From the IMG/VR virus record IMGVR_UViG_3300031857_000212, positions 1-58,030 of that record: a DNA stretch of 58,030 nucleotides; one strand, 5' to 3'. The position numbers and the translations under genes are program-made. The notes under the pieces were generated by a model that ran no database searches, was not told the origin of the DNA, and was given only the letters and a program-made list of their open reading frames with translations. The first letter of the stretch is position 1. The number at the start of each line of letters is the position of its first letter. Positions 1-58,030 of the stretch are shown piece after piece. The DNA is from a virus. Taxonomy: Duplodnaviria > Caudoviricetes.

Positions 1-2
1 CT

Positions 3-152
3 ATGGCTTCCACCATCTCTCATGCTGAGAACTCTATTACAGAAGTCTTACAGGATATAGAAGCATTCGGTTCTGTTGCTCAAAGGGAACTTGCACTGGA
101 TGCTCTGGATTGTTTGGAAAAGTTGTACATGTCTCTTAGGGATGAAGAATGA
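3..152 (+). CDS. hypothetical protein, possibly 5'-truncated by the window edge
   Basis: Open frame MASTISHAENS...SLRDEE* read from sequence; stop overlaps next ATG (ATGA). Confidence 0.5.
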   Translation: MASTISHAENSITEVLQDIEAFGSVAQRELALDALDCLEKLYMSLRDEE

Positions 153-256
153 TAGAAGCTATTTTCATTATTGTAGTCTTTGTTGTTATTGGTGTAAAGA
201 TACTAACAACAACATCAACACGATTTCGCCGATGGTTATACAAGGATAGTGTATGA
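149..256 (+). CDS. small membrane protein (35 aa, not in ORF track)
   Basis: MIEAIFIIVVFVVIGVKILTTTSTRFRRWLYKDSV*; one hydrophobic helix; ATGA overlaps at both ends. Confidence 0.55.
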   Translation: MIEAIFIIVVFVVIGVKILTTTSTRFRRWLYKDSV

Positions 257-489
257 ATGAACGAATTAAAGAACTTGCTGAACAAGCAGGATTTAATATG
301 CATAATGATCTTATTGATGGACATAACTTTAATTACGAAATTGAAAAGTTAGCCAATATCATTATACAGGAATGCATTGGTGTTGTAGAAAACCTTTCCC
401 CTGGATATAAAGACTATAGAGATCAGATTGAGGATGCGTTTCGCCGAGATTGTATAGAAGAAATTAAACATAAATTTGGGATAGAATGA
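253..489 (+). CDS. hypothetical phage protein (MNERIK family, paralog 1)
   Basis: ORF track; similar to next ORF (MNERIK...IIQEC...FGIE). Confidence 0.7.
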   Translation: MNERIKELAEQAGFNMHNDLIDGHNFNYEIEKLANIIIQECIGVVENLSPGYKDYRDQIEDAFRRDCIEEIKHKFGIE

Positions 490-701
490 ACGAACGTATT
501 AAACAATTTGCCGAACTATCCAAGTCATATAAAACAATGATAGTGGATGGTCAGATGCAATCTGTTTTACAAATAGATCCAGAAAGGTTTGCTGGTATGA
601 TTATACAGGAATGTGTTGATTTGATTGACACACTGAACGAAGCATATGATGCACCCAGTACTGCTGGAAAGTTTATTAAAGATCACTTTGGAATAGAATA
701 A
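486..701 (+). CDS. hypothetical phage protein (MNERIK family, paralog 2)
   Basis: ORF track; tandem paralog, ATGA overlap. Confidence 0.7.
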   Translation: MNERIKQFAELSKSYKTMIVDGQMQSVLQIDPERFAGMIIQECVDLIDTLNEAYDAPSTAGKFIKDHFGIE

Positions 702-1333
702 TGTTAGAAACAATATGTGATATTATGGTTGACGCTTACAAGCGTAATTGGATTACCTCTAGAGATGGTAATGTTAGTATTCGACATCATGATCGAGACC
801 ACTTTTACATCACTCCCTCTGGAGTACGTAAGCAAACATTACAACCTGATCAGTTTAAAAAGATTGGTCTTGGCAGTTCGTTATTAAGTCAGTACTGTAT
901 AGAATTGGATTACTCCGATATCAGTAGTAAACTAAAACCTTCTGGTGAATTACCCTTGCACTATGGATTACAAAAGAATATGGGTCAACACAGCGAAGAT
1001 GTTCGAGTTGTGGTGCATGTGCATCCTACCTATTGTATTGCAGCTATGCATGCTGGTATTGATCTCAGTAAGATTAGTGATTCGTTTCCAGAGTTGAATC
1101 GATATACAAAGGTAGCACCCAATGTGGGAGATGTTCCACCCATTAGTCAAGAATTAGCAGATCGTTGCCATGAAAACTTACAGCTAGATGACTACGGTAA
1201 TATCTCTTATGATATTGTTGGTATCAAAGGACATGGTGTAGTTGCCATAGATACTAGTCCATGGCGTGCATATGAGCACATAGAAAGATTAGAACACATT
1301 TGTAAAATCGTATTAGCATCGGGGAAATACTAA
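701..1333 (+). CDS. class II aldolase/adducin family protein (FucA/MtnB/AraD-like)
   Basis: GNVSIR, YITPSG, PSGELPLH, VHVHP metal-binding HxH, GHGVV motifs. Confidence 0.85.
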   Translation: MLETICDIMVDAYKRNWITSRDGNVSIRHHDRDHFYITPSGVRKQTLQPDQFKKIGLGSSLLSQYCIELDYSDISSKLKPSGELPLHYGLQKNMGQHSEDVRVVVHVHPTYCIAAMHAGIDLSKISDSFPELNRYTKVAPNVGDVPPISQELADRCHENLQLDDYGNISYDIVGIKGHGVVAIDTSPWRAYEHIERLEHICKIVLASGKY

Positions 1334-1527
1334 TGAAAGTATCCAGCATTGTCACTCATAATCTAGAGTTGGATCGTATGCAAAGAGTTCAGCTACAGGA
1401 TAAACGAGAAGAAGATTATCGCAAGGTAGTTGATAAACGAAACTTTGATAGAATTATTGCAGAGCGAGTCTCACGTAATATACGACTTGGTTTGGATAAA
1501 GGTCGTAATATAGATGTTGAATGTTAA
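1333..1527 (+). CDS. hypothetical protein
   Basis: ORF track, coupled to upstream stop. Confidence 0.6.
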   Translation: MKVSSIVTHNLELDRMQRVQLQDKREEDYRKVVDKRNFDRIIAERVSRNIRLGLDKGRNIDVEC

Positions 1528-1539
1528 TTTGGAGTTATT

Positions 1540-1785
1540 ATGAAACAATTAGGAATTGATTTTGAAACAGCGGATACGATCACACGATTGAATCTCACAG
1601 ATGCACGAGATTACATGAAGAATGAACTAAAACAATACTTTGATACAATGGAAACTGAGAATCCTTATTGGTTACATCCAGACGATGTGGTGAATAATCA
1701 AGTATTGATTATGCACATCGATGAAATCTTGAACTACTATGGTGGAGAATTATATGGCGAATGTAAAACAGGGCAACCTGACTAA
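1540..1785 (+). CDS. hypothetical protein
   Basis: ORF track; GGAG RBS upstream. Confidence 0.65.
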   Translation: MKQLGIDFETADTITRLNLTDARDYMKNELKQYFDTMETENPYWLHPDDVVNNQVLIMHIDEILNYYGGELYGECKTGQPD

Positions 1786-1888
1786 ATCACCTCAATGGTG
1801 GAAACATTTAAAGGACTGGAAACGTGTTTTTTGGAAAACGGAACGTAAGGCTCAAAAAGCCGATACCCAAGCTAGGCTACAAGACTAG
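1754..1888 (+). CDS. small basic Trp-rich protein (44 aa, not in ORF track)
   Basis: GGAG at 1744-1747; MANVKQGNLTKSPQWWKHLKDWKRVFWKTERKAQKADTQARLQD*. Confidence 0.6.
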   Translation: MANVKQGNLTKSPQWWKHLKDWKRVFWKTERKAQKADTQARLQD

Positions 1889-1899
1889 ACTAAAAACAT

Positions 1900-1928
1900 T
1901 TGCTTTGCAAAAGAAGCTAGAGTATAAT
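1900..1928 (+). promoter_or_regulatory. sigma70-type promoter, TTGCAA class
   Basis: TTGCTT-TGCAA, 17-nt spacer, TATAAT; one of five similar copies. Confidence 0.7.
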
Positions 1929-2044
1929 AGTTCTTATCGGTCATACTACTTGGAAGCTGCAACTAAGCAGATCGGTGTGGCACTAACTATGATATGGAAT
2001 GGAGTGATTCTCAATAAAGGGCATCACTCGCATTGGAAAAAGAA

Positions 2045-2191
2045 ATGAGTGATGAAGAAGTATTAAAACTCTACCAAGAGTTAGAAGATCACTATGGTGA
2101 TAATCTTCCTAACTTTGAACATTATCCAAAACAATTTACATATTGTGTGAAGTTATATCGATATTATAAGGAACAAAATGCAGGGAATTAA
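2045..2191 (+). CDS. small hypothetical phage protein (48 aa, not in ORF track)
   Basis: MSDEEVLKLYQELEDHYGDNLPNFEHYPKQFTYCVKLYRYYKEQNAGN*; fills the gap and overlaps next start. Confidence 0.65.
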   Translation: MSDEEVLKLYQELEDHYGDNLPNFEHYPKQFTYCVKLYRYYKEQNAGN

Positions 2192-2750
2192 ACTTTTTCA
2201 CTCGTGCTTATTTACAGATAAGCTAGAAATCCCAGCTGGCTTGGATACTCATATTTTATCTGTAATGGAGAATGATAACTCTGATGTTGCTATATCAAAT
2301 AGAGGTGGGTGGCAAAGTCCAGCATTCACAGACCCTAATATTACATTTGCAGAAAACATATTTGACGAAATTAAAATCAGAGTAACATCTGCGTTTAGAG
2401 AATATGGCATTAATAAAAGCCCAGTTCTTTCTAACTATTGGTTTAATGTAAATCCAAAATATAGTTGGAACATGGTCCATGAACATCCATTTTCTCTTAT
2501 ATCTGCAGTTTTATACGTTCGTGCACCCAATAACTGTGGTAATCTTATATTCTCTCGTCAAGACCTGTTACCTCATTACATTATTCCAAATGAAATAAAT
2601 GATAATAACTGGCCAAGTTATTGGGTTAAACCAATTCAAGGAACTCTGCTGCTATTTCCTTCTTATATGTCACACCATGTTGAACAAAATTTATCAGAAG
2701 ACGAAGATCCAACAAGAATCTCTATTGCGCTTAATTACATTGGAGCATAA
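2178..2750 (+). CDS. putative 2OG-Fe(II) oxygenase (TIGR02466-like)
   Basis: SNRGGWQS, WFNVN, HEH, LLLFPSYMSHHV, RISIALN motifs. Confidence 0.85.
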   Translation: MQGIKLFHSCLFTDKLEIPAGLDTHILSVMENDNSDVAISNRGGWQSPAFTDPNITFAENIFDEIKIRVTSAFREYGINKSPVLSNYWFNVNPKYSWNMVHEHPFSLISAVLYVRAPNNCGNLIFSRQDLLPHYIIPNEINDNNWPSYWVKPIQGTLLLFPSYMSHHVEQNLSEDEDPTRISIALNYIGA

Positions 2751-2752
2751 TT

Positions 2753-3331
2753 ATGATTGAGATGTGGTTTCCAACTCTAATTGATATTAGTCATTTAGAT
2801 CAATTTAAACCGAATAATGATTCTTATGCGCAGTGTGTGTATAATGTAAGAGACAATTCACCAAAAAGAAATGTCCAGTGGAAGTGTGATACCTTTAGCA
2901 CTTTGAATCTATACGATATGAAATCTGATCCTTTATTTGCAGATTTGATTTCTGCATGTGCGTCACAGGTAAAAATATTCGCCAGAGAATATGGTGTTGA
3001 TTCAGATCCAGTTTGTATTGACTCTTGGTTAAATTTAGCACCACCAAAAGAGTATCAAGAATATCATATGCACGCTAAGTCGCACTTTAGTGTTGTTTAC
3101 TATGTTAAAACTCCTAAGGATTGTGGCAACCTTTCTTTTAGAAGTTCAGAAGCTAATACAGATATGTTTCCTCTTCCTGCTTCTGTTTCTGTTCCAGCAA
3201 ACTATAAAACGTGCACCTACACCCCACAAGAATCTATGCTTGTGATTTTTAGATCTAATCTACTTCACATGGTTGAGAAAAACAAAAGTGATGAAGATAG
3301 AATTAGCATTTCAATAAATTTTAATGTTTGA
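2753..3331 (+). CDS. putative 2OG-Fe(II) oxygenase (TIGR02466-like)
   Basis: WLN, HMH, FSVVYYV, IFRSNLLHMV, RISISINF. Confidence 0.85.
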   Translation: MIEMWFPTLIDISHLDQFKPNNDSYAQCVYNVRDNSPKRNVQWKCDTFSTLNLYDMKSDPLFADLISACASQVKIFAREYGVDSDPVCIDSWLNLAPPKEYQEYHMHAKSHFSVVYYVKTPKDCGNLSFRSSEANTDMFPLPASVSVPANYKTCTYTPQESMLVIFRSNLLHMVEKNKSDEDRISISINFNV

Positions 3332-3338
3332 TAATAAA

Positions 3339-4265
3339 ATGAAGATAGCAATTTGCAGTGATTTGCACTTGGAGTTTGGTGGATTGTCCATAAAGAATCC
3401 AGGTGACGTAGAAGTCCTGATTCTTTCAGGCGACATTCTGGTTGAAAATGATCTTGACATCTATGATCGTCGTCAAGACGAAATGGGTTTCATGCGTGGA
3501 AAGTCTCGAGTGTATCACGACTTCTTTCATGAAGTATGCGCAGAATTCCCACATGTAATTTACGTTGCAGGTAATCATGAATCGTATCATGGTGACATTG
3601 CCAACACTTACAGTGAACTGAAGCGTAAGTTGGGTCATAATAAAAATCTACACATCCTAGATCGAGAAACATTCGAGTTGGGTGATCATGTATTCATTGG
3701 TTCTACTTTGTGGACTGATATGAACCGCAATGATCCAATGACACTTGAGTACATCCGTCACTCTATGAATGACTTTAAAATCATTGCAAACTCTGCTCGT
3801 AAAGTTTACCGTAAAGTTCCTTTGTATAAGAAGGATGCTGATGGTAACTACGAAAAAAATGAACAAGGATATAATATCGATATTGGCATGAAATTGAAAG
3901 AAGAAGATTCTACCTTCTCTCCACAGGATGCCGTTGATGCACACATTAAGTGTTTGGCGTATATCGATCATATGTACTCTGAGACTTCACCATGGAAGAC
4001 TGTTATTGTAGTTGGTCATCATACACCTTCTACCAAATCATGTCATCCACGTTATGCTCACGACTCATTGATGAATGGTGGATATCATAGCGATCTTTCT
4101 GAGTTTATTCTTGATCGTCCAGGAATCAAATTGTGGACTCATGGACATACTCATGAAGACTTTGATTATATGATTGGTGAGTGTCGTGTTGTTTGTAACC
4201 CTCGTGGTTATATTAAATACGAACCACGTGCCGATAATTTTACATTAAAGGTTGTTGAAGTATGA
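3339..4265 (+). CDS. calcineurin-like metallophosphoesterase
   Basis: SDLHLE, LSGDI, AGNHE, GHHTP, HGHTH, CNPRGY; start moved to MKIAICSD. Confidence 0.9.
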   Translation: MKIAICSDLHLEFGGLSIKNPGDVEVLILSGDILVENDLDIYDRRQDEMGFMRGKSRVYHDFFHEVCAEFPHVIYVAGNHESYHGDIANTYSELKRKLGHNKNLHILDRETFELGDHVFIGSTLWTDMNRNDPMTLEYIRHSMNDFKIIANSARKVYRKVPLYKKDADGNYEKNEQGYNIDIGMKLKEEDSTFSPQDAVDAHIKCLAYIDHMYSETSPWKTVIVVGHHTPSTKSCHPRYAHDSLMNGGYHSDLSEFILDRPGIKLWTHGHTHEDFDYMIGECRVVCNPRGYIKYEPRADNFTLKVVEV

Positions 4266-4447
4266 GTGCGTTAAAAACTATTTCGGAGTATTATTCTGAA
4301 GACTCAAATAAACGTGCAGTCGTTATGAAAGATCTGACATTGGGTAATTACCGAGTTGTTGTCACCAATGACTCTGGTAGTTCTTTTTCAACCAGCTTTG
4401 ATACTTTAGAACATGCAGAAACTTACGCAGAGGATTGGGTATTATGA
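4262..4447 (+). CDS. hypothetical protein
   Basis: ORF track; ATGA overlap. Confidence 0.65.
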   Translation: MSALKTISEYYSEDSNKRAVVMKDLTLGNYRVVVTNDSGSSFSTSFDTLEHAETYAEDWVL

Positions 4448-4647
4448 CAACATGGACTATTACACTTGAAGAAGCAGATGATGGTAGTGGTGATTTAGTT
4501 ATGCCATTACCTCAAGATTTACTAGATGGTGCTGGATGGAAAGAAGGCGACGTTCTTACATGGACTGATAATAAAGATGGTACATGGAGTCTTTCAAAAC
4601 AACAAGAACATAGTAAGTACTATTATGATACGGACAGAAACAGATGA
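4444..4647 (+). CDS. AbrB/MazE-like small protein
   Basis: DGSGDLVMPLPQDLLDGAGWKEGDVLTW resembles swapped-hairpin AbrB pattern; start at ATG 4444. Confidence 0.65.
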   Translation: MTTWTITLEEADDGSGDLVMPLPQDLLDGAGWKEGDVLTWTDNKDGTWSLSKQQEHSKYYYDTDRNR

Positions 4648-4784
4648 CTGAACCAGTAGAAACAAACGTGTGTGAATATGCAGAAACTGCACTTGAGCAT
4701 TATATGAAAAAGTGCTTTAACCTTGAGGAAGAAAACAAGGAATTAAAAGCACAAATTAAAAAACTATTAAGGATGATAGAATAA
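4644..4784 (+). CDS. small coiled-coil protein (46 aa, not in ORF track)
   Basis: MTEPVETNVC...LEEENKELKAQIKKLLRMIE*; overlaps both neighbours. Confidence 0.55.
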   Translation: MTEPVETNVCEYAETALEHYMKKCFNLEEENKELKAQIKKLLRMIE

Positions 4785-5155
4785 TGAGTAAAACTTTTAC
4801 AGATGTTTCAGTATTTTTAGCAGCTTGCGGACAGAACCATGCATCAACTCCTGTTCCACGAAATACACTGTCAGCGTTATACAAGAAATTGATTGATGAA
4901 GAATATCAAGAGTTTCTAGATGCCTATGAAGATTTAGATGATGCTGAACAACTTGATGCATGCTTTGATATGATGTGGGTTATTATTGGTTATATGAAAT
5001 CTCGTGGTTGGGATTGTGAAGGTGCATGGGATGAAGGTGCTAAAAGCAATCTCTCTAAAATTGACCATATTACTGGTAAGGTTATTCGTCGTGAAGATGG
5101 AAAGATCCTTAAACCAGAGGGTTGGAAGCCACCAGATTTCTCAAAATTCGTTTGA
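4784..5155 (+). CDS. MazG-like / PRA-PH-like NTP pyrophosphohydrolase
   Basis: LIDEEYQEF, LDACFD, SNLSK, REDGKILKPEGWKPPD. Confidence 0.85.
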   Translation: MSKTFTDVSVFLAACGQNHASTPVPRNTLSALYKKLIDEEYQEFLDAYEDLDDAEQLDACFDMMWVIIGYMKSRGWDCEGAWDEGAKSNLSKIDHITGKVIRREDGKILKPEGWKPPDFSKFV

Positions 5156-5180
5156 CTTGCAACTTTATTTGAGGTATAAT
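5152..5180 (+). promoter_or_regulatory. sigma70-type promoter, TTGCAA class (leaderless)
   Basis: TTGACT-TGCAA, 17-nt spacer, TATAAT; ATG 6 nt downstream. Confidence 0.8.
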
Positions 5181-5186
5181 TATACT

Positions 5187-5687
5187 ATGAATACTGATAT
5201 TACACTCTACCTCGACATGGATGGTGTACTCGCTGATTTTAACAAAGAGTACACCAAATACGATCCACAAAAAGAAGACCGAAAGAAATTTCGTGACTCT
5301 GTATTAACGCATAAGATTTTTGAGAAACTAGATTTTATGCCTGATACGCAAGTGCTTCTCAATCACGTATCTCTATTAAATGGGGTACGTATTGAGATTC
5401 TTACATCCATGGGAACTCATGAGCCATTTCAAGCCAATGAAGCAAAGTCCCAAAAACAAAGATGGCTTGACAAACATAACATTCCATACAAAGCTAATTT
5501 TGTTCATAGCAAACAAGAGAAAGCTAAGTATGCGACACCTACATCAATATTGATTGATGACTCTGTTGGTTGTATTGATCCATTCAATAAAGCAGGTGGA
5601 TGGGGACTACTACATGAGTATTCCGTGAATACTATTCACACTCTTGACCACACAATTCTAAAAATACGTGCAATGACTCATGCTTGA
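5187..5687 (+). CDS. HAD-family 5'(3')-deoxyribonucleotidase-like protein
   Basis: LDMDGVLADF, ILTS, ILIDD motifs; start reassigned to 5187. Confidence 0.85.
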   Translation: MNTDITLYLDMDGVLADFNKEYTKYDPQKEDRKKFRDSVLTHKIFEKLDFMPDTQVLLNHVSLLNGVRIEILTSMGTHEPFQANEAKSQKQRWLDKHNIPYKANFVHSKQEKAKYATPTSILIDDSVGCIDPFNKAGGWGLLHEYSVNTIHTLDHTILKIRAMTHA

Positions 5688-5964
5688 TATATTTCAACCC
5701 ACTTTACAATGGATTAAAGATGATTTTAAGTCTAACAGAATTCGCTTTGCTGTTGAGCTTCTTGCTTGGGCTATTAGCATTGGGTGCTCGATTACTATGG
5801 CACTCACAGTCCCCAACCCTCCTCTACTGGCTCTTTATCCCGTTTGGATCCTTGGCTGTGCTTTGTATGCTTGGGCTAGTTGGACTAGGAAATCTTTTGG
5901 CATGCTCGCTAACTACATTCTGTTAACAACTATTGATACAATTGGTTTAATTAGAATGCTATGA
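5680..5964 (+). CDS. small multi-pass membrane protein
   Basis: Three hydrophobic segments. Confidence 0.7.
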   Translation: MLDIFQPTLQWIKDDFKSNRIRFAVELLAWAISIGCSITMALTVPNPPLLALYPVWILGCALYAWASWTRKSFGMLANYILLTTIDTIGLIRML

Positions 5965-6428
5965 GATTAGTTGAACTTACCTTACCAGAAAATTTCGTCA
6001 ATAATGTTTTATCATTACGTGGTGTGGCTGAATGTGTTAAACGAAGTAATAAAGGTGGATGGCAAAGTGATCGTTGTAATCAAAAAACATATCCATGGGC
6101 AGCAGAAATTATAGATCAAGTTCAAGCTGCAGCTGGTGTTGCTGGAGATATAACTTACTGGTATAATATCAATACTGGCAGTGATTATAATGAGTGGCAT
6201 GATCATGATAAAGGTGCTACTGATGAAATGTGTGGAGTCCTTTATCTTCAAGTTCCAGAAAATGCTGGTAGCTTTGAGTATGAAATTAAAAAAGAAATCT
6301 TTCAAGTTAAACCCCATGCAGGGTTGTTACTATTATTTCCTGATGATTTAATGCATCGTGTTTTACCGAACGATGGTGATGGTGAGAGAGTCTCAATGGC
6401 TTTTAATTTTTGGAAAATGTTAAAGTGA
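5961..6428 (+). CDS. putative 2OG-Fe(II) oxygenase
   Basis: SNKGGWQS, WYNIN, HDH, LLLFPDDLMHRV, RVSMAFN. Confidence 0.85.
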   Translation: MRLVELTLPENFVNNVLSLRGVAECVKRSNKGGWQSDRCNQKTYPWAAEIIDQVQAAAGVAGDITYWYNINTGSDYNEWHDHDKGATDEMCGVLYLQVPENAGSFEYEIKKEIFQVKPHAGLLLLFPDDLMHRVLPNDGDGERVSMAFNFWKMLK

Positions 6429-7036
6429 ATATATTTTATCTCCACGAAGATACTAAGGAATGTGCAAAACAACATCTCGACAAACATGTCGTTAAGATGA
6501 TTTTGGAATACGCACAACTTCTTTCTACTGCTCATCGTCTTCTTGATGGTTATGAGTATGAGGGTAAGTCCATTTCTGGTCGTAAAGCCATGAGATGGAA
6601 ATTAGATGATTCTCGTGAAGATAATTTGTATATGGCATCACATATGAAACATCCATCTGGAATTTGGTGTCGACAGTCAATAGATAATTACTGGTGGCTG
6701 TATAATCTATGGCGAGATCTTATGGTAGAATATACATTCCGTTATGGAAAACATCATGTTGCAGAAAGATTGATTCCATTTTTGTCTCATGCTCCAACTA
6801 ATATATCAGACAATATTGCAACACCAATGCCACAGTGTATGCCAGAGCAATATAAAGTAGTTGGTGATTCTATCCAAGCATACCATAACTATTACATTAA
6901 TGATAAACAGCCATTTGCTGTTTGGACAAATAGACCAATCCCAAGCTGGTTCGTATCTGCTTGGCGTGGTAAAAGCCACAAGGCTATTGCTTTAGTAGCT
7001 GAAAATAAAGTAAAATTCAAAATGATTCCAGCATAG
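6425..7036 (+). CDS. pyrimidine-dimer DNA glycosylase family (endonuclease V-like)
   Basis: NIFYL, DKHVVKMILEYAQLLSTAH, HP..IW, EYTFRYGKHH, QCMP; GTG start at 6425. Confidence 0.8.
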   Translation: MNIFYLHEDTKECAKQHLDKHVVKMILEYAQLLSTAHRLLDGYEYEGKSISGRKAMRWKLDDSREDNLYMASHMKHPSGIWCRQSIDNYWWLYNLWRDLMVEYTFRYGKHHVAERLIPFLSHAPTNISDNIATPMPQCMPEQYKVVGDSIQAYHNYYINDKQPFAVWTNRPIPSWFVSAWRGKSHKAIALVAENKVKFKMIPA

Positions 7037-7044
7037 TTATTTTG

Positions 7045-7051
7045 CTAAATA
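7045..7051 (+). promoter_or_regulatory. candidate T4-type late promoter (CTAAATA)
   Basis: Variant of TATAAATA just upstream of a GAGGAG RBS. Confidence 0.5.
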
Positions 7052-7066
7052 CAAAGAGGAGATATT

Positions 7067-7309
7067 ATGCCATCGTATGATTTTAGAAACAAAGACACTG
7101 GTGAAGTGTTCGGAAGAATTATGAAAATTGCTGAGAAAGAGCAATATCTTATTGACAATCCCAATATCGAACAAGCATTGCTTAGCGCACCTGCATTCAC
7201 TGGCGACCATATTGTCCTTAAAAAGGATACAGGATTTAAGGAGGTGCTGCAGAAGATTCACGAAAAGACTCCAGGAAGTAATTTAAATAATTTCTCATCA
7301 CAAATATAA
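7067..7309 (+). CDS. FmdB-like small regulatory protein (Cys-less variant)
   Basis: MPSYDF...TGEVF start and GFKEVLQKI tail; directly upstream of phoH. Confidence 0.65.
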   Translation: MPSYDFRNKDTGEVFGRIMKIAEKEQYLIDNPNIEQALLSAPAFTGDHIVLKKDTGFKEVLQKIHEKTPGSNLNNFSSQI

Positions 7310-7318
7310 GGGTAACTA

Positions 7319-8089
7319 ATGGCTCGAGCAACAGCAAAGAAAATAGCACCTGATAATGTACAATGTGAGCCATCTGCTAGATCAGCAACCAAAACAATAA
7401 ACAATCACTTAAAATTAAGACTTGATGACTTAAAAACATTTCAACCATTAACAGATAATCAAAAGATTTTCTTTGATGCATACAAACGTGGTGATTATTT
7501 CGTAGCATTACATGGAGTTGCGGGAACAGGAAAAACCTTCTGTGCTTTATACAAAGCAATTGAAGAAGTAATGGATAAAGGAAATCCATTTGACAAAATT
7601 ATTGTAGTACGTTCTGCCGTACAATCACGTGAGATGGGGCATCTTCCAGGAGACGTTAATGAGAAGATGGAAATTTACCAACAACCATATCGTCAAATAT
7701 GCGACACCTTATTTGGTCGCAAAGATGCATGGGATCGTTTAGAAGAACAAGGACATATCCAGTTTATTTCTACATCGTTTATTCGTGGTATGTCATTCGA
7801 TGATGCAATCATTATCGTTGACGAAATGCAGAACTTAACATTTGAAGAGATCGACACAGTTATGACTCGTGTTGGTTATCGTTCTAAGATCATTTGGTGT
7901 GGCGATTATCGTCAGACAGATCTAAATAAGAAGAAGAACGATATGTCTGGAATTCTGAAATTTTTTGATATTGCCCATCACATGGGTGCTTTTACTCGAG
8001 TTGAATTTACTCCCGACGATATCGTACGCAGTTCTCTTGTTAAGGATTATATCCTAGCAAAACTAAAATACGAAGACATAGGAGATTAA
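7319..8089 (+). CDS. phoH: PhoH-like ATPase
   Basis: Walker A GVAGTGKT, GHLPG, FIRGMSF, IIVDEMQN, GDYRQTD, DIVRS. Confidence 0.95.
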   Translation: MARATAKKIAPDNVQCEPSARSATKTINNHLKLRLDDLKTFQPLTDNQKIFFDAYKRGDYFVALHGVAGTGKTFCALYKAIEEVMDKGNPFDKIIVVRSAVQSREMGHLPGDVNEKMEIYQQPYRQICDTLFGRKDAWDRLEEQGHIQFISTSFIRGMSFDDAIIIVDEMQNLTFEEIDTVMTRVGYRSKIIWCGDYRQTDLNKKKNDMSGILKFFDIAHHMGAFTRVEFTPDDIVRSSLVKDYILAKLKYEDIGD

Positions 8090-8710
8090 ATGATTACCTC
8101 AAGCCAATTTGCACATCTATTCCCAAGGGCACAAGACCCACAGGGTTGGGTCGATGCAATGAATAATGTATTCCCAACATATAACATTGATACACCACAA
8201 CGCATTGCAGCATTCCTTGCTCAGTGCGGACATGAGTCTGGTGGTTGGACGACATTTGAAGAAAACCTTAATTACTCTGCACAGGGATTAAATGGTATCT
8301 TTAAAAAGTATTTCCCTACACTTGAGTCAGCACAACCTTATGCACGCAAGCCAGAAATGATTGCCAATAAAGTTTATGGTGGTCGTATGGGTAATGGACC
8401 AGAGTCTTCAGGTGATGGATGGAAATATCGTGGACGTGGTCCGATTCAATTAACTGGTAAAGCAAACTATATGGCGTTTGCCAAAGAAATGTTTGATGAC
8501 TGGCAAAACATATTTGAAAATCCAGATTGGGTTACTGCAGATCGTGACTTTGCTTTAATGTCAGCTATCTGGTTTTGGAATAAAAACGGATTAAACAAAG
8601 AAGCGGACTCTGGTGATATTAAAACCATGACACGTAAGATTAATGGTGGCTTCATTGGGTTGGAGGATCGCATCAAACATTACAATGAAGCGATTCACCT
8701 TCTAACTTAA
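8090..8710 (+). CDS. glycoside hydrolase family 19 endolysin
   Basis: FLAQCGHES, EENLNYS, YRGRGPIQLTGKANY, SAIWFW, INGG..GLEDR. Confidence 0.92.
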   Translation: MITSSQFAHLFPRAQDPQGWVDAMNNVFPTYNIDTPQRIAAFLAQCGHESGGWTTFEENLNYSAQGLNGIFKKYFPTLESAQPYARKPEMIANKVYGGRMGNGPESSGDGWKYRGRGPIQLTGKANYMAFAKEMFDDWQNIFENPDWVTADRDFALMSAIWFWNKNGLNKEADSGDIKTMTRKINGGFIGLEDRIKHYNEAIHLLT

Positions 8711-9438
8711 TGTTAGAACTTTTATATGTTCTAGTTGTGACGCATATTACTATTTTATGCGTCACACTTTTTCTACATAGAGCCCAAGCGCACAGAGGTG
8801 TTACATTTCATCCAGCTGTGAGTCATTTTATGAGGTTCTGGTTATGGATGACCACTGGTATGGTAACGAAACAATGGGTAGCCATACACCGCAAACATCA
8901 CAGGTATAGTGATCAAGAAGGTGATCCTCACACACCTCATGTGTACGGTATTTGGCGTGTATTGTTTAAAGGTGCATTTTTATACCATGATGCTAGTAAA
9001 GATAAAGATATGGTTAATTCATATGGAGTTGGAACTCCTGATGACTGGATAGAAAATAATGTCTACACCAAACACAGTAAACTTGGTGTTAGCTTAATGA
9101 TGATTATTAATATTCTACTATTTGGATGGGTAGGATTGTTAATTTGGGGTATACAGATGATATGGATTCCATTCTGGGCAGCAGGAGTTGTGAATGGAAT
9201 AGGACATTGGGTAGGTTACCGTAATGGAACTACTAAAGATCAAAGTCGAAACATTAGTCCTTGGGGGATTATTATTGGTGGTGAAGAACTGCACAACAAC
9301 CATCACTTAAATCCTGCTAGCCCCAAATTAAGTAGAAGATGGTTTGAATTTGATATTGGTTGGATGTGGTTAACAATCCTAGACAAATTTAAATTGGCAA
9401 AAATTAAAAATGAAATACAAAACGATATTCATAAGTGA
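8710..9438 (+). CDS. desA: membrane fatty-acid (delta-9) desaturase, DesA-like
   Basis: Three His boxes HRAQAH, HRKHH, HNNHH; hydrophobic segments. Confidence 0.9.
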   Translation: MLELLYVLVVTHITILCVTLFLHRAQAHRGVTFHPAVSHFMRFWLWMTTGMVTKQWVAIHRKHHRYSDQEGDPHTPHVYGIWRVLFKGAFLYHDASKDKDMVNSYGVGTPDDWIENNVYTKHSKLGVSLMMIINILLFGWVGLLIWGIQMIWIPFWAAGVVNGIGHWVGYRNGTTKDQSRNISPWGIIIGGEELHNNHHLNPASPKLSRRWFEFDIGWMWLTILDKFKLAKIKNEIQNDIHK

Positions 9439-10192
9439 TGTACATTTAGGAACTCGTGATTGTCAAGCTGATAAATTAAATAATTTTTTGAAAAATAATA
9501 CCTGCGAGACTTTATATCTCGTGGGTGATATAATAGATGCATGGCGTATACAACAAAACAAATGGCGATGGAGACAAAGCCACACTAACGTAGTACGTCG
9601 TATATTGGGTCATGCTAAACGTGGCACAAGAGTGATTTACGTAGCAGGCAATCATGACGAATTCTTAAGACCAATGATACCATATGGTTTTAGTTTTGGT
9701 ACAATAGAAATACGCAATCAAGCAGAACATATAGGGGTAGATGGTAATCACTATCTTGTAGTTCATGGAGATCTATTTGATGGAATTACTAGACTCGCAC
9801 CATGGATAGCATTCTTAGGAGACAAAGCATATGACTTCGTTCTTAGTATCAATTCCAAATATAATTGGATACGTCATCGTATGGGTTTTGGGTACTTTAG
9901 CCTTAGCAAGTTCCTTAAGCATAAAGTTAAAAAAGCAGTAGACTTTGTATTCAAGTTTGAAGAAAACTTGGCGGGATATTGCAAGAAGCGTGGGTTTGAT
10001 GGAGTTATTTGTGGGCATATACACCATGCCGAGATTAAAGAGATTGATGGTGTCATGTATATGAATGATGGTGATTGGGTTGAATCTTGTACTGCATTAG
10101 TTGAGCATCATGATGGTCGATGGGAAATAGTAACATGGACTAAGGAGAAAGATGATGTGGTTGTTAATACTAGTAGCAGTGCACATGAATAA
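9410..10192 (+). CDS. LpxH2/PlcP-like metallophosphoesterase (candidate phospholipase C)
   Basis: FISDVHLG, LVGDIID, GNHDE, HGDLFD, CGHIH, NDGDWVESCTALVEH. Confidence 0.8.
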   Translation: MKYKTIFISDVHLGTRDCQADKLNNFLKNNTCETLYLVGDIIDAWRIQQNKWRWRQSHTNVVRRILGHAKRGTRVIYVAGNHDEFLRPMIPYGFSFGTIEIRNQAEHIGVDGNHYLVVHGDLFDGITRLAPWIAFLGDKAYDFVLSINSKYNWIRHRMGFGYFSLSKFLKHKVKKAVDFVFKFEENLAGYCKKRGFDGVICGHIHHAEIKEIDGVMYMNDGDWVESCTALVEHHDGRWEIVTWTKEKDDVVVNTSSSAHE

Positions 10193-10328
10193 TCCACAGG
10201 ATCAGCCAGGAAAAATTGAATTAGAATTCAAAGATCGGATGAGTTGCGAATTCGCTTTGGCATCAATGAAGTTTGAATTGAAGTTTAAGAATTTTAAGGT
10301 AGAAGGTAAATGTCAAAAAATACTTTAG
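10152..10328 (+). CDS. small exported/membrane-anchored protein (58 aa, not in ORF track)
   Basis: AGGAG RBS at 10143-10147; MMWLLILVAVH...two Cys...KCQKIL*. Confidence 0.65.
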   Translation: MMWLLILVAVHMNNPQDQPGKIELEFKDRMSCEFALASMKFELKFKNFKVEGKCQKIL

Positions 10329-11029
10329 AGGATAAAATCACAATAGTTGTTCCATGTAAGAACGAAGAAAACTATATTGCGCATTTATTAATGCATTTAC
10401 GTCAACAATCGATAGGCAATACTAAAATTATCATTGCTGATTGCTCAACTGACAAAACACGAGAAGTTATTCAAATAATGAAGGGTGAATTGAATGTTGA
10501 GGTTATTGATGGTGGACCAGTTTCTATTGCAAAGAACAATGGCGCAAAATTAGTAACAACTCCATACATACTGTTTATTGATAGCGATGTAAGATTTTTC
10601 TCTAACACAGTTATACTTGACACAGTAAATGAATTAGAGTATAATAACTTAGATCTCATTGGATTGTATGCGAAGTGTTATGATGGTAATTTAACTGCAC
10701 AAATTGGATTTATGTTATTCAATGCAGTTAACAACATATTGAAATATAAAGTTCCATTTGCTGTTGGTGCTTACATGTTAACACGAAGAAACAAGTTTGA
10801 AGAATTTGGTGGATTTCCTGCCAAGTTTGGAACTAGTGAAGACTTCTTTCTCTCTAAGATGTATGATGTTAAAAAGTTCAAATTGGTGAATCATTATTTT
10901 GGGCAGGACAGTAGAAGATTTAAGAAGATGGGATATTTTGGCATGGCTACATATCTTATCAAAAATTTTTGGAATAGAAATAATGAAGAATATTGGAACA
11001 AAATGGATTATTCGAAATATTGGAACTAA
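10310..11029 (+). CDS. glycosyltransferase family 2
   Basis: IVVPCKNEE, ADCSTDKT, AKNNGA, LFIDSD (DxD), SEDFFL, SRRF. Confidence 0.9.
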   Translation: MSKNTLEDKITIVVPCKNEENYIAHLLMHLRQQSIGNTKIIIADCSTDKTREVIQIMKGELNVEVIDGGPVSIAKNNGAKLVTTPYILFIDSDVRFFSNTVILDTVNELEYNNLDLIGLYAKCYDGNLTAQIGFMLFNAVNNILKYKVPFAVGAYMLTRRNKFEEFGGFPAKFGTSEDFFLSKMYDVKKFKLVNHYFGQDSRRFKKMGYFGMATYLIKNFWNRNNEEYWNKMDYSKYWN

Positions 11030-11683
11030 ATGAAGACATTTATACATCATGATTTACCCAAACTCGAACGTGCCACATCCTCCGATGGAACAAGAGTCTA
11101 CAAGACTCCATCGGGTTCAGCCTATCCAAGCGTCACTACCGTTACAGGATTACACACAGCAAAGGGAATCGCAGAGTGGAGAAAGCGAGTCGGAAACGAA
11201 GAAGCAAACCGAATCTCTGGAAAAGCATCAGCAAGAGGCACAAGGATTCACGGATACTGTGAAGACTACCTACGAGGAAACTTATTCGAAGCCGACATGT
11301 TCGACCTCGAAATGTTCAACTCCATTAAACCCTTACTTGACAAAGTCGACAAAATTCACTGCTTGGAAGATCCACTCTATTCTGACCACTTACAAGTCGC
11401 TGGAACAGTTGATTGTATCGCAGAGTTCCAAGGTAAACTTAGTGTCATAGATTTTAAGACATCAAGTAAACCAAAAGATCGTGATGATATTCATAACTAT
11501 TTTATGCAAACTGCAGCATACGCTGTTGCCTTTGAAGAGAGAACAGGCATTCCTGTTGGTAGACTTGTAATTATTATGGCTGTTGATAATGATGATCCTC
11601 GTTGGTTTATCGAGAAACGTGATAACTGGATTGGTGGGTTTCGCAAACTAAGACTTGACTATAAGAATAAATATAACATCTAA
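11030..11683 (+). CDS. PD-(D/E)XK exonuclease of T4-like phages
   Basis: YPSVTTV, RGTRIH, AGTVDC, IDFKTS, YFMQ..AY. Confidence 0.88.
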   Translation: MKTFIHHDLPKLERATSSDGTRVYKTPSGSAYPSVTTVTGLHTAKGIAEWRKRVGNEEANRISGKASARGTRIHGYCEDYLRGNLFEADMFDLEMFNSIKPLLDKVDKIHCLEDPLYSDHLQVAGTVDCIAEFQGKLSVIDFKTSSKPKDRDDIHNYFMQTAAYAVAFEERTGIPVGRLVIIMAVDNDDPRWFIEKRDNWIGGFRKLRLDYKNKYNI

Positions 11684-11684
11684 T

Positions 11685-11713
11685 TTGCCTTGCAAGAAAT
11701 TGTGGGGTATAAT
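11685..11713 (+). promoter_or_regulatory. tmRNA promoter, TTGCAA class
   Basis: TTGCCT-TGCAA, 17-nt spacer, TATAAT. Confidence 0.8.
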
Positions 11714-11719
11714 TAGTGT

Positions 11720-11976
11720 ATTGTTGTAATTCCTTCAAAGCAAAGGACTTCTGGACGTGGGTTCGACTCCCACCATCTCCACCATAAGAGTTGTTTAGAA
11801 TTTTTATGATGGGGATGCCATGGTTTCGACAGGGGTAGATAGTGGCGACGGCAACACAGTAGGCGATGACTGTAAATCAAGCAAAAAAGTAAATGCAAAC
11901 GACTCTGTCTACGCATTGGCAGCCTAAACGCTGACTAGGGTTTCGATTGGTTTCCTCGTAACAGAATAACCAATCA
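11720..11976 (+). ncRNA. ssrA: circularly permuted (two-piece) tmRNA; tag ANDSVYALAA
   Basis: T-arm GTGGG-TTCGACT-CCCAC (11757-11773) and CATCTCC-A-CCA (11774-11784) precede the 5' strand GGGGATG (11811-11817), giving a 7-bp acceptor stem with G3:U; tag frame 11895-11927; outer ends approximate. Confidence 0.93.
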
Positions 11977-11999
11977 TTAATTTTTTAAATGAGGACATT

Positions 12000-12272
12000 A
12001 TGATTGAACCATTGGGTAAAAAAGTTTACATTGCTGAAGTGAAAGTTGATGAGCGAAAAACTGAATCAGGCATTATTCTTGAGGGTGCGGCTTCTGTTAA
12101 AGTAACTAAGTTCGCTGAAGTATTAGAGATCGGTTACGATGTAAAGAAAGTTCGCAAGGGCGATAAAATTGTTCTTGATTGGGGTAAGTGCATACCAGTT
12201 AAGATCGGTAATGTTGAACGTGCACTGATTGACGAAGAAAACATCTTAGCGATTTATCGTGAAGATCAATAA
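12000..12272 (+). CDS. groES: co-chaperonin GroES (Cpn10)
   Basis: PLG..V, KTESGIIL mobile loop, VRKGDKI, LIDEENILA. Confidence 0.88.
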   Translation: MIEPLGKKVYIAEVKVDERKTESGIILEGAASVKVTKFAEVLEIGYDVKKVRKGDKIVLDWGKCIPVKIGNVERALIDEENILAIYREDQ

Positions 12273-12291
12273 TTAACTTTAAAGGAAACTT

Positions 12292-12486
12292 ATGAAACAT
12301 TTAATCGCATTGGTACTTACAACTTTTGCACTTTCTGCTTTTGCAGCAGACCCAGTTAAAGCACCAGCAACTCCTGCTCCAGAAAACACTAACTGTGTTA
12401 AGAAAGATAAGAATGGTAAGTGTCCTCCACTTCCAGATTCTCCAAAGCCAACTCCAAAGAAAAAAGCTGAAGAGAAAAAGTCCTAA
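12292..12486 (+). CDS. small secreted Pro/Lys-rich protein
   Basis: Signal peptide MKHLIALVLTTFALSAFA; CVKKDKNGKC loop. Confidence 0.75.
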   Translation: MKHLIALVLTTFALSAFAADPVKAPATPAPENTNCVKKDKNGKCPPLPDSPKPTPKKKAEEKKS

Positions 12487-12556
12487 ATAGTATTACTGGC
12501 TTGGTGGAGCCAGTTAAAAAAACCACCATTACACACAACTTTTTACACACAAGGAG
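12483..12556 (+). promoter_or_regulatory. candidate late promoter, pseudoknotted leader and TTACACACAA repeats
   Basis: CTAAATA 12483-12489; stem ACTGGCT/AGCCAGT with loop TGGTGG complementary to CCACCA 12523-12528; TTACACACAA at 12529 and 12543; GGAG RBS. Confidence 0.6.
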
Positions 12557-12563
12557 AAAAACT

Positions 12564-12836
12564 ATGGCAAATCTCACGCCATTTGAAATCCGTCTTGAAC
12601 TTCTCAAGATGGCAAAAGACATGCTTAACGATGACTACTACGGTAAGCGTGAACAAATTAGCAACGACTGGCAACAGAAAGTCGAATCTGCTAAACTCAA
12701 TGGTGGTACAATTCCTGATCATCCAGGATTTCCCACTATCCCATCTGAACAAGAAATTATTGCCAAAGCATCGGTACTTAATGGATTTGTTTCAAACATC
12801 CCACTAGATACAAAGACTAGCAAGAAGTCCACCTGA
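12564..12836 (+). CDS. hypothetical phage protein (90 aa)
   Basis: AAGGAG RBS; MANLTPFEIRLELLKMAKDML; start reassigned to 12564. Confidence 0.8.
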   Translation: MANLTPFEIRLELLKMAKDMLNDDYYGKREQISNDWQQKVESAKLNGGTIPDHPGFPTIPSEQEIIAKASVLNGFVSNIPLDTKTSKKST

Positions 12837-12844
12837 TAGGGATT

Positions 12845-12874
12845 GGATTGCAGGATACACACATCCTGCAATCC
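12845..12874 (+). other. perfect 12-bp hairpin with ACACAC loop
   Basis: GGATTGCAGGAT-ACACAC-ATCCTGCAATCC; weak U-tract, so terminator role uncertain. Confidence 0.75.
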
Positions 12875-12896
12875 TTAACTGTTTTAAGGAGATACA

Positions 12897-13520
12897 ATGC
12901 GAACTAAAAAGATACTGGCAATTGTCAGCTTATTGATTTTATCAATAATCGCAACTACATTATATGCATCAAATAACATTTTTACACTGGATGATAAAAT
13001 TCTTGATGTTGCGTATTCAGAATTAACAAAAGATACTAAGAAACAAATTGATTGCTTGGCAGACAACATCTACCATGAGGCAAGAAGTGAACCAGAGAAA
13101 GGCAAAGTTGCCGTTGCTCTAGTGACCTTAAATAGAGTTGAAGACCCAAGATTTCCAAAAGACATCTGTGGGGTAGTCAAACAAAAGACACAAGGTATGT
13201 GTCAATTTTCTTGGTTCTGTACTGCAGTCAAAAGTAATAAAGGAAGTGAATCGTATCAGTCAGCGAAAGAAGTTGCTGTATACGTTTATGCCAACTACGA
13301 GAAACTACACGATATAACTAAAGGTGCTTTGTATTATCACGCTGATTATGTAAATCCAGGATGGAAGTTACAGAAAACAGTTACTATCGGTCGACATATT
13401 TTTTATAAAGAAGGTGGCAAAAACTATGATGGAAAAACTAAACCTCCAGCTGAAAGACGATTCAGCTTCGAGACATTCTTTCTTTCTGATGATGGAGGAG
13501 ATAAGTTTATCAACTTGTAA
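12897..13520 (+). CDS. cell wall hydrolase, SleB/Hydrolase_2 family
   Basis: CLADNIYHEAR, VA.VTLNRV, ICGVV.Q, CQFSW, GALYYHADYV.P.W, IGRHIFY; N-terminal signal anchor. Confidence 0.9.
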   Translation: MRTKKILAIVSLLILSIIATTLYASNNIFTLDDKILDVAYSELTKDTKKQIDCLADNIYHEARSEPEKGKVAVALVTLNRVEDPRFPKDICGVVKQKTQGMCQFSWFCTAVKSNKGSESYQSAKEVAVYVYANYEKLHDITKGALYYHADYVNPGWKLQKTVTIGRHIFYKEGGKNYDGKTKPPAERRFSFETFFLSDDGGDKFINL

Positions 13521-13986
13521 GAATGCAATTGAGTGGGTGTTTGAAGCAAACTTTGCTGAAGAACGACCAGACATGCTTAATCTTATTATTTGCTCTCCAG
13601 GTGGAGATTTGAATGCTGCTTTTGCTATGGTTGACACAATGCGTGGATCAGCCATTCCCATTAGAACAATTGGCTTGGGTCAAATTGCTTCTGCTGGATT
13701 AATGATTTTTATTGCTGGTGAAAAGGGACAACGTATTCTTACACCGAATACTTCTATTCTCTCTCACCAATATTCATGGGGTGCTTTCGGTAAAGAACAT
13801 GAGTTGTTTGCTCAAATTAAAGAGTTCGACTTAACTACCAAACGCATGATTGCTCATTACAAAAAATGTACTGGGTTATCAGATAAAGAAATTCGTGAAG
13901 TATTGTTGCCACCACAAGATATTTGGTTGAGCGCAAATGAAGCGAAAAAATATGGGATTTGCGACGATGTTAAAGATATTAAGTAA
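13426..13986 (+). CDS. clpP: ClpP-like serine protease subunit
   Basis: ICSPGG, GQIASAG (Ser), LSHQ (His), QDIWLSANEAKKYGICD (Asp). Confidence 0.9.
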   Translation: MMEKLNLQLKDDSASRHSFFLMMEEISLSTCKNAIEWVFEANFAEERPDMLNLIICSPGGDLNAAFAMVDTMRGSAIPIRTIGLGQIASAGLMIFIAGEKGQRILTPNTSILSHQYSWGAFGKEHELFAQIKEFDLTTKRMIAHYKKCTGLSDKEIREVLLPPQDIWLSANEAKKYGICDDVKDIK

Positions 13987-14155
13987 ATACGTACGTTATT
14001 CTGGTTTGTGGTTTGGATTGGTAATCAATCCATATCATTGGGATTTCAGATTTGAGTTTCTACATCCAGATGATTTGAATCCCAACATGCGTGGGATTTA
14101 TGTGACACTCGGACCAATTTGGGTTCGTGGTGTTGTTGATGATGGTTCATGGTAA
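13967..14155 (+). CDS. hypothetical protein
   Basis: ORF track; likely start MLKILSKY. Confidence 0.6.
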   Translation: MLKILSKYVRYSGLWFGLVINPYHWDFRFEFLHPDDLNPNMRGIYVTLGPIWVRGVVDDGSW

Positions 14156-14164
14156 GGAGAAAAT

Positions 14165-14380
14165 ATGAAAGCTGAATTTATTACATGTATCGTTGGTGCA
14201 GTTATTGTTTTGGTCACTAGTGTTTTGTGTTTAACGCACTACAATTTGCAACGTGATCTTGCGATGAAAAGTAACATCGAATCTGCTATTGTAAAGGGCA
14301 TTGACCCGATGTCTGTTAGGTGCGCTTACGGATATTCCGACACAGTTTGCGTCGTCTATACGGCAAATTTGAAGAAATAA
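14165..14380 (+). CDS. small membrane-anchored protein
   Basis: AAGGAG RBS; N-terminal TM helix; KGIDPMSVRCAY. Confidence 0.7.
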   Translation: MKAEFITCIVGAVIVLVTSVLCLTHYNLQRDLAMKSNIESAIVKGIDPMSVRCAYGYSDTVCVVYTANLKK

Positions 14381-14384
14381 CCCG

Positions 14385-14413
14385 ATAACCCTACTCTCTG
14401 TAGGGTTATTTTT
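14385..14413 (+). terminator. rho-independent terminator
   Basis: ATAACCCTAC-TCTCT-GTAGGGTTAT followed by T-run. Confidence 0.75.
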
Positions 14414-14421
14414 CCCTTATA

Positions 14422-14481
14422 AATCAACAACTTACCAGCGTCTAGATAGGTGTTTACTTTAATTCGTAGGTGATGTATAAT
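14422..14481 (+). promoter_or_regulatory. early-type promoter with upstream IHF-consensus site
   Basis: AATCAACAACTTA (WATCAANNNNTTR) 14422-14434; TTTACT 14453-14458, 17-nt spacer, TATAAT 14476-14481. Confidence 0.65.
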
Positions 14482-14512
14482 AACTCTATTGTCTAGGAAA
14501 ACGGAGTTAATT

Positions 14513-14755
14513 ATGGAAAAAGTTGAAATGCTAGTTTTTGGTAAACGTGCCTTAGTGGACGCTGACATGGTCAAAAAGATGACTCGTAAAGAGGCATTGG
14601 TTGGTAAGGCTACAGGTCTGCAAGATGGTTTGGAAAATTCTGCAGTTCCAAAAACTGATCCAATGTATCAGATGTTTGAGGCAGAGTTGCACAAAACAAT
14701 GGGGCAGATTATTCGTCTGAACCGCACGATTCGTCAAAATGTTCGCTTTATTTAA
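14513..14755 (+). CDS. hypothetical protein
   Basis: GGAG RBS; start reassigned to ATG 14513. Confidence 0.7.
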   Translation: MEKVEMLVFGKRALVDADMVKKMTRKEALVGKATGLQDGLENSAVPKTDPMYQMFEAELHKTMGQIIRLNRTIRQNVRFI

Positions 14756-14766
14756 GGAGAAATAAA

Positions 14767-15075
14767 ATGAAGAAATTTATTGTAGCTGTAGTTGCTGGTC
14801 TAGTTTTTAGTAGTTCTGCATTTGCATGGGGTCCACGTGAGCAAGGTGCGCTTGCTGGTATTGCTGGTCTGTGGGCATTTCAACAATTGCAGAGAGCAGG
14901 ACAACCTCAAGTCATCTATCAGCAGACACCACCTGTAATCATGCAACAGCCACCTGTAATCATGCAACAGCCACCTGTGATTTATGCACCACAACCTCAG
15001 CAATATTGCGAGTATACAGTGGTGACTGATCAATTTGGTTTCCAACGTAGTGTGCCTTTTTGCTACTATCGATAA
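14767..15075 (+). CDS. secreted Gln/Pro-rich protein
   Basis: AAGGAG RBS; signal peptide; Gly-rich hydrophobic helix; QQPPVI repeats. Confidence 0.75.
   Translation: MKKFIVAVVAGLVFSSSAFAWGPREQGALAGIAGLWAFQQLQRAGQPQVIYQQTPPVIMQQPPVIMQQPPVIYAPQPQQYCEYTVVTDQFGFQRSVPFCYYR
14929..14978 (+). repeat. 21-nt tandem repeat (two full copies plus partial)
   Basis: CCACCTGTAATCATGCAACAG x2 + CCACCTGT. Confidence 0.9.
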
Positions 15076-15078
15076 GTG

Positions 15079-15107
15079 TTGACTTGCAAAATACTTTAGG
15101 GTATAAT
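15079..15107 (+). promoter_or_regulatory. sigma70-type promoter, TTGCAA class (leaderless)
   Basis: TTGACT-TGCAA, 17-nt spacer, TATAAT; ATG 6 nt downstream. Confidence 0.8.
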
Positions 15108-15113
15108 TACATC

Positions 15114-15461
15114 ATGACTACTTTGATTTACACCTCGTTTAAAAAACGCAAGCCATCGAAACCTACAGCGAAGCAACGTCAAGTTCAAGCTGACTGGGAA
15201 GCACTACTAAAGAAGTATGAGCCCAAGAAACCGATCCAAGCAAAGACGGATGCGTTCTCATACTCGCTTGGAGCACCTGCTTGTCGTGAGACACCTAAGA
15301 TTCCAAGTCTTCCATTTACTGGTGGTGTTTGTGCCAAGAAAGAAAATCCAGTCTACACTGGAAACGCTATCAAAGGTATTGGCACCATGCACAAGTCAAA
15401 CTCTGTGCCTATCTTTACCGACGAACAAGCTGTTGAAATTGCAACAATGCGTCGTAATTGA
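15114..15461 (+). CDS. basic hypothetical protein
   Basis: YTG..IKGIGTMHKSNSVPIF C-terminal motif familiar from T4-like phages; start reassigned. Confidence 0.75.
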   Translation: MTTLIYTSFKKRKPSKPTAKQRQVQADWEALLKKYEPKKPIQAKTDAFSYSLGAPACRETPKIPSLPFTGGVCAKKENPVYTGNAIKGIGTMHKSNSVPIFTDEQAVEIATMRRN

Positions 15462-15486
15462 CTTGCAAAACTTTTTAAGGTATAAT
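15458..15486 (+). promoter_or_regulatory. sigma70-type promoter, TTGCAA class (leaderless)
   Basis: TTGACT-TGCAA, 17-nt spacer, TATAAT; ATG 5 nt downstream. Confidence 0.8.
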
Positions 15487-15491
15487 ATATT

Positions 15492-15758
15492 ATGAATCCC
15501 GCTTACTCCCAAATCGTATCTCAAGCAACTGATCGTGACTTCAACGGCATTGTTCAAACTAGAAATACTCTGTATGTTGAACGCATGCGTCTTGACAAAT
15601 TCTTTACTTTGTTCCTTGACAAATTTGAACGCAATATGGATCCAGATAATACGAATACTCCGATTTGGAATCTCTATAAAACTAAACTGAAGGAATATGA
15701 TGATGTCCAGCGATCAATTAAAGCAGCCGACTACTACCTCACAAAGCAGAATGTTTAA
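15492..15758 (+). CDS. hypothetical protein
   Basis: ORF track. Confidence 0.7.
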   Translation: MNPAYSQIVSQATDRDFNGIVQTRNTLYVERMRLDKFFTLFLDKFERNMDPDNTNTPIWNLYKTKLKEYDDVQRSIKAADYYLTKQNV

Positions 15759-15966
15759 AACTGCCAATGAATTTTCTCTTTACATTGAAGACGTGGTGAA
15801 GAATAAGAAGCAACCTTACATGGATGCAGTTCTTGACTACTGTAAAGAAAACTATCTTGAACCGAAAGATATCGTTAGCTTGATTAACAAGTCACTCAAG
15901 GATAAAATTGGTAATGAATTTCGAGAACAAAACTACCTCCCCAAACAAGCCCAGTTGGACGTTTGA
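15751..15966 (+). CDS. gp33: late transcription coactivator gp33
   Basis: FSLYIE...YMDAVLDYC.EN..E...LINKSLKDKI; position before gp59. Confidence 0.85.
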   Translation: MFKTANEFSLYIEDVVKNKKQPYMDAVLDYCKENYLEPKDIVSLINKSLKDKIGNEFREQNYLPKQAQLDV

Positions 15967-16138
15967 TATTGTTGTAGTAATTTCTATTTTGGCTTTAATT
16001 GCATTTGGATTCTACGTTGCTTCAACACAACCAAAGCATGGAGTTAAAGTTATTGATTGTTCGTTAGCTGAGATCTCTCCAGATTTCACAGCAGAGATGA
16101 AAGAAGCATGTAGGAAAGCACGTAGTGGACGGATTTAA
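15914..16138 (+). CDS. small membrane protein
   Basis: TM helix then DCSLAEISPDF...C; start uncertain. Confidence 0.55.
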   Translation: MNFENKTTSPNKPSWTFDIVVVISILALIAFGFYVASTQPKHGVKVIDCSLAEISPDFTAEMKEACRKARSGRI

Positions 16139-16739
16139 AGCATACAAGTATTACATGGCTATTAAATTGCACTTCACTAGAGATACCTTTGACGTGTTCA
16201 AGAATCGTGGTAGTGTTAAAGGCACACGTGAAGCATTTAATGCTCGTAATGATAGATACATATTTGAGAAGTTGGCAAGAAAGTATCCAGTGGATAAAGA
16301 CTTGATTCAATTCTTTGTGGCTAACTTTGCATACGGTAATGAGAATCCTCAGTATTCCTCGGAAGAGGCATTGAGTAATCTTGGTGAATGGATGAAGCGC
16401 AAGCAGTCTATCACTAAGATCTTCTCTGATGATTGCAGTAAGATTGTTATGTATGCTTACAAGGAAAAGTTAAAAGAACAATCAATCTTTTACTTTACTT
16501 GCAACAATTATCCAAGTATACTTAAGCTATTCCTTGGTGGACAAATAAGTATTGAGTCCGTCAGGATACTTGATGATATGATGAACCTTATTGACAACTG
16601 GAAACAAAATTCAACCATGTTATACTTGTGGGAGAATGAGATACGAAAGATTGAAAAAGTTAAGGGATTTGTGAAGTACGACAAGAGTAAGGTTGAACCA
16701 GTTTTCAATCAGTTTAAAGAAGAGATCCAAGAGTTATAA
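16125..16739 (+). CDS. gp59: helicase loader gp59
   Basis: AYKYYMAIKLHF, F..RNDRYIFEKLARK, FFVANF; between gp33 and gp32. Confidence 0.88.
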   Translation: MDGFKAYKYYMAIKLHFTRDTFDVFKNRGSVKGTREAFNARNDRYIFEKLARKYPVDKDLIQFFVANFAYGNENPQYSSEEALSNLGEWMKRKQSITKIFSDDCSKIVMYAYKEKLKEQSIFYFTCNNYPSILKLFLGGQISIESVRILDDMMNLIDNWKQNSTMLYLWENEIRKIEKVKGFVKYDKSKVEPVFNQFKEEIQEL

Positions 16740-16740
16740 T

Positions 16741-16959
16741 ATGGGTAAGACATACCATAAAAATTCGAAGAAGTTCGAAGAAGAATCTAGTGGGCGATCT
16801 GGGAAACCAGCTAGACATGCCAGCGGTAAAAAAACTGGTGGTATGAGAACGCTAAATAGTTATGTTGATGAAGATATTGATTTTGATGATGACATCTTTG
16901 ATGATGATATTGAAATGACCGATGACATTCAGATTCAACACAATACTAATACAAAGTAA
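16741..16959 (+). CDS. hypothetical protein with basic N-terminus and acidic C-terminus
   Basis: Start reassigned to MGKTYHKN at 16741. Confidence 0.65.
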   Translation: MGKTYHKNSKKFEEESSGRSGKPARHASGKKTGGMRTLNSYVDEDIDFDDDIFDDDIEMTDDIQIQHNTNTK

Positions 16960-16985
16960 TATTTTTAATACAAAGGAAACATACG

Positions 16986-17909
16986 ATGGATATTCAAAAA
17001 CTCCGCTCAATGCGCAACTCTGATTTTGGTGCAATTGCCAATGCTTTCGAGAAAGTTGCCAACCCCCAATCCGAAACCAAGTCCTACGTTGACGACCGAT
17101 TCTGGCGTCTAGAAGGCGATAAAGCAGGTAACGGCACAGCAACACTAAGATTCCTACCACGTGTAGAAGGTGATGAACTCCCATGGGTTCGTATCTTTTC
17201 TCATGGCTTCCAAGGACCAACTGGTAAGTGGTATATCGAGAACTCACTGACTACTCTTGGTGAGAATGATCCTGTTGGTGAATTGAACACTCAACTTTGG
17301 AACTCTGGTTCTGAAGCCAACAAAGAGATTGCTCGTAAACAAAAGCGTAAGTTATCTTTCACTGCCAATGTCTTGGTTGTGTCTGATCCAAAACACCCAG
17401 AGAACGAAGGTAAGGTATTCTTGTTTAAATTTGGCAAGAAAATCTTTGACAAGATCATGGACAAAGCACGTCCAACTTTCGAAGATGAAAAGCCAGTGAA
17501 TGTATTTGACTTATGGGAAGGTGCCAATTTCAAACTGCGTATGCGTAAGAAAGATGGTTATGCCAACTATGATGAGTCTGTGTTTGCTGATCCTTCTCCT
17601 GTCTCAGAAGATGAAAACAAACTGTTGGCAATTGTAAACTCTCAAACTAAGTTATCTGAGTTTACTGATCGTAAGAACTTTAAGTCTTATGATGAACTCA
17701 AGAAGAAACTGAATGAGGTTTTGTCTGGTGATTCTTTTGCTAGCAAATCTGCTGCAGAGATTGCTTCTGATGAAGATCGTCCAGTTCGTGCTGCACCAAC
17801 ACCAGCTAGTTCTATGCCAGCTTCAACTCCAAAGGCAAGCAAACCTGCTCCGATGGATGACGACGAAGATGTGATGTCTTACTTTGAGAAGATCGCACAA
17901 GAAGATTAA
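16986..17909 (+). CDS. gp32: single-stranded DNA-binding protein gp32
   Basis: DDRFW..DKAGNG.A..RFLP, HGFQGPTGKWYIENSLTT, GANFKL, acidic tail. Confidence 0.97.
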   Translation: MDIQKLRSMRNSDFGAIANAFEKVANPQSETKSYVDDRFWRLEGDKAGNGTATLRFLPRVEGDELPWVRIFSHGFQGPTGKWYIENSLTTLGENDPVGELNTQLWNSGSEANKEIARKQKRKLSFTANVLVVSDPKHPENEGKVFLFKFGKKIFDKIMDKARPTFEDEKPVNVFDLWEGANFKLRMRKKDGYANYDESVFADPSPVSEDENKLLAIVNSQTKLSEFTDRKNFKSYDELKKKLNEVLSGDSFASKSAAEIASDEDRPVRAAPTPASSMPASTPKASKPAPMDDDEDVMSYFEKIAQED

Positions 17910-17928
17910 GTAGTAGTCTACTTAAGAG

Positions 17929-17955
17929 AATGGGAGCCTTGCGCTCCCATTTTTT
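17929..17955. terminator. bidirectional terminator between convergent blocks
   Basis: AATGGGAGC-CTTGC-GCTCCCATT + T-run; a second hairpin TTAAGTAG/CTACTTAA lies at 17906-17925. Confidence 0.85.
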
Positions 17956-20074
17956 ATGCGTATCTGCTAGACAGATAACTACTAACAGAATTATCTCGAT
18001 TACGTGGCTGTAATTTGATAGTTTGTTGGGTGTTCTGAACATTGTTAACAGTTGGAGCAGAAACAATAGTATTCCCACCACCAGAGTTAGGTTTCGAAGC
18101 ATCCATGTTTGCTTCTTTGTTTTGCTCAGATTGTTTAGCAACAGCATTACCACTTTGAGGTGATGTAGCTGTATCAATTCTTCTTGGATCTACTGCAGCA
18201 AACTGAGATGACCCTTGTCCTGCACCAGCATTACTAGTTCCTGCAGGTATTGCTGCGGATTCTGCTTTAAATGGACGCCATGGACCAACACCAAAATCTT
18301 TACCCGCTATGCTGAAGCTAATTCCAGGAATTTCAAAATTATTAAACCAGCCAAATACAGTATCTTTAAGATTAGAGAAAAACTTAGTTACTGGTTCAAA
18401 TACAGTCTTTAATGGCTGAATAATGAATTCGTCAAATAAGCCAGCCACAGTACTAAATGCTGCCATTACTGGCTCTTTGATATACGTATTGAATGCATCA
18501 CCCAAGAAATTAAAGAATTTGGTGATAGGTTCTACGATATATTCAGTAACGAATCCCGATACAGCATTAACTATATTCTTAACAGTTTCAGCATCAAACA
18601 ATCCGAATGTTAAGAATGATAGAACACCACCAAGACCAGCAATTAGTGCTTCACCAATAGATCCAGTTTCAGAGAATACTTTAAATCCATCCATAATACC
18701 ATTCACAAGCGACCCGATGATCATGGCTGGTGCGAAGAACTTAGTGAATGCTTTTAATAGGTTTTTTGGATTAAATAAGAACTTGACTGCAGTCATGAGT
18801 CCATTGCCAAGGAATCCCATAATACTATCCAGAATACCTCCACCTGCGCCAGCTTCTTCTTTTGGTGCAGGTTTAATGGCACCAGCTGATCCTCTTGTGT
18901 TTTCTTCAATCTGTTTTAATACAGCATTACCTTCATCTACCTTCTTATTTTGCTCAAGAGATGCTTCTTCACCTGACAGTGCAGATGCAGCAGATTCGGC
19001 ATTCTTATCTACTTTTTTAGGTTGAGTGAATGGAAGAATTATAGCAGATCGTTTTTGATCTTCTTGTGTTTGTGGTTTCTCAGTAATAACTTCTGGCTTA
19101 ATAGCAGAGATAACTGAGCTAACTGCAGCAGAAGCTGTAGCTTTTTGTTTCTTAGCTGATTTGGGTTTAGCTTTTTCAGTAATATCGGTAGATGCAGGAA
19201 CTCCAACATCAGCTGCTTGTTTCTTAGCTGATTTGGGTTTAGCTTTTTCAGTAATAACTTCTGGCTTTATAGCAGAGATAACTGGTTGTTTGACTAAGCC
19301 AGTTTTAGGATCAAATCCTTGAGGGCGAACACGAGTGTCAACCTTAGCTAGATCAGTAGCAAGAGTTTCTCTTTTCTTAAACTCTTCAGATCGTTTGATC
19401 TGTTCTTCAGTGAAACCTTGTTTCTTAAACGTAGAAAGAGCAGACTCATTCTTTCTAATGTTACGTTGGACGTTCTGCTGTTCATCAAACTGACGAGAGA
19501 AAATCTGACTAGCTTTTTCTGTGCCATGTAGACGTGCTGTTGGATCCATTTTAAGACGAGAAGCAACATACTTTTGACGTTCTTCTCGTTTATCAAGCAT
19601 GTCAGAGAATACGCCTCCAGTTCCACGTTTGACAATGCCTGTCTTATCTAAGAAGCCACGCATCGTAAAAAAGTCTTTTGCCTTATATTTAAACTCACCA
19701 ACACGATCGCCGATGCCTCTGAACTGGCGACGTTCCATAGCCTTACCAGTTATATCTTTGGCTTGCTCTTTAGATAATGGACTTCTAGGACTTGCAGCTT
19801 GCGCTAATTGTTTTACCTCTTCGGTAGTTTTCTTAATTTCAGTAAACAACTTAATGACGTTAGAATTAACACCACCTTTGTTCTTATCATTACTTGATTC
19901 GTTTAAATCTTTGATAGAAGCATTAATTTTCTTGAGTTCTTCAAGATTCTTATCGCCATCTTTATCAATATTGAAGGCTTCCTTAGTCTGAATGAGCTGA
20001 AGTAGTCGATCCTGTTTGGACAGTTCGAGTAATTTGTTCAGAGAATTCTGCTGATTAGCTAATACTGTTTGCAT
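17954..20074 (-). CDS. tape-measure / baseplate hub protein (gp29-like)
   Basis: Long helical protein with Gly/Phe amphipathic repeats; downstream of gp26-gp51. Confidence 0.6.
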   Translation of the reverse strand: MQTVLANQQNSLNKLLELSKQDRLLQLIQTKEAFNIDKDGDKNLEELKKINASIKDLNESSNDKNKGGVNSNVIKLFTEIKKTTEEVKQLAQAASPRSPLSKEQAKDITGKAMERRQFRGIGDRVGEFKYKAKDFFTMRGFLDKTGIVKRGTGGVFSDMLDKREERQKYVASRLKMDPTARLHGTEKASQIFSRQFDEQQNVQRNIRKNESALSTFKKQGFTEEQIKRSEEFKKRETLATDLAKVDTRVRPQGFDPKTGLVKQPVISAIKPEVITEKAKPKSAKKQAADVGVPASTDITEKAKPKSAKKQKATASAAVSSVISAIKPEVITEKPQTQEDQKRSAIILPFTQPKKVDKNAESAASALSGEEASLEQNKKVDEGNAVLKQIEENTRGSAGAIKPAPKEEAGAGGGILDSIMGFLGNGLMTAVKFLFNPKNLLKAFTKFFAPAMIIGSLVNGIMDGFKVFSETGSIGEALIAGLGGVLSFLTFGLFDAETVKNIVNAVSGFVTEYIVEPITKFFNFLGDAFNTYIKEPVMAAFSTVAGLFDEFIIQPLKTVFEPVTKFFSNLKDTVFGWFNNFEIPGISFSIAGKDFGVGPWRPFKAESAAIPAGTSNAGAGQGSSQFAAVDPRRIDTATSPQSGNAVAKQSEQNKEANMDASKPNSGGGNTIVSAPTVNNVQNTQQTIKLQPRNRDNSVSSYLSSRYA

Positions 20075-20260
20075 TTAAGTGGCTTGTTTCTGTTTTAGTT
20101 TTTGAGTTTCTTCTTCTAAATGCTGCACCAACATACTAACGTAGATTTCTCGCTCGAACGGCATCATGTTATCCAACTCTTCTAACGAATATTTATGGTA
20201 TTGCATTAATGCAAAGTTCGTTTTGTAGTGGTTAAATGCCGTCTCATGACTAAGGTTCAT
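20075..20260 (-). CDS. gp51: baseplate hub assembly protein gp51
   Basis: YKTNFALMQYHKYSLEELDNMMPFEREIY motif. Confidence 0.88.
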   Translation of the reverse strand: MNLSHETAFNHYKTNFALMQYHKYSLEELDNMMPFEREIYVSMLVQHLEEETQKLKQKQAT

Positions 20261-20985
20261 TAAAAAAAATTGTTAAGTCCTTCAAGTACCTTATTGTGTT
20301 CTTTCCCACATACTGGGCACTTATAATTTACTGGATGTCTAAGTTTTGGCATCGTTTCAAAGAACTGCTCGATCTTTTGAAACTGGTCTTGCGTCAAGTT
20401 TTCGATGAACTCTTTTAGTTCTTCTTTAGTTTGTTCTTTTGTATAATGAATATCGTCACCATCATAAATGTATTCCATACATTCAGCCACGATATCGAAT
20501 ACAAGTTCAGCCTCACGCTGCTCGCCCATCTGTTCAATTTTTTTAACGATTTCAATAGTTGGGTAGCGCATAACTACACCACAGTTATCGAAAAGGTGGA
20601 TCTTGTCCACATGATTTGGATTAAACTCTACTTGTAGTTGAGACAAATCAATACGAACAAGTGCCTTAGCCTTTTCGTTTTCATCTCCATGATCATCATC
20701 GCAGAACATGTATAGGTCTACAAATTCGCCAGCAGACTTGGCACGGATTTGACTAAAGATATACTCAAGATCAAATACGGCTAACTTGTCTACGTTGATT
20801 GGTGTCTTAGCACATGAACGAATCATTTCTTTTAAAGTGTCGATCATAACAACAGAATCTTCGCTTTGTTGTGCCAACAAAAGTGCTTTTTGTTCTTTAA
20901 CCAAGAACGGACGATACTTTAATGTTTCCTTACTGGAAGGAATTTGTAACGTGTAGGTTGGGGTGTTTTGAATAGGTAAAGCCAT
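20260..20985 (-). CDS. gp26: baseplate hub subunit/chaperone gp26
   Basis: MALP..PTY.L..PS, YRPFLVKE.K.LL, FDLEYIF..IRAKS.GE, FFETMPKL, CPVC, LEGL..FF. Confidence 0.92.
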   Translation of the reverse strand: MALPIQNTPTYTLQIPSSKETLKYRPFLVKEQKALLLAQQSEDSVVMIDTLKEMIRSCAKTPINVDKLAVFDLEYIFSQIRAKSAGEFVDLYMFCDDDHGDENEKAKALVRIDLSQLQVEFNPNHVDKIHLFDNCGVVMRYPTIEIVKKIEQMGEQREAELVFDIVAECMEYIYDGDDIHYTKEQTKEELKEFIENLTQDQFQKIEQFFETMPKLRHPVNYKCPVCGKEHNKVLEGLNNFF

Positions 20986-20989
20986 AGTA

Positions 20990-21409
20990 TTATTCTCCTT
21001 TGTTCATACTCTTAATCATTTTTGTCAATTCAGCGGTACTGCCCACAAATATTGCATTATTAGTTATTTCTTGTTTGGCTGCTTTAGGACCATCAAGTTT
21101 AGCCTTCTGTTGGTGTAAATCCATCAATTGCTGATTTACGTCGGCTAGTTGCTTCATTAAATTACCCACTACTTCAAAAGCACGTGGGTGTTCAGATTGC
21201 TTAGCTACTGAGAGAGCATGCGTTAGTGCATCCTGCCCCTGCACCAATAATCCATGTAGATTTCCACGAGATTTATCATAGTCATCTTGAATTTTGTCGC
21301 CAGAAGATTGCACAATTTCTCCCGTGGCAGAATCAATAACTTTTGCGTTAGCTAAATCTGCGATAGGAGTCACATCAAATACTTCCGATAATCTATCATC
21401 AATTTTCAT
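20990..21409 (-). CDS. gp16: terminase small subunit gp16
   Basis: DYDKSR.NL, A...EHPRAFEV, NNAIFVGSTAEL. Confidence 0.88.
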   Translation of the reverse strand: MKIDDRLSEVFDVTPIADLANAKVIDSATGEIVQSSGDKIQDDYDKSRGNLHGLLVQGQDALTHALSVAKQSEHPRAFEVVGNLMKQLADVNQQLMDLHQQKAKLDGPKAAKQEITNNAIFVGSTAELTKMIKSMNKGE

Positions 21410-21831
21410 TATTTTAATTCGCCACGTTCTATTAGTTTTGTCTTGTTGTACTGGTGCATTTCTTGCACCAGTTCTTTGTTCTCACCTTGATAAAGAACTG
21501 CATAGTTGTTGTCGATCATCCATTGATTCAAGCTAGTTCCATCTTCAAGAATGAATATAGCTAGAATACGACCAAACTTATCATCATTATTATCTGACCT
21601 TTGAGTTTCAATTGTAACATAAGAACCAATAGGAAGTTTTTCTGCTAACTTCTTTTTAGATAAGTTACCACGAATCTTTTCTTCTTTGTCTACTGTTCTT
21701 GATTCTGGCGTATCGATGCCAGCCATGCGAACTCTTTGGTTCGAAAGAACAATATTGAAGCCTAAATCTAAGTCGATATCTACTGTATCTCCATCGAGGA
21801 CTTTTAGTATTTTAGCTTTGTATTGATACAT
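21409..21831 (-). CDS. thermonuclease (SNase-like)
   Basis: VLDGDTVD..LDLGF, RVRMAGIDTPESRT, KFGRIL. Confidence 0.88.
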   Translation of the reverse strand: MYQYKAKILKVLDGDTVDIDLDLGFNIVLSNQRVRMAGIDTPESRTVDKEEKIRGNLSKKKLAEKLPIGSYVTIETQRSDNNDDKFGRILAIFILEDGTSLNQWMIDNNYAVLYQGENKELVQEMHQYNKTKLIERGELK

Positions 21832-22154
21832 TAGTCATTCCTTGTATTACGAAATTCTGGATCCCTTAAAGTGGGTCTAGTATTTATTGGTGAAATCGTT
21901 CCAGTTAACCCAGCAATCTTTTCTTGTCCACGTGTCCAAGCAGCAATTCCAAGAATAGCACCCATTGCCATATGAAATAAACCAGCACCTTTAAGTGTTA
22001 GTGGTTCCCATTGACTTGTTACTTGTCCATTATAAGATGCTTGAAGTATTGACCAAGCAATCGGAAATAAAGCAAAGTCAAGAATACATATAGCCATGTA
22101 CGTCCAACCCATAGCTGGACGCCACTTACTATTCATCCACGACTCATTATTCAT
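21831..22154 (-). CDS. putative holin (GTA 3TM holin-like)
   Basis: KWRPAMGW, two TM helices, ILG..AW.RGQEK. Confidence 0.7.
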   Translation of the reverse strand: MNNESWMNSKWRPAMGWTYMAICILDFALFPIAWSILQASYNGQVTSQWEPLTLKGAGLFHMAMGAILGIAAWTRGQEKIAGLTGTISPINTRPTLRDPEFRNTRND

Positions 22155-22861
22155 TAATCAAATAATCCAGTAATAAAATTACTTATACCTTGAACAGTAT
22201 TGCTTACTTGATTTACGTTAGCTTGGAATGTAGTGAAGTCGTTTAAAAATGATTCTGGAACACCAAAATTTCTATTACCATTTGTGAATGGGCTAACACC
22301 ACCACGTGCTGGCTTAGCCATATTTTCAGGTAACCAATATTTGTAATTCATAGCTACTTGTAATTTCATTACATCTTTGTTAGCGTAGTCAAGTTGAATT
22401 GGAGATATAGTTTTGGGATAACACTCATATAGAGTTACACCATATGTCATCTCATCTTGTAAGTCTTCAACAACAACTGTAATGTCTGTAATGTAGTCAT
22501 TATAGTATGAGAATGTTCTTGTATATGGATCTTGTACTGCACTCATCCATGTATCAAAAAATGTTTTAACATTTAAATCAGTATCAACATAGAACTGCAT
22601 ATTTAAATCACCATATAGTTTTTCATATGGGACTTCACGGAATTCACCAAATGTTCTATTTTGAGTAGTAGATAAATTAAGACCAGGAAGTTGAACTTGG
22701 TCACAGAAGAGCAAAAGCTGTCGTATATCTGGGAAACTTTGAGCAAATGCATTTTGCCCTGTCATCAAAGACATTGGTGGGTTCATTATAACGCTGTAGC
22801 GGTTAGTTCTTGATAACCCAGTTTGTTTTATCTGTGATATAAATTCCGTTAATTTTGCCAT
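22154..22861 (-). CDS. baseplate tail-tube initiator (gp54/gp19-like fold)
   Basis: GLSRTNRY, C..VQLPG, FF..W, L.ECYP..I..IQLDY; start reassigned to 22861. Confidence 0.75.
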   Translation of the reverse strand: MAKLTEFISQIKQTGLSRTNRYSVIMNPPMSLMTGQNAFAQSFPDIRQLLLFCDQVQLPGLNLSTTQNRTFGEFREVPYEKLYGDLNMQFYVDTDLNVKTFFDTWMSAVQDPYTRTFSYYNDYITDITVVVEDLQDEMTYGVTLYECYPKTISPIQLDYANKDVMKLQVAMNYKYWLPENMAKPARGGVSPFTNGNRNFGVPESFLNDFTTFQANVNQVSNTVQGISNFITGLFD

Positions 22862-23460
22862 TATCGTGCCATTCTTTTTGAGTCTGCCCAAACCTGTTCA
22901 TTACTAGCACCAACAAATCTTTCAACTGGAAGCATCATAGCTGTTGCCCAGTCGTTTGAGTCAATCTTTCTAAATGGCGAGCGAACATGTTCTACTAGGT
23001 ATTGTTTAATACAAGGTTGCGCTAATTTATATCTCGATGCACCATCAATTAGTTGCCAAGAATAACGAAGTTTTGTAGTTTCATCCATTTTCGTATTATT
23101 GGCGAATGACATTAAGTTGTCTAAAAGTCTAATACGAAGTTGATGTGGAAGATAGTGTAGATTTAACCCAATATATCCACCTTTGAACGTATTGTAAGGT
23201 AGAACTAATGGGAAGCGATCATAGTAAGGTAGAGTTTCTTTGTATTTCGGATCATATGCAAACATGTACATAAATCCAGGAGACACTCTAGTTCTTAATT
23301 GTTGCTCGTTACTATTTAAAACTTTATTTGGGGTTAAACGCTGTCGATTAAGCAATAACACTTGTTGTTGAAACCATGTGCGTGATTTCTTGGCGACATC
23401 GTCCAAGTTGTATTTGTTTCTTTCGAAAACGTCAATTAAAGTAGGTGTTTTAGTAGCCAT
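22861..23460 (-). CDS. gp2: DNA end protector gp2
   Basis: MYMFAYDPKYKETLPYYDRFPLV, GLNLHYLP, PCIKQYL. Confidence 0.93.
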   Translation of the reverse strand: MATKTPTLIDVFERNKYNLDDVAKKSRTWFQQQVLLLNRQRLTPNKVLNSNEQQLRTRVSPGFMYMFAYDPKYKETLPYYDRFPLVLPYNTFKGGYIGLNLHYLPHQLRIRLLDNLMSFANNTKMDETTKLRYSWQLIDGASRYKLAQPCIKQYLVEHVRSPFRKIDSNDWATAMMLPVERFVGASNEQVWADSKRMAR

Positions 23461-23469
23461 ATTAGTTAT

Positions 23470-23910
23470 TTAGGCTGGCAGCCCCAGTTCGTGTTCAGTT
23501 ATAATTTTGAAATCCCAGTTACGATCTTTACAATACTCACGTGCAGCTGCCCATTTAGCTTGGTTCTTAATGAAGGTTAAAGACTCTGTTAAATATCTCT
23601 GAGTTCGTTTCCCTGGAAATATTGGCGGAATTGTTTGTTTCTGTGGTTTTACTTCTATTAAATATGTACGAAGTAGTCCATCTTTAGCTTGCACTTGTAT
23701 CTTAAAATCAACGAAGTATCTATGTATCTTGTTGTCTGTTGGGCAACGATATGGTACGATTGTTTCTTCAGAACTCCACTTTACTACCTGTGGGTTTTTA
23801 TCAACCCATGAGGCAAATCTAGTCTCCCATGAACTACGCATTACGATGTTCGTAGGATCTCCAGTATATTTTGCTGGAAACATTGGAGTAAAAAGTCTTT
23901 TATGAAACAT
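23470..23910 (-). CDS. gp4: head completion nuclease gp4
   Basis: KY.GDP.NI..RSSWE, WSSEE, HRYFVDF, IEVKP, NQAKW.AA. Confidence 0.93.
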   Translation of the reverse strand: MFHKRLFTPMFPAKYTGDPTNIVMRSSWETRFASWVDKNPQVVKWSSEETIVPYRCPTDNKIHRYFVDFKIQVQAKDGLLRTYLIEVKPQKQTIPPIFPGKRTQRYLTESLTFIKNQAKWAAAREYCKDRNWDFKIITEHELGLPA

Positions 23911-23928
23911 TGATAAATAGTAGGAGAG

Positions 23929-23952
23929 TATAAATAACCACCAATTATTTAG
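23929..23952. promoter_or_regulatory. divergent late promoters
   Basis: TATAAATA on + (23929-23936) and CTAAATA on - (23946-23952). Confidence 0.65.
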
Positions 23953-23965
23953 GGTGAAAACGAAA

Positions 23966-24988
23966 ATGGCAACTGCCTCAACATACCAATCTTCTAAGTA
24001 CGATATATCAAATCATAGTTATCCATCGGATTTAATGAGTCCAAATTATGGAGGAAACTATGTAATTTTTTATATTAGTATAGCAGAATCTTCTAAGCTA
24101 CTGAATCCAGAAAGTGGAGTTCAAATAACAGACGACACTACATTCACTAGGGATCGTGGTGCTCTTATAGGTTCAAATTTATCTAAAACTGGATTAGTAG
24201 CTGGAGCAGTAGCTGGTACTGTTCTTAAAGGATTAGTTGGTGGTTTTGCTGCAGGAAAACCTCTTGCTGGTGCTGCCATAGCTGCGGCTCCAGGTGCAAT
24301 TGGTCTTGGTGCTGCAGCAGCTATTGCTGGAACTACTACTCGTGCACAGAAACGCTTAAGAACTGCTATCGCTCTTCATATCCCAAACCAATTGAATGTA
24401 CGTTACGGAACTCAGTTTTCTGAGGAGGATACCGCAACTGCAGTTATGGCTCCACTTCTTGGTGAAGCAGCTATGAAAGCTATTGGTAATTTTAGTGGTG
24501 CTGATCTTGCTGGTGCGGCTGGTACTGGTGCGGCTGCCCTTGGATTAATGTTTGGACCAAACGCTGGTGCAGTTTCTGCTGCAACTGGTCTTGCAGCAAA
24601 CCCTCGCAAGGAACAAGTATTCAAAGGTGTTGATTTCCGCACGTTTCAATTTGAATATCAATTCTTTCCAAGAGATGCACAAGAATCTAGAAATGTGCAG
24701 AATATTATTAAAGCATTTAAACTTCATATGCAACCAGAGTTTAAAGATACGAATAAATTTTTGTATATCTATCCATCTGAATTTGACATTATGTATTATA
24801 ATAATGGTTCTGAGAATTTAAACATACATAAACACACCTCTTGTGTATTAACTGAGATGTCTGTTAATTACACACCAAACGCAGTATTTAATACATTTGA
24901 AGATGGGTCTCCGACTCAAATTAATATACAAATGACCTTCAGAGAACTTTCACTGATGGATAAAGATAAAATTCAGGCAGGTCTATAA
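23966..24988 (+). CDS. gp48: baseplate tail-tube cap gp48
   Basis: NP..EQVFKGVDFRTFQF.YQF.P, YPSEFDI, CVL..MSVNYTP, F.DGSP. Confidence 0.85.
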   Translation: MATASTYQSSKYDISNHSYPSDLMSPNYGGNYVIFYISIAESSKLLNPESGVQITDDTTFTRDRGALIGSNLSKTGLVAGAVAGTVLKGLVGGFAAGKPLAGAAIAAAPGAIGLGAAAAIAGTTTRAQKRLRTAIALHIPNQLNVRYGTQFSEEDTATAVMAPLLGEAAMKAIGNFSGADLAGAAGTGAAALGLMFGPNAGAVSAATGLAANPRKEQVFKGVDFRTFQFEYQFFPRDAQESRNVQNIIKAFKLHMQPEFKDTNKFLYIYPSEFDIMYYNNGSENLNIHKHTSCVLTEMSVNYTPNAVFNTFEDGSPTQINIQMTFRELSLMDKDKIQAGL

Positions 24989-25482
24989 TGTACTTTAATA
25001 ATTTCCCCGCAATTGCCTATGAATTTAATATAGGCGATAAAACAACAGTTATTGCTGTAACTGATATTACAGAAAATGTAAGATTCAGAAAAGAGATACT
25101 TGCTAATATCAATCTGTATGATGAGTATGATATTGTAGATGGAGAAACTCCAGAAATAATTTCAGAAAAATTTTATGGTTCTCCATACTATCACTGGATT
25201 GTTATGCTGGTCAATGAAAGATATGATTATATAAATGATTTTCCACTATCACAAACTTCATTAGAAAAATACATAATTGATAAGTATGGATCTGGGAATT
25301 CTAATTCTACTCACCATTATGAAAATGTAGCTGGATTTATTGTTGATTCTGATCATCCACAAGCTGAATCTATATCAAATACACAATATGAAGAGCGTAT
25401 TAATGAAGGTAAGAGAAGAATAAAAATAATTTCTTCTGCAGTACTTCAAAGAATTTTAAACCAGTTTAAAGATATTGTGTAA
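24988..25482 (+). CDS. gp53: baseplate wedge subunit gp53
   Basis: YF..FP.I.Y, DGETPE.I..KFYG..YHWIV.L.N, HHYE, E.KRRIKI. Confidence 0.9.
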   Translation: MYFNNFPAIAYEFNIGDKTTVIAVTDITENVRFRKEILANINLYDEYDIVDGETPEIISEKFYGSPYYHWIVMLVNERYDYINDFPLSQTSLEKYIIDKYGSGNSNSTHHYENVAGFIVDSDHPQAESISNTQYEERINEGKRRIKIISSAVLQRILNQFKDIV

Positions 25483-26759
25483 TGAGATCTGCTGATAAAA
25501 TAAGATTTGCTGGTGATGTAAATATCGAGAAGATACAGATTGTATCTTCTACAGGATTTTTTCAAGATATAACAAATCAAGTAATTGGTATTCAGGTTTT
25601 TGAAGATCTATTTTCGCCATTTATTACTGGTTCCTTGATTATTAAAGATTCTTTAGACTTAGCAACTACCTTCCCATTAGTTGGTGAAGAATTTGTTGAT
25701 ATAAAAATATCAACCCCAACTTTAAAAACACCGATTGAAGGTAGATTCTATTTGTTTAAGATGGCAAATAAAGAAATTCTTGGTGATAGAAGTGTTACTT
25801 ATGAGTTGCATTTTATTAGTCAACATGCTGTTATTGATTTAAATAAAAAAGTAAGTAAAGCATGGTCAGGAAAATGCTCAGATATCGTTAAAGAAATTAT
25901 GTCTAGTAAAGAGTTTGGTCTTCAAATTGATTCTAAAATGCAATTTGTTGAAGAGACTAGAAATGAAATTAAATTTATATCTAATTTTTGGAATCCAGTT
26001 AAGAGTTTAAATTATGTTTGCGACCATTCATTAAATTTTAATGAATCTCCAACTTATGTGTTCTTTCAAAACAGACAAGGTTATAATTTTGTTTCATTAG
26101 AGACTCTTTATACGAACAATGATATTGTTCAAGAGTTTTACTATGATAATTATAAACGTGATGAACTTCCAGGTGGTGGATCTGTTATCAATCCAGAACA
26201 GCAATATAAACGCATTAAAGAAATACGTATTCCTGAGTCATATGACTATCTTGATAATATACGTAAAGGTATGTTTGCATCTAGACAGTATGCATATGAT
26301 ATTACTACTAAATTAGTTACTGTTAATAACCACGACATTAGAGATTCATATAATGAGGGTGCGCATTTAAACCCATACCCAATTTTCTCTAAAAATGCAA
26401 TTTACAAATATAGTTCAATGATCTTGGCGAAACCAACCTATTATGGAAGTTTCACGGATAAAAAAGATGTAACTAATGCTACATTTATTCAGAAACGTAT
26501 TTCTTTAATGCGTTCAGCAGATTCAAGTAAAATTGAAATTACAGTTCCTGGAAGATCGGATTATACAGTTGGGCAAAAGTGTTTATTGGCTATTGATAAG
26601 ATGCAACCTATTAAAAAGACCGAAGACGATACATTAGATACTAATGTATCAGGTGCTTATATTATTGGAGCAGTTAATCATTATATCGATAGAGAAAGAC
26701 ATGAGTGCATTATTGAATTATTTAAAGATTCAACATTAAAGAATTTGGACGGAAAATAA
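25482..26759 (+). CDS. baseplate hub protein (gp27-like position)
   Basis: EDLFSPFITG.L.I.D, FF.N..G.NF.SLE, I.VPG; lies between gp53 and gp5. Confidence 0.7.
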   Translation: MRSADKIRFAGDVNIEKIQIVSSTGFFQDITNQVIGIQVFEDLFSPFITGSLIIKDSLDLATTFPLVGEEFVDIKISTPTLKTPIEGRFYLFKMANKEILGDRSVTYELHFISQHAVIDLNKKVSKAWSGKCSDIVKEIMSSKEFGLQIDSKMQFVEETRNEIKFISNFWNPVKSLNYVCDHSLNFNESPTYVFFQNRQGYNFVSLETLYTNNDIVQEFYYDNYKRDELPGGGSVINPEQQYKRIKEIRIPESYDYLDNIRKGMFASRQYAYDITTKLVTVNNHDIRDSYNEGAHLNPYPIFSKNAIYKYSSMILAKPTYYGSFTDKKDVTNATFIQKRISLMRSADSSKIEITVPGRSDYTVGQKCLLAIDKMQPIKKTEDDTLDTNVSGAYIIGAVNHYIDRERHECIIELFKDSTLKNLDGK

Positions 26760-26760
26760 T

Positions 26761-29700
26761 ATGTTACCATATTACACTGGTTGTGTTGAGAATAGAAATG
26801 ACCCATTAAAATTGGGTAGATGCCAAGTACGTATTGTAGGATTACATACAGAAAATAAAACTGTATTACCTACTGCAGATTTGCCATGGGCATACCCAGT
26901 TATGCCTATTACATCTGCTGGAACTTCTGGTGTTGGTACAGCACCTATTGGTCCAGTTGAGGGGTCTTGGATTCTAATTACTTTTATGGATCCAGATCAG
27001 CAGCAACCAATTATGTTGGGGACTCTTGGTGGTGCATTTCAAACTGATGATGCCATTCAAAATGGTGAAATTAAAAATAATACTGTAGCTGCTGATGGTG
27101 AGGTTGATTTATCTACAGATAAAACAAAAACTCCAGATGAAATCACAGCTGGAACTAAACCAGATGATAATACCCCAGCTAATGTTGGACAATCTGAAGC
27201 TAGTATAACTGGTCCTCTAGCAGCATTAATCGCTAAGGGTGAATCTGGTGCTGCAGGATATGATGCGTTTAATCGTGGAAGTGGCGCAAAACCTGGAACT
27301 GGTTCCGTAGGTGGGCAGAAACTTGCACTAACCAAGATGCCTATTAAAGACATCATGGCATTCCAAGCACTCAATCCAAACTCACCAGATAAATTATTTG
27401 CCGTTGGTAAATATCAGTGTATTCCTGTAACTTTAAGGGAAGCATGTAAGTCACTTAACATTGATGTTGCGACAACATTTAATGAGAAGATTCAAGACCT
27501 TATCTGTCAAGAATATTTACTTGGGCGTAAACGCCCAAAGCTATTGGCATATTACAGAAACCCCAATAAATCTAATGAGACTTTATTAAAAGAAGCTGGT
27601 AGATCTTTGGCAGCTGAATTTGCATCAATTGAAGATCCAGAACATCCTGGATTTCCATATGGTGGCGAAAATGGAAGATATGCAAAATCTGGGAATAAAG
27701 TTCACACAAAATGGAGCACTGTAAAAGATCATCTCCAACAAGAGTGGGATTTTAGAAATACATCGCCAAAAGCAGCTGTTACTGCTTCATTAGGTGGCGG
27801 TGATAAAATTGATATGGGTACTGATTATTATGGTGTTGTTAAAATAACACCAAAAGATGATTCAGCTGAATCTACACCAAGAGAAGCTGGCAGCATTACA
27901 GGTGATGTAATTGGTGCTGTTACTGGTGGTGGGCTTGGTGATTTAAATATTGGTGGATTTAGTTTATCAAGTATTCCAGGATTAGATGCAATTGGTGGTT
28001 TAGATGCATTAGAGGGTTTAGGTTTAGATGGAATCCTTGGTGAATTGCCAACAGACTTAGTTAGTGGAATTACTGATCAGATTTCAGAATATACAGATTT
28101 AGTATCATCATTTGATCTTGGTGCTTCTTTATCTGATCTTTCTGGTGGATTAACCGATCAGCTAACTCAACAATTTGGTGATTTATCAGCAACTGTTACT
28201 AGTTTCGCCAATGAAAATCTTGGTGGTTTAAAAACTAACATTCTGGATGCTAGTGGTAATATATTACCAACCAATGTTGCCAACAGTCTAAATGCGCAGA
28301 TCGCAAATCTGGCATCTAACAATCTTAATGTTAATAATTTAACTGGTCAGCTAACCAATCAATTAACAAATGCCACTGGTATTAATATTAATAATTTAAC
28401 TGGTCAGCTAACTAATGGTATTCCAAATCCATTCACCGCTATTACCAATCAAGTAAATGGTGCAATTAACCAAGCTACTTCTATAGAAACCATATTTGCT
28501 ACTAAGTTAAATTCACTTAGTAGTTTTGGTGGTTCTATTACAGACATTGCTAGTAATCTTGGTATTACTAATGTATCAGGAACTGTCACTGAATTGGTAT
28601 CACAGTTAGGACTCGCCAACCCAAACAAAAATGCTATTGTAGATGAGTTATTTAAAATAGCAAACTCTCCTGTAGGACAAGCTAAAAGTCTTCTTGTTAA
28701 ATTAGAAACTACTGGTGAACCAACAGTAACTAATGCTGCAGCAGTAGGTATGCCAAATGATGATGGTAGTATTAGTACTGGTCTTTCAATCGACCCGAAT
28801 ATTGGATTCCAAGATCCAAATGGTGTATATCCAAAATATAAAAATGAACCTGATACTAATCGTCTAGCTGCTGGGAATAATTTAGGGCGAACATACGTTG
28901 TTAAAAAAGAAGCAGCTATGAAGACTGGTGTTAAGATTGCCAATGGTGGAACATGGGATCAATCTCCTGTACCATATAATGCAACTTACCCCTATAATAA
29001 AGTTACAGAAACTGAATCAGGACACGTGATGGAGTTTGATGATACTCCAGGTTCTGAACGTGTTCATTTATATCACAGAACAGGATCATTTATTGAGTGG
29101 GATGCAAACGGCACCCAAGTCAATCGTATTGTTGGTGATGGATATGAAATTATTGAACGTAATGGACATGTTTATGTTGTAGGTGCATTGAATGTAACTG
29201 TCGATGGCGCACTGAATGTCCGTACAGACAATATCTTTAATTTAGAAGTTTCTGGTGCTGCAAATATTAACATCTATAATGATGCTAATATTAATGTTAG
29301 TGGAAATTCAAACTTAGCTGTTGGTGGTGAATTTAACTTAAAAGCATCTAGAATTAATATGGAGTCTACTGGACAATTTAATATTAAATCTGATTCTGGT
29401 TTAAATATTCAGTCTGGTAAAGATATGAATGTAAAATCAGATGCAGGTCTTTTTGTTGAAGCAGACTCTGATATAAATTATACATCAACTAAAGGTTCTA
29501 TTTTCTTAACGTCAGAATTAGATACACATATTGATGCATCTAATAATGTCAATATTAGTAGTAAACTTGCTACACATATTAAATCTACTGCGTTCATGAA
29601 TGTTGAAGCTAAAGGTTTATTGAACTTAAAATCTTTGGCAGCAGTGGCTTTGGGTGCAACTGGCGCAGTTAGCATTAAAGGTGGTGCCATGGTTGCTCTT

Positions 29701-30585
29701 GATGGCGCAATCGTTGCACTTAATAGCGGAATTGCGCAATCACCATTGGGTGCCACAGCAGCAAAACCTGCTCTACCTGCACGTGCAGCTGGACAGGCAG
29801 ATATTGAACTACCTATTGAGATTCGTGGAACTTCTGGTGTTTCTACTTTACCAAAACCAGGTCTGGCAACTCGTGGTTCAGAAACTGGTTTTGACTCTCC
29901 AGATACTGGAAATCCTACTGCATATGCAAATAGAAAAATTCAAAATAATGAAGTTAGCAAGTCCGATATTGAGGGACGTAAGTATCCATCACAGACAGAA
30001 AAACCAACAGCAAATTCAGCTGGTTCACCAGGATCTGTTGCTGGATTAGATGCAATTAGAAATATGCCAGCAGATCAATTTAGTGCTGGTATGAAGTTAT
30101 CCAAGCACTTCACTCTTGGTGATTTAACCAAAGGTGGTGTTCGTATTCCACGTGTTACATATAATGTTAATGGTGGAAATATTACACCGCAAGAAATTGT
30201 ATGTAATATGAGAGTATTGGCAGAAAAAGTTCTTGATCCAATCCGTGATAAATTTGGTAAATTTACCATTACTTCAGCTTTCCGTCGTCCACCATTTGGT
30301 GGTGCTCCAGGAGATTTGGGTACGCAGAAAGAAGGTGGTGACCACCCAATTGGATGCGCAGCTGATATCGTGTTTCCAGGTGGTAAGGCTGAGACGTTTA
30401 AGATCTGTAATGAAATTGTTAAACTTTTACCTTCATGGAACCAAGTTATTATGGAATACAATGGTTCTCAATATTGGATTCACGTGTCATGTAGACCAGC
30501 TGGAAATAAAGGACACATGTTTACAATGAATCATCATGCTACCTATGCGGGAACATTCCCAACAGGTGGATTTGTTTTAGTATAA
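26761..30585 (+). CDS. gp5: baseplate central spike gp5 with lysozyme-like and peptidase M15-like domains
   Basis: OB fold VENRNDPLKLGRCQVRI.G.H; YPYN.V.ETESGH..EFDDTPG.ER...YHRTG; beta-helix repeats; inserted domains (see findings). Confidence 0.92.
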   Translation: MLPYYTGCVENRNDPLKLGRCQVRIVGLHTENKTVLPTADLPWAYPVMPITSAGTSGVGTAPIGPVEGSWILITFMDPDQQQPIMLGTLGGAFQTDDAIQNGEIKNNTVAADGEVDLSTDKTKTPDEITAGTKPDDNTPANVGQSEASITGPLAALIAKGESGAAGYDAFNRGSGAKPGTGSVGGQKLALTKMPIKDIMAFQALNPNSPDKLFAVGKYQCIPVTLREACKSLNIDVATTFNEKIQDLICQEYLLGRKRPKLLAYYRNPNKSNETLLKEAGRSLAAEFASIEDPEHPGFPYGGENGRYAKSGNKVHTKWSTVKDHLQQEWDFRNTSPKAAVTASLGGGDKIDMGTDYYGVVKITPKDDSAESTPREAGSITGDVIGAVTGGGLGDLNIGGFSLSSIPGLDAIGGLDALEGLGLDGILGELPTDLVSGITDQISEYTDLVSSFDLGASLSDLSGGLTDQLTQQFGDLSATVTSFANENLGGLKTNILDASGNILPTNVANSLNAQIANLASNNLNVNNLTGQLTNQLTNATGININNLTGQLTNGIPNPFTAITNQVNGAINQATSIETIFATKLNSLSSFGGSITDIASNLGITNVSGTVTELVSQLGLANPNKNAIVDELFKIANSPVGQAKSLLVKLETTGEPTVTNAAAVGMPNDDGSISTGLSIDPNIGFQDPNGVYPKYKNEPDTNRLAAGNNLGRTYVVKKEAAMKTGVKIANGGTWDQSPVPYNATYPYNKVTETESGHVMEFDDTPGSERVHLYHRTGSFIEWDANGTQVNRIVGDGYEIIERNGHVYVVGALNVTVDGALNVRTDNIFNLEVSGAANINIYNDANINVSGNSNLAVGGEFNLKASRINMESTGQFNIKSDSGLNIQSGKDMNVKSDAGLFVEADSDINYTSTKGSIFLTSELDTHIDASNNVNISSKLATHIKSTAFMNVEAKGLLNLKSLAAVALGATGAVSIKGGAMVALDGAIVALNSGIAQSPLGATAAKPALPARAAGQADIELPIEIRGTSGVSTLPKPGLATRGSETGFDSPDTGNPTAYANRKIQNNEVSKSDIEGRKYPSQTEKPTANSAGSPGSVAGLDAIRNMPADQFSAGMKLSKHFTLGDLTKGGVRIPRVTYNVNGGNITPQEIVCNMRVLAEKVLDPIRDKFGKFTITSAFRRPPFGGAPGDLGTQKEGGDHPIGCAADIVFPGGKAETFKICNEIVKLLPSWNQVIMEYNGSQYWIHVSCRPAGNKGHMFTMNHHATYAGTFPTGGFVLV

Positions 30586-30597
30586 AGGAAAATAATT

Positions 30598-31272
30598 ATG
30601 CCAATACGTGGACCAAGTGGTGCAGCAGATCCTGCCAATCCAGAAGGAGGAACACTTCCTTATGAATTAACAGAATTTATTGGAACTGAAACTAATCCAG
30701 CAGTACCAATTGTTTTAGCTGGAGTAGATTCTGCTGGTACTGCCGAGGCTATAACATACTATGCATATTATATTATCAATGTTCAGATGTTGGGTATCAC
30801 AGCACCACCAGATTTTAGTGCTGTCATAACTCAACCAAAAACAGTTACAATAAGAAGCGAATTTCCAGATATGTTTGATAGACTTATCAAATACCTAAAA
30901 TATAGCGAAGACAATACAGATATAACAAATAATTATAACGTAAAAACATACGGAACAGTTTCTCGTTTTGCTAATTTACCAGAACAATACACTGCAGTAT
31001 ATGAATACATATCACCACCAGCTGGAACCAAATCTATAACTATTAGAGTTAATCACTATGAATATTCATCAGTTGGTGGTGGGGGTGCTGCTGCTCCATG
31101 GGGTTCTAGCAATCCAATAGGAAATCCAGCGTATAATTCATACATAACTTTCAGTGACTGGACTTTCACTCTAAATGAGAATTTTGCTTTAGTCAATCAA
31201 TATTTTCTTTCTTCAGTTGCCAATGGAACTGCAGGAATAAAAGCTAAAACTGTTTATCCAGAGTTAAACTAA
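30598..31272 (+). CDS. hypothetical baseplate-region protein
   Basis: ORF track; AAGGA RBS. Confidence 0.7.
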   Translation: MPIRGPSGAADPANPEGGTLPYELTEFIGTETNPAVPIVLAGVDSAGTAEAITYYAYYIINVQMLGITAPPDFSAVITQPKTVTIRSEFPDMFDRLIKYLKYSEDNTDITNNYNVKTYGTVSRFANLPEQYTAVYEYISPPAGTKSITIRVNHYEYSSVGGGGAAAPWGSSNPIGNPAYNSYITFSDWTFTLNENFALVNQYFLSSVANGTAGIKAKTVYPELN

Positions 31273-31281
31273 GGAAATTAT

Positions 31282-31563
31282 ATGTCAGTAGCAGCAACAA
31301 TTGGATCCATGTCAGCAGGACATTGTTTCTTCCCAAGACCAACCTACCAAGGATCTTCAAATGTTCTAATAGGTGGTTTGCCTGCCCATACTATTGGGAT
31401 GGCTTGGCCAATTCACATCTGCGGTAAAAAATTTCACCCATCATTTACTGCTATGGGTTCTCCAAATGTTTTAGTCAATGGTAAACCACTAGCTAGGGTT
31501 GGAGATAGATTAAGCTGTGGTGATATGATTGCTTCTGGCTCCCCCAACGTCTTAGTAAACTAA
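31282..31563 (+). CDS. PAAR spike-tip protein (gp5.4-like)
   Basis: GH, GS.NV.I.G.PA, H.C...H, GKPLARVGD..SCG. Confidence 0.92.
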   Translation: MSVAATIGSMSAGHCFFPRPTYQGSSNVLIGGLPAHTIGMAWPIHICGKKFHPSFTAMGSPNVLVNGKPLARVGDRLSCGDMIASGSPNVLVN

Positions 31564-31574
31564 TAAATAATAAG

Positions 31575-31967
31575 ATGACAAGAAATACAAGACTATTCTC
31601 AGATTTAGATTTAAATTTCACTGCTAATCCAGTGACTAAAGATATCTCACGTCGATATGACGATAGTGCAATAAAAACATCACTTAAAAACCTTATATTA
31701 ACTTCTAATTATGAGCGTCCATTTCATAGTGAAATTGGGTCGCCATTAAAGCGACTTTTATTCGAGCCACAATCACCAGTTGTTGCCTCTTCTATGCGAA
31801 AGTCGATTATTGATATGATTAATAGTTTCGAACCAAGAGTTGAAGTTATTGATGTGATTGTAAATTATAAACCGAATGATAATGGTGTTGATGTGACAAT
31901 AAATTTTAAGGTTATCAATACAGAAAGACCAATCACTCTTAATATAGTATTGGAAAGAACACGATAA
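31575..31967 (+). CDS. gp25: baseplate wedge subunit gp25
   Basis: FSDLDL.F, IK.SLKNLILT...ERPF..EIGS, FEPRV. Confidence 0.93.
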   Translation: MTRNTRLFSDLDLNFTANPVTKDISRRYDDSAIKTSLKNLILTSNYERPFHSEIGSPLKRLLFEPQSPVVASSMRKSIIDMINSFEPRVEVIDVIVNYKPNDNGVDVTINFKVINTERPITLNIVLERTR

Positions 31968-33802
31968 TGGCTCAAAAGAATAATAAAATAAATGTAACAG
32001 AATTAGATTTTGATAATATCAAAAATAATTTAAAAGAGTTCCTTAAAGGACAATCTGAATTTTCAGATTATGACTTTGAAGGTTCTGGTCTTTCTGTATT
32101 GTTAGATATTTTAGCATACAATACACATTACAATGCTCTTTATAATAACTTAGCTGTAAATGAGTTATTTTTGGATTCTGCAGTTAAAAGAAATAGTGTT
32201 GTTTCTTTAGCAAAGATGCTTGGATATACTCCAAAATCAGCAAAGTGTGCTACTGCTACTGTTAATATTAATATTACTTCTAGTAGTGTTGGACCAAATA
32301 CTGTATCAATTCCAGCATATACTATATTCTCAAGCGTTGCTAATGGATCAACATTAACATTTTACAATAGAGAAATTTTGAATGTTACTGGTTCAGCATC
32401 ATCATATAACATACAAAATGTTATTTTATATGAGGGCACGTATTTAACAAACAAGTATACTGTTGCTGATGGAACTCGTTTTATTATTCCAAACGTCAAT
32501 GTAGATTTAGATACATTAAAAGTTCGTGTGCAACAAAACTCTACAAGTTCAGAATTTAATACATTTACATTGGCATCATCTCTAATGGATGTCAATCAAA
32601 CAACCAGAGCATATTGGATTAAAGAGATAGACAATGGGTTATATGAATTGGTTTTTGGAGATGATATCTTAAGTGCAGGTTTAAGTAATGGTAATATAGT
32701 AAACATAGAGTATATGGTTTCTAATTTAGATATTGCAAATGGAGCTAGATCATTTACATATAGTGGAACTCCTCCATATTCTGGAGCGACAACATCAGTA
32801 TCTGTAGTATCACCAGCTTCTGGTGGTGGCGCATCAGAAGGTGTAGAGAGTATTAAATTTAATGCTCCAAAATATTATTCTGCGCAAAATCGTGCCGTAA
32901 CTGTGGATGACTATAAAACTTTAATCTATAACAATTTTGCTGATGCTAAATCTGTTGCAGTATGGGGAGGTGAGGATAATAATCCTCCCATCTATGGTAA
33001 AACATTTATTTGCGTTAAACCTAAAAGTTCAACAAAATTAACAGTTCAACAAAAGTCAATAATCATAACTGAGATACTTGGACCAAAGAATGTAGTTTCA
33101 GTTAGTCCAGAGATTCTAGACCCAGAGTATTTAAATATCTCTTTAGATATATCAGTATACTATAATCCAAGAGAAACAATAAAAAGTGCCAGCGACATTC
33201 AGAATTTAGTTATAAACACTATTTACTCATATGATGATGTAGACTTGCAAAAATTTGATAGCGTCTTTCGCCATTCTAAATTAAGTCGTCTAATTGATAT
33301 GTGTGATAATAGTATTGTCAATAGTAATATGAAAGTTCTAATTCGTCGTAAAATTTCACCACGTTATAATGTTAGTGCTCAGTATATAATTGATATTATT
33401 AATCCAATTTATACGACTGGACTTGCTCAAAATAACATATATTCTAATGGTTTCTATATTTACGGAAGTGACTTGGTTAATTACTTGGATGATGATGGTT
33501 CTGGTAATATTAGATTATATTACCTAGGAACATCTGCTGAGAAAATTATACTAGATCCTTCTATCGGAACTGTTGATTATGCTGGTGGAATACTTAATAT
33601 TAAAAATCTTCATATAACTGGAATTGTTGATGCTGATTTTGAGATATCAATTCGCCCATCATCATATGATGTGGTATCTGCATATTCTCAAATTGCTGAA
33701 ATTGCTCGTGATCATTTGACAGTCACTGCTATTGCCGATGAAACTATTAATGGAGATACTCGTGCAGGTAAGAATTATACATTCACTACAAGTCGTTCAT
33801 AA
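31967..33802 (+). CDS. gp6: baseplate wedge subunit gp6
   Basis: LDFD.IK.NLK.FL, DYDFEGS.LS.LLD.LAYNTHY, QNRAVT..DY, VWGGEDN.PP.YGK. Confidence 0.95.
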   Translation: MAQKNNKINVTELDFDNIKNNLKEFLKGQSEFSDYDFEGSGLSVLLDILAYNTHYNALYNNLAVNELFLDSAVKRNSVVSLAKMLGYTPKSAKCATATVNINITSSSVGPNTVSIPAYTIFSSVANGSTLTFYNREILNVTGSASSYNIQNVILYEGTYLTNKYTVADGTRFIIPNVNVDLDTLKVRVQQNSTSSEFNTFTLASSLMDVNQTTRAYWIKEIDNGLYELVFGDDILSAGLSNGNIVNIEYMVSNLDIANGARSFTYSGTPPYSGATTSVSVVSPASGGGASEGVESIKFNAPKYYSAQNRAVTVDDYKTLIYNNFADAKSVAVWGGEDNNPPIYGKTFICVKPKSSTKLTVQQKSIIITEILGPKNVVSVSPEILDPEYLNISLDISVYYNPRETIKSASDIQNLVINTIYSYDDVDLQKFDSVFRHSKLSRLIDMCDNSIVNSNMKVLIRRKISPRYNVSAQYIIDIINPIYTTGLAQNNIYSNGFYIYGSDLVNYLDDDGSGNIRLYYLGTSAEKIILDPSIGTVDYAGGILNIKNLHITGIVDADFEISIRPSSYDVVSAYSQIAEIARDHLTVTAIADETINGDTRAGKNYTFTTSRS

Positions 33803-36036
33803 TGGCAATCACAAAACCTAAGATTTCTAGTTTAGTAGCTAATCAACTCCCTGAGTTCATCAGGGAGGATTATTCTACATTCGTTGCTTTTCTTGAAGCG
33901 TATTACGAATATTTGGAAACTACGAAAAAAGATGTATATCAAATACGTGATGTAGACAATACTTTAGATGACTTTATTAAGTATTTTAAAAACGAATTAG
34001 CCAGTCAATTCATTGACCCTAATTATGGCGATCAGAGATTTATTCTAAGTAGAATAAAAGATCATTATCTCGCTAAAGGTTCTGAAGCATCTTATAAGTT
34101 TTTATTTAAAATTTTATTTAATAAAAATGTAACGGTAGATTATCCAGGGAAACAAGTTCTTCGTGCATCTGATGGTAAATGGATGCAAGATGTTTCTATA
34201 TTTGCTAAAGTTAATGCTGGCACACCAGATGATGTTGTTGGCAGAATCGTAGACGTTGTAACTCCTACTAAAATTATTCGTGTTTTGGTTGATAGACACC
34301 AAGATGTTGAGTTAGAAATAAATCGTTATGTTGAGATTTTACCAGATGTATATGAATTTTATGTTGATCGTCGTTTCTTTGGGGATGTTAGCGTAAATGA
34401 TAAAATTCGTTACGAAGGTCTTTTTGACGCTAATATATTAGCAACAACATCGAAAGTTAGTGTTCTGCAAGCTGGTAAAAACTTTAAAGCTGGCCAGCTA
34501 TTTAATATTAAGAATGGTAAAGGTAATGGCTCTATTCTTAAAGTTAAAAGTGTAGATTCTTTTGGTGGTATTCTTTCTGCAGAATTTGTTAAATTTGGCG
34601 TTGGTTATGAAACAGATTTTACGTCAACCTTATTAGCTAATCAAAACCAAACTGTAACTACAGCTGGTGGTGTTTCATTAAATATAAGCACTACCTCTAG
34701 TGCAGTAACTGGATTCACCATTTCTAATGGAGGATCAGGCTATACTTCTGCCCCTACAATTACATTATCTGGTGGTGGATTTACATCTGCAGCAACTATC
34801 GGTTCTGTGCAAATATCTGGTGGTGCCATTACAAAAATTAACTTATCTAGTAGTGGTTCTGGGTATACATCTGCACCATCTATTTCTATAAGTGGTGGTG
34901 GTGGAACTGGTGCGTCGATAACATCTATTATTGGTAAAAATTATAATTATGTTATTAATGAAGTTCTTTCTACCTTTGACGAGCAGGGTTACATAAATTA
35001 TTCTGATTATTCTAGAGATGAAGGTATTATTTGGAGACCAACAACTTCTTATTCTGCTGGTAATTTAGTTTATATCAACGATAGAATGTATACGGTGACA
35101 ACTGGAGGAACTACTTCCAGCACTCCACCAACACATACATCTGGTTCTTTATCAAATGGATCTGTTATTTTACAATATACCAGACTTTATGGTCCAGCAT
35201 TCGACGGATCTTATAGTGGTGAAATCAGTAGACAGTTTTTTGCGCAAACGACTGAAACAACTACAGATCCAGAAACAATTTGTATCGTTAAAGTAGAACT
35301 TGGTCCATTAACAAAATATCCTGGATATTATCAAAATAATGATGGATTCTTAGATGATGCTATGTTCATTCAAGATAGCAAATACTATCAGGCATTCTCA
35401 TATGTATTGAAAATTGACGAGAAATTAGATTCATATAAATCTGCAGTTAAGACTTTAGTACATCCAACTGGAATGGGTCTTTTTGGTGAGTATAGTATCG
35501 TCAATGATTTTGACATAAGTGCTTCTTTAGAATTCTTAATGAAAATTTATTCAGTGTTTGAGCAGGATGAAGTTTCATTAGCTGCGCAGATTAGCACTAA
35601 ACATACAGCAAAGTACTACGACTCAGATTCTTTCTCAACATCTGAGGCTCTTATCAAAGATGTAGTTAAAGGCGCATTCCCTGAAACTATTTTAACATCA
35701 AATACTGGTTCTATAAACTGGACTCATATTGATTCATCGAGTAGTGCTACTCAAAACTTTACAATTCCAATTATTGATGTGAGTAATTGGAGTTTATACA
35801 ATGATTCTGTGTCGTACACCGATTCTACAGTCATAAATAGTACTAAGAATGTTACTGAATCAATTTCTATTTCAGAAGTTAATACTACATTAACCAATAA
35901 GTCCATACAAGAGACGCAGGCAATTGTTGACTTCACGACATATAGTGAATATTTTGGCGTTGGTTTTGAAAGCTCAGAATATTTTGACAGTAACTATGTC
36001 ATACAAACACCTACTATCACAATTACAAAATTTTGA
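33802..36036 (+). CDS. baseplate wedge protein (gp7-like)
   Basis: QLPEFIRE, FLEAYYE, Y..KGSE.S..FLF, QDS.YYQ.FSYV, HP.G..LFG. Confidence 0.8.
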   Translation: MAITKPKISSLVANQLPEFIREDYSTFVAFLEAYYEYLETTKKDVYQIRDVDNTLDDFIKYFKNELASQFIDPNYGDQRFILSRIKDHYLAKGSEASYKFLFKILFNKNVTVDYPGKQVLRASDGKWMQDVSIFAKVNAGTPDDVVGRIVDVVTPTKIIRVLVDRHQDVELEINRYVEILPDVYEFYVDRRFFGDVSVNDKIRYEGLFDANILATTSKVSVLQAGKNFKAGQLFNIKNGKGNGSILKVKSVDSFGGILSAEFVKFGVGYETDFTSTLLANQNQTVTTAGGVSLNISTTSSAVTGFTISNGGSGYTSAPTITLSGGGFTSAATIGSVQISGGAITKINLSSSGSGYTSAPSISISGGGGTGASITSIIGKNYNYVINEVLSTFDEQGYINYSDYSRDEGIIWRPTTSYSAGNLVYINDRMYTVTTGGTTSSTPPTHTSGSLSNGSVILQYTRLYGPAFDGSYSGEISRQFFAQTTETTTDPETICIVKVELGPLTKYPGYYQNNDGFLDDAMFIQDSKYYQAFSYVLKIDEKLDSYKSAVKTLVHPTGMGLFGEYSIVNDFDISASLEFLMKIYSVFEQDEVSLAAQISTKHTAKYYDSDSFSTSEALIKDVVKGAFPETILTSNTGSINWTHIDSSSSATQNFTIPIIDVSNWSLYNDSVSYTDSTVINSTKNVTESISISEVNTTLTNKSIQETQAIVDFTTYSEYFGVGFESSEYFDSNYVIQTPTITITKF

Positions 36037-36075
36037 TAAATATCACTTTAGATATCGATAACCAAGGAGATACAT

Positions 36076-36519
36076 ATGGATTTAAACGAAAACCTTAAAA
36101 TGCAAGGTGCACTTACTGTAACTGTTCGTGCGGAAGATGGAACTATTAAACAAGAGTTTGAAGTACCAAACTTAGTAGTTACTGTCGGTAAAAATTATAT
36201 TGCATCAAGAATGGCTAGTGCCTCTTCAACTGTCATGAGTCATATGGCGATTGGAACTGGAACTGCTAGTCCTGTTGCTGCTGATACTGCTTTAGCTATT
36301 GAAGCTGGACGTGTTGCCTTATCGTCATTCTCAGCATCTGCTAATGTAGTAACTGGAACTGCAACTTTTCCTGCAGGTACTGGCACTGGTGCTATTACAG
36401 AAGCTGCTATTTTAAATGCAGCGTCTAGTGGTACTCTATTATGCAGAACAACTTTCCCTGTCGTGAATAAATTGGCGAGTGACTCTATCGCTATCACTTG
36501 GGTAATCACTGTAAGTTAA
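36076..36519 (+). CDS. virion structural protein
   Basis: NLVVT.G, MAIGTG, ITEA.I.N, D...ITW pattern of tail/baseplate proteins. Confidence 0.7.
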   Translation: MDLNENLKMQGALTVTVRAEDGTIKQEFEVPNLVVTVGKNYIASRMASASSTVMSHMAIGTGTASPVAADTALAIEAGRVALSSFSASANVVTGTATFPAGTGTGAITEAAILNAASSGTLLCRTTFPVVNKLASDSIAITWVITVS

Positions 36520-36529
36520 TTTAAAAAAT

Positions 36530-39500
36530 ATGGCTGATACATCTTCTTTAGTTAAGACAATTCTGCACAATTCAATTGCAGAAGGGTTATACGATGAAAT
36601 CGTAAATAAAAATTCTAGGTATTATTATTTCCTAGGTAAGACTCTTAGCTGGGATGATGAATTCAATCCACCATCACCTATTGATAGCTTTGACTATGAA
36701 CTTAAAACTAGAAATGAAATTATAACTCTTAAAGAAATTAAACCTACAGATGTTGCATTTGTAGTTCCTCGTTATAATTGGGTCAGTTCATCTGTTTATG
36801 ATATGTACGACGACCAATATAGTAAAGAAGTTCAGGGAATTAATCTTATAGATGGCGGTGTGGGATATGCAGTAGCACCGATAGTTTATATCGGTTCTGC
36901 TGGTTCTGTTACATGGACACCAAGTACCGCAGTATCTAAAGGATCTTTCTTACGTGTTGCTTCTGGTTCTACATACCGTTACTATATTTGCTCTACTGCT
37001 GGAGTAACAGCAACGACTGCCCCAACGCATACTACTGGAACATATTCTAATGGTACAGCATCACTAACACATTATAATGTTAGTGATGCTGGCGGTTCAG
37101 GTGCATCTGCAGTAACATATATTTTAGATGGACAAGTTGTAGACATTACTTTAACATCTAGAGGAAATGGGTATGTAACCCCACCTTCAGTTATTATCGC
37201 CTCTATTGGTAATGGTGGCATTTCCGCATATGCTGAAGCTGTAGTTAATATTTCTGCATCAGGACACCAAAAAATAGAAGACTGTAATTATTACGTCTTA
37301 ACTGATGAGTATAATGTATATAAATGTTTAGACAATAATAATGGTGCACTTTCTACGTATAAACCGATTGGAACTACAGTAGATCCAACTCAATATCCAG
37401 ATGGATATGTCTGGAAATTTTTATTCACTGTTCCTGTTGCTCTTAGAAATAAATTCTTAAATGATGAATATATTCCTGTAATTACTGCTCTTAGAAATCA
37501 ATTTTACTCTAATGGAAATTTACAGACTATTAGAGTGGATCAAGCTGGAAGCGGATATACTTTAGGTTCAATCACTGTACAAGGTGATGGATATCTAGAA
37601 GCAAATCCATATTATATCAATGCAAATACTTTAGTTTCTGGTGGAACTTCATATCAGTCAACTTCTTCTATTACTGTTAGTTCACCATACTCTAACATCT
37701 CATCTTGGGTGTCAACTACTTTACTATTAGCAGGACAAAAACTTTCTTATAATAATAACATATATGAAGTAGCTATTTCTGGAACTTCATCAAGTGTTGC
37801 GCCAAGCCATACTAGTGGTATAGTTGCAAATGGAACCTCTGCTTTAAAGTTTGTTGGAACAACAATCACTGGAGATATTACAGTTACTAGTGGTGTTATC
37901 ACAGATTCTATTTTTTATTCTTCATTGAGAGATATTTTAATTTCTTCTTTCGGATATGGATATAATTCTATACCTTCTATAACTATCTCTGCACCGACAT
38001 TCACAGTATCATCAGTTAGTACACCCACAGAGGTTATAACACTAACTTCTATGCATCCTCTGCAAACTGGCCAAATAGTTAATTATTCTTCTGGGGGTAC
38101 TGCAATTGGAGGATTGACTAACGGATTAGCTTATTATGTAATTAGAGATACTAATAAGACTATTAAATTGGCGACTACTTATGCGAATGCTATTGCAGGA
38201 ACTGCAATAAATTTAACTTCTTCTGGGAGTGGAACTCATCGGTTTACATATGAATCTGGTCGGGCGACTGCTACTGCAGTAATGACTGGTGGACACTTGG
38301 TCAGAACTGTAATAACTGCAGAAGGTTCAGGATACACTACAATACCAACTGTAGTTTTTGGAACTGAGTGGGCATCTACTACAGCGTTAACTTTAAATCA
38401 GCAAGTTTTTTATTCTAATAGATTGTATACTGTTACTACTGCAGGTACTACGAGTTCAACTGCACCAGTCCACATTACTGGTTCTGCAACTAATGGAACA
38501 GTAACATTACAATATGTAGGATCTCCAATAACTGGTACAGCGTTAATGAAGTATGGTTCTGGATATTCTTCTATACCTACTGTTAATATTAATTCATTAA
38601 CTGGATCTGGTGGCTCCTTAACTTTATCTGGAGTTAAATCAGAGGCTAAATTAACGCCAATATTTGAAGGTGGTCAATTAACATCTGTTCAAATTGATGA
38701 TGGTGGTGTTGGGTATTCTTATGCTTCGTTAACAGTTAATGGAGATGGGAGTTCAGCCACTATTTCTGCTGATTTATCTCCAGGAGATATTAATACTCTA
38801 CAGGCTAATGTTGAACTATTAACTGTAGATGGAAAAGTTTTTGTAGCGGATATTATTTCTGGTGGGTATGGATATGCTGCTGCTACCGTAACAGTTGATG
38901 GTGATGGTACTGGTGCAACAGCAACTGCAGTTTTAGAAAATGGGCGTGTTAAAAAGATCCACATCACTAATTATGGTAGTGGATATCGTTGGGCGACTAT
39001 AACTATTTCTGGTAATGGTTATGGAGCTAAAGCCAGAGCAATTATTAGTCCATATGGTGGACATGGTAAAAATTCTGTTAATGACTTATATGCTAGAACT
39101 TTGATGTTCTACTCTAATATTTCTTCTGACAAGAATCAAGGATTTATTGTTAATAATGACTACCGCCAATCTGGAATTATAAAGAATCCTAGTCAGTATA
39201 ATTCTACATATGCAGTAACTAATATTATTGCCTCTGCATGTTGGGTTATTTCTGGAAGTATTAGTACAACATTTTTCCCAGTGGATAGCATAATCACAGT
39301 AGCAAACTCTACCAAGCGTTTTAGAATTGTTACTAATACTGGAACTGGAATCTTAGCACAATCACTAGATAATTATGTTCCAATTATTGGAACTACATTT
39401 GTAAATTCTGGTGGAAATACCTTTAGTGCGAGTGCGGTTACTTCTCCGACAATTGATAAATATTCTGGTGATCTTCTTTTTATCGATAACAAACAGGGGT

Positions 39501-39553
39501 TCACCCCAACAGCAGACCAGTCTGTAACACTTAGAACAATTATTAAGTTCTAA
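36530..39553 (+). CDS. baseplate wedge protein (gp8-like) with inserted modules
   Basis: VVPRYNW....YDMY, YVLT..YNVYKCLDNN, DGYVWKFL, NDYRQ.GII.NP, YSGD.L.IDN. Confidence 0.82.
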   Translation: MADTSSLVKTILHNSIAEGLYDEIVNKNSRYYYFLGKTLSWDDEFNPPSPIDSFDYELKTRNEIITLKEIKPTDVAFVVPRYNWVSSSVYDMYDDQYSKEVQGINLIDGGVGYAVAPIVYIGSAGSVTWTPSTAVSKGSFLRVASGSTYRYYICSTAGVTATTAPTHTTGTYSNGTASLTHYNVSDAGGSGASAVTYILDGQVVDITLTSRGNGYVTPPSVIIASIGNGGISAYAEAVVNISASGHQKIEDCNYYVLTDEYNVYKCLDNNNGALSTYKPIGTTVDPTQYPDGYVWKFLFTVPVALRNKFLNDEYIPVITALRNQFYSNGNLQTIRVDQAGSGYTLGSITVQGDGYLEANPYYINANTLVSGGTSYQSTSSITVSSPYSNISSWVSTTLLLAGQKLSYNNNIYEVAISGTSSSVAPSHTSGIVANGTSALKFVGTTITGDITVTSGVITDSIFYSSLRDILISSFGYGYNSIPSITISAPTFTVSSVSTPTEVITLTSMHPLQTGQIVNYSSGGTAIGGLTNGLAYYVIRDTNKTIKLATTYANAIAGTAINLTSSGSGTHRFTYESGRATATAVMTGGHLVRTVITAEGSGYTTIPTVVFGTEWASTTALTLNQQVFYSNRLYTVTTAGTTSSTAPVHITGSATNGTVTLQYVGSPITGTALMKYGSGYSSIPTVNINSLTGSGGSLTLSGVKSEAKLTPIFEGGQLTSVQIDDGGVGYSYASLTVNGDGSSATISADLSPGDINTLQANVELLTVDGKVFVADIISGGYGYAAATVTVDGDGTGATATAVLENGRVKKIHITNYGSGYRWATITISGNGYGAKARAIISPYGGHGKNSVNDLYARTLMFYSNISSDKNQGFIVNNDYRQSGIIKNPSQYNSTYAVTNIIASACWVISGSISTTFFPVDSIITVANSTKRFRIVTNTGTGILAQSLDNYVPIIGTTFVNSGGNTFSASAVTSPTIDKYSGDLLFIDNKQGFTPTADQSVTLRTIIKF

Positions 39554-39595
39554 TAGATAGAATAAATACTCTAACAAAGTAAGAGAAAAAAACAA

Positions 39596-42500
39596 ATGAT
39601 AGATTTTAACACAGAACCATACAATGATGACTTCGACGAAGACAATAAATTCCATAGAATTTTATTTCGTCCAAGTTTTGCGGTTCAAGCACGTGAATTA
39701 ACTCAATTACAAACGATTCTTCAGAATCAAATTAAGCGTCATGGTGACCACATATTCACCCAAGGTGCTATGGTTATTCCAGGACAAGTTTCAATTGATA
39801 CTGGAATTAGTTATGTTAAGTTGCAGCCACTTTACGCTGGTGCAGCTGTTGAGACTTATCTTTCCAATATAGAAGGTAAAGTTATTGTAGGTGAAAATGG
39901 TCTTCAAGCTAAAATACTAAAAGTAATTCCTGCCACTGGATCTGATCCTGCTACAATTTATATTCGTTATATTAATTCAGCGAATGACAATACAACCAAA
40001 ACTTTCGCCAATGAAGAAATTTTAACACCAGTTGATACTTTATTGAATGCATATAAAGTTCAGGCTATAACTACTGCAGCAACTGGCAATGGTTCTCTTG
40101 CAACTGTTGAACGTGGTGTTTATTATGTAAATGGATATTTCGTTCTCTGTGAAACGCAGACAATCGTCTTAGACAAATATACTAATACACCATCATATAG
40201 AGTTGGTTTGACTGTTGATGAGAAGCTAATTACTCCAGAAGATACTGGATATGATATGCTTCTTGATAATGCACAGAATAGCTACAACTACGCTGCTCCA
40301 GGAGCACATCGCTATTTTATCGATTTGATCTTAGATACAAAGGGATTGACTGCTACTACCGATGAAGATTTCGTTGAACTTCTTCGTGTAGAAAATGGCG
40401 AGATCAAACGCCATACTGTAAACACAGAATATTCTATAATAGAAAAAACTCTAGCTCGTCGTACATATGATGAGTCTGGAGATTATACAGTACGCCCATT
40501 TAAAATTGACGTACGTGAACATAGAAATAATAACAGAGGTGCATGGACATCTAATACTACATATCAAATCGGTGACGTTGTAACTAGCAACTCTAAAACA
40601 TATGTAGCTAAAAACACTGGTACATCTATTAACACTACTCCAGCGCATACATCTGGTTTAGCATATGATGGTCCAGGATCTACTGGTATTCAGTGGGAGT
40701 ATAACATCTCTCCACATTATAATCGTGGAATTTATACACCGACAGCTGGTGGAGATTCTTCTAAACTTGCTATTGGTCTAGAGCCAGGAAAAGCATACGT
40801 TCAGGGATATGAGATCGAAAAGATCGCCACTGAATATGTAACAATTAACAAGGCACGTGACTTTGTTCAAGTAGACAATGCTGTAATTCCAGCCACTGTT
40901 GGAAATTACTTAATTGTAAATAATTTAAATAATCTACCTCCGATTGATACATTCGATTCAGTTAATTTGTATGATCGGTTCATGACTACAGATGGAACAG
41001 TTCCATCTGGTGCCACTCTTGTTGGTACAGCTAGAATCCGTGGTATTGAACTGCATAATCTTGGTGCTGGTGGTGATGTTGCTCAATATAAAGTATTCTT
41101 ATTCGATATTAAAATGAATACTGGAGTTACTTTCAGCGATAAAGTTAAATCTTTATATTATAATATTTCTAGTGACCCACAACTAAGTTTTTCTGCAGAT
41201 TTGGTCGGTGAGACAGAACGTCTGGTTGGTTCTTCACTAACATCATATACAAGTAGTGGTTATACAACACAAGGTTCTGGTACGTATATTCTTGGTACTG
41301 GGTCATCATTCCAAACTAACCTCGCAGTTGGTGATTGGATTTATGTTGGAACTAATCGTGTTCGGGTGACATCGATCGATTCTCAATCTAGAATACAAAT
41401 TGATACTGCAATTAACGTAGTTGGATCAACTATTGATAAAATAACTACTCAAGTTAAAGAGCCTGAGAATAATATTTTATTATATCAATTCCCATACTCT
41501 GCCATTAAGTCTGTTCGTAGTTCTTCAGGGACTAATGATACATCATACACCGTAATGCAGAAATTCACTGGAACTACTTCATCTGCTTCTGGTGGTACAT
41601 GTACGTTGACTGTAACTACTACAAGCGGAACATTTGCTTCAGCTGCTGATTCTGATAATTATCTATTAGCGTCTAATGATGCTACCACTGGTGGTGGAAT
41701 TGTTATTCCATCTGCAATAGTAGTTTCTGGATCAACAGTACAGTTTACTCTATCATCAACTTATGCATCGCAAAACTTTGTTGTTGTTGGAACAGTTAAT
41801 AAGTCTGGTTCTACTTTAACAGAGAAAGCTAAAACACTCACTTCCTCAACTGTAACATTTACCACTCAAGCTACTGCCACTAAGTCTATATTGAACTTAG
41901 CTAAAGCTGATGGATATCGTCTAGTTAGTGTTAAGATGGATACAGGGACATTTGCTTCCGCAACTGGTGTTTATAGTATTGATATTACTGACAGATACGA
42001 GTTTGACAATGGTCAAAGAGATACTCACTATGATGTTGCGACATTAGTACTAAAGTCATCTTATGTTGCTCCAACTGCACCAATTAGTGTTGAATTTGAA
42101 TTCTTTACACACTCAACTGGTGATTATTTTACAGTAAATTCATATCCAGCTAATGTGGCATATGATGCAATTCCTTTCTTTGCTGGTGTTTCTTTACGTG
42201 ATGTTATTGATTTCCGACCACGTGTTGATAATAATGGAACTACGTTTACTGGGTCGGGTTCATCTAGCTCATTAGTGCTCAAACGTGGTGCTGATATTCG
42301 TGCAGATTATACTTACTATTTGGCACGTAAGACTAAGATTGCTATCGATTTCTCTGGAAATTTCTTTTCTATTGATGGTGTATCTTCTTTAAATCCAGGT
42401 GAACCACTAGATCCATCACTTGGTATGGTTCTGTATAATTTATCATTAGAGCCATATACTTTCGGTGTTTCAACATCAAGCGTTCAGATATCTTCTGTAG

Positions 42501-45500
42501 ATAACAAACGATACACTATGCGTGATATCGGTAAGTTAGAGAAACGTATTGATAATCTTGAATATTATACTTCGTTGTCATTATTAGAACAAGAGACAGA
42601 ATCTTTAAATATTGTAGATTCTTCTGGATTAGATAGATTTAAAAATGGATTTATTGTAGATGGGTTTACTGGTCATAATGTTGGTGATGTAACGTCACCA
42701 GATTATCTGTGTTCTATTGACATGGAGAATGGTGAACTTCGTCCATTCTACTCAATGCAGAACATTAATCTTATTGAAAAGAATTCATCTAACTCTGCTA
42801 GAACTGCTGCTAATTACCAGCTATATGGTGATGTTATTACCCTTCCAGTATTAGAGCATCTACCTCTTGTTAAACAAGAGTATGCTTCTCGTTTAGAAAA
42901 TATCAATCCATTTGCTATCTTTACATTCTTGGGTCAAGTTACTCTAACACCTTCTTCAGATGACTGGTTTGAGGTTGATCGTCGCCCAGATATTGTAAAT
43001 AACTTAGAAGGTAACTTCTCTGCTGTTCAGACTGTTGTTGAACGTGCTGGTGTTCTTGGTACTATTTGGAATGCGTGGCAGAATCAATGGACAGGAGCGC
43101 CAGCTTTAACAAACCAAAGACTGTCTGCAATTAATACTGGCTGGGGTGCTGCTTGGTGGCAAACTAATGCTACGTTCGATCAGTTAGTTGGGCTTGCTGG
43201 TCGTGGTGCAGGTGGTGGTGCTCGTCGAGAAGTTACTGTAGAGTCAACAGCTACTCAAATTGGACAAAGCCGCACTGGTGTTAAAACTACATTAGTTGCT
43301 AGAATCGATAGAGAAATTATAGCTGATAGAGTTCTTTCTACAGCAGTTATTCCATACATCCGTTCTAGAAATATTCTAGTTCAAGTTAAAGGGTTAAAAC
43401 CTAATACTCGTTTCTATTCATTCTTTGATGATGTTGCTGTATCTAATTTTTGTACAGCAGCAGGCAAACTAGTATATACTCCATCTACTGGTGAATTTGA
43501 CGATTCAACCAACGTTGGTGGTCTTTCTTCTGAAACTGCTCGTCGCATTGGCGGTGACTCTCAAGTATGTTTGAATCGTGGTGATGTTATCGCTGGTTCA
43601 ACTTCTGGAGCAACTGCAATTGTTGTTGGTAAAGAATATAACTCTGCAACTGGAGTCTATGCTCTATTTGTACAAAATGTAAAGGGTACATTCTCTGCAT
43701 CAGAACAACTAATTGGTTCTGTTTCTGGAGCAAGAGGAACATTCGGATCTATTACGGTTCCTCTTACAGCTGATCCATTAGTTTCTAACTTCAATGGTGA
43801 TTTAAATGTATTGTTTAATATTCCAAATACAGATTCAGTTCGTTTCCGTACTGGTCAACGTGAATTTAAATTAGTTGATAATGTAGCTGCGCAAGGTGAT
43901 TTTACATCACGTGGTCGTGCTATTTACCGTGCAGAAGGTATTTTAGAAACTCGCCAGCAAACTGTTAATGCAGTCCGTAATGCTCAACTCGCTGAAGAGC
44001 AACTTCGTGATAATAGGGTTATTGTCGAAACTTCAGATAGAGTAGTTGCTGATACTGGATGGTATGATCCTCTGGCACAAACATTCTTAGTTCGTCAAAC
44101 TGGCGGAGCATTCTTAACTAAGATTGATATTTTCTTTGCTTCTAAAGATGATAAGGTTCCAGTTAATATTGAAATTCGTGAAGTGGTTAATGGATATCCA
44201 GGAAAACGTGTTCTACCTTTTTCTAAAGTATCTTTAAAACCAGAACAAGTTAATTTATCTTCTAGCACAGTTTCTGTGGGTGGCATTCCAACTCCATCTT
44301 ATGATACTGCTACAACTTTTAACTTCCCTTCTCCTGTTTATGTTCAGGATAATTCAGAATATGCGATCGTTCTTTCTTCAGATTCTAATAATTATAAAGT
44401 TTGGATCTCTCAGCTTGGTGATTTAATTCCAGGTTCTTCTAGAACGATTTCTGAGCAGCCGTATATGGGTGTGTTCTTTAAATCTCAAAATGCATCTACA
44501 TGGTCAGCAGATCAAAATCAAGATTTGAAGTTTACCATCTATCGTGCAAAGTTTGATATTAATGCCGTTGGTAATATAGAATTTGTTAATGATGTTCTAC
44601 CATACCAAAATTTGGGCAAGGATCCTCTAGAGATTAAATCTGGTGTCACGAAGGTTCGTGTATATCAGAAAGACCACGGCATGGCAGCTTCTTCTAGAGT
44701 TGTTATTACCGATTCAGATTCGACTAAATTGACAGGAACTCTTGGTACTGGTACTATTGCAACTAATACTGCTAATACTACAGTTACGGGTGTTGGTACT
44801 GCATTTAGTACGCAGCTTGCGGTTGGAACAACAATTTACAATAGTAGTGGAACTTATATCGGTAAAATTGCTTCTATCGCATCGAACACTTCTGCAACTC
44901 TTTCTGCTAACGCAATTGCGACTATGAGTGCTGGTTCTGCATTTAATTATGCTTCACCAATATTTGGTGTTCCGAACACTGAGTTATATACCACACATAT
45001 TATTAGTGATGTAGATATTGATTCTTATTGTATTACCGTCTCTACAACACCAACTTCTAGTGGCTATACTGGTGGTTCTACTATTCGTGCAACTAGAAAC
45101 TTACAATATGATGGTGTTCAACCAAGTGTTCAATTACAAACTTTCTCAGATACAATGACCACTTTTGGTATTAAAGGCACTAGTGGAAAGTCTGTAGATA
45201 GCTCAACACAGGTTGCGTATGTTGCTGATAGTGGTTATAGTGGGCTCTTGGCTAATGAGAATAACTATTTCTTTGCTCCAAAACTAGTGGCTTCAGAGGT
45301 TAATGAAAACAATAATCTTGGGGGTAATAAGTCTGTTACGTTTAATATTACAATGCAGACTTCTAATGATTCATTGTCTCCAATTTTAGATACGCAACGT
45401 ATTAGTTTAATCGGTATTAATAACAAGATTAATGCACCAACATTCGATAATATGAATGTTGGTGGTATTGATGATAAGGTTCTTTTATCAGCAAATACGA

Positions 45501-46114
45501 CTATTGCTTTCTCTGGAAGTACTATTACTACTACTAATGCTACCGCACGGGGAATCCTACAAGCAACAGCTGTTGGTAAATATGTAACTATTTCTGGATC
45601 TACCAGTGCATTAAATGATGGAACTTTCTTAGTTACTAAAGTAATTGATAATGGTTCTACAACTACTGTTACTTTAAGTGCTACATTTACTACGCAATCA
45701 GCTGGGGCTGCAATAACTATTACACAGAAAGATTTCTTCGTAGATGAGATCGCACCAAGTGATAGTTCTTCTTATAGCAAATATGTAACTAAGAAGATAA
45801 ACTTAGCTAATAGTTCTAATTATGTTCGTGTTAAGTTTGCAGCAAGTATTCCAGCTGATGCTACAGTTGACGTTTACTATAAAATATCTGAAGTTGGTGT
45901 TACTCATGCATTTGATACTTCTAATTGGAATCTAATGTATTCTGATAATCCAATAGTTAATGTTCAGTTAGGTAGTGATAGATTTATTGATATGAATTAT
46001 TCCACAACAACTTCTGTAATGTTTGATTCAATTCAGATTAAATTAGTTATGAAATCTGCAAATACATCTGCGGTTCCTAGACTTAAAGATCTTCGTGTAA
46101 TCGCTTGTGCATAA
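39596..46114 (+). CDS. large virion structural protein (DUF4815/VrlC-like)
   Basis: PY.DDF, RILFRP..AVQARELTQLQ, APGA.R, RYTMRDIGKLEKRI.NLEYY, DPLAQTF, FKSQN.STW, VPRLKDLR.IA. Confidence 0.85.
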   Translation: MIDFNTEPYNDDFDEDNKFHRILFRPSFAVQARELTQLQTILQNQIKRHGDHIFTQGAMVIPGQVSIDTGISYVKLQPLYAGAAVETYLSNIEGKVIVGENGLQAKILKVIPATGSDPATIYIRYINSANDNTTKTFANEEILTPVDTLLNAYKVQAITTAATGNGSLATVERGVYYVNGYFVLCETQTIVLDKYTNTPSYRVGLTVDEKLITPEDTGYDMLLDNAQNSYNYAAPGAHRYFIDLILDTKGLTATTDEDFVELLRVENGEIKRHTVNTEYSIIEKTLARRTYDESGDYTVRPFKIDVREHRNNNRGAWTSNTTYQIGDVVTSNSKTYVAKNTGTSINTTPAHTSGLAYDGPGSTGIQWEYNISPHYNRGIYTPTAGGDSSKLAIGLEPGKAYVQGYEIEKIATEYVTINKARDFVQVDNAVIPATVGNYLIVNNLNNLPPIDTFDSVNLYDRFMTTDGTVPSGATLVGTARIRGIELHNLGAGGDVAQYKVFLFDIKMNTGVTFSDKVKSLYYNISSDPQLSFSADLVGETERLVGSSLTSYTSSGYTTQGSGTYILGTGSSFQTNLAVGDWIYVGTNRVRVTSIDSQSRIQIDTAINVVGSTIDKITTQVKEPENNILLYQFPYSAIKSVRSSSGTNDTSYTVMQKFTGTTSSASGGTCTLTVTTTSGTFASAADSDNYLLASNDATTGGGIVIPSAIVVSGSTVQFTLSSTYASQNFVVVGTVNKSGSTLTEKAKTLTSSTVTFTTQATATKSILNLAKADGYRLVSVKMDTGTFASATGVYSIDITDRYEFDNGQRDTHYDVATLVLKSSYVAPTAPISVEFEFFTHSTGDYFTVNSYPANVAYDAIPFFAGVSLRDVIDFRPRVDNNGTTFTGSGSSSSLVLKRGADIRADYTYYLARKTKIAIDFSGNFFSIDGVSSLNPGEPLDPSLGMVLYNLSLEPYTFGVSTSSVQISSVDNKRYTMRDIGKLEKRIDNLEYYTSLSLLEQETESLNIVDSSGLDRFKNGFIVDGFTGHNVGDVTSPDYLCSIDMENGELRPFYSMQNINLIEKNSSNSARTAANYQLYGDVITLPVLEHLPLVKQEYASRLENINPFAIFTFLGQVTLTPSSDDWFEVDRRPDIVNNLEGNFSAVQTVVERAGVLGTIWNAWQNQWTGAPALTNQRLSAINTGWGAAWWQTNATFDQLVGLAGRGAGGGARREVTVESTATQIGQSRTGVKTTLVARIDREIIADRVLSTAVIPYIRSRNILVQVKGLKPNTRFYSFFDDVAVSNFCTAAGKLVYTPSTGEFDDSTNVGGLSSETARRIGGDSQVCLNRGDVIAGSTSGATAIVVGKEYNSATGVYALFVQNVKGTFSASEQLIGSVSGARGTFGSITVPLTADPLVSNFNGDLNVLFNIPNTDSVRFRTGQREFKLVDNVAAQGDFTSRGRAIYRAEGILETRQQTVNAVRNAQLAEEQLRDNRVIVETSDRVVADTGWYDPLAQTFLVRQTGGAFLTKIDIFFASKDDKVPVNIEIREVVNGYPGKRVLPFSKVSLKPEQVNLSSSTVSVGGIPTPSYDTATTFNFPSPVYVQDNSEYAIVLSSDSNNYKVWISQLGDLIPGSSRTISEQPYMGVFFKSQNASTWSADQNQDLKFTIYRAKFDINAVGNIEFVNDVLPYQNLGKDPLEIKSGVTKVRVYQKDHGMAASSRVVITDSDSTKLTGTLGTGTIATNTANTTVTGVGTAFSTQLAVGTTIYNSSGTYIGKIASIASNTSATLSANAIATMSAGSAFNYASPIFGVPNTELYTTHIISDVDIDSYCITVSTTPTSSGYTGGSTIRATRNLQYDGVQPSVQLQTFSDTMTTFGIKGTSGKSVDSSTQVAYVADSGYSGLLANENNYFFAPKLVASEVNENNNLGGNKSVTFNITMQTSNDSLSPILDTQRISLIGINNKINAPTFDNMNVGGIDDKVLLSANTTIAFSGSTITTTNATARGILQATAVGKYVTISGSTSALNDGTFLVTKVIDNGSTTTVTLSATFTTQSAGAAITITQKDFFVDEIAPSDSSSYSKYVTKKINLANSSNYVRVKFAASIPADATVDVYYKISEVGVTHAFDTSNWNLMYSDNPIVNVQLGSDRFIDMNYSTTTSVMFDSIQIKLVMKSANTSAVPRLKDLRVIACA

Positions 46115-46344
46115 TGCAAATAGTAAATATTGATGGAAAAGATGGACTGGTGCGTGATACTAGCACCAGAGCCATCATAAATATAAACAAGATAGAATAT
46201 GAAAATCATCTGGTCAAAAGAGAGCAATCTCGAATTAAGCAAGACCAGATAGACCAACATTCTAAAGAAATAAATAGTATTAAAGAAGACATAACCGAAC
46301 TAAAACAGATACTTCTGTCATTAGTTGATAAATTCCAAAGGTAA
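46114..46344 (+). CDS. small coiled-coil protein
   Basis: LVRD..TRAIIN, EI..IK.DI.ELK..L. Confidence 0.75.
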   Translation: MQIVNIDGKDGLVRDTSTRAIININKIEYENHLVKREQSRIKQDQIDQHSKEINSIKEDITELKQILLSLVDKFQR

Positions 46345-46352
46345 GGAAAACA

Positions 46353-47390
46353 ATGGCGACATTAACGCTAAGATTAGTTAAAGGAAGTCCACTCACTAAC
46401 ACAGAGGTGGATAATAACTTTACTGCTCTAAATACAGACCTAAGTGCCAAACTAGACACTTCTACATATACTGCAGCTGATATTTTAACAAAAATAAAAA
46501 CTGTTGATGGTGTTGGATCTGGTTTAGATGCTGACTTATTAGATGGATTATCCGCAGCTACTGCCAACACGGTATCTACTGTTGTTGCACGTGATGCTTC
46601 TGGTAACTTCTCTGCTGGAACTATTACTGCTAGTTTAACTGGTACAGCTTCTCTAGCTACCAGTCTTGCAGGTGGTGCAGCAGGAAGTGTTCCATATCAG
46701 AGTGCTGCTGGGGTGACTGCTCTATTGGCAGCTGGTACATCTGGTCAGCTTTTACAATCTACTGGCACTGCAGTACAGTGGGTTACTCCATCTTCTAGTA
46801 TCAACGCTAGTAGTGTTAACAGCAAAACCTTCGGTACGTTTACTACTGGTGGAATTCTTTACGCAAGTAGCACTACGAATGCCGAAAGTATAGGAGCAGG
46901 AACTGTAGGGCAAGCACTGATTTCTAATGGAACTAGCGCACCAACATGGGGAACAGTAGGTGTTTCATTATCTGACGATACTACAAACATTGCATCTACG
47001 TTTTATCCAGCTTTATCTACTATAACAACTGGTAACTTAACATCAGCTGTAGTTTCTTCTACTAAGTTATACTATCAACCAAGCACTGGGACTCTTAACG
47101 CTACTGGTTTTAATTCTCTTTCTGATGCATCATTGAAAACCAATGTTGTTAGAATTACGAATGCTGTAGAAACAATTAAGAAAATTGATGGAGTAGAGTT
47201 CGATTGGATCGAAAATTCTAAAAAATCTTCTGGTGTTATTGCTCAGTTATTAGAAAATATCTTACCACACTTAGTAGAAACTAATGATGCTGGTATTAAA
47301 TCAGTTAACTATGCAGGCTTGAGTGCTTATCTATTAGAGAGCATAAAAGAACTTAACTCCAGAATCGAAGAGTTAGAAAAGCATAAATAA
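46353..47390 (+). CDS. tail fibre protein with C-terminal peptidase S74 intramolecular chaperone
   Basis: DG.GSGLDADLLDG; SDASLKTN, GV.FDW, GVIAQ, V.Y....L.ESIKEL. Confidence 0.85.
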   Translation: MATLTLRLVKGSPLTNTEVDNNFTALNTDLSAKLDTSTYTAADILTKIKTVDGVGSGLDADLLDGLSAATANTVSTVVARDASGNFSAGTITASLTGTASLATSLAGGAAGSVPYQSAAGVTALLAAGTSGQLLQSTGTAVQWVTPSSSINASSVNSKTFGTFTTGGILYASSTTNAESIGAGTVGQALISNGTSAPTWGTVGVSLSDDTTNIASTFYPALSTITTGNLTSAVVSSTKLYYQPSTGTLNATGFNSLSDASLKTNVVRITNAVETIKKIDGVEFDWIENSKKSSGVIAQLLENILPHLVETNDAGIKSVNYAGLSAYLLESIKELNSRIEELEKHK

Positions 47391-47418
47391 AACATAGTCG
47401 AGTTCAAGGAGAGCGAAG

Positions 47419-47670
47419 ATGGCAATAAAAATTCAAGGTGATACTGTTATTGATGATAGTAAAAATATTACTGTTAATACAGCAGTGTTTACCACTACTG
47501 GTGCAATTACTTTACCAAAAGGTACAGAGGAGCAAAAGCCAGTTTCTCCTGCGACAGGAATGATCCGCTATAATACAGATAGTAATCGTGTAGAGTTTTA
47601 TGATGGAACTTCATGGGGTTCCGCATTTAGATCGATTAGCGGTAAACTATATTTCTTAGGTTCAAATTAA
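47419..47670 (+). CDS. short fibre-module protein
   Basis: LP.GT....P, GMIRYNT....EFYDGT.W. Confidence 0.75.
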   Translation: MAIKIQGDTVIDDSKNITVNTAVFTTTGAITLPKGTEEQKPVSPATGMIRYNTDSNRVEFYDGTSWGSAFRSISGKLYFLGSN

Positions 47671-47685
47671 TAGGAGAAATAATAA

Positions 47686-47997
47686 ATGGCTTCAGGCATA
47701 TTAGGACAAGCAGATTTAGCAGCATCAACGCTGACAACAGTGTATACTGTTCCATCAGCAACAACTTCTAGTTTTTCTGTGAATATTTTAAATTATAGTA
47801 GTAGTGACGTTAACATCAGATTAGCTATATCAACAGGTGCTACACCAACAAATGGAGAATATCTCGAGTATGACGTTTCAGTTCCTGCAAGGGGTGTTTT
47901 AGAAAGAACTGGCTTTGTTGCTCAAGCAACAAAACGGGTAGTTTTATTTTCATCATCAACAGGTATAGCTGTTAGTGTATATGGATACGAGGAATAA
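47686..47997 (+). CDS. virion structural protein
   Basis: TTVYTVP, EYD, VLERTG, V.V.G.EE. Confidence 0.7.
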   Translation: MASGILGQADLAASTLTTVYTVPSATTSSFSVNILNYSSSDVNIRLAISTGATPTNGEYLEYDVSVPARGVLERTGFVAQATKRVVLFSSSTGIAVSVYGYEE

Positions 47998-47999
47998 AA

Positions 48000-49292
48000 A
48001 TGGCAAGAAATATAACAATATCATCTGTTCAAGCATCGGTAACAGGTTCTTTAATTACTACTCAAGGTGGTAATGCTCCTGGAACTCCAACTATTACAAG
48101 CCCAGCGTCAAACATTAGTTTAACTACATATACACCAACATATAATGCTAGTGCATTCTTCAACTATGTTGCTGGTGGGCATGCTGGTTCCAATTGGCAA
48201 CTGGCTACTGATTCTAATTTTACCAATATCATTTATGATTTGGCTACTACTAGCAATTTAACTAGCTTTACCGTACCAGCTGGCATTATTACAGCTAACA
48301 TGTTTGACATTTATGTTAGAGTGCGTTATATTAATGGCAATGGTATTATGTCTGGTTTCTCTGCTGGTCAACGAAACTTCTGTCAACCTGGTGCCTTTAC
48401 TTTGGCTGGGCTTTTCGATGGTTCTAGCACTATAAACTTCACAGCGGCTTATGCTGGTGGTATTGGTACTCTTAGTACTGTACAGGTGCAGATTGCGAAT
48501 AATTCTAATATGACATCACCCGCATTTAGCCAAAATATCTCGTTTTCAAGTAACGCAGGTACATTTTCTGTTTCAACTTCTACATTACCTGGACTTACAA
48601 CTCTGGCTACTCCATACTTTGCTAAATTTACAGTTGTAAGTGGATTGGTTCCAGCAACTTCTGTCGGTGTGGCTAGTGCGATATCAGTTGGAGTTGGATC
48701 GCAATACACTACTGCAAGTGGTTCATTTAATAGTCCAGCATCAACTCGAAGTCTTCAATATTTTGTAGTCGGTGCAGGTGGCGGTGGATCTGCGATTCAC
48801 GGATCTGGCGCTGGCGGTGGCGGTGGTTATATTACTACAGGTTCTGTAGCTAGCGTACCAGCGAACACTGGATGTAATTTTGCTGTTGGTACAGGTGGTG
48901 GTGGCTCTAGTTGGTCACAAACTGCTGGTACTGGCGGCACAACAACATTGAATGTGGGTGGAACTACATATTCTGCTTCTGGTGGTGGCGGTGCTACCAA
49001 TAGCCAACCTGGAACTGGTGGAACTTCTGGTGGATCCCCGCAGCAGCCAGGACAAGCATCTGCATACGGTGCTGGTGGCATTGCTGGCAGCTATGGTAAC
49101 TCTACTGGTGGACAAGGTGGTAAGGGTTATGGCGCAGGTGGTGGTGGCAATACACGTGATCAAGGTGATGGTCCTGGAGGCGGTGGTGGTGGTGGTTACG
49201 GCACACAGCAAATTGCTAGTGCTGGTAACTTTACCAACGTTGGTAATGGTGGTACTGGCGCAGCTGGTACTGTAGTTGTGTTTTGGGCATAA
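48000..49292 (+). CDS. glycine-rich receptor-binding/fibre protein
   Basis: N-terminal FnIII-like segment; C-terminal VGAGGGG...GGGGG...G.VVV glycine-rich domain. Confidence 0.75.
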   Translation: MARNITISSVQASVTGSLITTQGGNAPGTPTITSPASNISLTTYTPTYNASAFFNYVAGGHAGSNWQLATDSNFTNIIYDLATTSNLTSFTVPAGIITANMFDIYVRVRYINGNGIMSGFSAGQRNFCQPGAFTLAGLFDGSSTINFTAAYAGGIGTLSTVQVQIANNSNMTSPAFSQNISFSSNAGTFSVSTSTLPGLTTLATPYFAKFTVVSGLVPATSVGVASAISVGVGSQYTTASGSFNSPASTRSLQYFVVGAGGGGSAIHGSGAGGGGGYITTGSVASVPANTGCNFAVGTGGGGSSWSQTAGTGGTTTLNVGGTTYSASGGGGATNSQPGTGGTSGGSPQQPGQASAYGAGGIAGSYGNSTGGQGGKGYGAGGGGNTRDQGDGPGGGGGGGYGTQQIASAGNFTNVGNGGTGAAGTVVVFWA

Positions 49293-49304
49293 TAGGAAAA
49301 TAAT

Positions 49305-49484
49305 ATGGAAAACGTAGAAGATACAAACTTAAGAGCAACTATTATTCGTGCTGAATATAAAGAGAAAATTGAAGGACTTAAATTTCAATATACATCGGAT
49401 GAGATTGCTGATGTAAACTCAGAATATAGTACTAGGAAAGCAGCTTTGATTACAGAGCGTGATCAAACAATAGCTGCTTTATAA
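49305..49484 (+). CDS. small helical protein (59 aa, not in ORF track), possible fibre chaperone
   Basis: AGGA RBS; MENVEDTNLR...DQTIAAL*. Confidence 0.6.
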   Translation: MENVEDTNLRATIIRAEYKEKIEGLKFQYTSDEIADVNSEYSTRKAALITERDQTIAAL

Positions 49485-49496
49485 TAGTTATATTTT

Positions 49497-49532
49497 AAAA
49501 GAAGCCCTGTTTTATACAGGGCTTTTTCTTTT
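49497..49532 (+). terminator. rho-independent terminator
   Basis: AAGCCCTGT-TTTAT-ACAGGGCTT + T-rich tail. Confidence 0.85.
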
Positions 49533-49546
49533 GCAGTCTCTGGAAT

Positions 49547-49554
49547 TATAAATA
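49547..49554 (+). promoter_or_regulatory. T4-type late promoter
   Basis: Exact TATAAATA after a terminator and before a GGAG RBS. Confidence 0.8.
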
Positions 49555-49578
49555 AACAAGTATAACACGGAGTTAAAA

Positions 49579-49914
49579 TTGGCAACTGTAGCGAACATTT
49601 TTATAGATCAAGGTAGTGATTATAGCAATATAATCACAGTTGCTTCATCCAATGGTGCACCTCTTGATTTAACTGGATATACAGTAGCGTCTCAGATGAG
49701 AAAATCTTTCTCATCCTCTACTGCATATAATTTCACATCAAGCATTTATAATGCTGCGCAAGGTAGGGTTAGAATCCAACTTACAGCTGCAGGATCAAAT
49801 TCAGTAACTCCAGGAAGATACCTTTACGATTTAGAAGTCACTTCCCCAAGTGGAACTAAAACTAGAGTTGTTGAAGGTATTGCTACAGTAACCCCTCAGA
49901 TAACACAAATATAA
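49579..49914 (+). CDS. virion structural protein (baseplate upper protein-like domain)
   Basis: IDQG.D, DLTGYT...QMRKS, GRYLYD.E, RVVEG...VTP; TTG start with GGAG RBS. Confidence 0.8.
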   Translation: MATVANIFIDQGSDYSNIITVASSNGAPLDLTGYTVASQMRKSFSSSTAYNFTSSIYNAAQGRVRIQLTAAGSNSVTPGRYLYDLEVTSPSGTKTRVVEGIATVTPQITQI

Positions 49915-50165
49915 TGGCTGATATTATTGCAACATTAGATGGTGAGATGACTTTATTAGTCACCACAAATCAGCAAAACTTGACTACAGCTGGAACTAAT
50001 CTAGCGGCACCAGCTGTAGTAGAAGCGTTAGATAACGTAGCCGATGTAGATACATCAACTTATGGCAAACTCAATGGTTCAGTGTTAGTCTATAGAACAA
50101 ATACAAACAAGTGGACATCCACCACCACCCTCGATGCTCAGAACATGGAAGGTGGAGAATTTTAA
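49914..50165 (+). CDS. small fibre-associated protein
   Basis: DVD.....NGSVLVY.....KW, GGEF end. Confidence 0.7.
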   Translation: MADIIATLDGEMTLLVTTNQQNLTTAGTNLAAPAVVEALDNVADVDTSTYGKLNGSVLVYRTNTNKWTSTTTLDAQNMEGGEF

Positions 50166-50180
50166 CGGAGACATAAAAAG

Positions 50181-53100
50181 ATGGCATCTATAATCAGAAT
50201 TAAGCGTTCTAGTACTGCAGGAAACCCTGCTACTCTTGGCGCAGGTGAATTGGCATATTCATCATTAAATGGCGCAGGTGGTAACCGATTATACATCGGT
50301 ATGGGCGCAGAAACCAGCGGCAACGCAGTAAATCACTTTGTTATTGGTGGTACGTACTATACTGGTTTGATCGACGCATCAACTGCTGGCACATTAACTA
50401 CCAGTGCTTCTTCAATTCCAGTTCTTTCAGCAACTGGTACAATTGATACTTGGAAAGTTGGTAACACCCAATTAACAGGAAATACATTAAGTACAACCAA
50501 TACCAATGGTAACTTGGTACTTAATCCTAACGGCACTGGAATGGTCCAGATTGCTGGTACTTGGACACTACCACGTACAGCTGGTACTGCTAACTATGTT
50601 TTAACTACTGATGGTAGCGGGACTTCTACTTGGCAAGCTGCTGCAGCGACACTTAACTTAGTTGGTGGAACTGGCACTGGTTCTGTTGCTCTATTATCAC
50701 AGAACTTAACTATCGCTGGTGGTAATGGTATTACTACTTCAGTTTCTGGTCAAACTGTTACAATTTCTTCTATCGGTGCTGGCGGTTATACTTCTACAGC
50801 AACTGGTGGAACAACTACTACTTTAACAGCTTCTAGTTCTGCAAATCAGTTCTTTACTGGTACAACTACTCAGACTGTTAGACTACCAAGTACTGCAACA
50901 TTAACTCTAGGTCAAGAATATTACATTACCAATCAGAGTACTGGATCGTTAACGATACAAACTTCTGCTGGTGGTGCCATTACTACAATTCCAGCTGGCG
51001 CAGGTTCAGTTTTTACTGTTGCTTCAACTGGTGCTGAAACATGGGTAACTGAATTTGATGGTGCAACTAGCGTTACTGGTTCTGGTGCATTAGTTCTTGG
51101 AACTAGCCCAACAATCAGTGGTGCAACTCTTACAACTCCAGCTATCGGTTCTGCTGGCTTTACAGTTGCAGGTTCTTCTTCTGGAACTACAACTGTTGTT
51201 GCCACTGCTGCAGCTTCTGGTACATTAACTCTACCAGCGGCAACTGATACATTGGTTGGTCGTGCAACAACTGATACTTTAACTAATAAGACTTTAACTA
51301 GCGCAGCACTTACTACACCAACTATTGGTTCTGCTGGTGCTAACTTCTCTGGTTCTACTTCTGGCACAATTACTGTTGCTGCAACTGCAATTGCTGGAAC
51401 AAATACACTAACTCTGCCAGCGGCAACTGATACTCTAGTCGGTCGGGCAACTACTGATACTCTTACTAATAAGACTATCAACTTAACTAGCAACACTTTA
51501 GTTGCAACGTCTGCTCAATTAGCAGCCGCAATTACCGATGAAACTGGTACTGGTGCTCTAGTTTTTGCTAATACTCCAACATTGGTTACTCCAGTTCTTG
51601 GTGTTGCTTCTGCCACAACGATTAATAAAGTTACGCTTACTGCACCAGCGACTGGTTCTACGTTAACTATCGCTGATGGTAAAACACTTACTGCTTCTAA
51701 TACTTTAACATTCACTGGTACTGATGCATCTTCAGTTGCTTTCGGTGCAGGTGGTACTGTTGCGTATGTTGCTAATAAATTAAGTGTTTTTGCTGCCACT
51801 TCTTCTTCAGAACTTGCTGGTGTTATCTCTGACGAGACTGGTACTGGTGCTCTAGTTTTTGCTAATACTCCAACATTGGTTACTCCAGTTCTTGGTGTTG
51901 CAACAGCTACGACTATCAACAAGTTAACAATTACTGCACCAACTACATCAGCAACTCTGACTGTAGCTGATGGTAAGACTTTAACTGCAAGCAATACTTT
52001 AACATTTACTGGTACAGATGGATCATCTGCTGCGTTTGGTGCAGGTGGTATTGTTGCATATAAGGGAACTGATTTAGGACAATTTGCTGCTACAACGTCA
52101 GCTACATTGGCTGGTGTTATCTCTGATGAGACGGGTTCTGGTGCTTTAGTATTCGCTAACAGCCCGACTCTTATCACTCCAGCCCTTGGAACACCAGCTT
52201 CTGGTGTAATGACCAACGTAACTGGTCTACCATTAACTACTGGTGTTACTGGTACATTACCTGTTGCTAATGGTGGTACTGGTACTACTAACGGATCTAT
52301 AACTGGCACTGCTGCTTTAACATTCACTGCCGCTGCTGGTAACAATAACGTAAACTTAGTTCCAACTGGTACTGGTATCGTTGATGTTGGTGGTAAACGT
52401 GTTGGTAACGCTGCTGATCCTACTCAAGCACAAGACTTAGTAACTAAGGCATACGTTGATGCCATGTCTAATGGTCTTGACGTTAAAGCATCTGTTCGTG
52501 CTGCTTCTACTGCGGCATTGACTGTTACATATTCTAACGGCACTGCTGGTGTTGGTGCTACGTTAACCAACGCTGGTACTCAAGCTGCATTAACTCTGGA
52601 CTCTATTGCTCTTGCCTCTGGCGATCGTGTTCTTATTAAAGATCAAGCATCTGCACTACAAAATGGTGTTTACACTGTTACAACAGTCGGTACTGTATCT
52701 ACAAACTGGGTACTTACTCGTGCCACGGATTTCGATAACTCTCCAGGAACTGAGGTTTCTCCAGGAACATTCTTCTTCGTTGAAGAAGGTACTACTCAGG
52801 CAGATAATGGTTATGTAGTTTCTAATAATACTGCTATTACTATTGGTACTACAGGTATTACGTTCAGCCAGTTCTCTGGTGCTGGTCAAATTACTGCTGG
52901 TGCTGGTTTAACTAAGTCTGGTAACACTATTGATGCAGTTGGTACTACTGATCGTATTACTGTCAATACAGATAGTATTGACATTGCATCAACTTATGTT
53001 GGTCAATCTTCTATCACCACTCTCGGTACTATCGGTACTGGTGTGTGGCAAGGTACTATTGTTGCTGGTCAATACGGTGGTACTGGAGTAAATAACTCTG

Positions 53101-53654
53101 GTAAGACAATTACTCTTGGTGGTAGTTTTACACATACTGGTGCACATACACTTGGTCTTACAACTACTGCCAATACTTCTGTTACATTACCAACAACTGG
53201 TACTCTAGCAACTCTAGCTGGTTCTGAAGCATTAACTAATAAAACAGTTAATGGATTAACAATCACTAGCACAACTGGTACTCTTACTATTGTTTCTGGT
53301 GGTAGTTTAATCACTGCTGGTGCATTTGCTACCACGCTAACTTCTACTGCTGCCACTAACGTAACTCTACCAACAACTGGTACTCTTGCCACTTTAGCTG
53401 GTACTGAATCTTTAAGCAATAAAACAATTACTGCTTCTTCATTCGCTGGTTCTGTTGCTGCAACTACTTTATCTGCTTCTGGTGCAGTAACATTCACATC
53501 AACTACCGATGCTTCTGCTGTTGGAACTGCTGCTGTTGTTCTTTCTGGTGGGTTGTCAGTTGCCAAAGCAATGTTTATTGGAACTAATATTACTGGTGCT
53601 GGTGCAGCAACTTCAACTCTTGATGGGTTTAACATTGATGGCGGCACTTACTAA
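50181..53654 (+). CDS. long Thr/Gly-rich tail fibre protein
   Basis: IRIKRS..L..GELAY N-terminus; 98-aa repeats; TK.YVD....GLDVK.SVR module; IDGGTY end. Confidence 0.85.
51543..51901 (+). repeat. exact 65-nt direct repeat, 294-nt period
   Basis: 51543-51607 equals 51837-51901 (encodes [21 protein letters not shown]). Confidence 0.85.
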
Positions 53655-53661
53655 AGTAACG

Positions 53662-53706
53662 CTAAATAATTGATGGGGTGAAATTCCCCCTCCCAGTATA
53701 TACTGG
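53662..53706 (+). promoter_or_regulatory. candidate late promoter, hairpin and 14-bp palindrome
   Basis: CTAAATA 53662-53668; GGGG-TGAAATT-CCCC; CCAGTATATACTGG 53693-53706. Confidence 0.55.
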
Positions 53707-53734
53707 CGTCATTTTCTAGATAGAATAGGTTATA

Positions 53735-54499
53735 ATGGCTAATAAGGTTTTAATAAAACGCTCTGCTGTGCAGAGCAAAAATCCAGCAACGACTGACTTG
53801 TCGTTGGGAGAACTTGCATTAAACACTTATGATGGTAATCTATTCTTCAAAAAATCTCCAGGTGGCACAGATTCCATCGTCACTGTCGTTACATTAGACG
53901 GCACACAAACTCTAACAAATAAAACTCTCACATCACCATCTATAAATGGTGGTGCGCTTTCTGGTACGTTCTCTGGTTCAATTACTTTTTCTGATACAAC
54001 TGCCTCTACATCTACTACTACAGGTGCATTAAAATTAGCAGGTGGGCTTGGTGTAGCTGGTGCATTAAATGCAGCTTCGGTAAAGGTTAATAACGCATAT
54101 ACTTTACCTACTTCTGATGGTGTTTTAAATTATGTAATGTCAACTAATGGAACTGGGCAGCTTTCTTTTATTGATGTTAACTCATTAGTGTCAGCGTCCC
54201 AGACAGCAAATTTTTCATATAGTCAAGATTTAGGACTAGTTACTCAAGCAGTAACTAGTATAGGTGACTTGGGTGCTCTTATAGATGCAGTATCTACCAC
54301 TTATAACTGGGGTACTTTCACATCAGGCAATATCTATCCAGATGAATTTGTTTTACCTTCGTACACTATTTCTACATTACCAACAGGTCAAAATCCTGGT
54401 CAAATGTTATATGTATCAAATGAATCTGGAGGCGCAGTTATAGCATTCTCCGATGGCACAAACTGGAGAAGAGTTACTGATAGAGTAATTGTCTCTTAA
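53735..54499 (+). CDS. tail fibre-related protein
   Basis: IKRS..P....L..GELALNTYDG.LF; C-terminal AFSDGTNWRR. Confidence 0.8.
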   Translation: MANKVLIKRSAVQSKNPATTDLSLGELALNTYDGNLFFKKSPGGTDSIVTVVTLDGTQTLTNKTLTSPSINGGALSGTFSGSITFSDTTASTSTTTGALKLAGGLGVAGALNAASVKVNNAYTLPTSDGVLNYVMSTNGTGQLSFIDVNSLVSASQTANFSYSQDLGLVTQAVTSIGDLGALIDAVSTTYNWGTFTSGNIYPDEFVLPSYTISTLPTGQNPGQMLYVSNESGGAVIAFSDGTNWRRVTDRVIVS

Positions 54500-54520
54500 T
54501 TATAAACAAGGAAATTTTTA

Positions 54521-57019
54521 ATGGCGATCCAAATACAATTAAGAAGAGGAACATCTACCCAGAACGATGCCTTCACAGGAGTTGTTGGTGAACTCGTATT
54601 TGATGTTACAAATAATGTACCTAGAATCCATGATGGATATACTCTTGGTGGATATACTCTAGCATCATTAACTGCAGCGCAGACACTAACTAATAAAACT
54701 TTAGTCAGTCCATCAATTACAACTTCTCTTGTTACAGGTTCGTCTACGATGAACGTGTTTAACACGACTGCAACTACTCTTAATATTGGCGGTGCTGCAA
54801 CTAGTATTTCTATTGGTGCTGCAACTGGTACTCTGACGATTAACAATGCTAATACTGTTGTTACTGGTAACTTGACAGTTAATGGAACTACGACTACTGT
54901 TAACTCAGTAACTTATACTGTTGATGATCCAAACCTTGAATTAAACTCAGTTGCTTCTCCTACTGATGCTAATGCTAGTGGTGGTGGTATTACTCTTAGA
55001 GGTACAACTGATAAGACAATTGTTTGGGATAATACAAATACTAACTGGACATCTTCAGAACATTTAAACTTAGCAACAGGTAAATCCTTTAAGATTAATA
55101 ACACTGCAGTGTTATCAGCTACTGGTCTTGGTACTGGAGTTGTTAGTTCTTCTCTTACATCTGTTGGTACTATTGGTACTGGTGTATGGCAAGGTACTAT
55201 CGTTGCTCCAACTTATGGTGGTACTGGTGTTAATAATGGTTCAAACACAATCACTGTTGCTGGTAACGTATCGCATGCTGGTGCATTTACACAAACCTTT
55301 ACCGCTATCGCAAATACTGCAGTTACTCTGCCAACTACTGGCACACTGGCGACTCTAGCTGGTTCTGAGACATTAACTAATAAAACATTAACATCTCCAG
55401 TAATTGGAACTATCGTTAATACTGGCACATTAACTTTACCAACTTCTACTGATACATTAGTTGGACGTGCTACTACAGATACATTAACGAACAAAACTAT
55501 CGCTGCAGGTTCTAACACTATCAGCGGACTAACTAACAGTAACCTTTCTGGTACTGCTGGTATCACTAACGCTAACTTAGCTAACAGTTCTGTTACTGTT
55601 GGTACTACTGCAATTTCATTGGGTGCTTCTAGTACTACTATCGCTGGTCTCACATCTGTTGATGCTACTGCTGGCGCAACTTCGTTCTTTGCTACGCCAA
55701 CATCTCCAGCGTTGTTTGCTGCAGGAACTGCAGTTACCATTGGTGCCACAACTGGTACTACAACTGTTAGAAATGGATTAGTTGTTACTGGCGATTTGAC
55801 AGTTAATGGAACAACAACTACAATCAATTCAACAGTAACTTCTGTTGATGATATTGAATTTGAATTAGGTTCTGTCGCTTCGCCTACTGATGTTACTGCC
55901 AATGGCGGTGGTATTAGACTTAAAGGTACAACTGATAAAACTATTAACTGGTCTAGTATTGGTTGGACTTCTTCTGAAGACTTTAACCTTGTTACTGGTA
56001 AACAATACGAGATTAATGGAACTTCAGTTCTTTCTGCTACAACTCTTGGCTCTGGTGTTACTGGCTCTTCATTAACATCTGTTGGTACTATTGGTACTGG
56101 TGTATGGCAAGGTACGTTAATTGGTGCTACTTATGGCGGCACTGGCGTAAACAACGGATCAAATACATTAACACTGGCAGGTAATGTTACTCATGCTGGC
56201 GCATTTGCTCGCACCTTTACAGCAACTGCTACAACTACTTTAACATTACCAACTACTGGCACACTGGCTACTCTGGCTGGTACAGAAACATTAACGAATA
56301 AAACACTAACTGCTCCAGTTATCAGTACTATTAGTAATACTGGCACACTGACTCTACCAACTTCTACTGATACTCTAGTTGGTCGTGCAACTACTGACAC
56401 CTTAACAAATAAGAGTATCAACTTAGCGAACAATACATTAACTGCTACTTCTGCTCAACTAGCTACTGCTATTTCAGATGAAACTGGTTCTGGTGCATTA
56501 GTATTTGGTACTAGCCCAACGATTACTACTAGCATTGTTGCTGGTAGCGCATCGATGGATATTTTCAACACCACTGCTACTACAGTAAATGCCTTTGGCG
56601 CATCTACTGCTCTGACTCTTGGTGCAGCAACTGGTACAACTACTGTTAATAATAAGATTGTTTCTAAACTTTCTATTGATCAAAACTCTGGCGCAACTAA
56701 CATTGCCAACCACACAGTAGTTCAGGCAACATTAACTGCTACTGCGCAAACTGCAGTAGATACTTTCGCAGTAGCGACTTATCGTTCTGCAAAATACATA
56801 GTTCAGATCACACAAGGATCTAACTATCAAATCTCAGAAATTCTAGTTATCCATAATGGAACAACGACTACTATGGCTGAATATGCTGTTATGAATACTA
56901 ATGGTGTTTTAGGAACATTTACGACAGACATTAGCGCAGGTAATGCTAGACTACTAGTAACAATGGGTTCAGCTACCTCTGCAACAATAAATATCACGAG
57001 AACAACAATTGTTGTTTAA
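54521..57019 (+). CDS. tail fibre protein (Mtd-N-like N-terminus)
   Basis: IQLRRGT...F.G..GEL..D......HDG.T.GG; repeated modules; YRSAKY.VQ C-terminal domain. Confidence 0.85.
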   Translation: MAIQIQLRRGTSTQNDAFTGVVGELVFDVTNNVPRIHDGYTLGGYTLASLTAAQTLTNKTLVSPSITTSLVTGSSTMNVFNTTATTLNIGGAATSISIGAATGTLTINNANTVVTGNLTVNGTTTTVNSVTYTVDDPNLELNSVASPTDANASGGGITLRGTTDKTIVWDNTNTNWTSSEHLNLATGKSFKINNTAVLSATGLGTGVVSSSLTSVGTIGTGVWQGTIVAPTYGGTGVNNGSNTITVAGNVSHAGAFTQTFTAIANTAVTLPTTGTLATLAGSETLTNKTLTSPVIGTIVNTGTLTLPTSTDTLVGRATTDTLTNKTIAAGSNTISGLTNSNLSGTAGITNANLANSSVTVGTTAISLGASSTTIAGLTSVDATAGATSFFATPTSPALFAAGTAVTIGATTGTTTVRNGLVVTGDLTVNGTTTTINSTVTSVDDIEFELGSVASPTDVTANGGGIRLKGTTDKTINWSSIGWTSSEDFNLVTGKQYEINGTSVLSATTLGSGVTGSSLTSVGTIGTGVWQGTLIGATYGGTGVNNGSNTLTLAGNVTHAGAFARTFTATATTTLTLPTTGTLATLAGTETLTNKTLTAPVISTISNTGTLTLPTSTDTLVGRATTDTLTNKSINLANNTLTATSAQLATAISDETGSGALVFGTSPTITTSIVAGSASMDIFNTTATTVNAFGASTALTLGAATGTTTVNNKIVSKLSIDQNSGATNIANHTVVQATLTATAQTAVDTFAVATYRSAKYIVQITQGSNYQISEILVIHNGTTTTMAEYAVMNTNGVLGTFTTDISAGNARLLVTMGSATSATINITRTTIVV

Positions 57020-57975
57020 TCTATAACTCTCCGTGGATAGGGAAACGGGATGGCAAACGAATTCATAGTAAAAAATGGTCTAATTACACCAAACCAACAT
57101 TTCTCGGGGTCTACTTCTGGCTCTACAGTAATTGTTAGTCACTCAGTTGCTTCTGGTACACTCACGTTACCCGCTGCCACTGATACGCTGGTTGGTAAAG
57201 CTACAACAGACACTCTTACAAATAAAACAATTAACTTAGCGAATAATACATTCACTGCCACTTCTGCACAAATGATTGCAGCAGTTCCAGATGAAACAGG
57301 TTCTGGTGTTTTAGTATTTAATACTAGTCCAACACTAGTAACTCCAATACTAGGAACTCCAACATCTGTAACATTAACTAATGCTACTGGTTTACCTATT
57401 TCTACTGGTGTTTCTGGTCTTGCTACTGGTGCTGCGACATTCTTAGCTACACCATCTTCTGCCAACCTTGCTGCATTATTGACAGACGAGACAGGAACTG
57501 GAGCCAATGTATTTGGTACCAGTCCAGCGATTACAACATCACTAACTACACCAAGCACTTCGTTTGATCTTATCAATACGACTGCTACAACAGTGAACTT
57601 TGCCAGAGCAGCAACTGCTCTTTCTATTGGCGCAGCAACTGGTACAACTACAGTCAATAATGGATTAGTTGTTACTGGTGACTTGACTGTAAATGGTACA
57701 ACTACTACTGTTAATGCTACCACTATTACTGTTGATGATATTAACATCGAGCTGGGATCTGTTGCTTCTCCAACTGATGTTACTGCCAATGGCGGTGGTA
57801 TTACTCTTAAAGGTGCCACGGATAAAACTATTACTTGGTCATCAATTGGTTGGACATCTTCTGAAGACTTTAACTTAGTTAGTGGTAAAGTTTATGAGAT
57901 TAATGGAACATCAGTTCTATCAGCTACAACATTAGGTTCTGGTGTTACTGGATCTTCCCTAACTTCTGTTGGTAC
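55772..57975 (+). repeat. about 317-nt module duplicated between adjacent fibre genes
   Basis: 55772-56088 aligns without indels to 57659-57975 (offset 1887), mostly synonymous differences. Confidence 0.8.
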
Positions 57976-58030
57976 AATTACTAGTGGAACTTGGTCTGGT
58001 TCATTCGGTGCGGTATCTGGTGCTAACTTA
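57050..58030 (+). CDS. tail fibre protein, 3'-truncated (not in ORF track)
   Basis: MANEFIVKNGL...; open to window end; shares modules with upstream fibre genes. Confidence 0.85.
   Translation, partial: MANEFIVKNGLITPNQHFSGSTSGSTVIVSHSVASGTLTLPAATDTLVGKATTDTLTNKTINLANNTFTATSAQMIAAVPDETGSGVLVFNTSPTLVTPILGTPTSVTLTNATGLPISTGVSGLATGAATFLATPSSANLAALLTDETGTGANVFGTSPAITTSLTTPSTSFDLINTTATTVNFARAATALSIGAATGTTTVNNGLVVTGDLTVNGTTTTVNATTITVDDINIELGSVASPTDVTANGGGITLKGATDKTITWSSIGWTSSEDFNLVSGKVYEINGTSVLSATTLGSGVTGSSLTSVGTITSGTWSGSFGAVSGANL

What the first reader, a model, noticed from the sequence alone, without database searches (positions are those of the whole stretch)
7045..11029. Candidate phage phospholipid-to-glycolipid remodelling cassette (desaturase, PlcP-like phosphoesterase, small exported protein, GT2) behind phoH and the endolysin
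Seen: overlapping or abutting genes phoH, GH19, desaturase, metallophosphoesterase, 58-aa ORF, GT2. The phosphoesterase has GNHD rather than the GNRD of true LpxH, plus GDWVESCTA. Known: this pattern fits PlcP/LpxH2, the phospholipase C that P-starved bacteria use to release diacylglycerol, which a neighbouring glycosyltransferase (usually GT4 Agt) converts to P-free glycolipid. Inference: the phage mines membrane phosphate for DNA synthesis while keeping the membrane intact and fluid, using a GT2 instead. Alternatively, given the late-type promoter and adjacent endolysin, it conditions the membrane for lysis. I am not aware of this complete cassette being characterised in a phage.
Basis: partly seen in the sequence, partly recalled or inferred. 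Interest (0 to 1): 0.85.

Follow-up and report, generated by a model that had tools for sequence, protein, structure and literature searches.

The report
Phage PlcP phospholipase plus glycosyltransferase cassette
A T4-like freshwater phage carries a bacterial-type enzyme that cuts the phosphate head off membrane lipids, coupled to a small unknown protein and a sugar-adding enzyme, so it probably turns host phospholipids into phosphorus-free sugar lipids during infection.

Summary
The genes are there as described. The phosphoesterase is not LpxH. It scores 36-46 bits against LpxH models whose cut-offs are 134 and 190 and is 21% identical to a true LpxH. It is 56% identical, over its full length, to a bacterial protein that sits in a plcP-agt-type operon.

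The conserved unit is phosphoesterase-(58-aa protein)-glycosyltransferase. All 78 assessable sister viral loci, out of 80 examined, have a glycosyltransferase in that slot: 69 have this GT2 and 9 have an Agt-like GT4. GT4-phosphoesterase fusion proteins also exist.

The desaturase is an optional neighbour (12 of 80 loci). phoH and the endolysin are incidental neighbours (2 of 80).

The 58-aa protein is real, but I found no support for export. No Pho box is present.

I could not fetch a characterised PlcP to compare directly, and nothing here shows activity.

I found no paper on phage PlcP; viral catalogues list the gene family as lpxH. This scan has noted the same cassette in other phage windows.

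Verdict: a new viral variant of the bacterial PlcP-Agt lipid-renovation pathway. Its purpose, phosphate mining or membrane conditioning, is inferred.

The parts
9410..10192 (+). PlcP-type (LpxH-paralogue) metallophosphoesterase, 260 aa; predicted phospholipase C releasing diacylglycerol
   Evidence: Pfam Metallophos 47.6 bits. It scores 45.6 and 36.2 bits against LpxH models whose cut-offs are 134 and 190.35. It is 56% identical to the MPE of a bacterial MPE-GT4 operon and 21% identical to a true LpxH. The metal-binding residues D10, H12, D40, N81, H119, H203 and H205 are invariant.
10152..10328 (+). 58-aa conserved small protein (orf58), function unknown, translationally coupled to the MPE gene
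   Evidence: AAGGAG lies 4 nt before the ATG, inside the MPE 3' end. Homologues occur in 48 of 80 sister loci at 48-80% identity, with 15 invariant columns including two Cys. The model has pLDDT 96.5 and a beta-beta-alpha-beta fold. Structural matches are only to uncharacterised small phage proteins.
10310..11029 (+). GT2 (GT-A fold) glycosyltransferase, 239 aa; predicted to glycosylate diacylglycerol
   Evidence: PF00535 65.2 bits and PF13506 (GT21) 37.0 bits. D91-x-D93 and E177-D178 are invariant in 20 sequences. The model has a GT-A fold, pLDDT 75.7. It follows the MPE or orf58 in 69 of 80 sister loci, and the other 9 assessable loci have an Agt-like GT4 in the same slot.
8710..9438 (+). 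DesA-family membrane fatty-acid desaturase, short form (242 aa); optional neighbour of the module
   Evidence: NCBIfam NF049918 408.8 bits (cut-off 400), covering profile positions 11-242 of 385. The histidine boxes HRAQAH, HRKHH and HNNHH can be read in the translation. The best bacterial relatives are 55-64% identical and mostly Burkholderiales. It is present at over 60% identity in 12 of 80 sister loci.
7319..8089 (+). phoH; upstream neighbour, not part of the conserved module
   Evidence: PF02562 151.8 bits. It lies next to the module only in L039 and L063 of 80 loci.
8090..8710 (+). GH19 endolysin; upstream neighbour, not part of the conserved module
   Evidence: PF00182 45.3 bits and phrog_181 endolysin 264.8 bits. 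It shares this context only in L039 and L063.
7045..7051 (+). CTAAATA, a possible T4-like-cyanophage-type late promoter core ahead of the co-directional gene run 7067-11683
   Evidence: It sits 16 nt before the ORF at 7067. The motif is not enriched in the window, so this is a weak call.

Best explanation
The core is a three-gene phage module: MPE, orf58 and GT2. The MPE is a viral member of the PlcP branch of LpxH-like metallophosphoesterases. Characterised bacterial PlcP enzymes are Mn-dependent phospholipases C that cut the phospho-head group off PE, PG or PC and leave diacylglycerol. The GT2 that follows then most likely transfers a sugar from a UDP-sugar onto that diacylglycerol and makes a phosphorus-free glycolipid. 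An infected cell would thus give up lipid phosphorus without losing its bilayer. The desaturase, where present, would retailor acyl chains. The small protein orf58 travels with the MPE and is an accessory of unknown role. Shown here: family placement of the MPE, intact catalytic motifs, conserved gene linkage, replacement of GT2 by Agt-like GT4 in the same slot, and GT4-MPE fusions. Inferred: the substrates of both enzymes, the sugar, the timing, and the benefit to the phage (phosphate supply for DNA synthesis is the favoured reading).
For: 1. The MPE is not LpxH. It scores 45.6 and 36.2 bits against LpxH equivalog models with cut-offs 134 and 190.35. Three bacterial genomes each hold a true LpxH (335.7, 239 and 199.2 bits) plus a separate paralogue that is 54-57% identical to the window protein. 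The window protein is 21% identical to one of those true LpxH proteins.

2. In Beta proteobacterium L13 the 56%-identical paralogue (E 2e-102) overlaps a downstream GT4, with EptA-like and patatin-like genes flanking it. This is the published plcP-agt layout (papers PMC4796936, PMC13691135, passages read).

3. Of 80 sister viral loci, 69 have this GT2 right behind the MPE or orf58, 9 have an Agt-like GT4 there (one with a RimK-like gene between), and 2 are cut by the contig end. The phage GT4 is 41% identical over its full length to the bacterial operon GT4.

4. Of 12 long family representatives scanned, all 4 that exceed 560 aa are GT4-MPE fusions. One fusion's GT4 is 36% identical to the operon GT4.

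5. In the isolated Pelagibacter phage Mosig the 49%-identical gene lies next to a pstS-type phosphate-transporter gene.

6. One sister contig has a UDP-glucose dehydrogenase fragment right after the GT2.

7. The GT2 keeps its DxD and ED motifs. It passes the Pfam cut-off for GT21, a family of lipid glycosyltransferases (PMC8231724 names GT4, GT21 and GT28 as glycoglycerolipid synthases).

8. The module is widespread: at least 581 IMG/VR stretches encode relatives and 8000 of 8000 scored proteins matched. Identical DNA is present in contigs of runs from two studies.
Against: No activity is shown for any of the proteins. I could not fetch any experimentally characterised PlcP (SMc00171, MED193_17359, PB7211_983, PA3219, BCAL2364), so membership rests on a proxy: a homologue in a plcP-agt-type operon.

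The GT2 is unrelated to Agt. It had no match in the five bacterial genomes with the closest MPE. In the species-genome collection its only close relative lies on a phage-like contig. Its fold matches are generic GT-A enzymes that do not reveal the acceptor.

No Pho-box-like site (CTGTCATN4CTGTCAT, up to 3 mismatches) lies near the cassette in the window or in three sister loci. Control by phosphate starvation is therefore not indicated here.

Synechococcus phage S-SRM01 carries the MPE with no glycosyltransferase beside it.

The 80 loci are the best 80 of at least 581, and several are near-duplicates, so the counts are not independent events.

The RNA evidence is only short contigs from one metatranscriptome library, and DNA carry-over is not excluded.
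Confidence: 0.6

Rival explanations
1. The chemistry is the same, but the purpose is different. The module changes inner-membrane lipid composition to condition the cell, for example for lysis timing, membrane stability late in infection, exclusion of superinfecting phages, or blunting of a lipid-dependent host defence. It does not serve to supply phosphate.
For: No Pho box is found near the cassette. In this window the module lies in a gene run behind an endolysin gene and a possible late-type motif. A desaturase, which changes membrane properties rather than phosphorus budget, accompanies the module in 12 of 80 loci. Bacterial glycolipids are reported to alter antibiotic and predator interactions (PMC8528852 passages; PMC9457565 abstract).
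Against: Adjacency to the endolysin is seen in only 2 of 80 sister loci. In phage Mosig the homologue sits next to a phosphate-transporter gene. The runs that hold the stretch are labelled mostly freshwater or lake metagenomes. That phosphorus often limits growth in lakes is my own knowledge.
Confidence: 0.2
2. The two enzymes are not coupled through diacylglycerol. The GT2 glycosylates another acceptor (polyprenyl phosphate for O-antigen or surface modification, a protein, or DNA), and the phosphoesterase has a separate substrate.
For: Fold matches of the GT2 are to wall-teichoic-acid, hyaluronan and polyprenyl-phosphate mannosyl transferases. There are weak PHROG hits to GtrB-like O-antigen conversion proteins (E 4e-6). 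Pelagimyophage glycosyltransferases have been read as O-chain modifiers (PMC7029224, passages).
Against: A glycosyltransferase fills the slot behind the MPE in 78 of 78 assessable loci, and in 9 of them it is the Agt-type GT4, the known diacylglycerol enzyme family. GT4-MPE fusions exist. As far as I recall, GtrB-type enzymes have C-terminal membrane helices, and the model shows none here: it ends in helices at 202-237 of a 239-aa protein.
Confidence: 0.12
3. The gene is what databases call it: LpxH, a lipid A pathway enzyme. On this reading the phage boosts or alters lipopolysaccharide synthesis.
For: Sources label the close relatives 'UDP-2,3-diacylglucosamine pyrophosphatase LpxH'. Viral gene catalogues list lpxH under lipopolysaccharide biosynthesis (PMC9611531 table; PMC10653327 passage).
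Against: It scores far below both LpxH model cut-offs. It has GNHD instead of GNRD. It is 21% identical to a true LpxH. Bacteria that carry the close homologue also have a separate true LpxH.
Confidence: 0.04

Closest known systems
Bacterial PlcP-Agt lipid-renovation operon (Phaeobacter sp. MED193 MED193_17359; SAR11 HTCC7211 PB7211_983 with agt; P. aeruginosa PA3219-PA3218; B. cenocepacia BCAL2364-2366; S. meliloti PlcP), as described in PMC4796936, PMC8528852, PMC13691135 and PMC8231724 (passages read)
   Same: An LpxH-like metallophosphoesterase is followed directly by a glycosyltransferase. The window MPE is 56% identical to a bacterial MPE in such an operon, more than the 46-47% that PMC8528852 reports between accepted PlcP proteins. 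Sister phages carry the Agt-like GT4 itself.
   Different: Here the partner is a small GT-A GT2 with no close cellular relative. From CAZy knowledge it should invert rather than retain the anomeric configuration. A conserved 58-aa protein is wedged between the two genes. No Pho box is present. The genes sit in a lytic T4-like phage.
LpxH (UDP-2,3-diacylglucosamine hydrolase), PDB 8qk2, 6ph9, 5b49
   Same: Same metallophosphoesterase superfamily and overall layout, with weak sequence matches (E 8e-5 to 3e-3).
   Different: Below the family cut-offs, GNHD not GNRD, 21% identity. It is a separate paralogue in genomes that also have LpxH.
Cyanophage Delta9 lipid desaturases (vFAD), PMC5776448
   Same: A phage-borne membrane acyl-lipid desaturase with three histidine boxes, in T4-like phages.
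   Different: The window gene belongs to the proteobacterial DesA family, not the cyanobacterial DesC type. It is about 150 aa shorter than bacterial DesA. It had no match in 50,697 GenBank phage records. Here it is linked to a PlcP-type module.
Pelagibacter phage Mosig gene Mosig_00120, annotated 'putative UDP-2,3-diacylglucosamine hydrolase'
   Same: 49% identical homologue in an isolated T4-like phage, followed by an overlapping small ORF and next to a phosphate-transporter gene.
   Different: No glycosyltransferase is annotated beside it. Its small ORF is not homologous to orf58 (15% identity). The genome announcement does not mention the gene (PMC7892664, term search).
GT21 processive diacylglycerol glycosyltransferase Pgt (Mesorhizobium loti, A. 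tumefaciens; cited in PMC4796936 and PMC8231724) and, from my memory, the cyanobacterial GT2 monoglucosyl-diacylglycerol synthase
   Same: These show that GT-A type enzymes can glycosylate diacylglycerol. PMC4796936 says some bacteria have plcP directly upstream of such a transferase. The window GT2 passes the Pfam GT21 cut-off (37.0 against 21.7 bits).
   Different: The match to the general GT2 model is stronger (65.2 bits). The window protein is only 239 aa. I made no direct comparison with Pgt.

Membership tests
PlcP (LpxH-paralogue phospholipase C) | Calcineurin-like metallophosphoesterase with intact metal-binding motifs (DxH, GD, GNH(D/E), H, GH, GHxH) | tested here: met
   D10, H12, G39, D40, G80, N81, H82, D83, H119, H203 and H205 are invariant in 24 and in 27 aligned sequences. 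Pfam Metallophos 47.6 bits.
PlcP (LpxH-paralogue phospholipase C) | A paralogue distinct from LpxH that coexists with a true LpxH in the same genomes | tested here: met
   Three of three bacterial genomes tested hold both a true LpxH (TIGR01854 199-336 bits, over the cut-off) and a homologue 54-57% identical to the window protein.
PlcP (LpxH-paralogue phospholipase C) | Close similarity to proteins encoded in plcP-agt operons | tested here: met
   56% identity over the full length (E 2e-102) to the MPE that overlaps a GT4 gene in Beta proteobacterium L13.
PlcP (LpxH-paralogue phospholipase C) | Groups with the experimentally characterised PlcP proteins in a phylogeny | not tested
   No characterised sequence could be fetched, and the script machine was lost, so no tree was built.
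PlcP (LpxH-paralogue phospholipase C) | Mn-dependent phospholipase C activity on PE, PG or PC giving diacylglycerol | not testable with these tools
   This needs a biochemical assay.
Bacterial PlcP-Agt Pho-regulon operon | A Pho box ahead of the operon | tested here: not met
   There are no matches to CTGTCATN4CTGTCAT with up to 3 mismatches near the cassette. The window has 2 matches, at positions 36 and 16904. L020 and L070 have none, and L047 has none near the module. Only this consensus was tried.
Bacterial PlcP-Agt Pho-regulon operon | The partner is an Agt-type GT4 (GT-B) glycosyltransferase | tested here: not met
   The window partner is a GT2 with a GT-A fold. No GT4 is found in the 58-kb record. 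Nine sister loci do have the GT4.
LpxH | Score over the curated equivalog cut-off, and the GNRD motif | tested here: not met
   45.6 bits against a cut-off of 134, and 36.2 against 190.35. The motif is GNHD.
Glycosyltransferase family 2 (GT-A) | Pfam domain over the cut-off, DxD motif, GT-A fold | tested here: met
   PF00535 65.2 bits against 23.3. D91-x-D93 is invariant. Foldseek matches to GT2 enzymes reach E 7e-11.
GT21 (lipid glycosyltransferases, Pgt type) | Pfam PF13506 over the cut-off as the best model | tested here: inconclusive
   37.0 bits against a cut-off of 21.7, but this covers only residues 82-192 and is weaker than the PF00535 match.
DesA-family fatty acid desaturase (NF049918) | Score over the equivalog cut-off, and three histidine boxes | tested here: met
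   408.8 bits against 400. HRAQAH, HRKHH and HNNHH can be read in the translation.
DesA-family fatty acid desaturase (NF049918) | Full-length architecture (about 385-397 aa) | tested here: not met
   The match covers profile positions 11-242 of 385. A Polynucleobacter homologue is 397 aa, while the phage forms are 237-249 aa.

The most novel reading that the evidence does not exclude
Phages have built their own version of lipid renovation that the host cannot make. A PlcP-type phospholipase works with a phage-only 58-aa partner protein, and a phage-only inverting GT2 produces a beta-linked glycosyl-diacylglycerol in place of the alpha-linked lipids made by Agt. A truncated DesA is sometimes added to retailor the acyl chains. 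The result would be a virus-specific membrane state that both frees lipid phosphorus and changes how the infected cell is seen by other phages or grazers, across a very abundant group of lake phages.
Probability: 0.25. Interest if true: 0.8.

Novelty: new variant of a known kind. Interest (0 to 1): 0.62.

Why it matters
If the module works as inferred, abundant lake phages re-plumb the membrane lipids of their hosts. The bacterial pathway is known only as a starvation response, so this would add membrane phospholipid to the phosphorus pools that viruses can tap. It would also mean that part of the non-phosphorus glycolipid signal in phosphorus-poor waters could be virus-driven. On the practical side, viral gene catalogues file this gene family under 'lpxH, lipopolysaccharide biosynthesis' (PMC9611531, PMC10653327). 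For this clade the label is wrong, which distorts functional summaries of viromes. The idea is directly testable by expressing two or three small genes in E. coli and reading the lipidome.

Tried and rejected
- **Complex prediction of MPE with orf58.** I handed the job in unchanged 19 times. The queue was full every time, so it never ran and nothing can be said about binding.
- **Phylogeny and a wider neighbour count by script.** The script machine was lost, so no tree was built. I read the counts for the 80 loci by hand.
- **Fetching a characterised PlcP.** The alignment-based scan and the scan with the Mosig protein returned neither HTCC7211, S. meliloti nor P. aeruginosa. The S. meliloti paper (PMC2806695) is not held.
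- **Pho box.** None lies near the module. Only the E. coli/Pseudomonas-type consensus was tried.
- **T4 late promoter TATAAATA.** None lies near the cassette.
- **Acceptor of the GT2 from fold or language-model look-alikes.** The answers were generic GT2 only.
- **Function of orf58.** It has no Pfam, NCBIfam or PHROG family. The Atlas gives only unnamed viral clusters. The best PDB Foldseek match has E 0.033. The best VIA match is Z 7.1 to PurS, which is within the chance range. BFVD matches are all uncharacterised. An earlier-notes look-up by its sequence found nothing.
- **Expression.** One metatranscriptome run holds short contigs on parts of the stretch, for example 266 nt with 4 differences on 10809-11072. 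DNA carry-over is not excluded, so I do not count this as evidence.
- **The Mosig small ORF as an orf58 homologue.** Rejected, 15% identity.
- **Recent capture from a sampled host.** Rejected for the genomes searched. The best bacterial identity is 60%, and 57% among 301 genomes of one order, of which 143 had a homologue.

Full report
**What is there**

The window is a 58,030-base viral record, estimated about 36% complete. PHROG matches identify a T4-like myovirus: baseplate hub, wedge, tail tube, gp32-type SSB and helicase loader.

Between 7067 and 11683 all genes run on the + strand and overlap or abut:
- a small regulator-like ORF, 7067-7309
- phoH, 7319-8089
- GH19 endolysin, 8090-8710
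- desaturase, 8710-9438
- metallophosphoesterase (MPE), 9410-10192
- a 58-aa ORF (orf58), 10152-10328
- GT2, 10310-11029
- a PD-(D/E)XK exonuclease, 11030-11683

Family scans confirm each label. GNHD is invariant in the family, and solved LpxH chains have GNRD at that place.

**What the phosphoesterase is**

It is not LpxH.
- It scores 45.6 and 36.2 bits against the two LpxH equivalog models, whose cut-offs are 134 and 190.35.
- Its matches to solved LpxH structures have E-values of only about 1e-4.
- It is 21% identical to the true LpxH of a Pseudomonas genome.
- Three of three bacterial genomes tested hold both a true LpxH over the cut-off and a separate paralogue 54-57% identical to the window protein.

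That paralogue family is large. A search of 1.84 billion cluster representatives gave 978 at E 1e-30 or better, the nearest at 54% identity. In species genomes the best 80 relatives are 49-60% identical and mostly Alpha-, Beta- and Gammaproteobacteria. In one order, 143 of 301 genomes searched had a homologue, the best at 57%.

In Beta proteobacterium L13 the homologue is 56% identical over its full length, E 2e-102. Its gene overlaps a downstream GT4 glycosyltransferase gene, and an EptA-like transferase and a patatin-like lipase flank the pair. This is the layout published for plcP-agt. PlcP is described there as a manganese-dependent metallophosphoesterase that makes diacylglycerol from PE or PG, and Agt glycosylates that diacylglycerol (PMC4796936, PMC8231724, PMC8528852, PMC13691135; passages read). 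PMC8528852 accepts PA3219 as PlcP at 46-47% identity to the founding members.

I could not fetch any of the characterised proteins themselves, and I could not build a tree because the script machine was lost. Placement in the PlcP branch therefore rests on this proxy, on paralogy with LpxH, and on gene context.

**The conserved unit**

A scan of IMG/VR found at least 581 stretches that encode relatives. The best 80 are 83-91% identical. I compared the window's proteins with these 80 loci, with these results:
- The GT2 follows the MPE directly in 69 loci.
- 2 loci end at the contig edge and cannot be assessed.
- 9 loci lack the GT2.

In all 9 of the loci without a GT2, an Agt-like GT4 of 335-344 aa fills the same slot. 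In L047 a RimK-like ATP-grasp gene lies between. That phage GT4 is 41% identical over its full length to the bacterial operon GT4. So 78 of 78 assessable loci have a glycosyltransferase behind the phosphoesterase, and two unrelated folds take turns in one position. This is the strongest argument that the GT2 does Agt's job.

Fusion proteins give a second argument. I scanned 12 long members out of the 150 listed family representatives. The 4 that exceed 560 aa are single chains with a GT4 domain followed by the MPE domain. One such GT4 is 36% identical to the operon GT4. The other 8 showed only the MPE domain.

The 80 loci include near-duplicates, so these counts are not independent events.

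**What is not part of the unit**

phoH and GH19 lie beside the module only in L039 and L063. The desaturase is found at over 60% identity in 12 of 80 loci, upstream in L070 and L072 and downstream elsewhere. The alternative reading tied to the endolysin has no support from synteny.

**The GT2**

It is a 239-aa GT-A enzyme with invariant DxD and ED motifs. The model is adequate (pLDDT 75.7), and its last 40 residues form basic, aromatic-rich helices. Fold matches are generic GT2 enzymes (TarP, TarS, hyaluronan synthase, a polyprenyl-phosphate mannosyltransferase) at TM about 0.6, which does not name the acceptor.

It has more than 5000 close relatives in metagenomes. It had no match in the five bacterial genomes that hold the closest MPE. 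In the species-genome collection its only close relative lies on a 21.8-kb contig that carries the same module followed by a UDP-glucose dehydrogenase fragment. That contig is most likely phage DNA binned into a MAG. It also passes the Pfam cut-off for GT21, a lipid glycosyltransferase family, though more weakly than for the general GT2 model. From general CAZy knowledge a GT2 inverts, so its product would be beta-linked, unlike the product of Agt.

**orf58**

It is a real gene.
- It has an AAGGAG box 4 nt before its start.
- Homologues occur in 48 of 80 loci: 37 of the 69 GT2 loci, all 9 GT4 loci, and both cut loci.
- 15 columns are invariant, including two cysteines.
- Gene callers often run the MPE frame through it instead, giving 293-aa 'LpxH' proteins with a non-conserved tail.

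Its model is very confident (pLDDT 96.5) and folds as strand-strand-helix-strand. The hydrophobic N-terminus forms a strand, not a signal peptide or membrane helix. No solved structure matches convincingly. The BFVD matches are other small uncharacterised phage proteins.

It travels with the phosphoesterase whichever glycosyltransferase follows, so I take it for an accessory of the phosphoesterase. A complex prediction to test this never got through the queue.

**The desaturase**

It passes the DesA-family equivalog cut-off (408.8 against 400 bits) but covers only profile positions 11-242 of 385. A Polynucleobacter homologue is 397 aa, while the phage forms are 237-249 aa. All three histidine boxes are present.

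Its best bacterial relatives are 55-64% identical and mostly Burkholderiales. None of 50,697 GenBank phage records matched it. Phage Delta9 desaturases are known from cyanophages (PMC5776448), but those are the DesC type.

**Regulation and ecology**

No Pho-box-like site lies near the module in the window or in three sister loci. Earlier notes of this scan report such sites in other phages; I could not reproduce that here.

A CTAAATA sits 16 nt before the first gene of the run, but the motif is not enriched in the window.

Runs from 13 studies hold part of the stretch, mostly labelled freshwater or lake. Identical contigs occur in runs of two studies.

In the isolated Pelagibacter phage Mosig the 49%-identical gene lies next to a phosphate-transporter gene. 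In Synechococcus phage S-SRM01 the homologue stands alone.

**Novelty**

Full-text searches for PlcP with phage or viral terms, and for pelagimyophage or diacylglucosamine, turned up no paper on a phage-borne PlcP. The pelagimyophage survey and the Mosig announcement do not mention it. A search for lpxH with viral auxiliary-gene terms found 8 papers. I read the lpxH passage in two of them, and both list it as a lipopolysaccharide gene.

This scan has already noted the same cassette in at least eight other phage windows. Their leads on the GT2/Agt swap and the RimK insert were checked here and hold.

I rate it a new viral variant of a known bacterial pathway. It is well supported by comparative evidence and untested biochemically.

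Noticed in passing
window 11671-11997 (+): There is a full-length betaproteobacterial-type (permuted, two-piece) tmRNA gene between the exonuclease and GroES-like genes. Rfam RF01850 scores 160.1 bits against a gathering score of 84, covering model positions 1-331. ARAGORN reads the tag peptide ANDSVYALAA. Together with the mostly Burkholderiales relatives of the desaturase, it hints at a betaproteobacterial host.
   Followed up: partly
window 10617-10645 (+): A perfect sigma-70 consensus, TTGACA-17 nt-TATAAT (12 of 12), lies inside the GT2 coding region and points toward the exonuclease and tmRNA genes. Promoter-like sites as a whole are not enriched in the region (28 found against 33.7 expected).
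   Followed up: no
L047 6895-7785 (+): In one sister phage a RimK-like ATP-grasp gene (PF08443, 163 bits) is inserted between orf58 and the Agt-like GT4.
   Followed up: no
L170 4398-5150 (+): On a 21.8-kb contig binned into a Crocinitomicaceae MAG, a UDP-glucose/GDP-mannose dehydrogenase fragment directly follows the MPE-small ORF-GT2 module. That enzyme would supply UDP-glucuronate, a known donor for glucuronosyl-diacylglycerol.
   Followed up: no
proteins P0160, P0168, P0232, P0249: Single-chain fusions of an Agt-like GT4 (N-terminal) with a PlcP-type phosphoesterase (C-terminal), 564-663 aa, occur among the family's cluster representatives. Their source organisms are unknown.
   Followed up: partly
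window 1-7036 (+): Upstream of the cassette lies a run of typical T4-like auxiliary genes: class II aldolase, three 2OG-Fe(II) oxygenases, a second metallophosphoesterase (3324-4265), a MazG-like pyrophosphohydrolase and an NT5C-type deoxyribonucleotidase.
   Followed up: no
window 12897-13520 (+): A second cell-wall hydrolase (SleB-type, PF07486, 85.7 bits) lies about 4 kb downstream of the GH19 endolysin.
   Followed up: no

Follow-up and report, generated by a model that had tools for sequence, protein, structure and literature searches.

A gene for a small phage protein in the window, i.e., the whole analyzed stretch of 58,030 nucleotides, is preceded by a pseudoknot and CA repeats and followed by a hairpin that carries the same motif in its loop, which raises the question of what these RNA elements do for the gene that they flank. 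The earlier note had proposed an RNA–protein circuit in which the product, or another factor, binds ACACAC, represses its own translation, and controls the downstream sleB-clpP genes. All the elements that it had described, namely CTAAATA, the stems, loop, and linker of the pseudoknot, the CA copies, and the 12-bp hairpin, were located where it had placed them (Table 1). Three points were absent from it: the probable identity of CTAAATA as a T4-type late promoter, the existence of ACA tracts as known enhancers, and the link between the gene and a tmRNA. On the best reading of the obtained data, the region is a cassette for the expression of a single late gene in a T4-like myovirus from fresh water.

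Table 1. Coordinates of the RNA elements and of the coding sequence in the window.
Feature	Position	Strand	Evidence or remarks
Permuted two-piece phage tmRNA, tag ANDSVYALAA	11671-11997	+	Rfam RF01850 (160.1 bits), RF04321 (155 bits), ARAGORN
Terminal pseudoknot of the tmRNA	~11936-11975	+	
T4-type late promoter motif CTAAATA	12483-12489	+	positions -12 to -6; predicted +1 at 12495
H-type leader pseudoknot	12495-12528	+	covariation, strict scan, model R1
Stem 1, ACTGGCT and AGCCAGT	12495-12501 and 12508-12514	+	
Stem 2, TGGTGG and CCACCA	12502-12507 and 12523-12528	+	strands exactly complementary
Loop 3, A-rich (T followed by A7)	12515-12522	+	
ACA-rich tract with two TTACACACAA copies	12529-12552	+	copies at 12529-12538 and 12543-12552
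Shine-Dalgarno sequence AAGGAG	12551-12556	+	7 nt before ATG; conserved in alignment A1
Coding sequence, conserved phage protein of 90 aa	12564-12836	+	no Pfam or PHROG family
3' stem-loop	12845-12874	+	arms 12845-12856 and 12863-12874 (12 bp); loop ACACAC, 12857-12862

The leader pseudoknot and the predicted transcript start

The leader pseudoknot was the sole match of a strict H-type scan of both strands of the whole window; in ten mononucleotide shuffles (one strand), the scan gave one match in the first and none in the other nine. Model R1 scored 37.7 bits at this position, and the next-best score in the window was 13.9 bits. The helices of the structure are fully stacked and there are no loop-1 nucleotides, so that one or two junction U's must open for stem 2 to be crossed.

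Comparison with metagenomic relatives (alignment A1) demonstrated that stem 2 was paired at 93.8%, with four of its six pairs changed on both sides, and that its covariation score was reached by none of the 500 shuffles; alignment A4 gave the same outcome. Among 35 distinct cores there were 20 different stem-1 and 27 different stem-2 duplexes. The scanner was passed by 50 of the 53 leaders, and loops 1 and 2 each measured 0–2 nt across the relatives. The leader pseudoknot is a genuine, covarying H-type structure that is conserved in evolution, as the covariation of both stems in the flanks of homologs shows, and in this the earlier note was right. Two further pairings were considered. That of CCACCA with UGGUGG inside the coding sequence, which appeared in the MFE fold, was set aside, since stem 2 covaries with its local partner; that of a conserved GGGAT box 3' of the stop codon with the 3' strand of stem 1 was rejected, since stem 1 of the window differs and the box is unchanged.

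Among five complete records of relative genomes, four contained the pseudoknot, in a single copy each and always ahead of this gene; the remaining record (G004) is that of a relative whose leader also has no pseudoknot. Weak matches in the complete relatives (E 0.17–0.8) were taken as noise. A second copy of the pseudoknot was found in the relative L044, ahead of a lipoprotein-like gene and without a CA tract. The gene can be kept while the pseudoknot is lost or replaced (L050, L137, and the hairpin variants). In 11 leaders forming a sister clade the place of the pseudoknot is taken by a plain, covarying hairpin, with CACACA in the loop of all 11, and in nine leaders the tmRNA's own pseudoknot occupies the position. 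This interchangeability of the 5' structures fits a generic structural role.

A search of the regions 12400-12950 and 11900-12580 against Rfam 15, including the preQ1, SAM-II/V, glutamine, and fluoride families, gave no such match at E <= 10, and, beyond the tmRNA listed in Table 1, no pseudoknot riboswitch or other family was found at the gathering score across the window. A literature search on pseudoknots and late promoters in T4-like phages yielded no account of this element. The structured RNA motif is well supported and is absent from Rfam 15; it combines two ideas that are already known one by one, a 5' pseudoknot as in T4 gene 32 and an ACA-motif enhancer of the sort that GcvB silences.

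The late promoter motif lies directly ahead of this structure, and the predicted +1 is the first paired base of the pseudoknot. In phage Aeh1, CTAAATA likewise starts at -12, and TATAAATA of T4 covers -13 to -6, according to PMC1524935. T4-type late promoters have (T/A/C)TAAATA roughly one helical turn ahead of the start and no -35 element, in phages with gp55, gp33, and gp45. Of 104 distinct leaders, 88 have a [ACT]TAAATA motif in the 100 nt that precede the gene, and the other (C/T/A)TAAATA sites of the window lie 13–73 nt ahead of the ATG codons of structural genes. The window encodes a gp33 homolog (ORF 15697-15966; phrog_254, E 1.4e-17), and gp55 and gp45 are absent from the 58-kb contig, which is all of this genome that the analysis covered. 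A metatranscriptome contig with 100% identity begins at 12492, which is a weak hint, as contigs cannot give starts or expression levels, and stretches that no RNA contig covers are uninformative. In one relative, a metatranscriptome contig spans the promoter; thus, read-through transcripts with an internal pseudoknot may exist. From the motif and the single contig end, we infer that transcription probably starts at about 12495, with an mRNA that would open with the pseudoknot. Stem 1 begins 4–11 nt past TAAATA in the relatives, with the exception of L067, L068, and L074, which have an additional hairpin 5' of the pseudoknot, so that stem 1 begins 18–25 nt past the motif.

The ACA-rich tract and the hairpin beyond the stop codon

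The ACA-rich tract belongs to a 39-nt G-free run (12514-12552) that ends at the Shine-Dalgarno sequence (SD). The second TTACACACAA copy overlaps the SD, and the second of the ACACACA copies (12531-12537 and 12545-12551) ends inside it. All 96 distinct leaders had ACACA or CACAC within 45 nt before the ATG, with a median G-free run of 34 nt and an A+C fraction of 0.82, and the same pentamers occurred inside the coding sequence in just 10 of 96. The tract was kept in homologs with 25–49% protein identity and beside alpha-type and beta-type tmRNA neighbors alike. The raw count of TACACACA in the window was not unusual (5 vs. 3.96 expected, a value reached by 34 of 100 shuffles), and ACACAC was depleted (14 vs. 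38.8 expected). The non-coding ACACAC/CACACA hexamers of the plus strand occupied only three sites in 58 kb, all of them around this gene. A search for a CA-tract regulon revealed no other gene of the window with such a tract in its initiation region; the remaining late genes have short leaders and no comparable tracts. The relatives thus strongly support the 5' CA tract, as they do the pseudoknot. The CA motif is conserved and specific to this gene, and some sequence-level selection probably acts on it, because CACACA is placed in the 5' hairpin loop in all leaders of the sister clade.

ACA motifs located just 5' of an SD are described in PMC3879156 as proven enhancers, which suffice without any repressor: when the four ACAs of dppA were replaced, expression decreased more than 100-fold. 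The same source describes S1 SELEX ligands as pseudoknots with ACA in their loops. The tract studied here is similar to the ACA-motif enhancers of gltI, dppA, oppA, and yifK, which are GcvB targets, in that several ACAs lie in a G-poor tract directly 5' of the SD, and the tolerance of those enhancers to changes in position fits the variable tract length in the relatives (PMC3879156). In contrast to them, it belongs to a phage late gene and is coupled to a 5' pseudoknot, and it is a candidate enhancer by sequence.

Beyond the stop codon, 78 of 97 distinct stretches contained a continuous stem of 8 bp or more, and 71 different sequences were seen in the 5' arm. The hairpin loop was exactly ACACAC in 1 of 96, namely in this window alone, and 29 of the 96 loops contained CAC. 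CACAC as such was over-represented 3' of the stop codon (33 of 85 vs. 4.4 in shuffles). The hairpin is conserved as a structure, as its covariation shows, and its loop motif is weakly supported by the relatives. In the flanks of homologs, where the earlier note had suggested a test for ACACAC enrichment, the ACACA or CACAC pentamers were found throughout in the 5' tract, and the exact 3' loop was not conserved. The hairpin is not a canonical intrinsic terminator: its tail, TTAACTGT, has four T in eight nucleotides, five or more T in the next 8 nt occur in just 15 of 96 relatives, and the terminator scan did not call it.

The encoded protein and its genomic neighborhood

The start codon is the ATG at 12564, not 12565, and the stop codon TGA lies at 12834-12836. 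The protein has 1769 homologs, which form 296 clusters at 50% identity, and a LNxFVS motif is conserved near the C-terminus. The AlphaFold2 model (mean pLDDT 89.3) predicts a long helix at residues 6–46 and another at residues 62–76. The protein was assigned to no Pfam or PHROG family, a sequence search of the PDB was also empty, and Foldseek gave no fold match in the PDB at E <= 0.001. A BFVD structure search returned uncharacterised phage proteins only, a search of the ESM Atlas gave nothing informative on function, and the longer homologs have no informative extra domain. Counted from the translation, the conserved core (residues 1–78) has 8 basic and 11 acidic residues and is net acidic. 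The idea that this product is an RNA binder thus found no backing in a known fold or family or in the charge of the core. The homodimer prediction score of 0.02 was uninformative in either direction. In cultured phages, tblastn with the window protein detected only Phage C48C1 (31% identity); two distant homologs as queries gave nothing, and one viral scan with P0182 gave no relative.

Of the 133 loci with at least 900 nt of sequence ahead of the small gene, 96 have a tmRNA on the same strand at a distance of <=1500 nt upstream. In four loci (L151, L173, L178, and L182), only ~30 nt separate the end of the tmRNA from the ATG, so that its last pseudoknot adjoins the CA tract, and L161 and L122 are among the loci that have the tmRNA pseudoknot and the leader pseudoknot in tandem with a late promoter between them. 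Hydrolase and ClpP genes follow downstream, and GroES and ClpP genes lie alongside the two-piece tmRNA; nothing indicates that the hydrolase and ClpP genes are controlled by the elements described here, as had been suggested for sleB-clpP. A late-transcription co-activator is placed directly after a phage tmRNA in the account of PMC9004378, which prompted the idea that the 90-aa protein is gp33. This was rejected, since the gp33 homolog is a separate ORF. The gp32 homolog is a different gene as well (16986-17909; phrog_224, E 2.1e-106), and the strict pseudoknot scan found no pseudoknot ahead of it.

Possible roles of the flanking RNA elements

The explanation that we put first, still with slightly less than even confidence, is a cis-acting module for high expression, in which a structure caps the 5' end, ACA motifs enhance translation, and a hairpin protects the 3' end. 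The late transcript would start at about 12495 and open directly with the compact pseudoknot, whose two G-C-rich stems, loop 1 of one or two U's, and A-rich loop 3 are apparent from covariation. The pseudoknot would guard the message against 5'-end-dependent decay, and it may additionally be a docking site for ribosomal protein S1 or the 30S subunit. The next 24–40 nt are conserved as a G-free, ACA-rich stretch, which for this reason cannot fold and cannot make false start codons or SD-like sites. By analogy with the work on Salmonella and E. coli, this tract may act as a C/A-rich translational enhancer that feeds ribosomes to the strong, optimally spaced SD, and the stable hairpin past the stop codon may protect or define the 3' end. 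The outcome would be a high level of late expression specific to this gene, whose small helical product is genetically linked to the phage tmRNA, and a dedicated trans-acting repressor would not be required.

Several observations do not sit easily with such a module. If only the lack of G and of structure mattered, a drift toward A/U would be expected in an AT-rich genome, yet the CA alternation persists. This persistence, the CACACA kept in the hairpin loop that some leaders have instead of the pseudoknot, and the excess of CACAC after the stop codon all hint at a possible sequence-specific reader. A pseudoknot whose UU junction and A-rich loop 3 are conserved is, moreover, more than a simple cap needs, and the evidence for the enhancer is enterobacterial and may not carry over to the host of this phage.

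The comparison with T4 gene 32 made by the earlier note was apt with respect to the layout. The gene 32 leader of T4, T2, and RB69 likewise belongs to T4-type phages. It opens with an H-type pseudoknot, beyond which an unstructured tract continues to the ribosome binding site (RBS), and the gene 32 mRNA, an unusually stable message, is bracketed by structure too (PMC3014915). However, the tract is A+U-rich there, with UUAAA repeats that are absent from the leader tract of the window, and CA-rich here; the product here is small and helical, with no OB fold, and the predicted promoter is a late one. In addition, the regulated gene there encodes a single-strand-binding protein that binds its own mRNA, whereas here the gp32 homolog is another gene. 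Stabilizing stem-loops at the 5' terminus, of the ompA type, are known on bacterial and phage mRNAs. Like them, the leader is structured from no more than a few nucleotides past its predicted 5' end, and a plain hairpin can substitute for this structure; unlike them, it usually forms a pseudoknot, of which the junction and loop 3 are conserved.

A translational operator appears unlikely as the alternative to the expression module, though it draws on several of the observations above. A protein, either the 90-aa product or another phage or host factor, would bind the pseudoknot and/or the CACACA sites and occlude the RBS, and the 3' CACAC may be a further site. The layout shared with the gene 32 leader (PMC3014915) is consistent with such an operator, as are the gene-specific occurrence of the CA motif, with all non-coding plus-strand hexamers around this gene, its enrichment 3' of the gene, and its position in the covarying hairpin loop of the sister clade. 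The motif, furthermore, follows the gene at low protein identity and with either type of tmRNA, a pattern expected of a cis-encoded binder. However, no candidate binder was found, the net acidic 90-aa protein belongs to no known RNA-binding fold or family, the gene stays when the pseudoknot is lost or replaced, and no repressor is needed for ACA tracts to act as enhancers (PMC3879156). That the 90-aa protein regulates its own synthesis is rated as improbable to much the same degree. We are more doubtful still about the specific version in which this protein reads the pseudoknot together with CACACA in the tract, in the alternative 5' hairpin loop, and in or next to the 3' hairpin. A small RNA similar to GcvB, GU-rich and of host or phage origin, might instead pair with the ACA tract and silence the enhancer, which is compatible with the expression module. 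GcvB acts in this way on C/A-rich enhancers 5' of SD sequences (PMC3879156), but no GU-rich partner was found, the only TGTGTGTA of the window being inside an ORF, and we assign this possibility very little weight.

It is also improbable that the leader fold is a remnant of the terminal pseudoknot of the tmRNA, or a copy of it that still works, serving as a processing, folding, or S1-binding signal and derived from an ancestral gene co-transcribed directly after the tmRNA. The frequent upstream tmRNA and the four loci whose last tmRNA pseudoknot lies against the CA tract, in the place of the leader fold, speak for this origin. By our own reading, the tmRNA pseudoknot of the window runs from a GGG stem through a U-rich loop 1 and a second stem to an A-rich loop 3, which is the order of parts of the leader fold. 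However, the leader stem 2 has 5–6 bp vs. 8 bp in the tmRNA and loop 3 has 6–8 nt vs. ~11 nt; the global alignment of the two was no better than chance, its score being equaled by 196 to 1271 of 2000 shuffles, and model R1 gave no match at the tmRNA pseudoknot (11936-11980). Homology of the two pseudoknots is thus not supported by alignment or by model R1, and their tandem occurrence on both sides of a late promoter (L161, L122) is a further argument against it. A riboswitch or another sensor of a ligand, temperature, or an ion, tuning the translation of the small gene, seems the least probable of the explanations considered. In size and topology the fold resembles small pseudoknot aptamers with an A-rich 3' loop, such as preQ1-I and SAM-II. 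A glutamine riboswitch has been predicted in the 3' domain of the tmRNA gene of a related methylophage (PMC9004378). However, no Rfam family matched, the junction that would form the pocket is not conserved, stem 2 varies freely, and a hairpin can replace the fold. The SD lies 23–30 nt beyond the fold (in the window, the 3' strand of stem 2 ends 22 nt before it) and is not sequestered, and the tract cannot pair with the fold, so that no expression platform is visible. The ligand sensor that had been offered as one role of the pseudoknot is therefore unlikely.

Hundreds of contigs from abundant T4-like phages of fresh water contain the motif, which is associated with a single conserved gene. 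The motif offers a natural system for ribosome recruitment by ACA enhancers and for the reading of pseudoknot-plus-ACA ligands by S1 in vivo, and it bears on whether pseudoknot-based translational control in phages exceeds a single textbook case. The two-piece tmRNA with the GroES and ClpP genes points to an unstudied proteostasis module, which gives the protein a context. If the operator read by the gene's own product were true, it would be the second pseudoknot-nucleated autogenous circuit in T4-type phages after gene 32, and a protein that travels with tmRNA and ClpP might couple its own dosage to trans-translation or proteolysis.

Covariation and specificity of the leader pseudoknot

The features named in the earlier note were all present where it had placed them, the ATG of the 90-aa ORF (the small gene) being at 12564, and its claim of an H-type pseudoknot in the leader was borne out. 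A strict H-type scan (at least five G-C pairs, each stem ≥5 bp, loop 1 ≤1 nt, and an A-rich loop 3 of 5–9 nt) of both strands of the window returned the leader pseudoknot as the sole match, and ten one-strand shuffles gave one match in total. The best 80 of the 232 confirmed loci of the small gene from a first IMG/VR scan yielded 52 distinct leaders and one truncated leader. Leader alignment A1 comprised the window and 51 distinct leaders; locus L024 was omitted because its sequence contains N. Stem 2, the pseudoknot-forming helix, was paired in 93.8% of the A1 cells, and both sides changed in four of its six pairs (for example, AU 26, GC 18, UA 2 in one pair and UA 27, AU 12, CG 5, GC 3 in another). 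Its covariation score was reached by 0/500 shuffles and fell from 0.36 to 0.04–0.13 when the partner was slid by 1–3 columns; the model-based alignment A4 agreed with A1 on this stem.

Stem 1 was scored with a structure-aware scanner, since MAFFT loses the register of this stem. Testing the homologue flanks in this way detected the pseudoknot in 50 of 53 distinct leaders, the exceptions being L050, which has no fold, L051, with a single mismatch, and L053, whose loop 1 is 2 nt long; scores of at least 10 were obtained for 43/53 distinct leaders versus 11/1060 shuffled leaders. In the 35 curated cores, 20 different duplexes formed stem 1 and 27 formed stem 2, every one of them paired; examples for stem 1 are ACTGGCT/AGCCAGT, AGGGT/ACCCT, ACTAGC/GCTAGT, CGTGGTT/AACCACG, and CATGGT/ACCATG. 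Loop 3 was A-rich, with ATAAAA in 13/35 cores and TAAAAAAA in the clade of the window, which has a longer stem 1, as a loop crossing the stem-1 groove would need. The window fold cannot hold every pair because it has no loop-1 nucleotide; the UU at the stem boundary, nearly invariant in A1, most likely acts as loop 1. In the T2 gene 32 pseudoknot, a loop 1 of a single nucleotide spans a stem of 7 bp.

The covariance model of the pseudoknot core (R1) scored 37.7 bits at the leader pseudoknot, and the next match in the window scored 13.9 bits. Three complete relatives (160–174 kb, with terminal repeats) and one fragment gave one strong match each, always in the leader of the small gene, and no match was obtained in a relative with a fold-less leader. 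Across 55 loci (308 kb), R1 found a single extra match, a second copy in L044. This copy lacks a CA tract and precedes the counterpart of the 64-aa ORF of the window, which indicates that the fold can head another mRNA. Rfam 15 contained no similar motif at the gathering score, nor at E ≤ 10 over 12400-12950 and 11900-12580.

Coordinates of features in the window and of the second pseudoknot copy in L044
Feature	Position	Strand	Remark
PD-(D/E)XK exonuclease	11030-11683	+	
Permuted two-piece tmRNA	11671-11997	+	RF01850, 160 bits; tag ANDSVYALAA
Promoter-like site at tmRNA start	11685-11713		sigma-70-like, TTGCCT-17-TATAAT
tmRNA pseudoknot	about 11936-11975		
GroES-like gene	12000-12272	+	
64-aa ORF	12292-12486	+	
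Leader pseudoknot	12495-12528		
SD	12551-12556		AAGGAG
90-aa ORF (small gene)	12564-12836	+	
GGGAT(T/C)GG box	12837-12846		
3' hairpin	12845-12874		
Hydrolase_2 cell-wall hydrolase	12897-13520	+	
ClpP homologue	about 13414-13986	+	
Terminator-like hairpin	14384-14410		11 pairs
Late co-activator gp33	15697-15966		PHROG match
gp32 single-strand-binding protein	16986-17909		PHROG match
Leader of tail-fibre-like gene	53662-53734		73 nt
Second pseudoknot copy	L044:2638-2670		29.4 bits with R1; about 300 nt upstream of usual copy

Late-promoter motif, CA tract, and 3' hairpin

The CTAAATA ahead of the pseudoknot is the late-promoter motif of Aeromonas phage Aeh1, beginning at -12; the T4 late promoter TATAAATA covers -13 to -6 (PMC1524935; PMC2988020). 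With the Aeh1 spacing, the predicted +1 (12495) coincides with the base that opens stem 1. The same motif family lies 13–73 nt before structural-gene ATGs elsewhere in the window, and [ACT]TAAATA was found in 88/104 distinct leaders. Stem 1 of the relatives begins 4–11 nt past the motif; the spacing of 18–25 nt in L067, L068, and L074 is explained by an extra small hairpin preceding stem 1. A 100%-identical contig in one metatranscriptome run begins at 12492 and extends into the small gene, a weak hint only for the transcript start because contigs cannot prove a start, and a metatranscriptome contig of a relative spans the promoter. In addition, another CTAAATA site, with an unusually long leader, precedes a tail-fibre-like gene; this leader holds two hairpins, GGGG...CCCC and CCAGTATATACTGG.

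ACACA or CACAC was located within 45 nt of the ATG in 96/96 distinct close-family leaders, in which the G-free run ahead of the SD had a median length of 34 nt and an A+C content of 0.82. The coding sequence (about 270 nt each) contained these pentamers in only 10/96. The CA tract was kept in distant homologues, as TTACACACAACACACACAAGGAG in Phage C48C1 (Kyanoviridae, 31% identity), and in IMG/VR homologues at 25–49% identity, sometimes sited between the SD and the ATG. The number of TACACACA in the window was not unusual (5 versus 3.96 expected; 34/100 shuffles reached 5), ACACAC was depleted (14 versus 38.8 expected), and the non-coding plus-strand ACACAC/CACACA hexamers of the window were solely the three sites of the earlier note. 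No other gene of the window had a CA tract, and ACACACA occurred at only 11, 8, and 3 sites in complete relatives, one or two of them within the small-gene leader.

A stem of 8 bp or more, free of interruptions, followed the stop codon in 78/97 distinct stretches with 71 different 5' arms, which argues that the structure of the 3' hairpin is under selection. A T-rich tail followed the hairpin in only 15/96, and the terminator scan did not call the hairpin of the window. The loop ACACAC was unique to the window (1/96), with CAC in 29/96 loops. For the pseudoknot and the 5' CA tract, the original observation was both confirmed and reinforced; for the third motif, it was weakened. ACACA/CACAC occurred in 33/85 distinct 55-nt post-stop stretches versus 4.4 in shuffles, and GTGTG was found in the opposite arm in 23/85, about two thirds of the stretches with the post-stop motif, both being counts that ignore relatedness. 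The GGGAT(T/C)GG box separates the double stop TGATAG from the 3' hairpin, GGGAT being present in 61/97 distinct sequences; pairing of the box with stem 1 was rejected, as no covariation with stem 1 was found. TTAAC followed the hairpin in 47/97, often as part of TTAACTAATTAAGGAG.

Variants of the 5' structure and gene neighbourhood

The 104 distinct leaders were classed by the scanner, the near-pseudoknot and tmRNA assignments within its "other" class being made partly by eye. The pseudoknot was present in 71 leaders, and in another five it had one mismatch or lay beyond the range of the scanner. Eleven leaders had a plain hairpin after the promoter, with covarying stems and CACACA always in the loop; nine had no promoter, and their tract comes immediately behind a permuted tmRNA's terminal pseudoknot; and eight showed another form or no structure. 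The hairpin replaced the pseudoknot in a sister clade (L117, L120, L130, L138, L139, L140, L147, L150, L155, L157, and L158), where the CACACA-loop hairpin is followed by a second CA tract and then the SD. The small gene lies directly 3' of the tmRNA, with no late promoter between, in L151, L146, L154, L133, L153, L156, L173/L174, and L178-L182, and may therefore be co-transcribed with the tmRNA precursor; the CA tract of these relatives begins right after the tmRNA terminal pseudoknot, and the tmRNA ends about 30 nt before the ATG in L151, L173, L178, and L182 (Rfam-confirmed).

The tmRNA of the window is of the betaproteobacterial type and has at its start a promoter of sigma-70-like sequence. 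In the window, the Rfam tmRNA model aligned poorly over its terminal terminator hairpin, so transcription is likely to read through into the GroES-like gene. Read by eye, the parts of the tmRNA pseudoknot follow the same order as those of the leader fold; similarity between the two was not above chance, and R1 did not detect the tmRNA pseudoknot.

PHROG matches identified the window (GC content about 37%) as a T4-like myovirus and further included helicase loader gp59, baseplate and tail proteins, a DNA end protector, and a head closure protein. The order gp33, gp59, gp32 (15697-17909) agrees with that in T4; the leader of the gp32 gene is short, and no pseudoknot precedes this gene in the strict scan. 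Together, the tmRNA, the GroES-like co-chaperonin, the small gene, and the ClpP homologue (11671-13986) look like a proteostasis cluster. In the translation read by eye, the N-terminus of the 64-aa ORF is hydrophobic and resembles a signal peptide; the tail of this ORF is rich in Pro and Lys, and its stop codon falls within the next gene's late promoter motif. The longest ClpP ORF (GTG start 13414) overlaps the hydrolase ORF by 107 nt (13414-13520); thus, ClpP probably starts downstream of this GTG. The strong terminator-like hairpin beyond was called on both strands, with a T run after it on the plus strand.

The 90-aa protein had 1769 homologues at E ≤ 0.001 among 1775 candidates, forming 296 clusters at 50% identity; a profile scan of IMG/VR confirmed 541/600 loci, the best 80 of which were retained. 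In the confident AlphaFold2 model (pLDDT 89.3), a proline-rich loop lies between a long helix (6-46) and a second helix (62-76). The protein matched neither a Pfam nor a PHROG family, and searches of the PDB with its sequence and its fold gave no relative; BFVD returned uncharacterised phage proteins only, and the ESM Atlas nothing. The conserved core is net acidic, as counted from the translation, and an LNxFVS motif is conserved near the C-terminus. Identity with gp33, which is a separate ORF, was rejected.

Possible mechanism and relation to known systems

The most economical reading is that the region would act as a cis-acting high-expression cassette, in which a late promoter and a structured 5' end precede an ACA enhancer, followed by a strong SD and the 3' hairpin, because C/A-rich tracts upstream of the SD are known translational enhancers (PMC3879156). 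Each base of an ACA triplet matters in Salmonella yifK, replacement of four ACAs in dppA lowered expression more than 100-fold, and GcvB works by pairing with such tracts (PMC3879156). The same source credits to Sharma 2007, Martin-Farmer and Janssen 1999, Tzareva 1994, and Ringquist 1995 the points that CA repeats are also active downstream of the start codon, that ACAA repeats allow initiation without an SD, and that the ligands selected for ribosomal protein S1 by SELEX are pseudoknots whose loops contain ACA (PMC3879156). A generic structural role of the 5' fold fits, since pseudoknot, hairpin, and tmRNA pseudoknot interchange. Some findings speak against an action purely in cis: the CA alternation is maintained despite an AT-rich genome, CACACA is conserved in the loop of the alternative hairpin, CACAC is enriched 3' of the small gene, and the motif is confined to one gene; a sequence-specific reader would be expected to leave such traces.

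The autoregulatory circuit of the earlier note, in which the 90-aa product represses its own translation, is a minority reading. The closest described system in layout is the T4 gene 32 leader, where gp32 binding is nucleated at a 5' pseudoknot and extends along an unstructured tract as far as the RBS; this is possibly the only viral pseudoknot used in translational autoregulation (PMC3014915). Defining gene 32 features were not found here, among them an A+U-rich tract with UUAA(A) repeats and a product that is the single-strand-binding protein, so the element is not a member of that leader family. The proposal of a riboswitch or ligand sensor proved unlikely, given a replaceable fold with no conserved pocket, expression platform, or Rfam match. 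The T4-like methylophage Melnitz is reported to have a two-piece tmRNA whose ssrA 3' domain is predicted to contain a glutamine riboswitch (PMC9004378); glutamine-riboswitch models gave no match at E ≤ 10 over 12400-12950 and 11900-12580.

The literature searched on pseudoknots with late promoters in T4-like phages did not describe the element, and a description beyond it is possible. The leader element represents a new, well-supported phage RNA motif made of known kinds of parts. The link of this motif to the phage tmRNA is unexpected and consistent: ARAGORN placed a same-strand tmRNA within 1500 nt upstream of the small gene in 96 of the 133 loci with enough upstream sequence, and for this reason the 90-aa product might work with trans-translation or tag-directed proteolysis.
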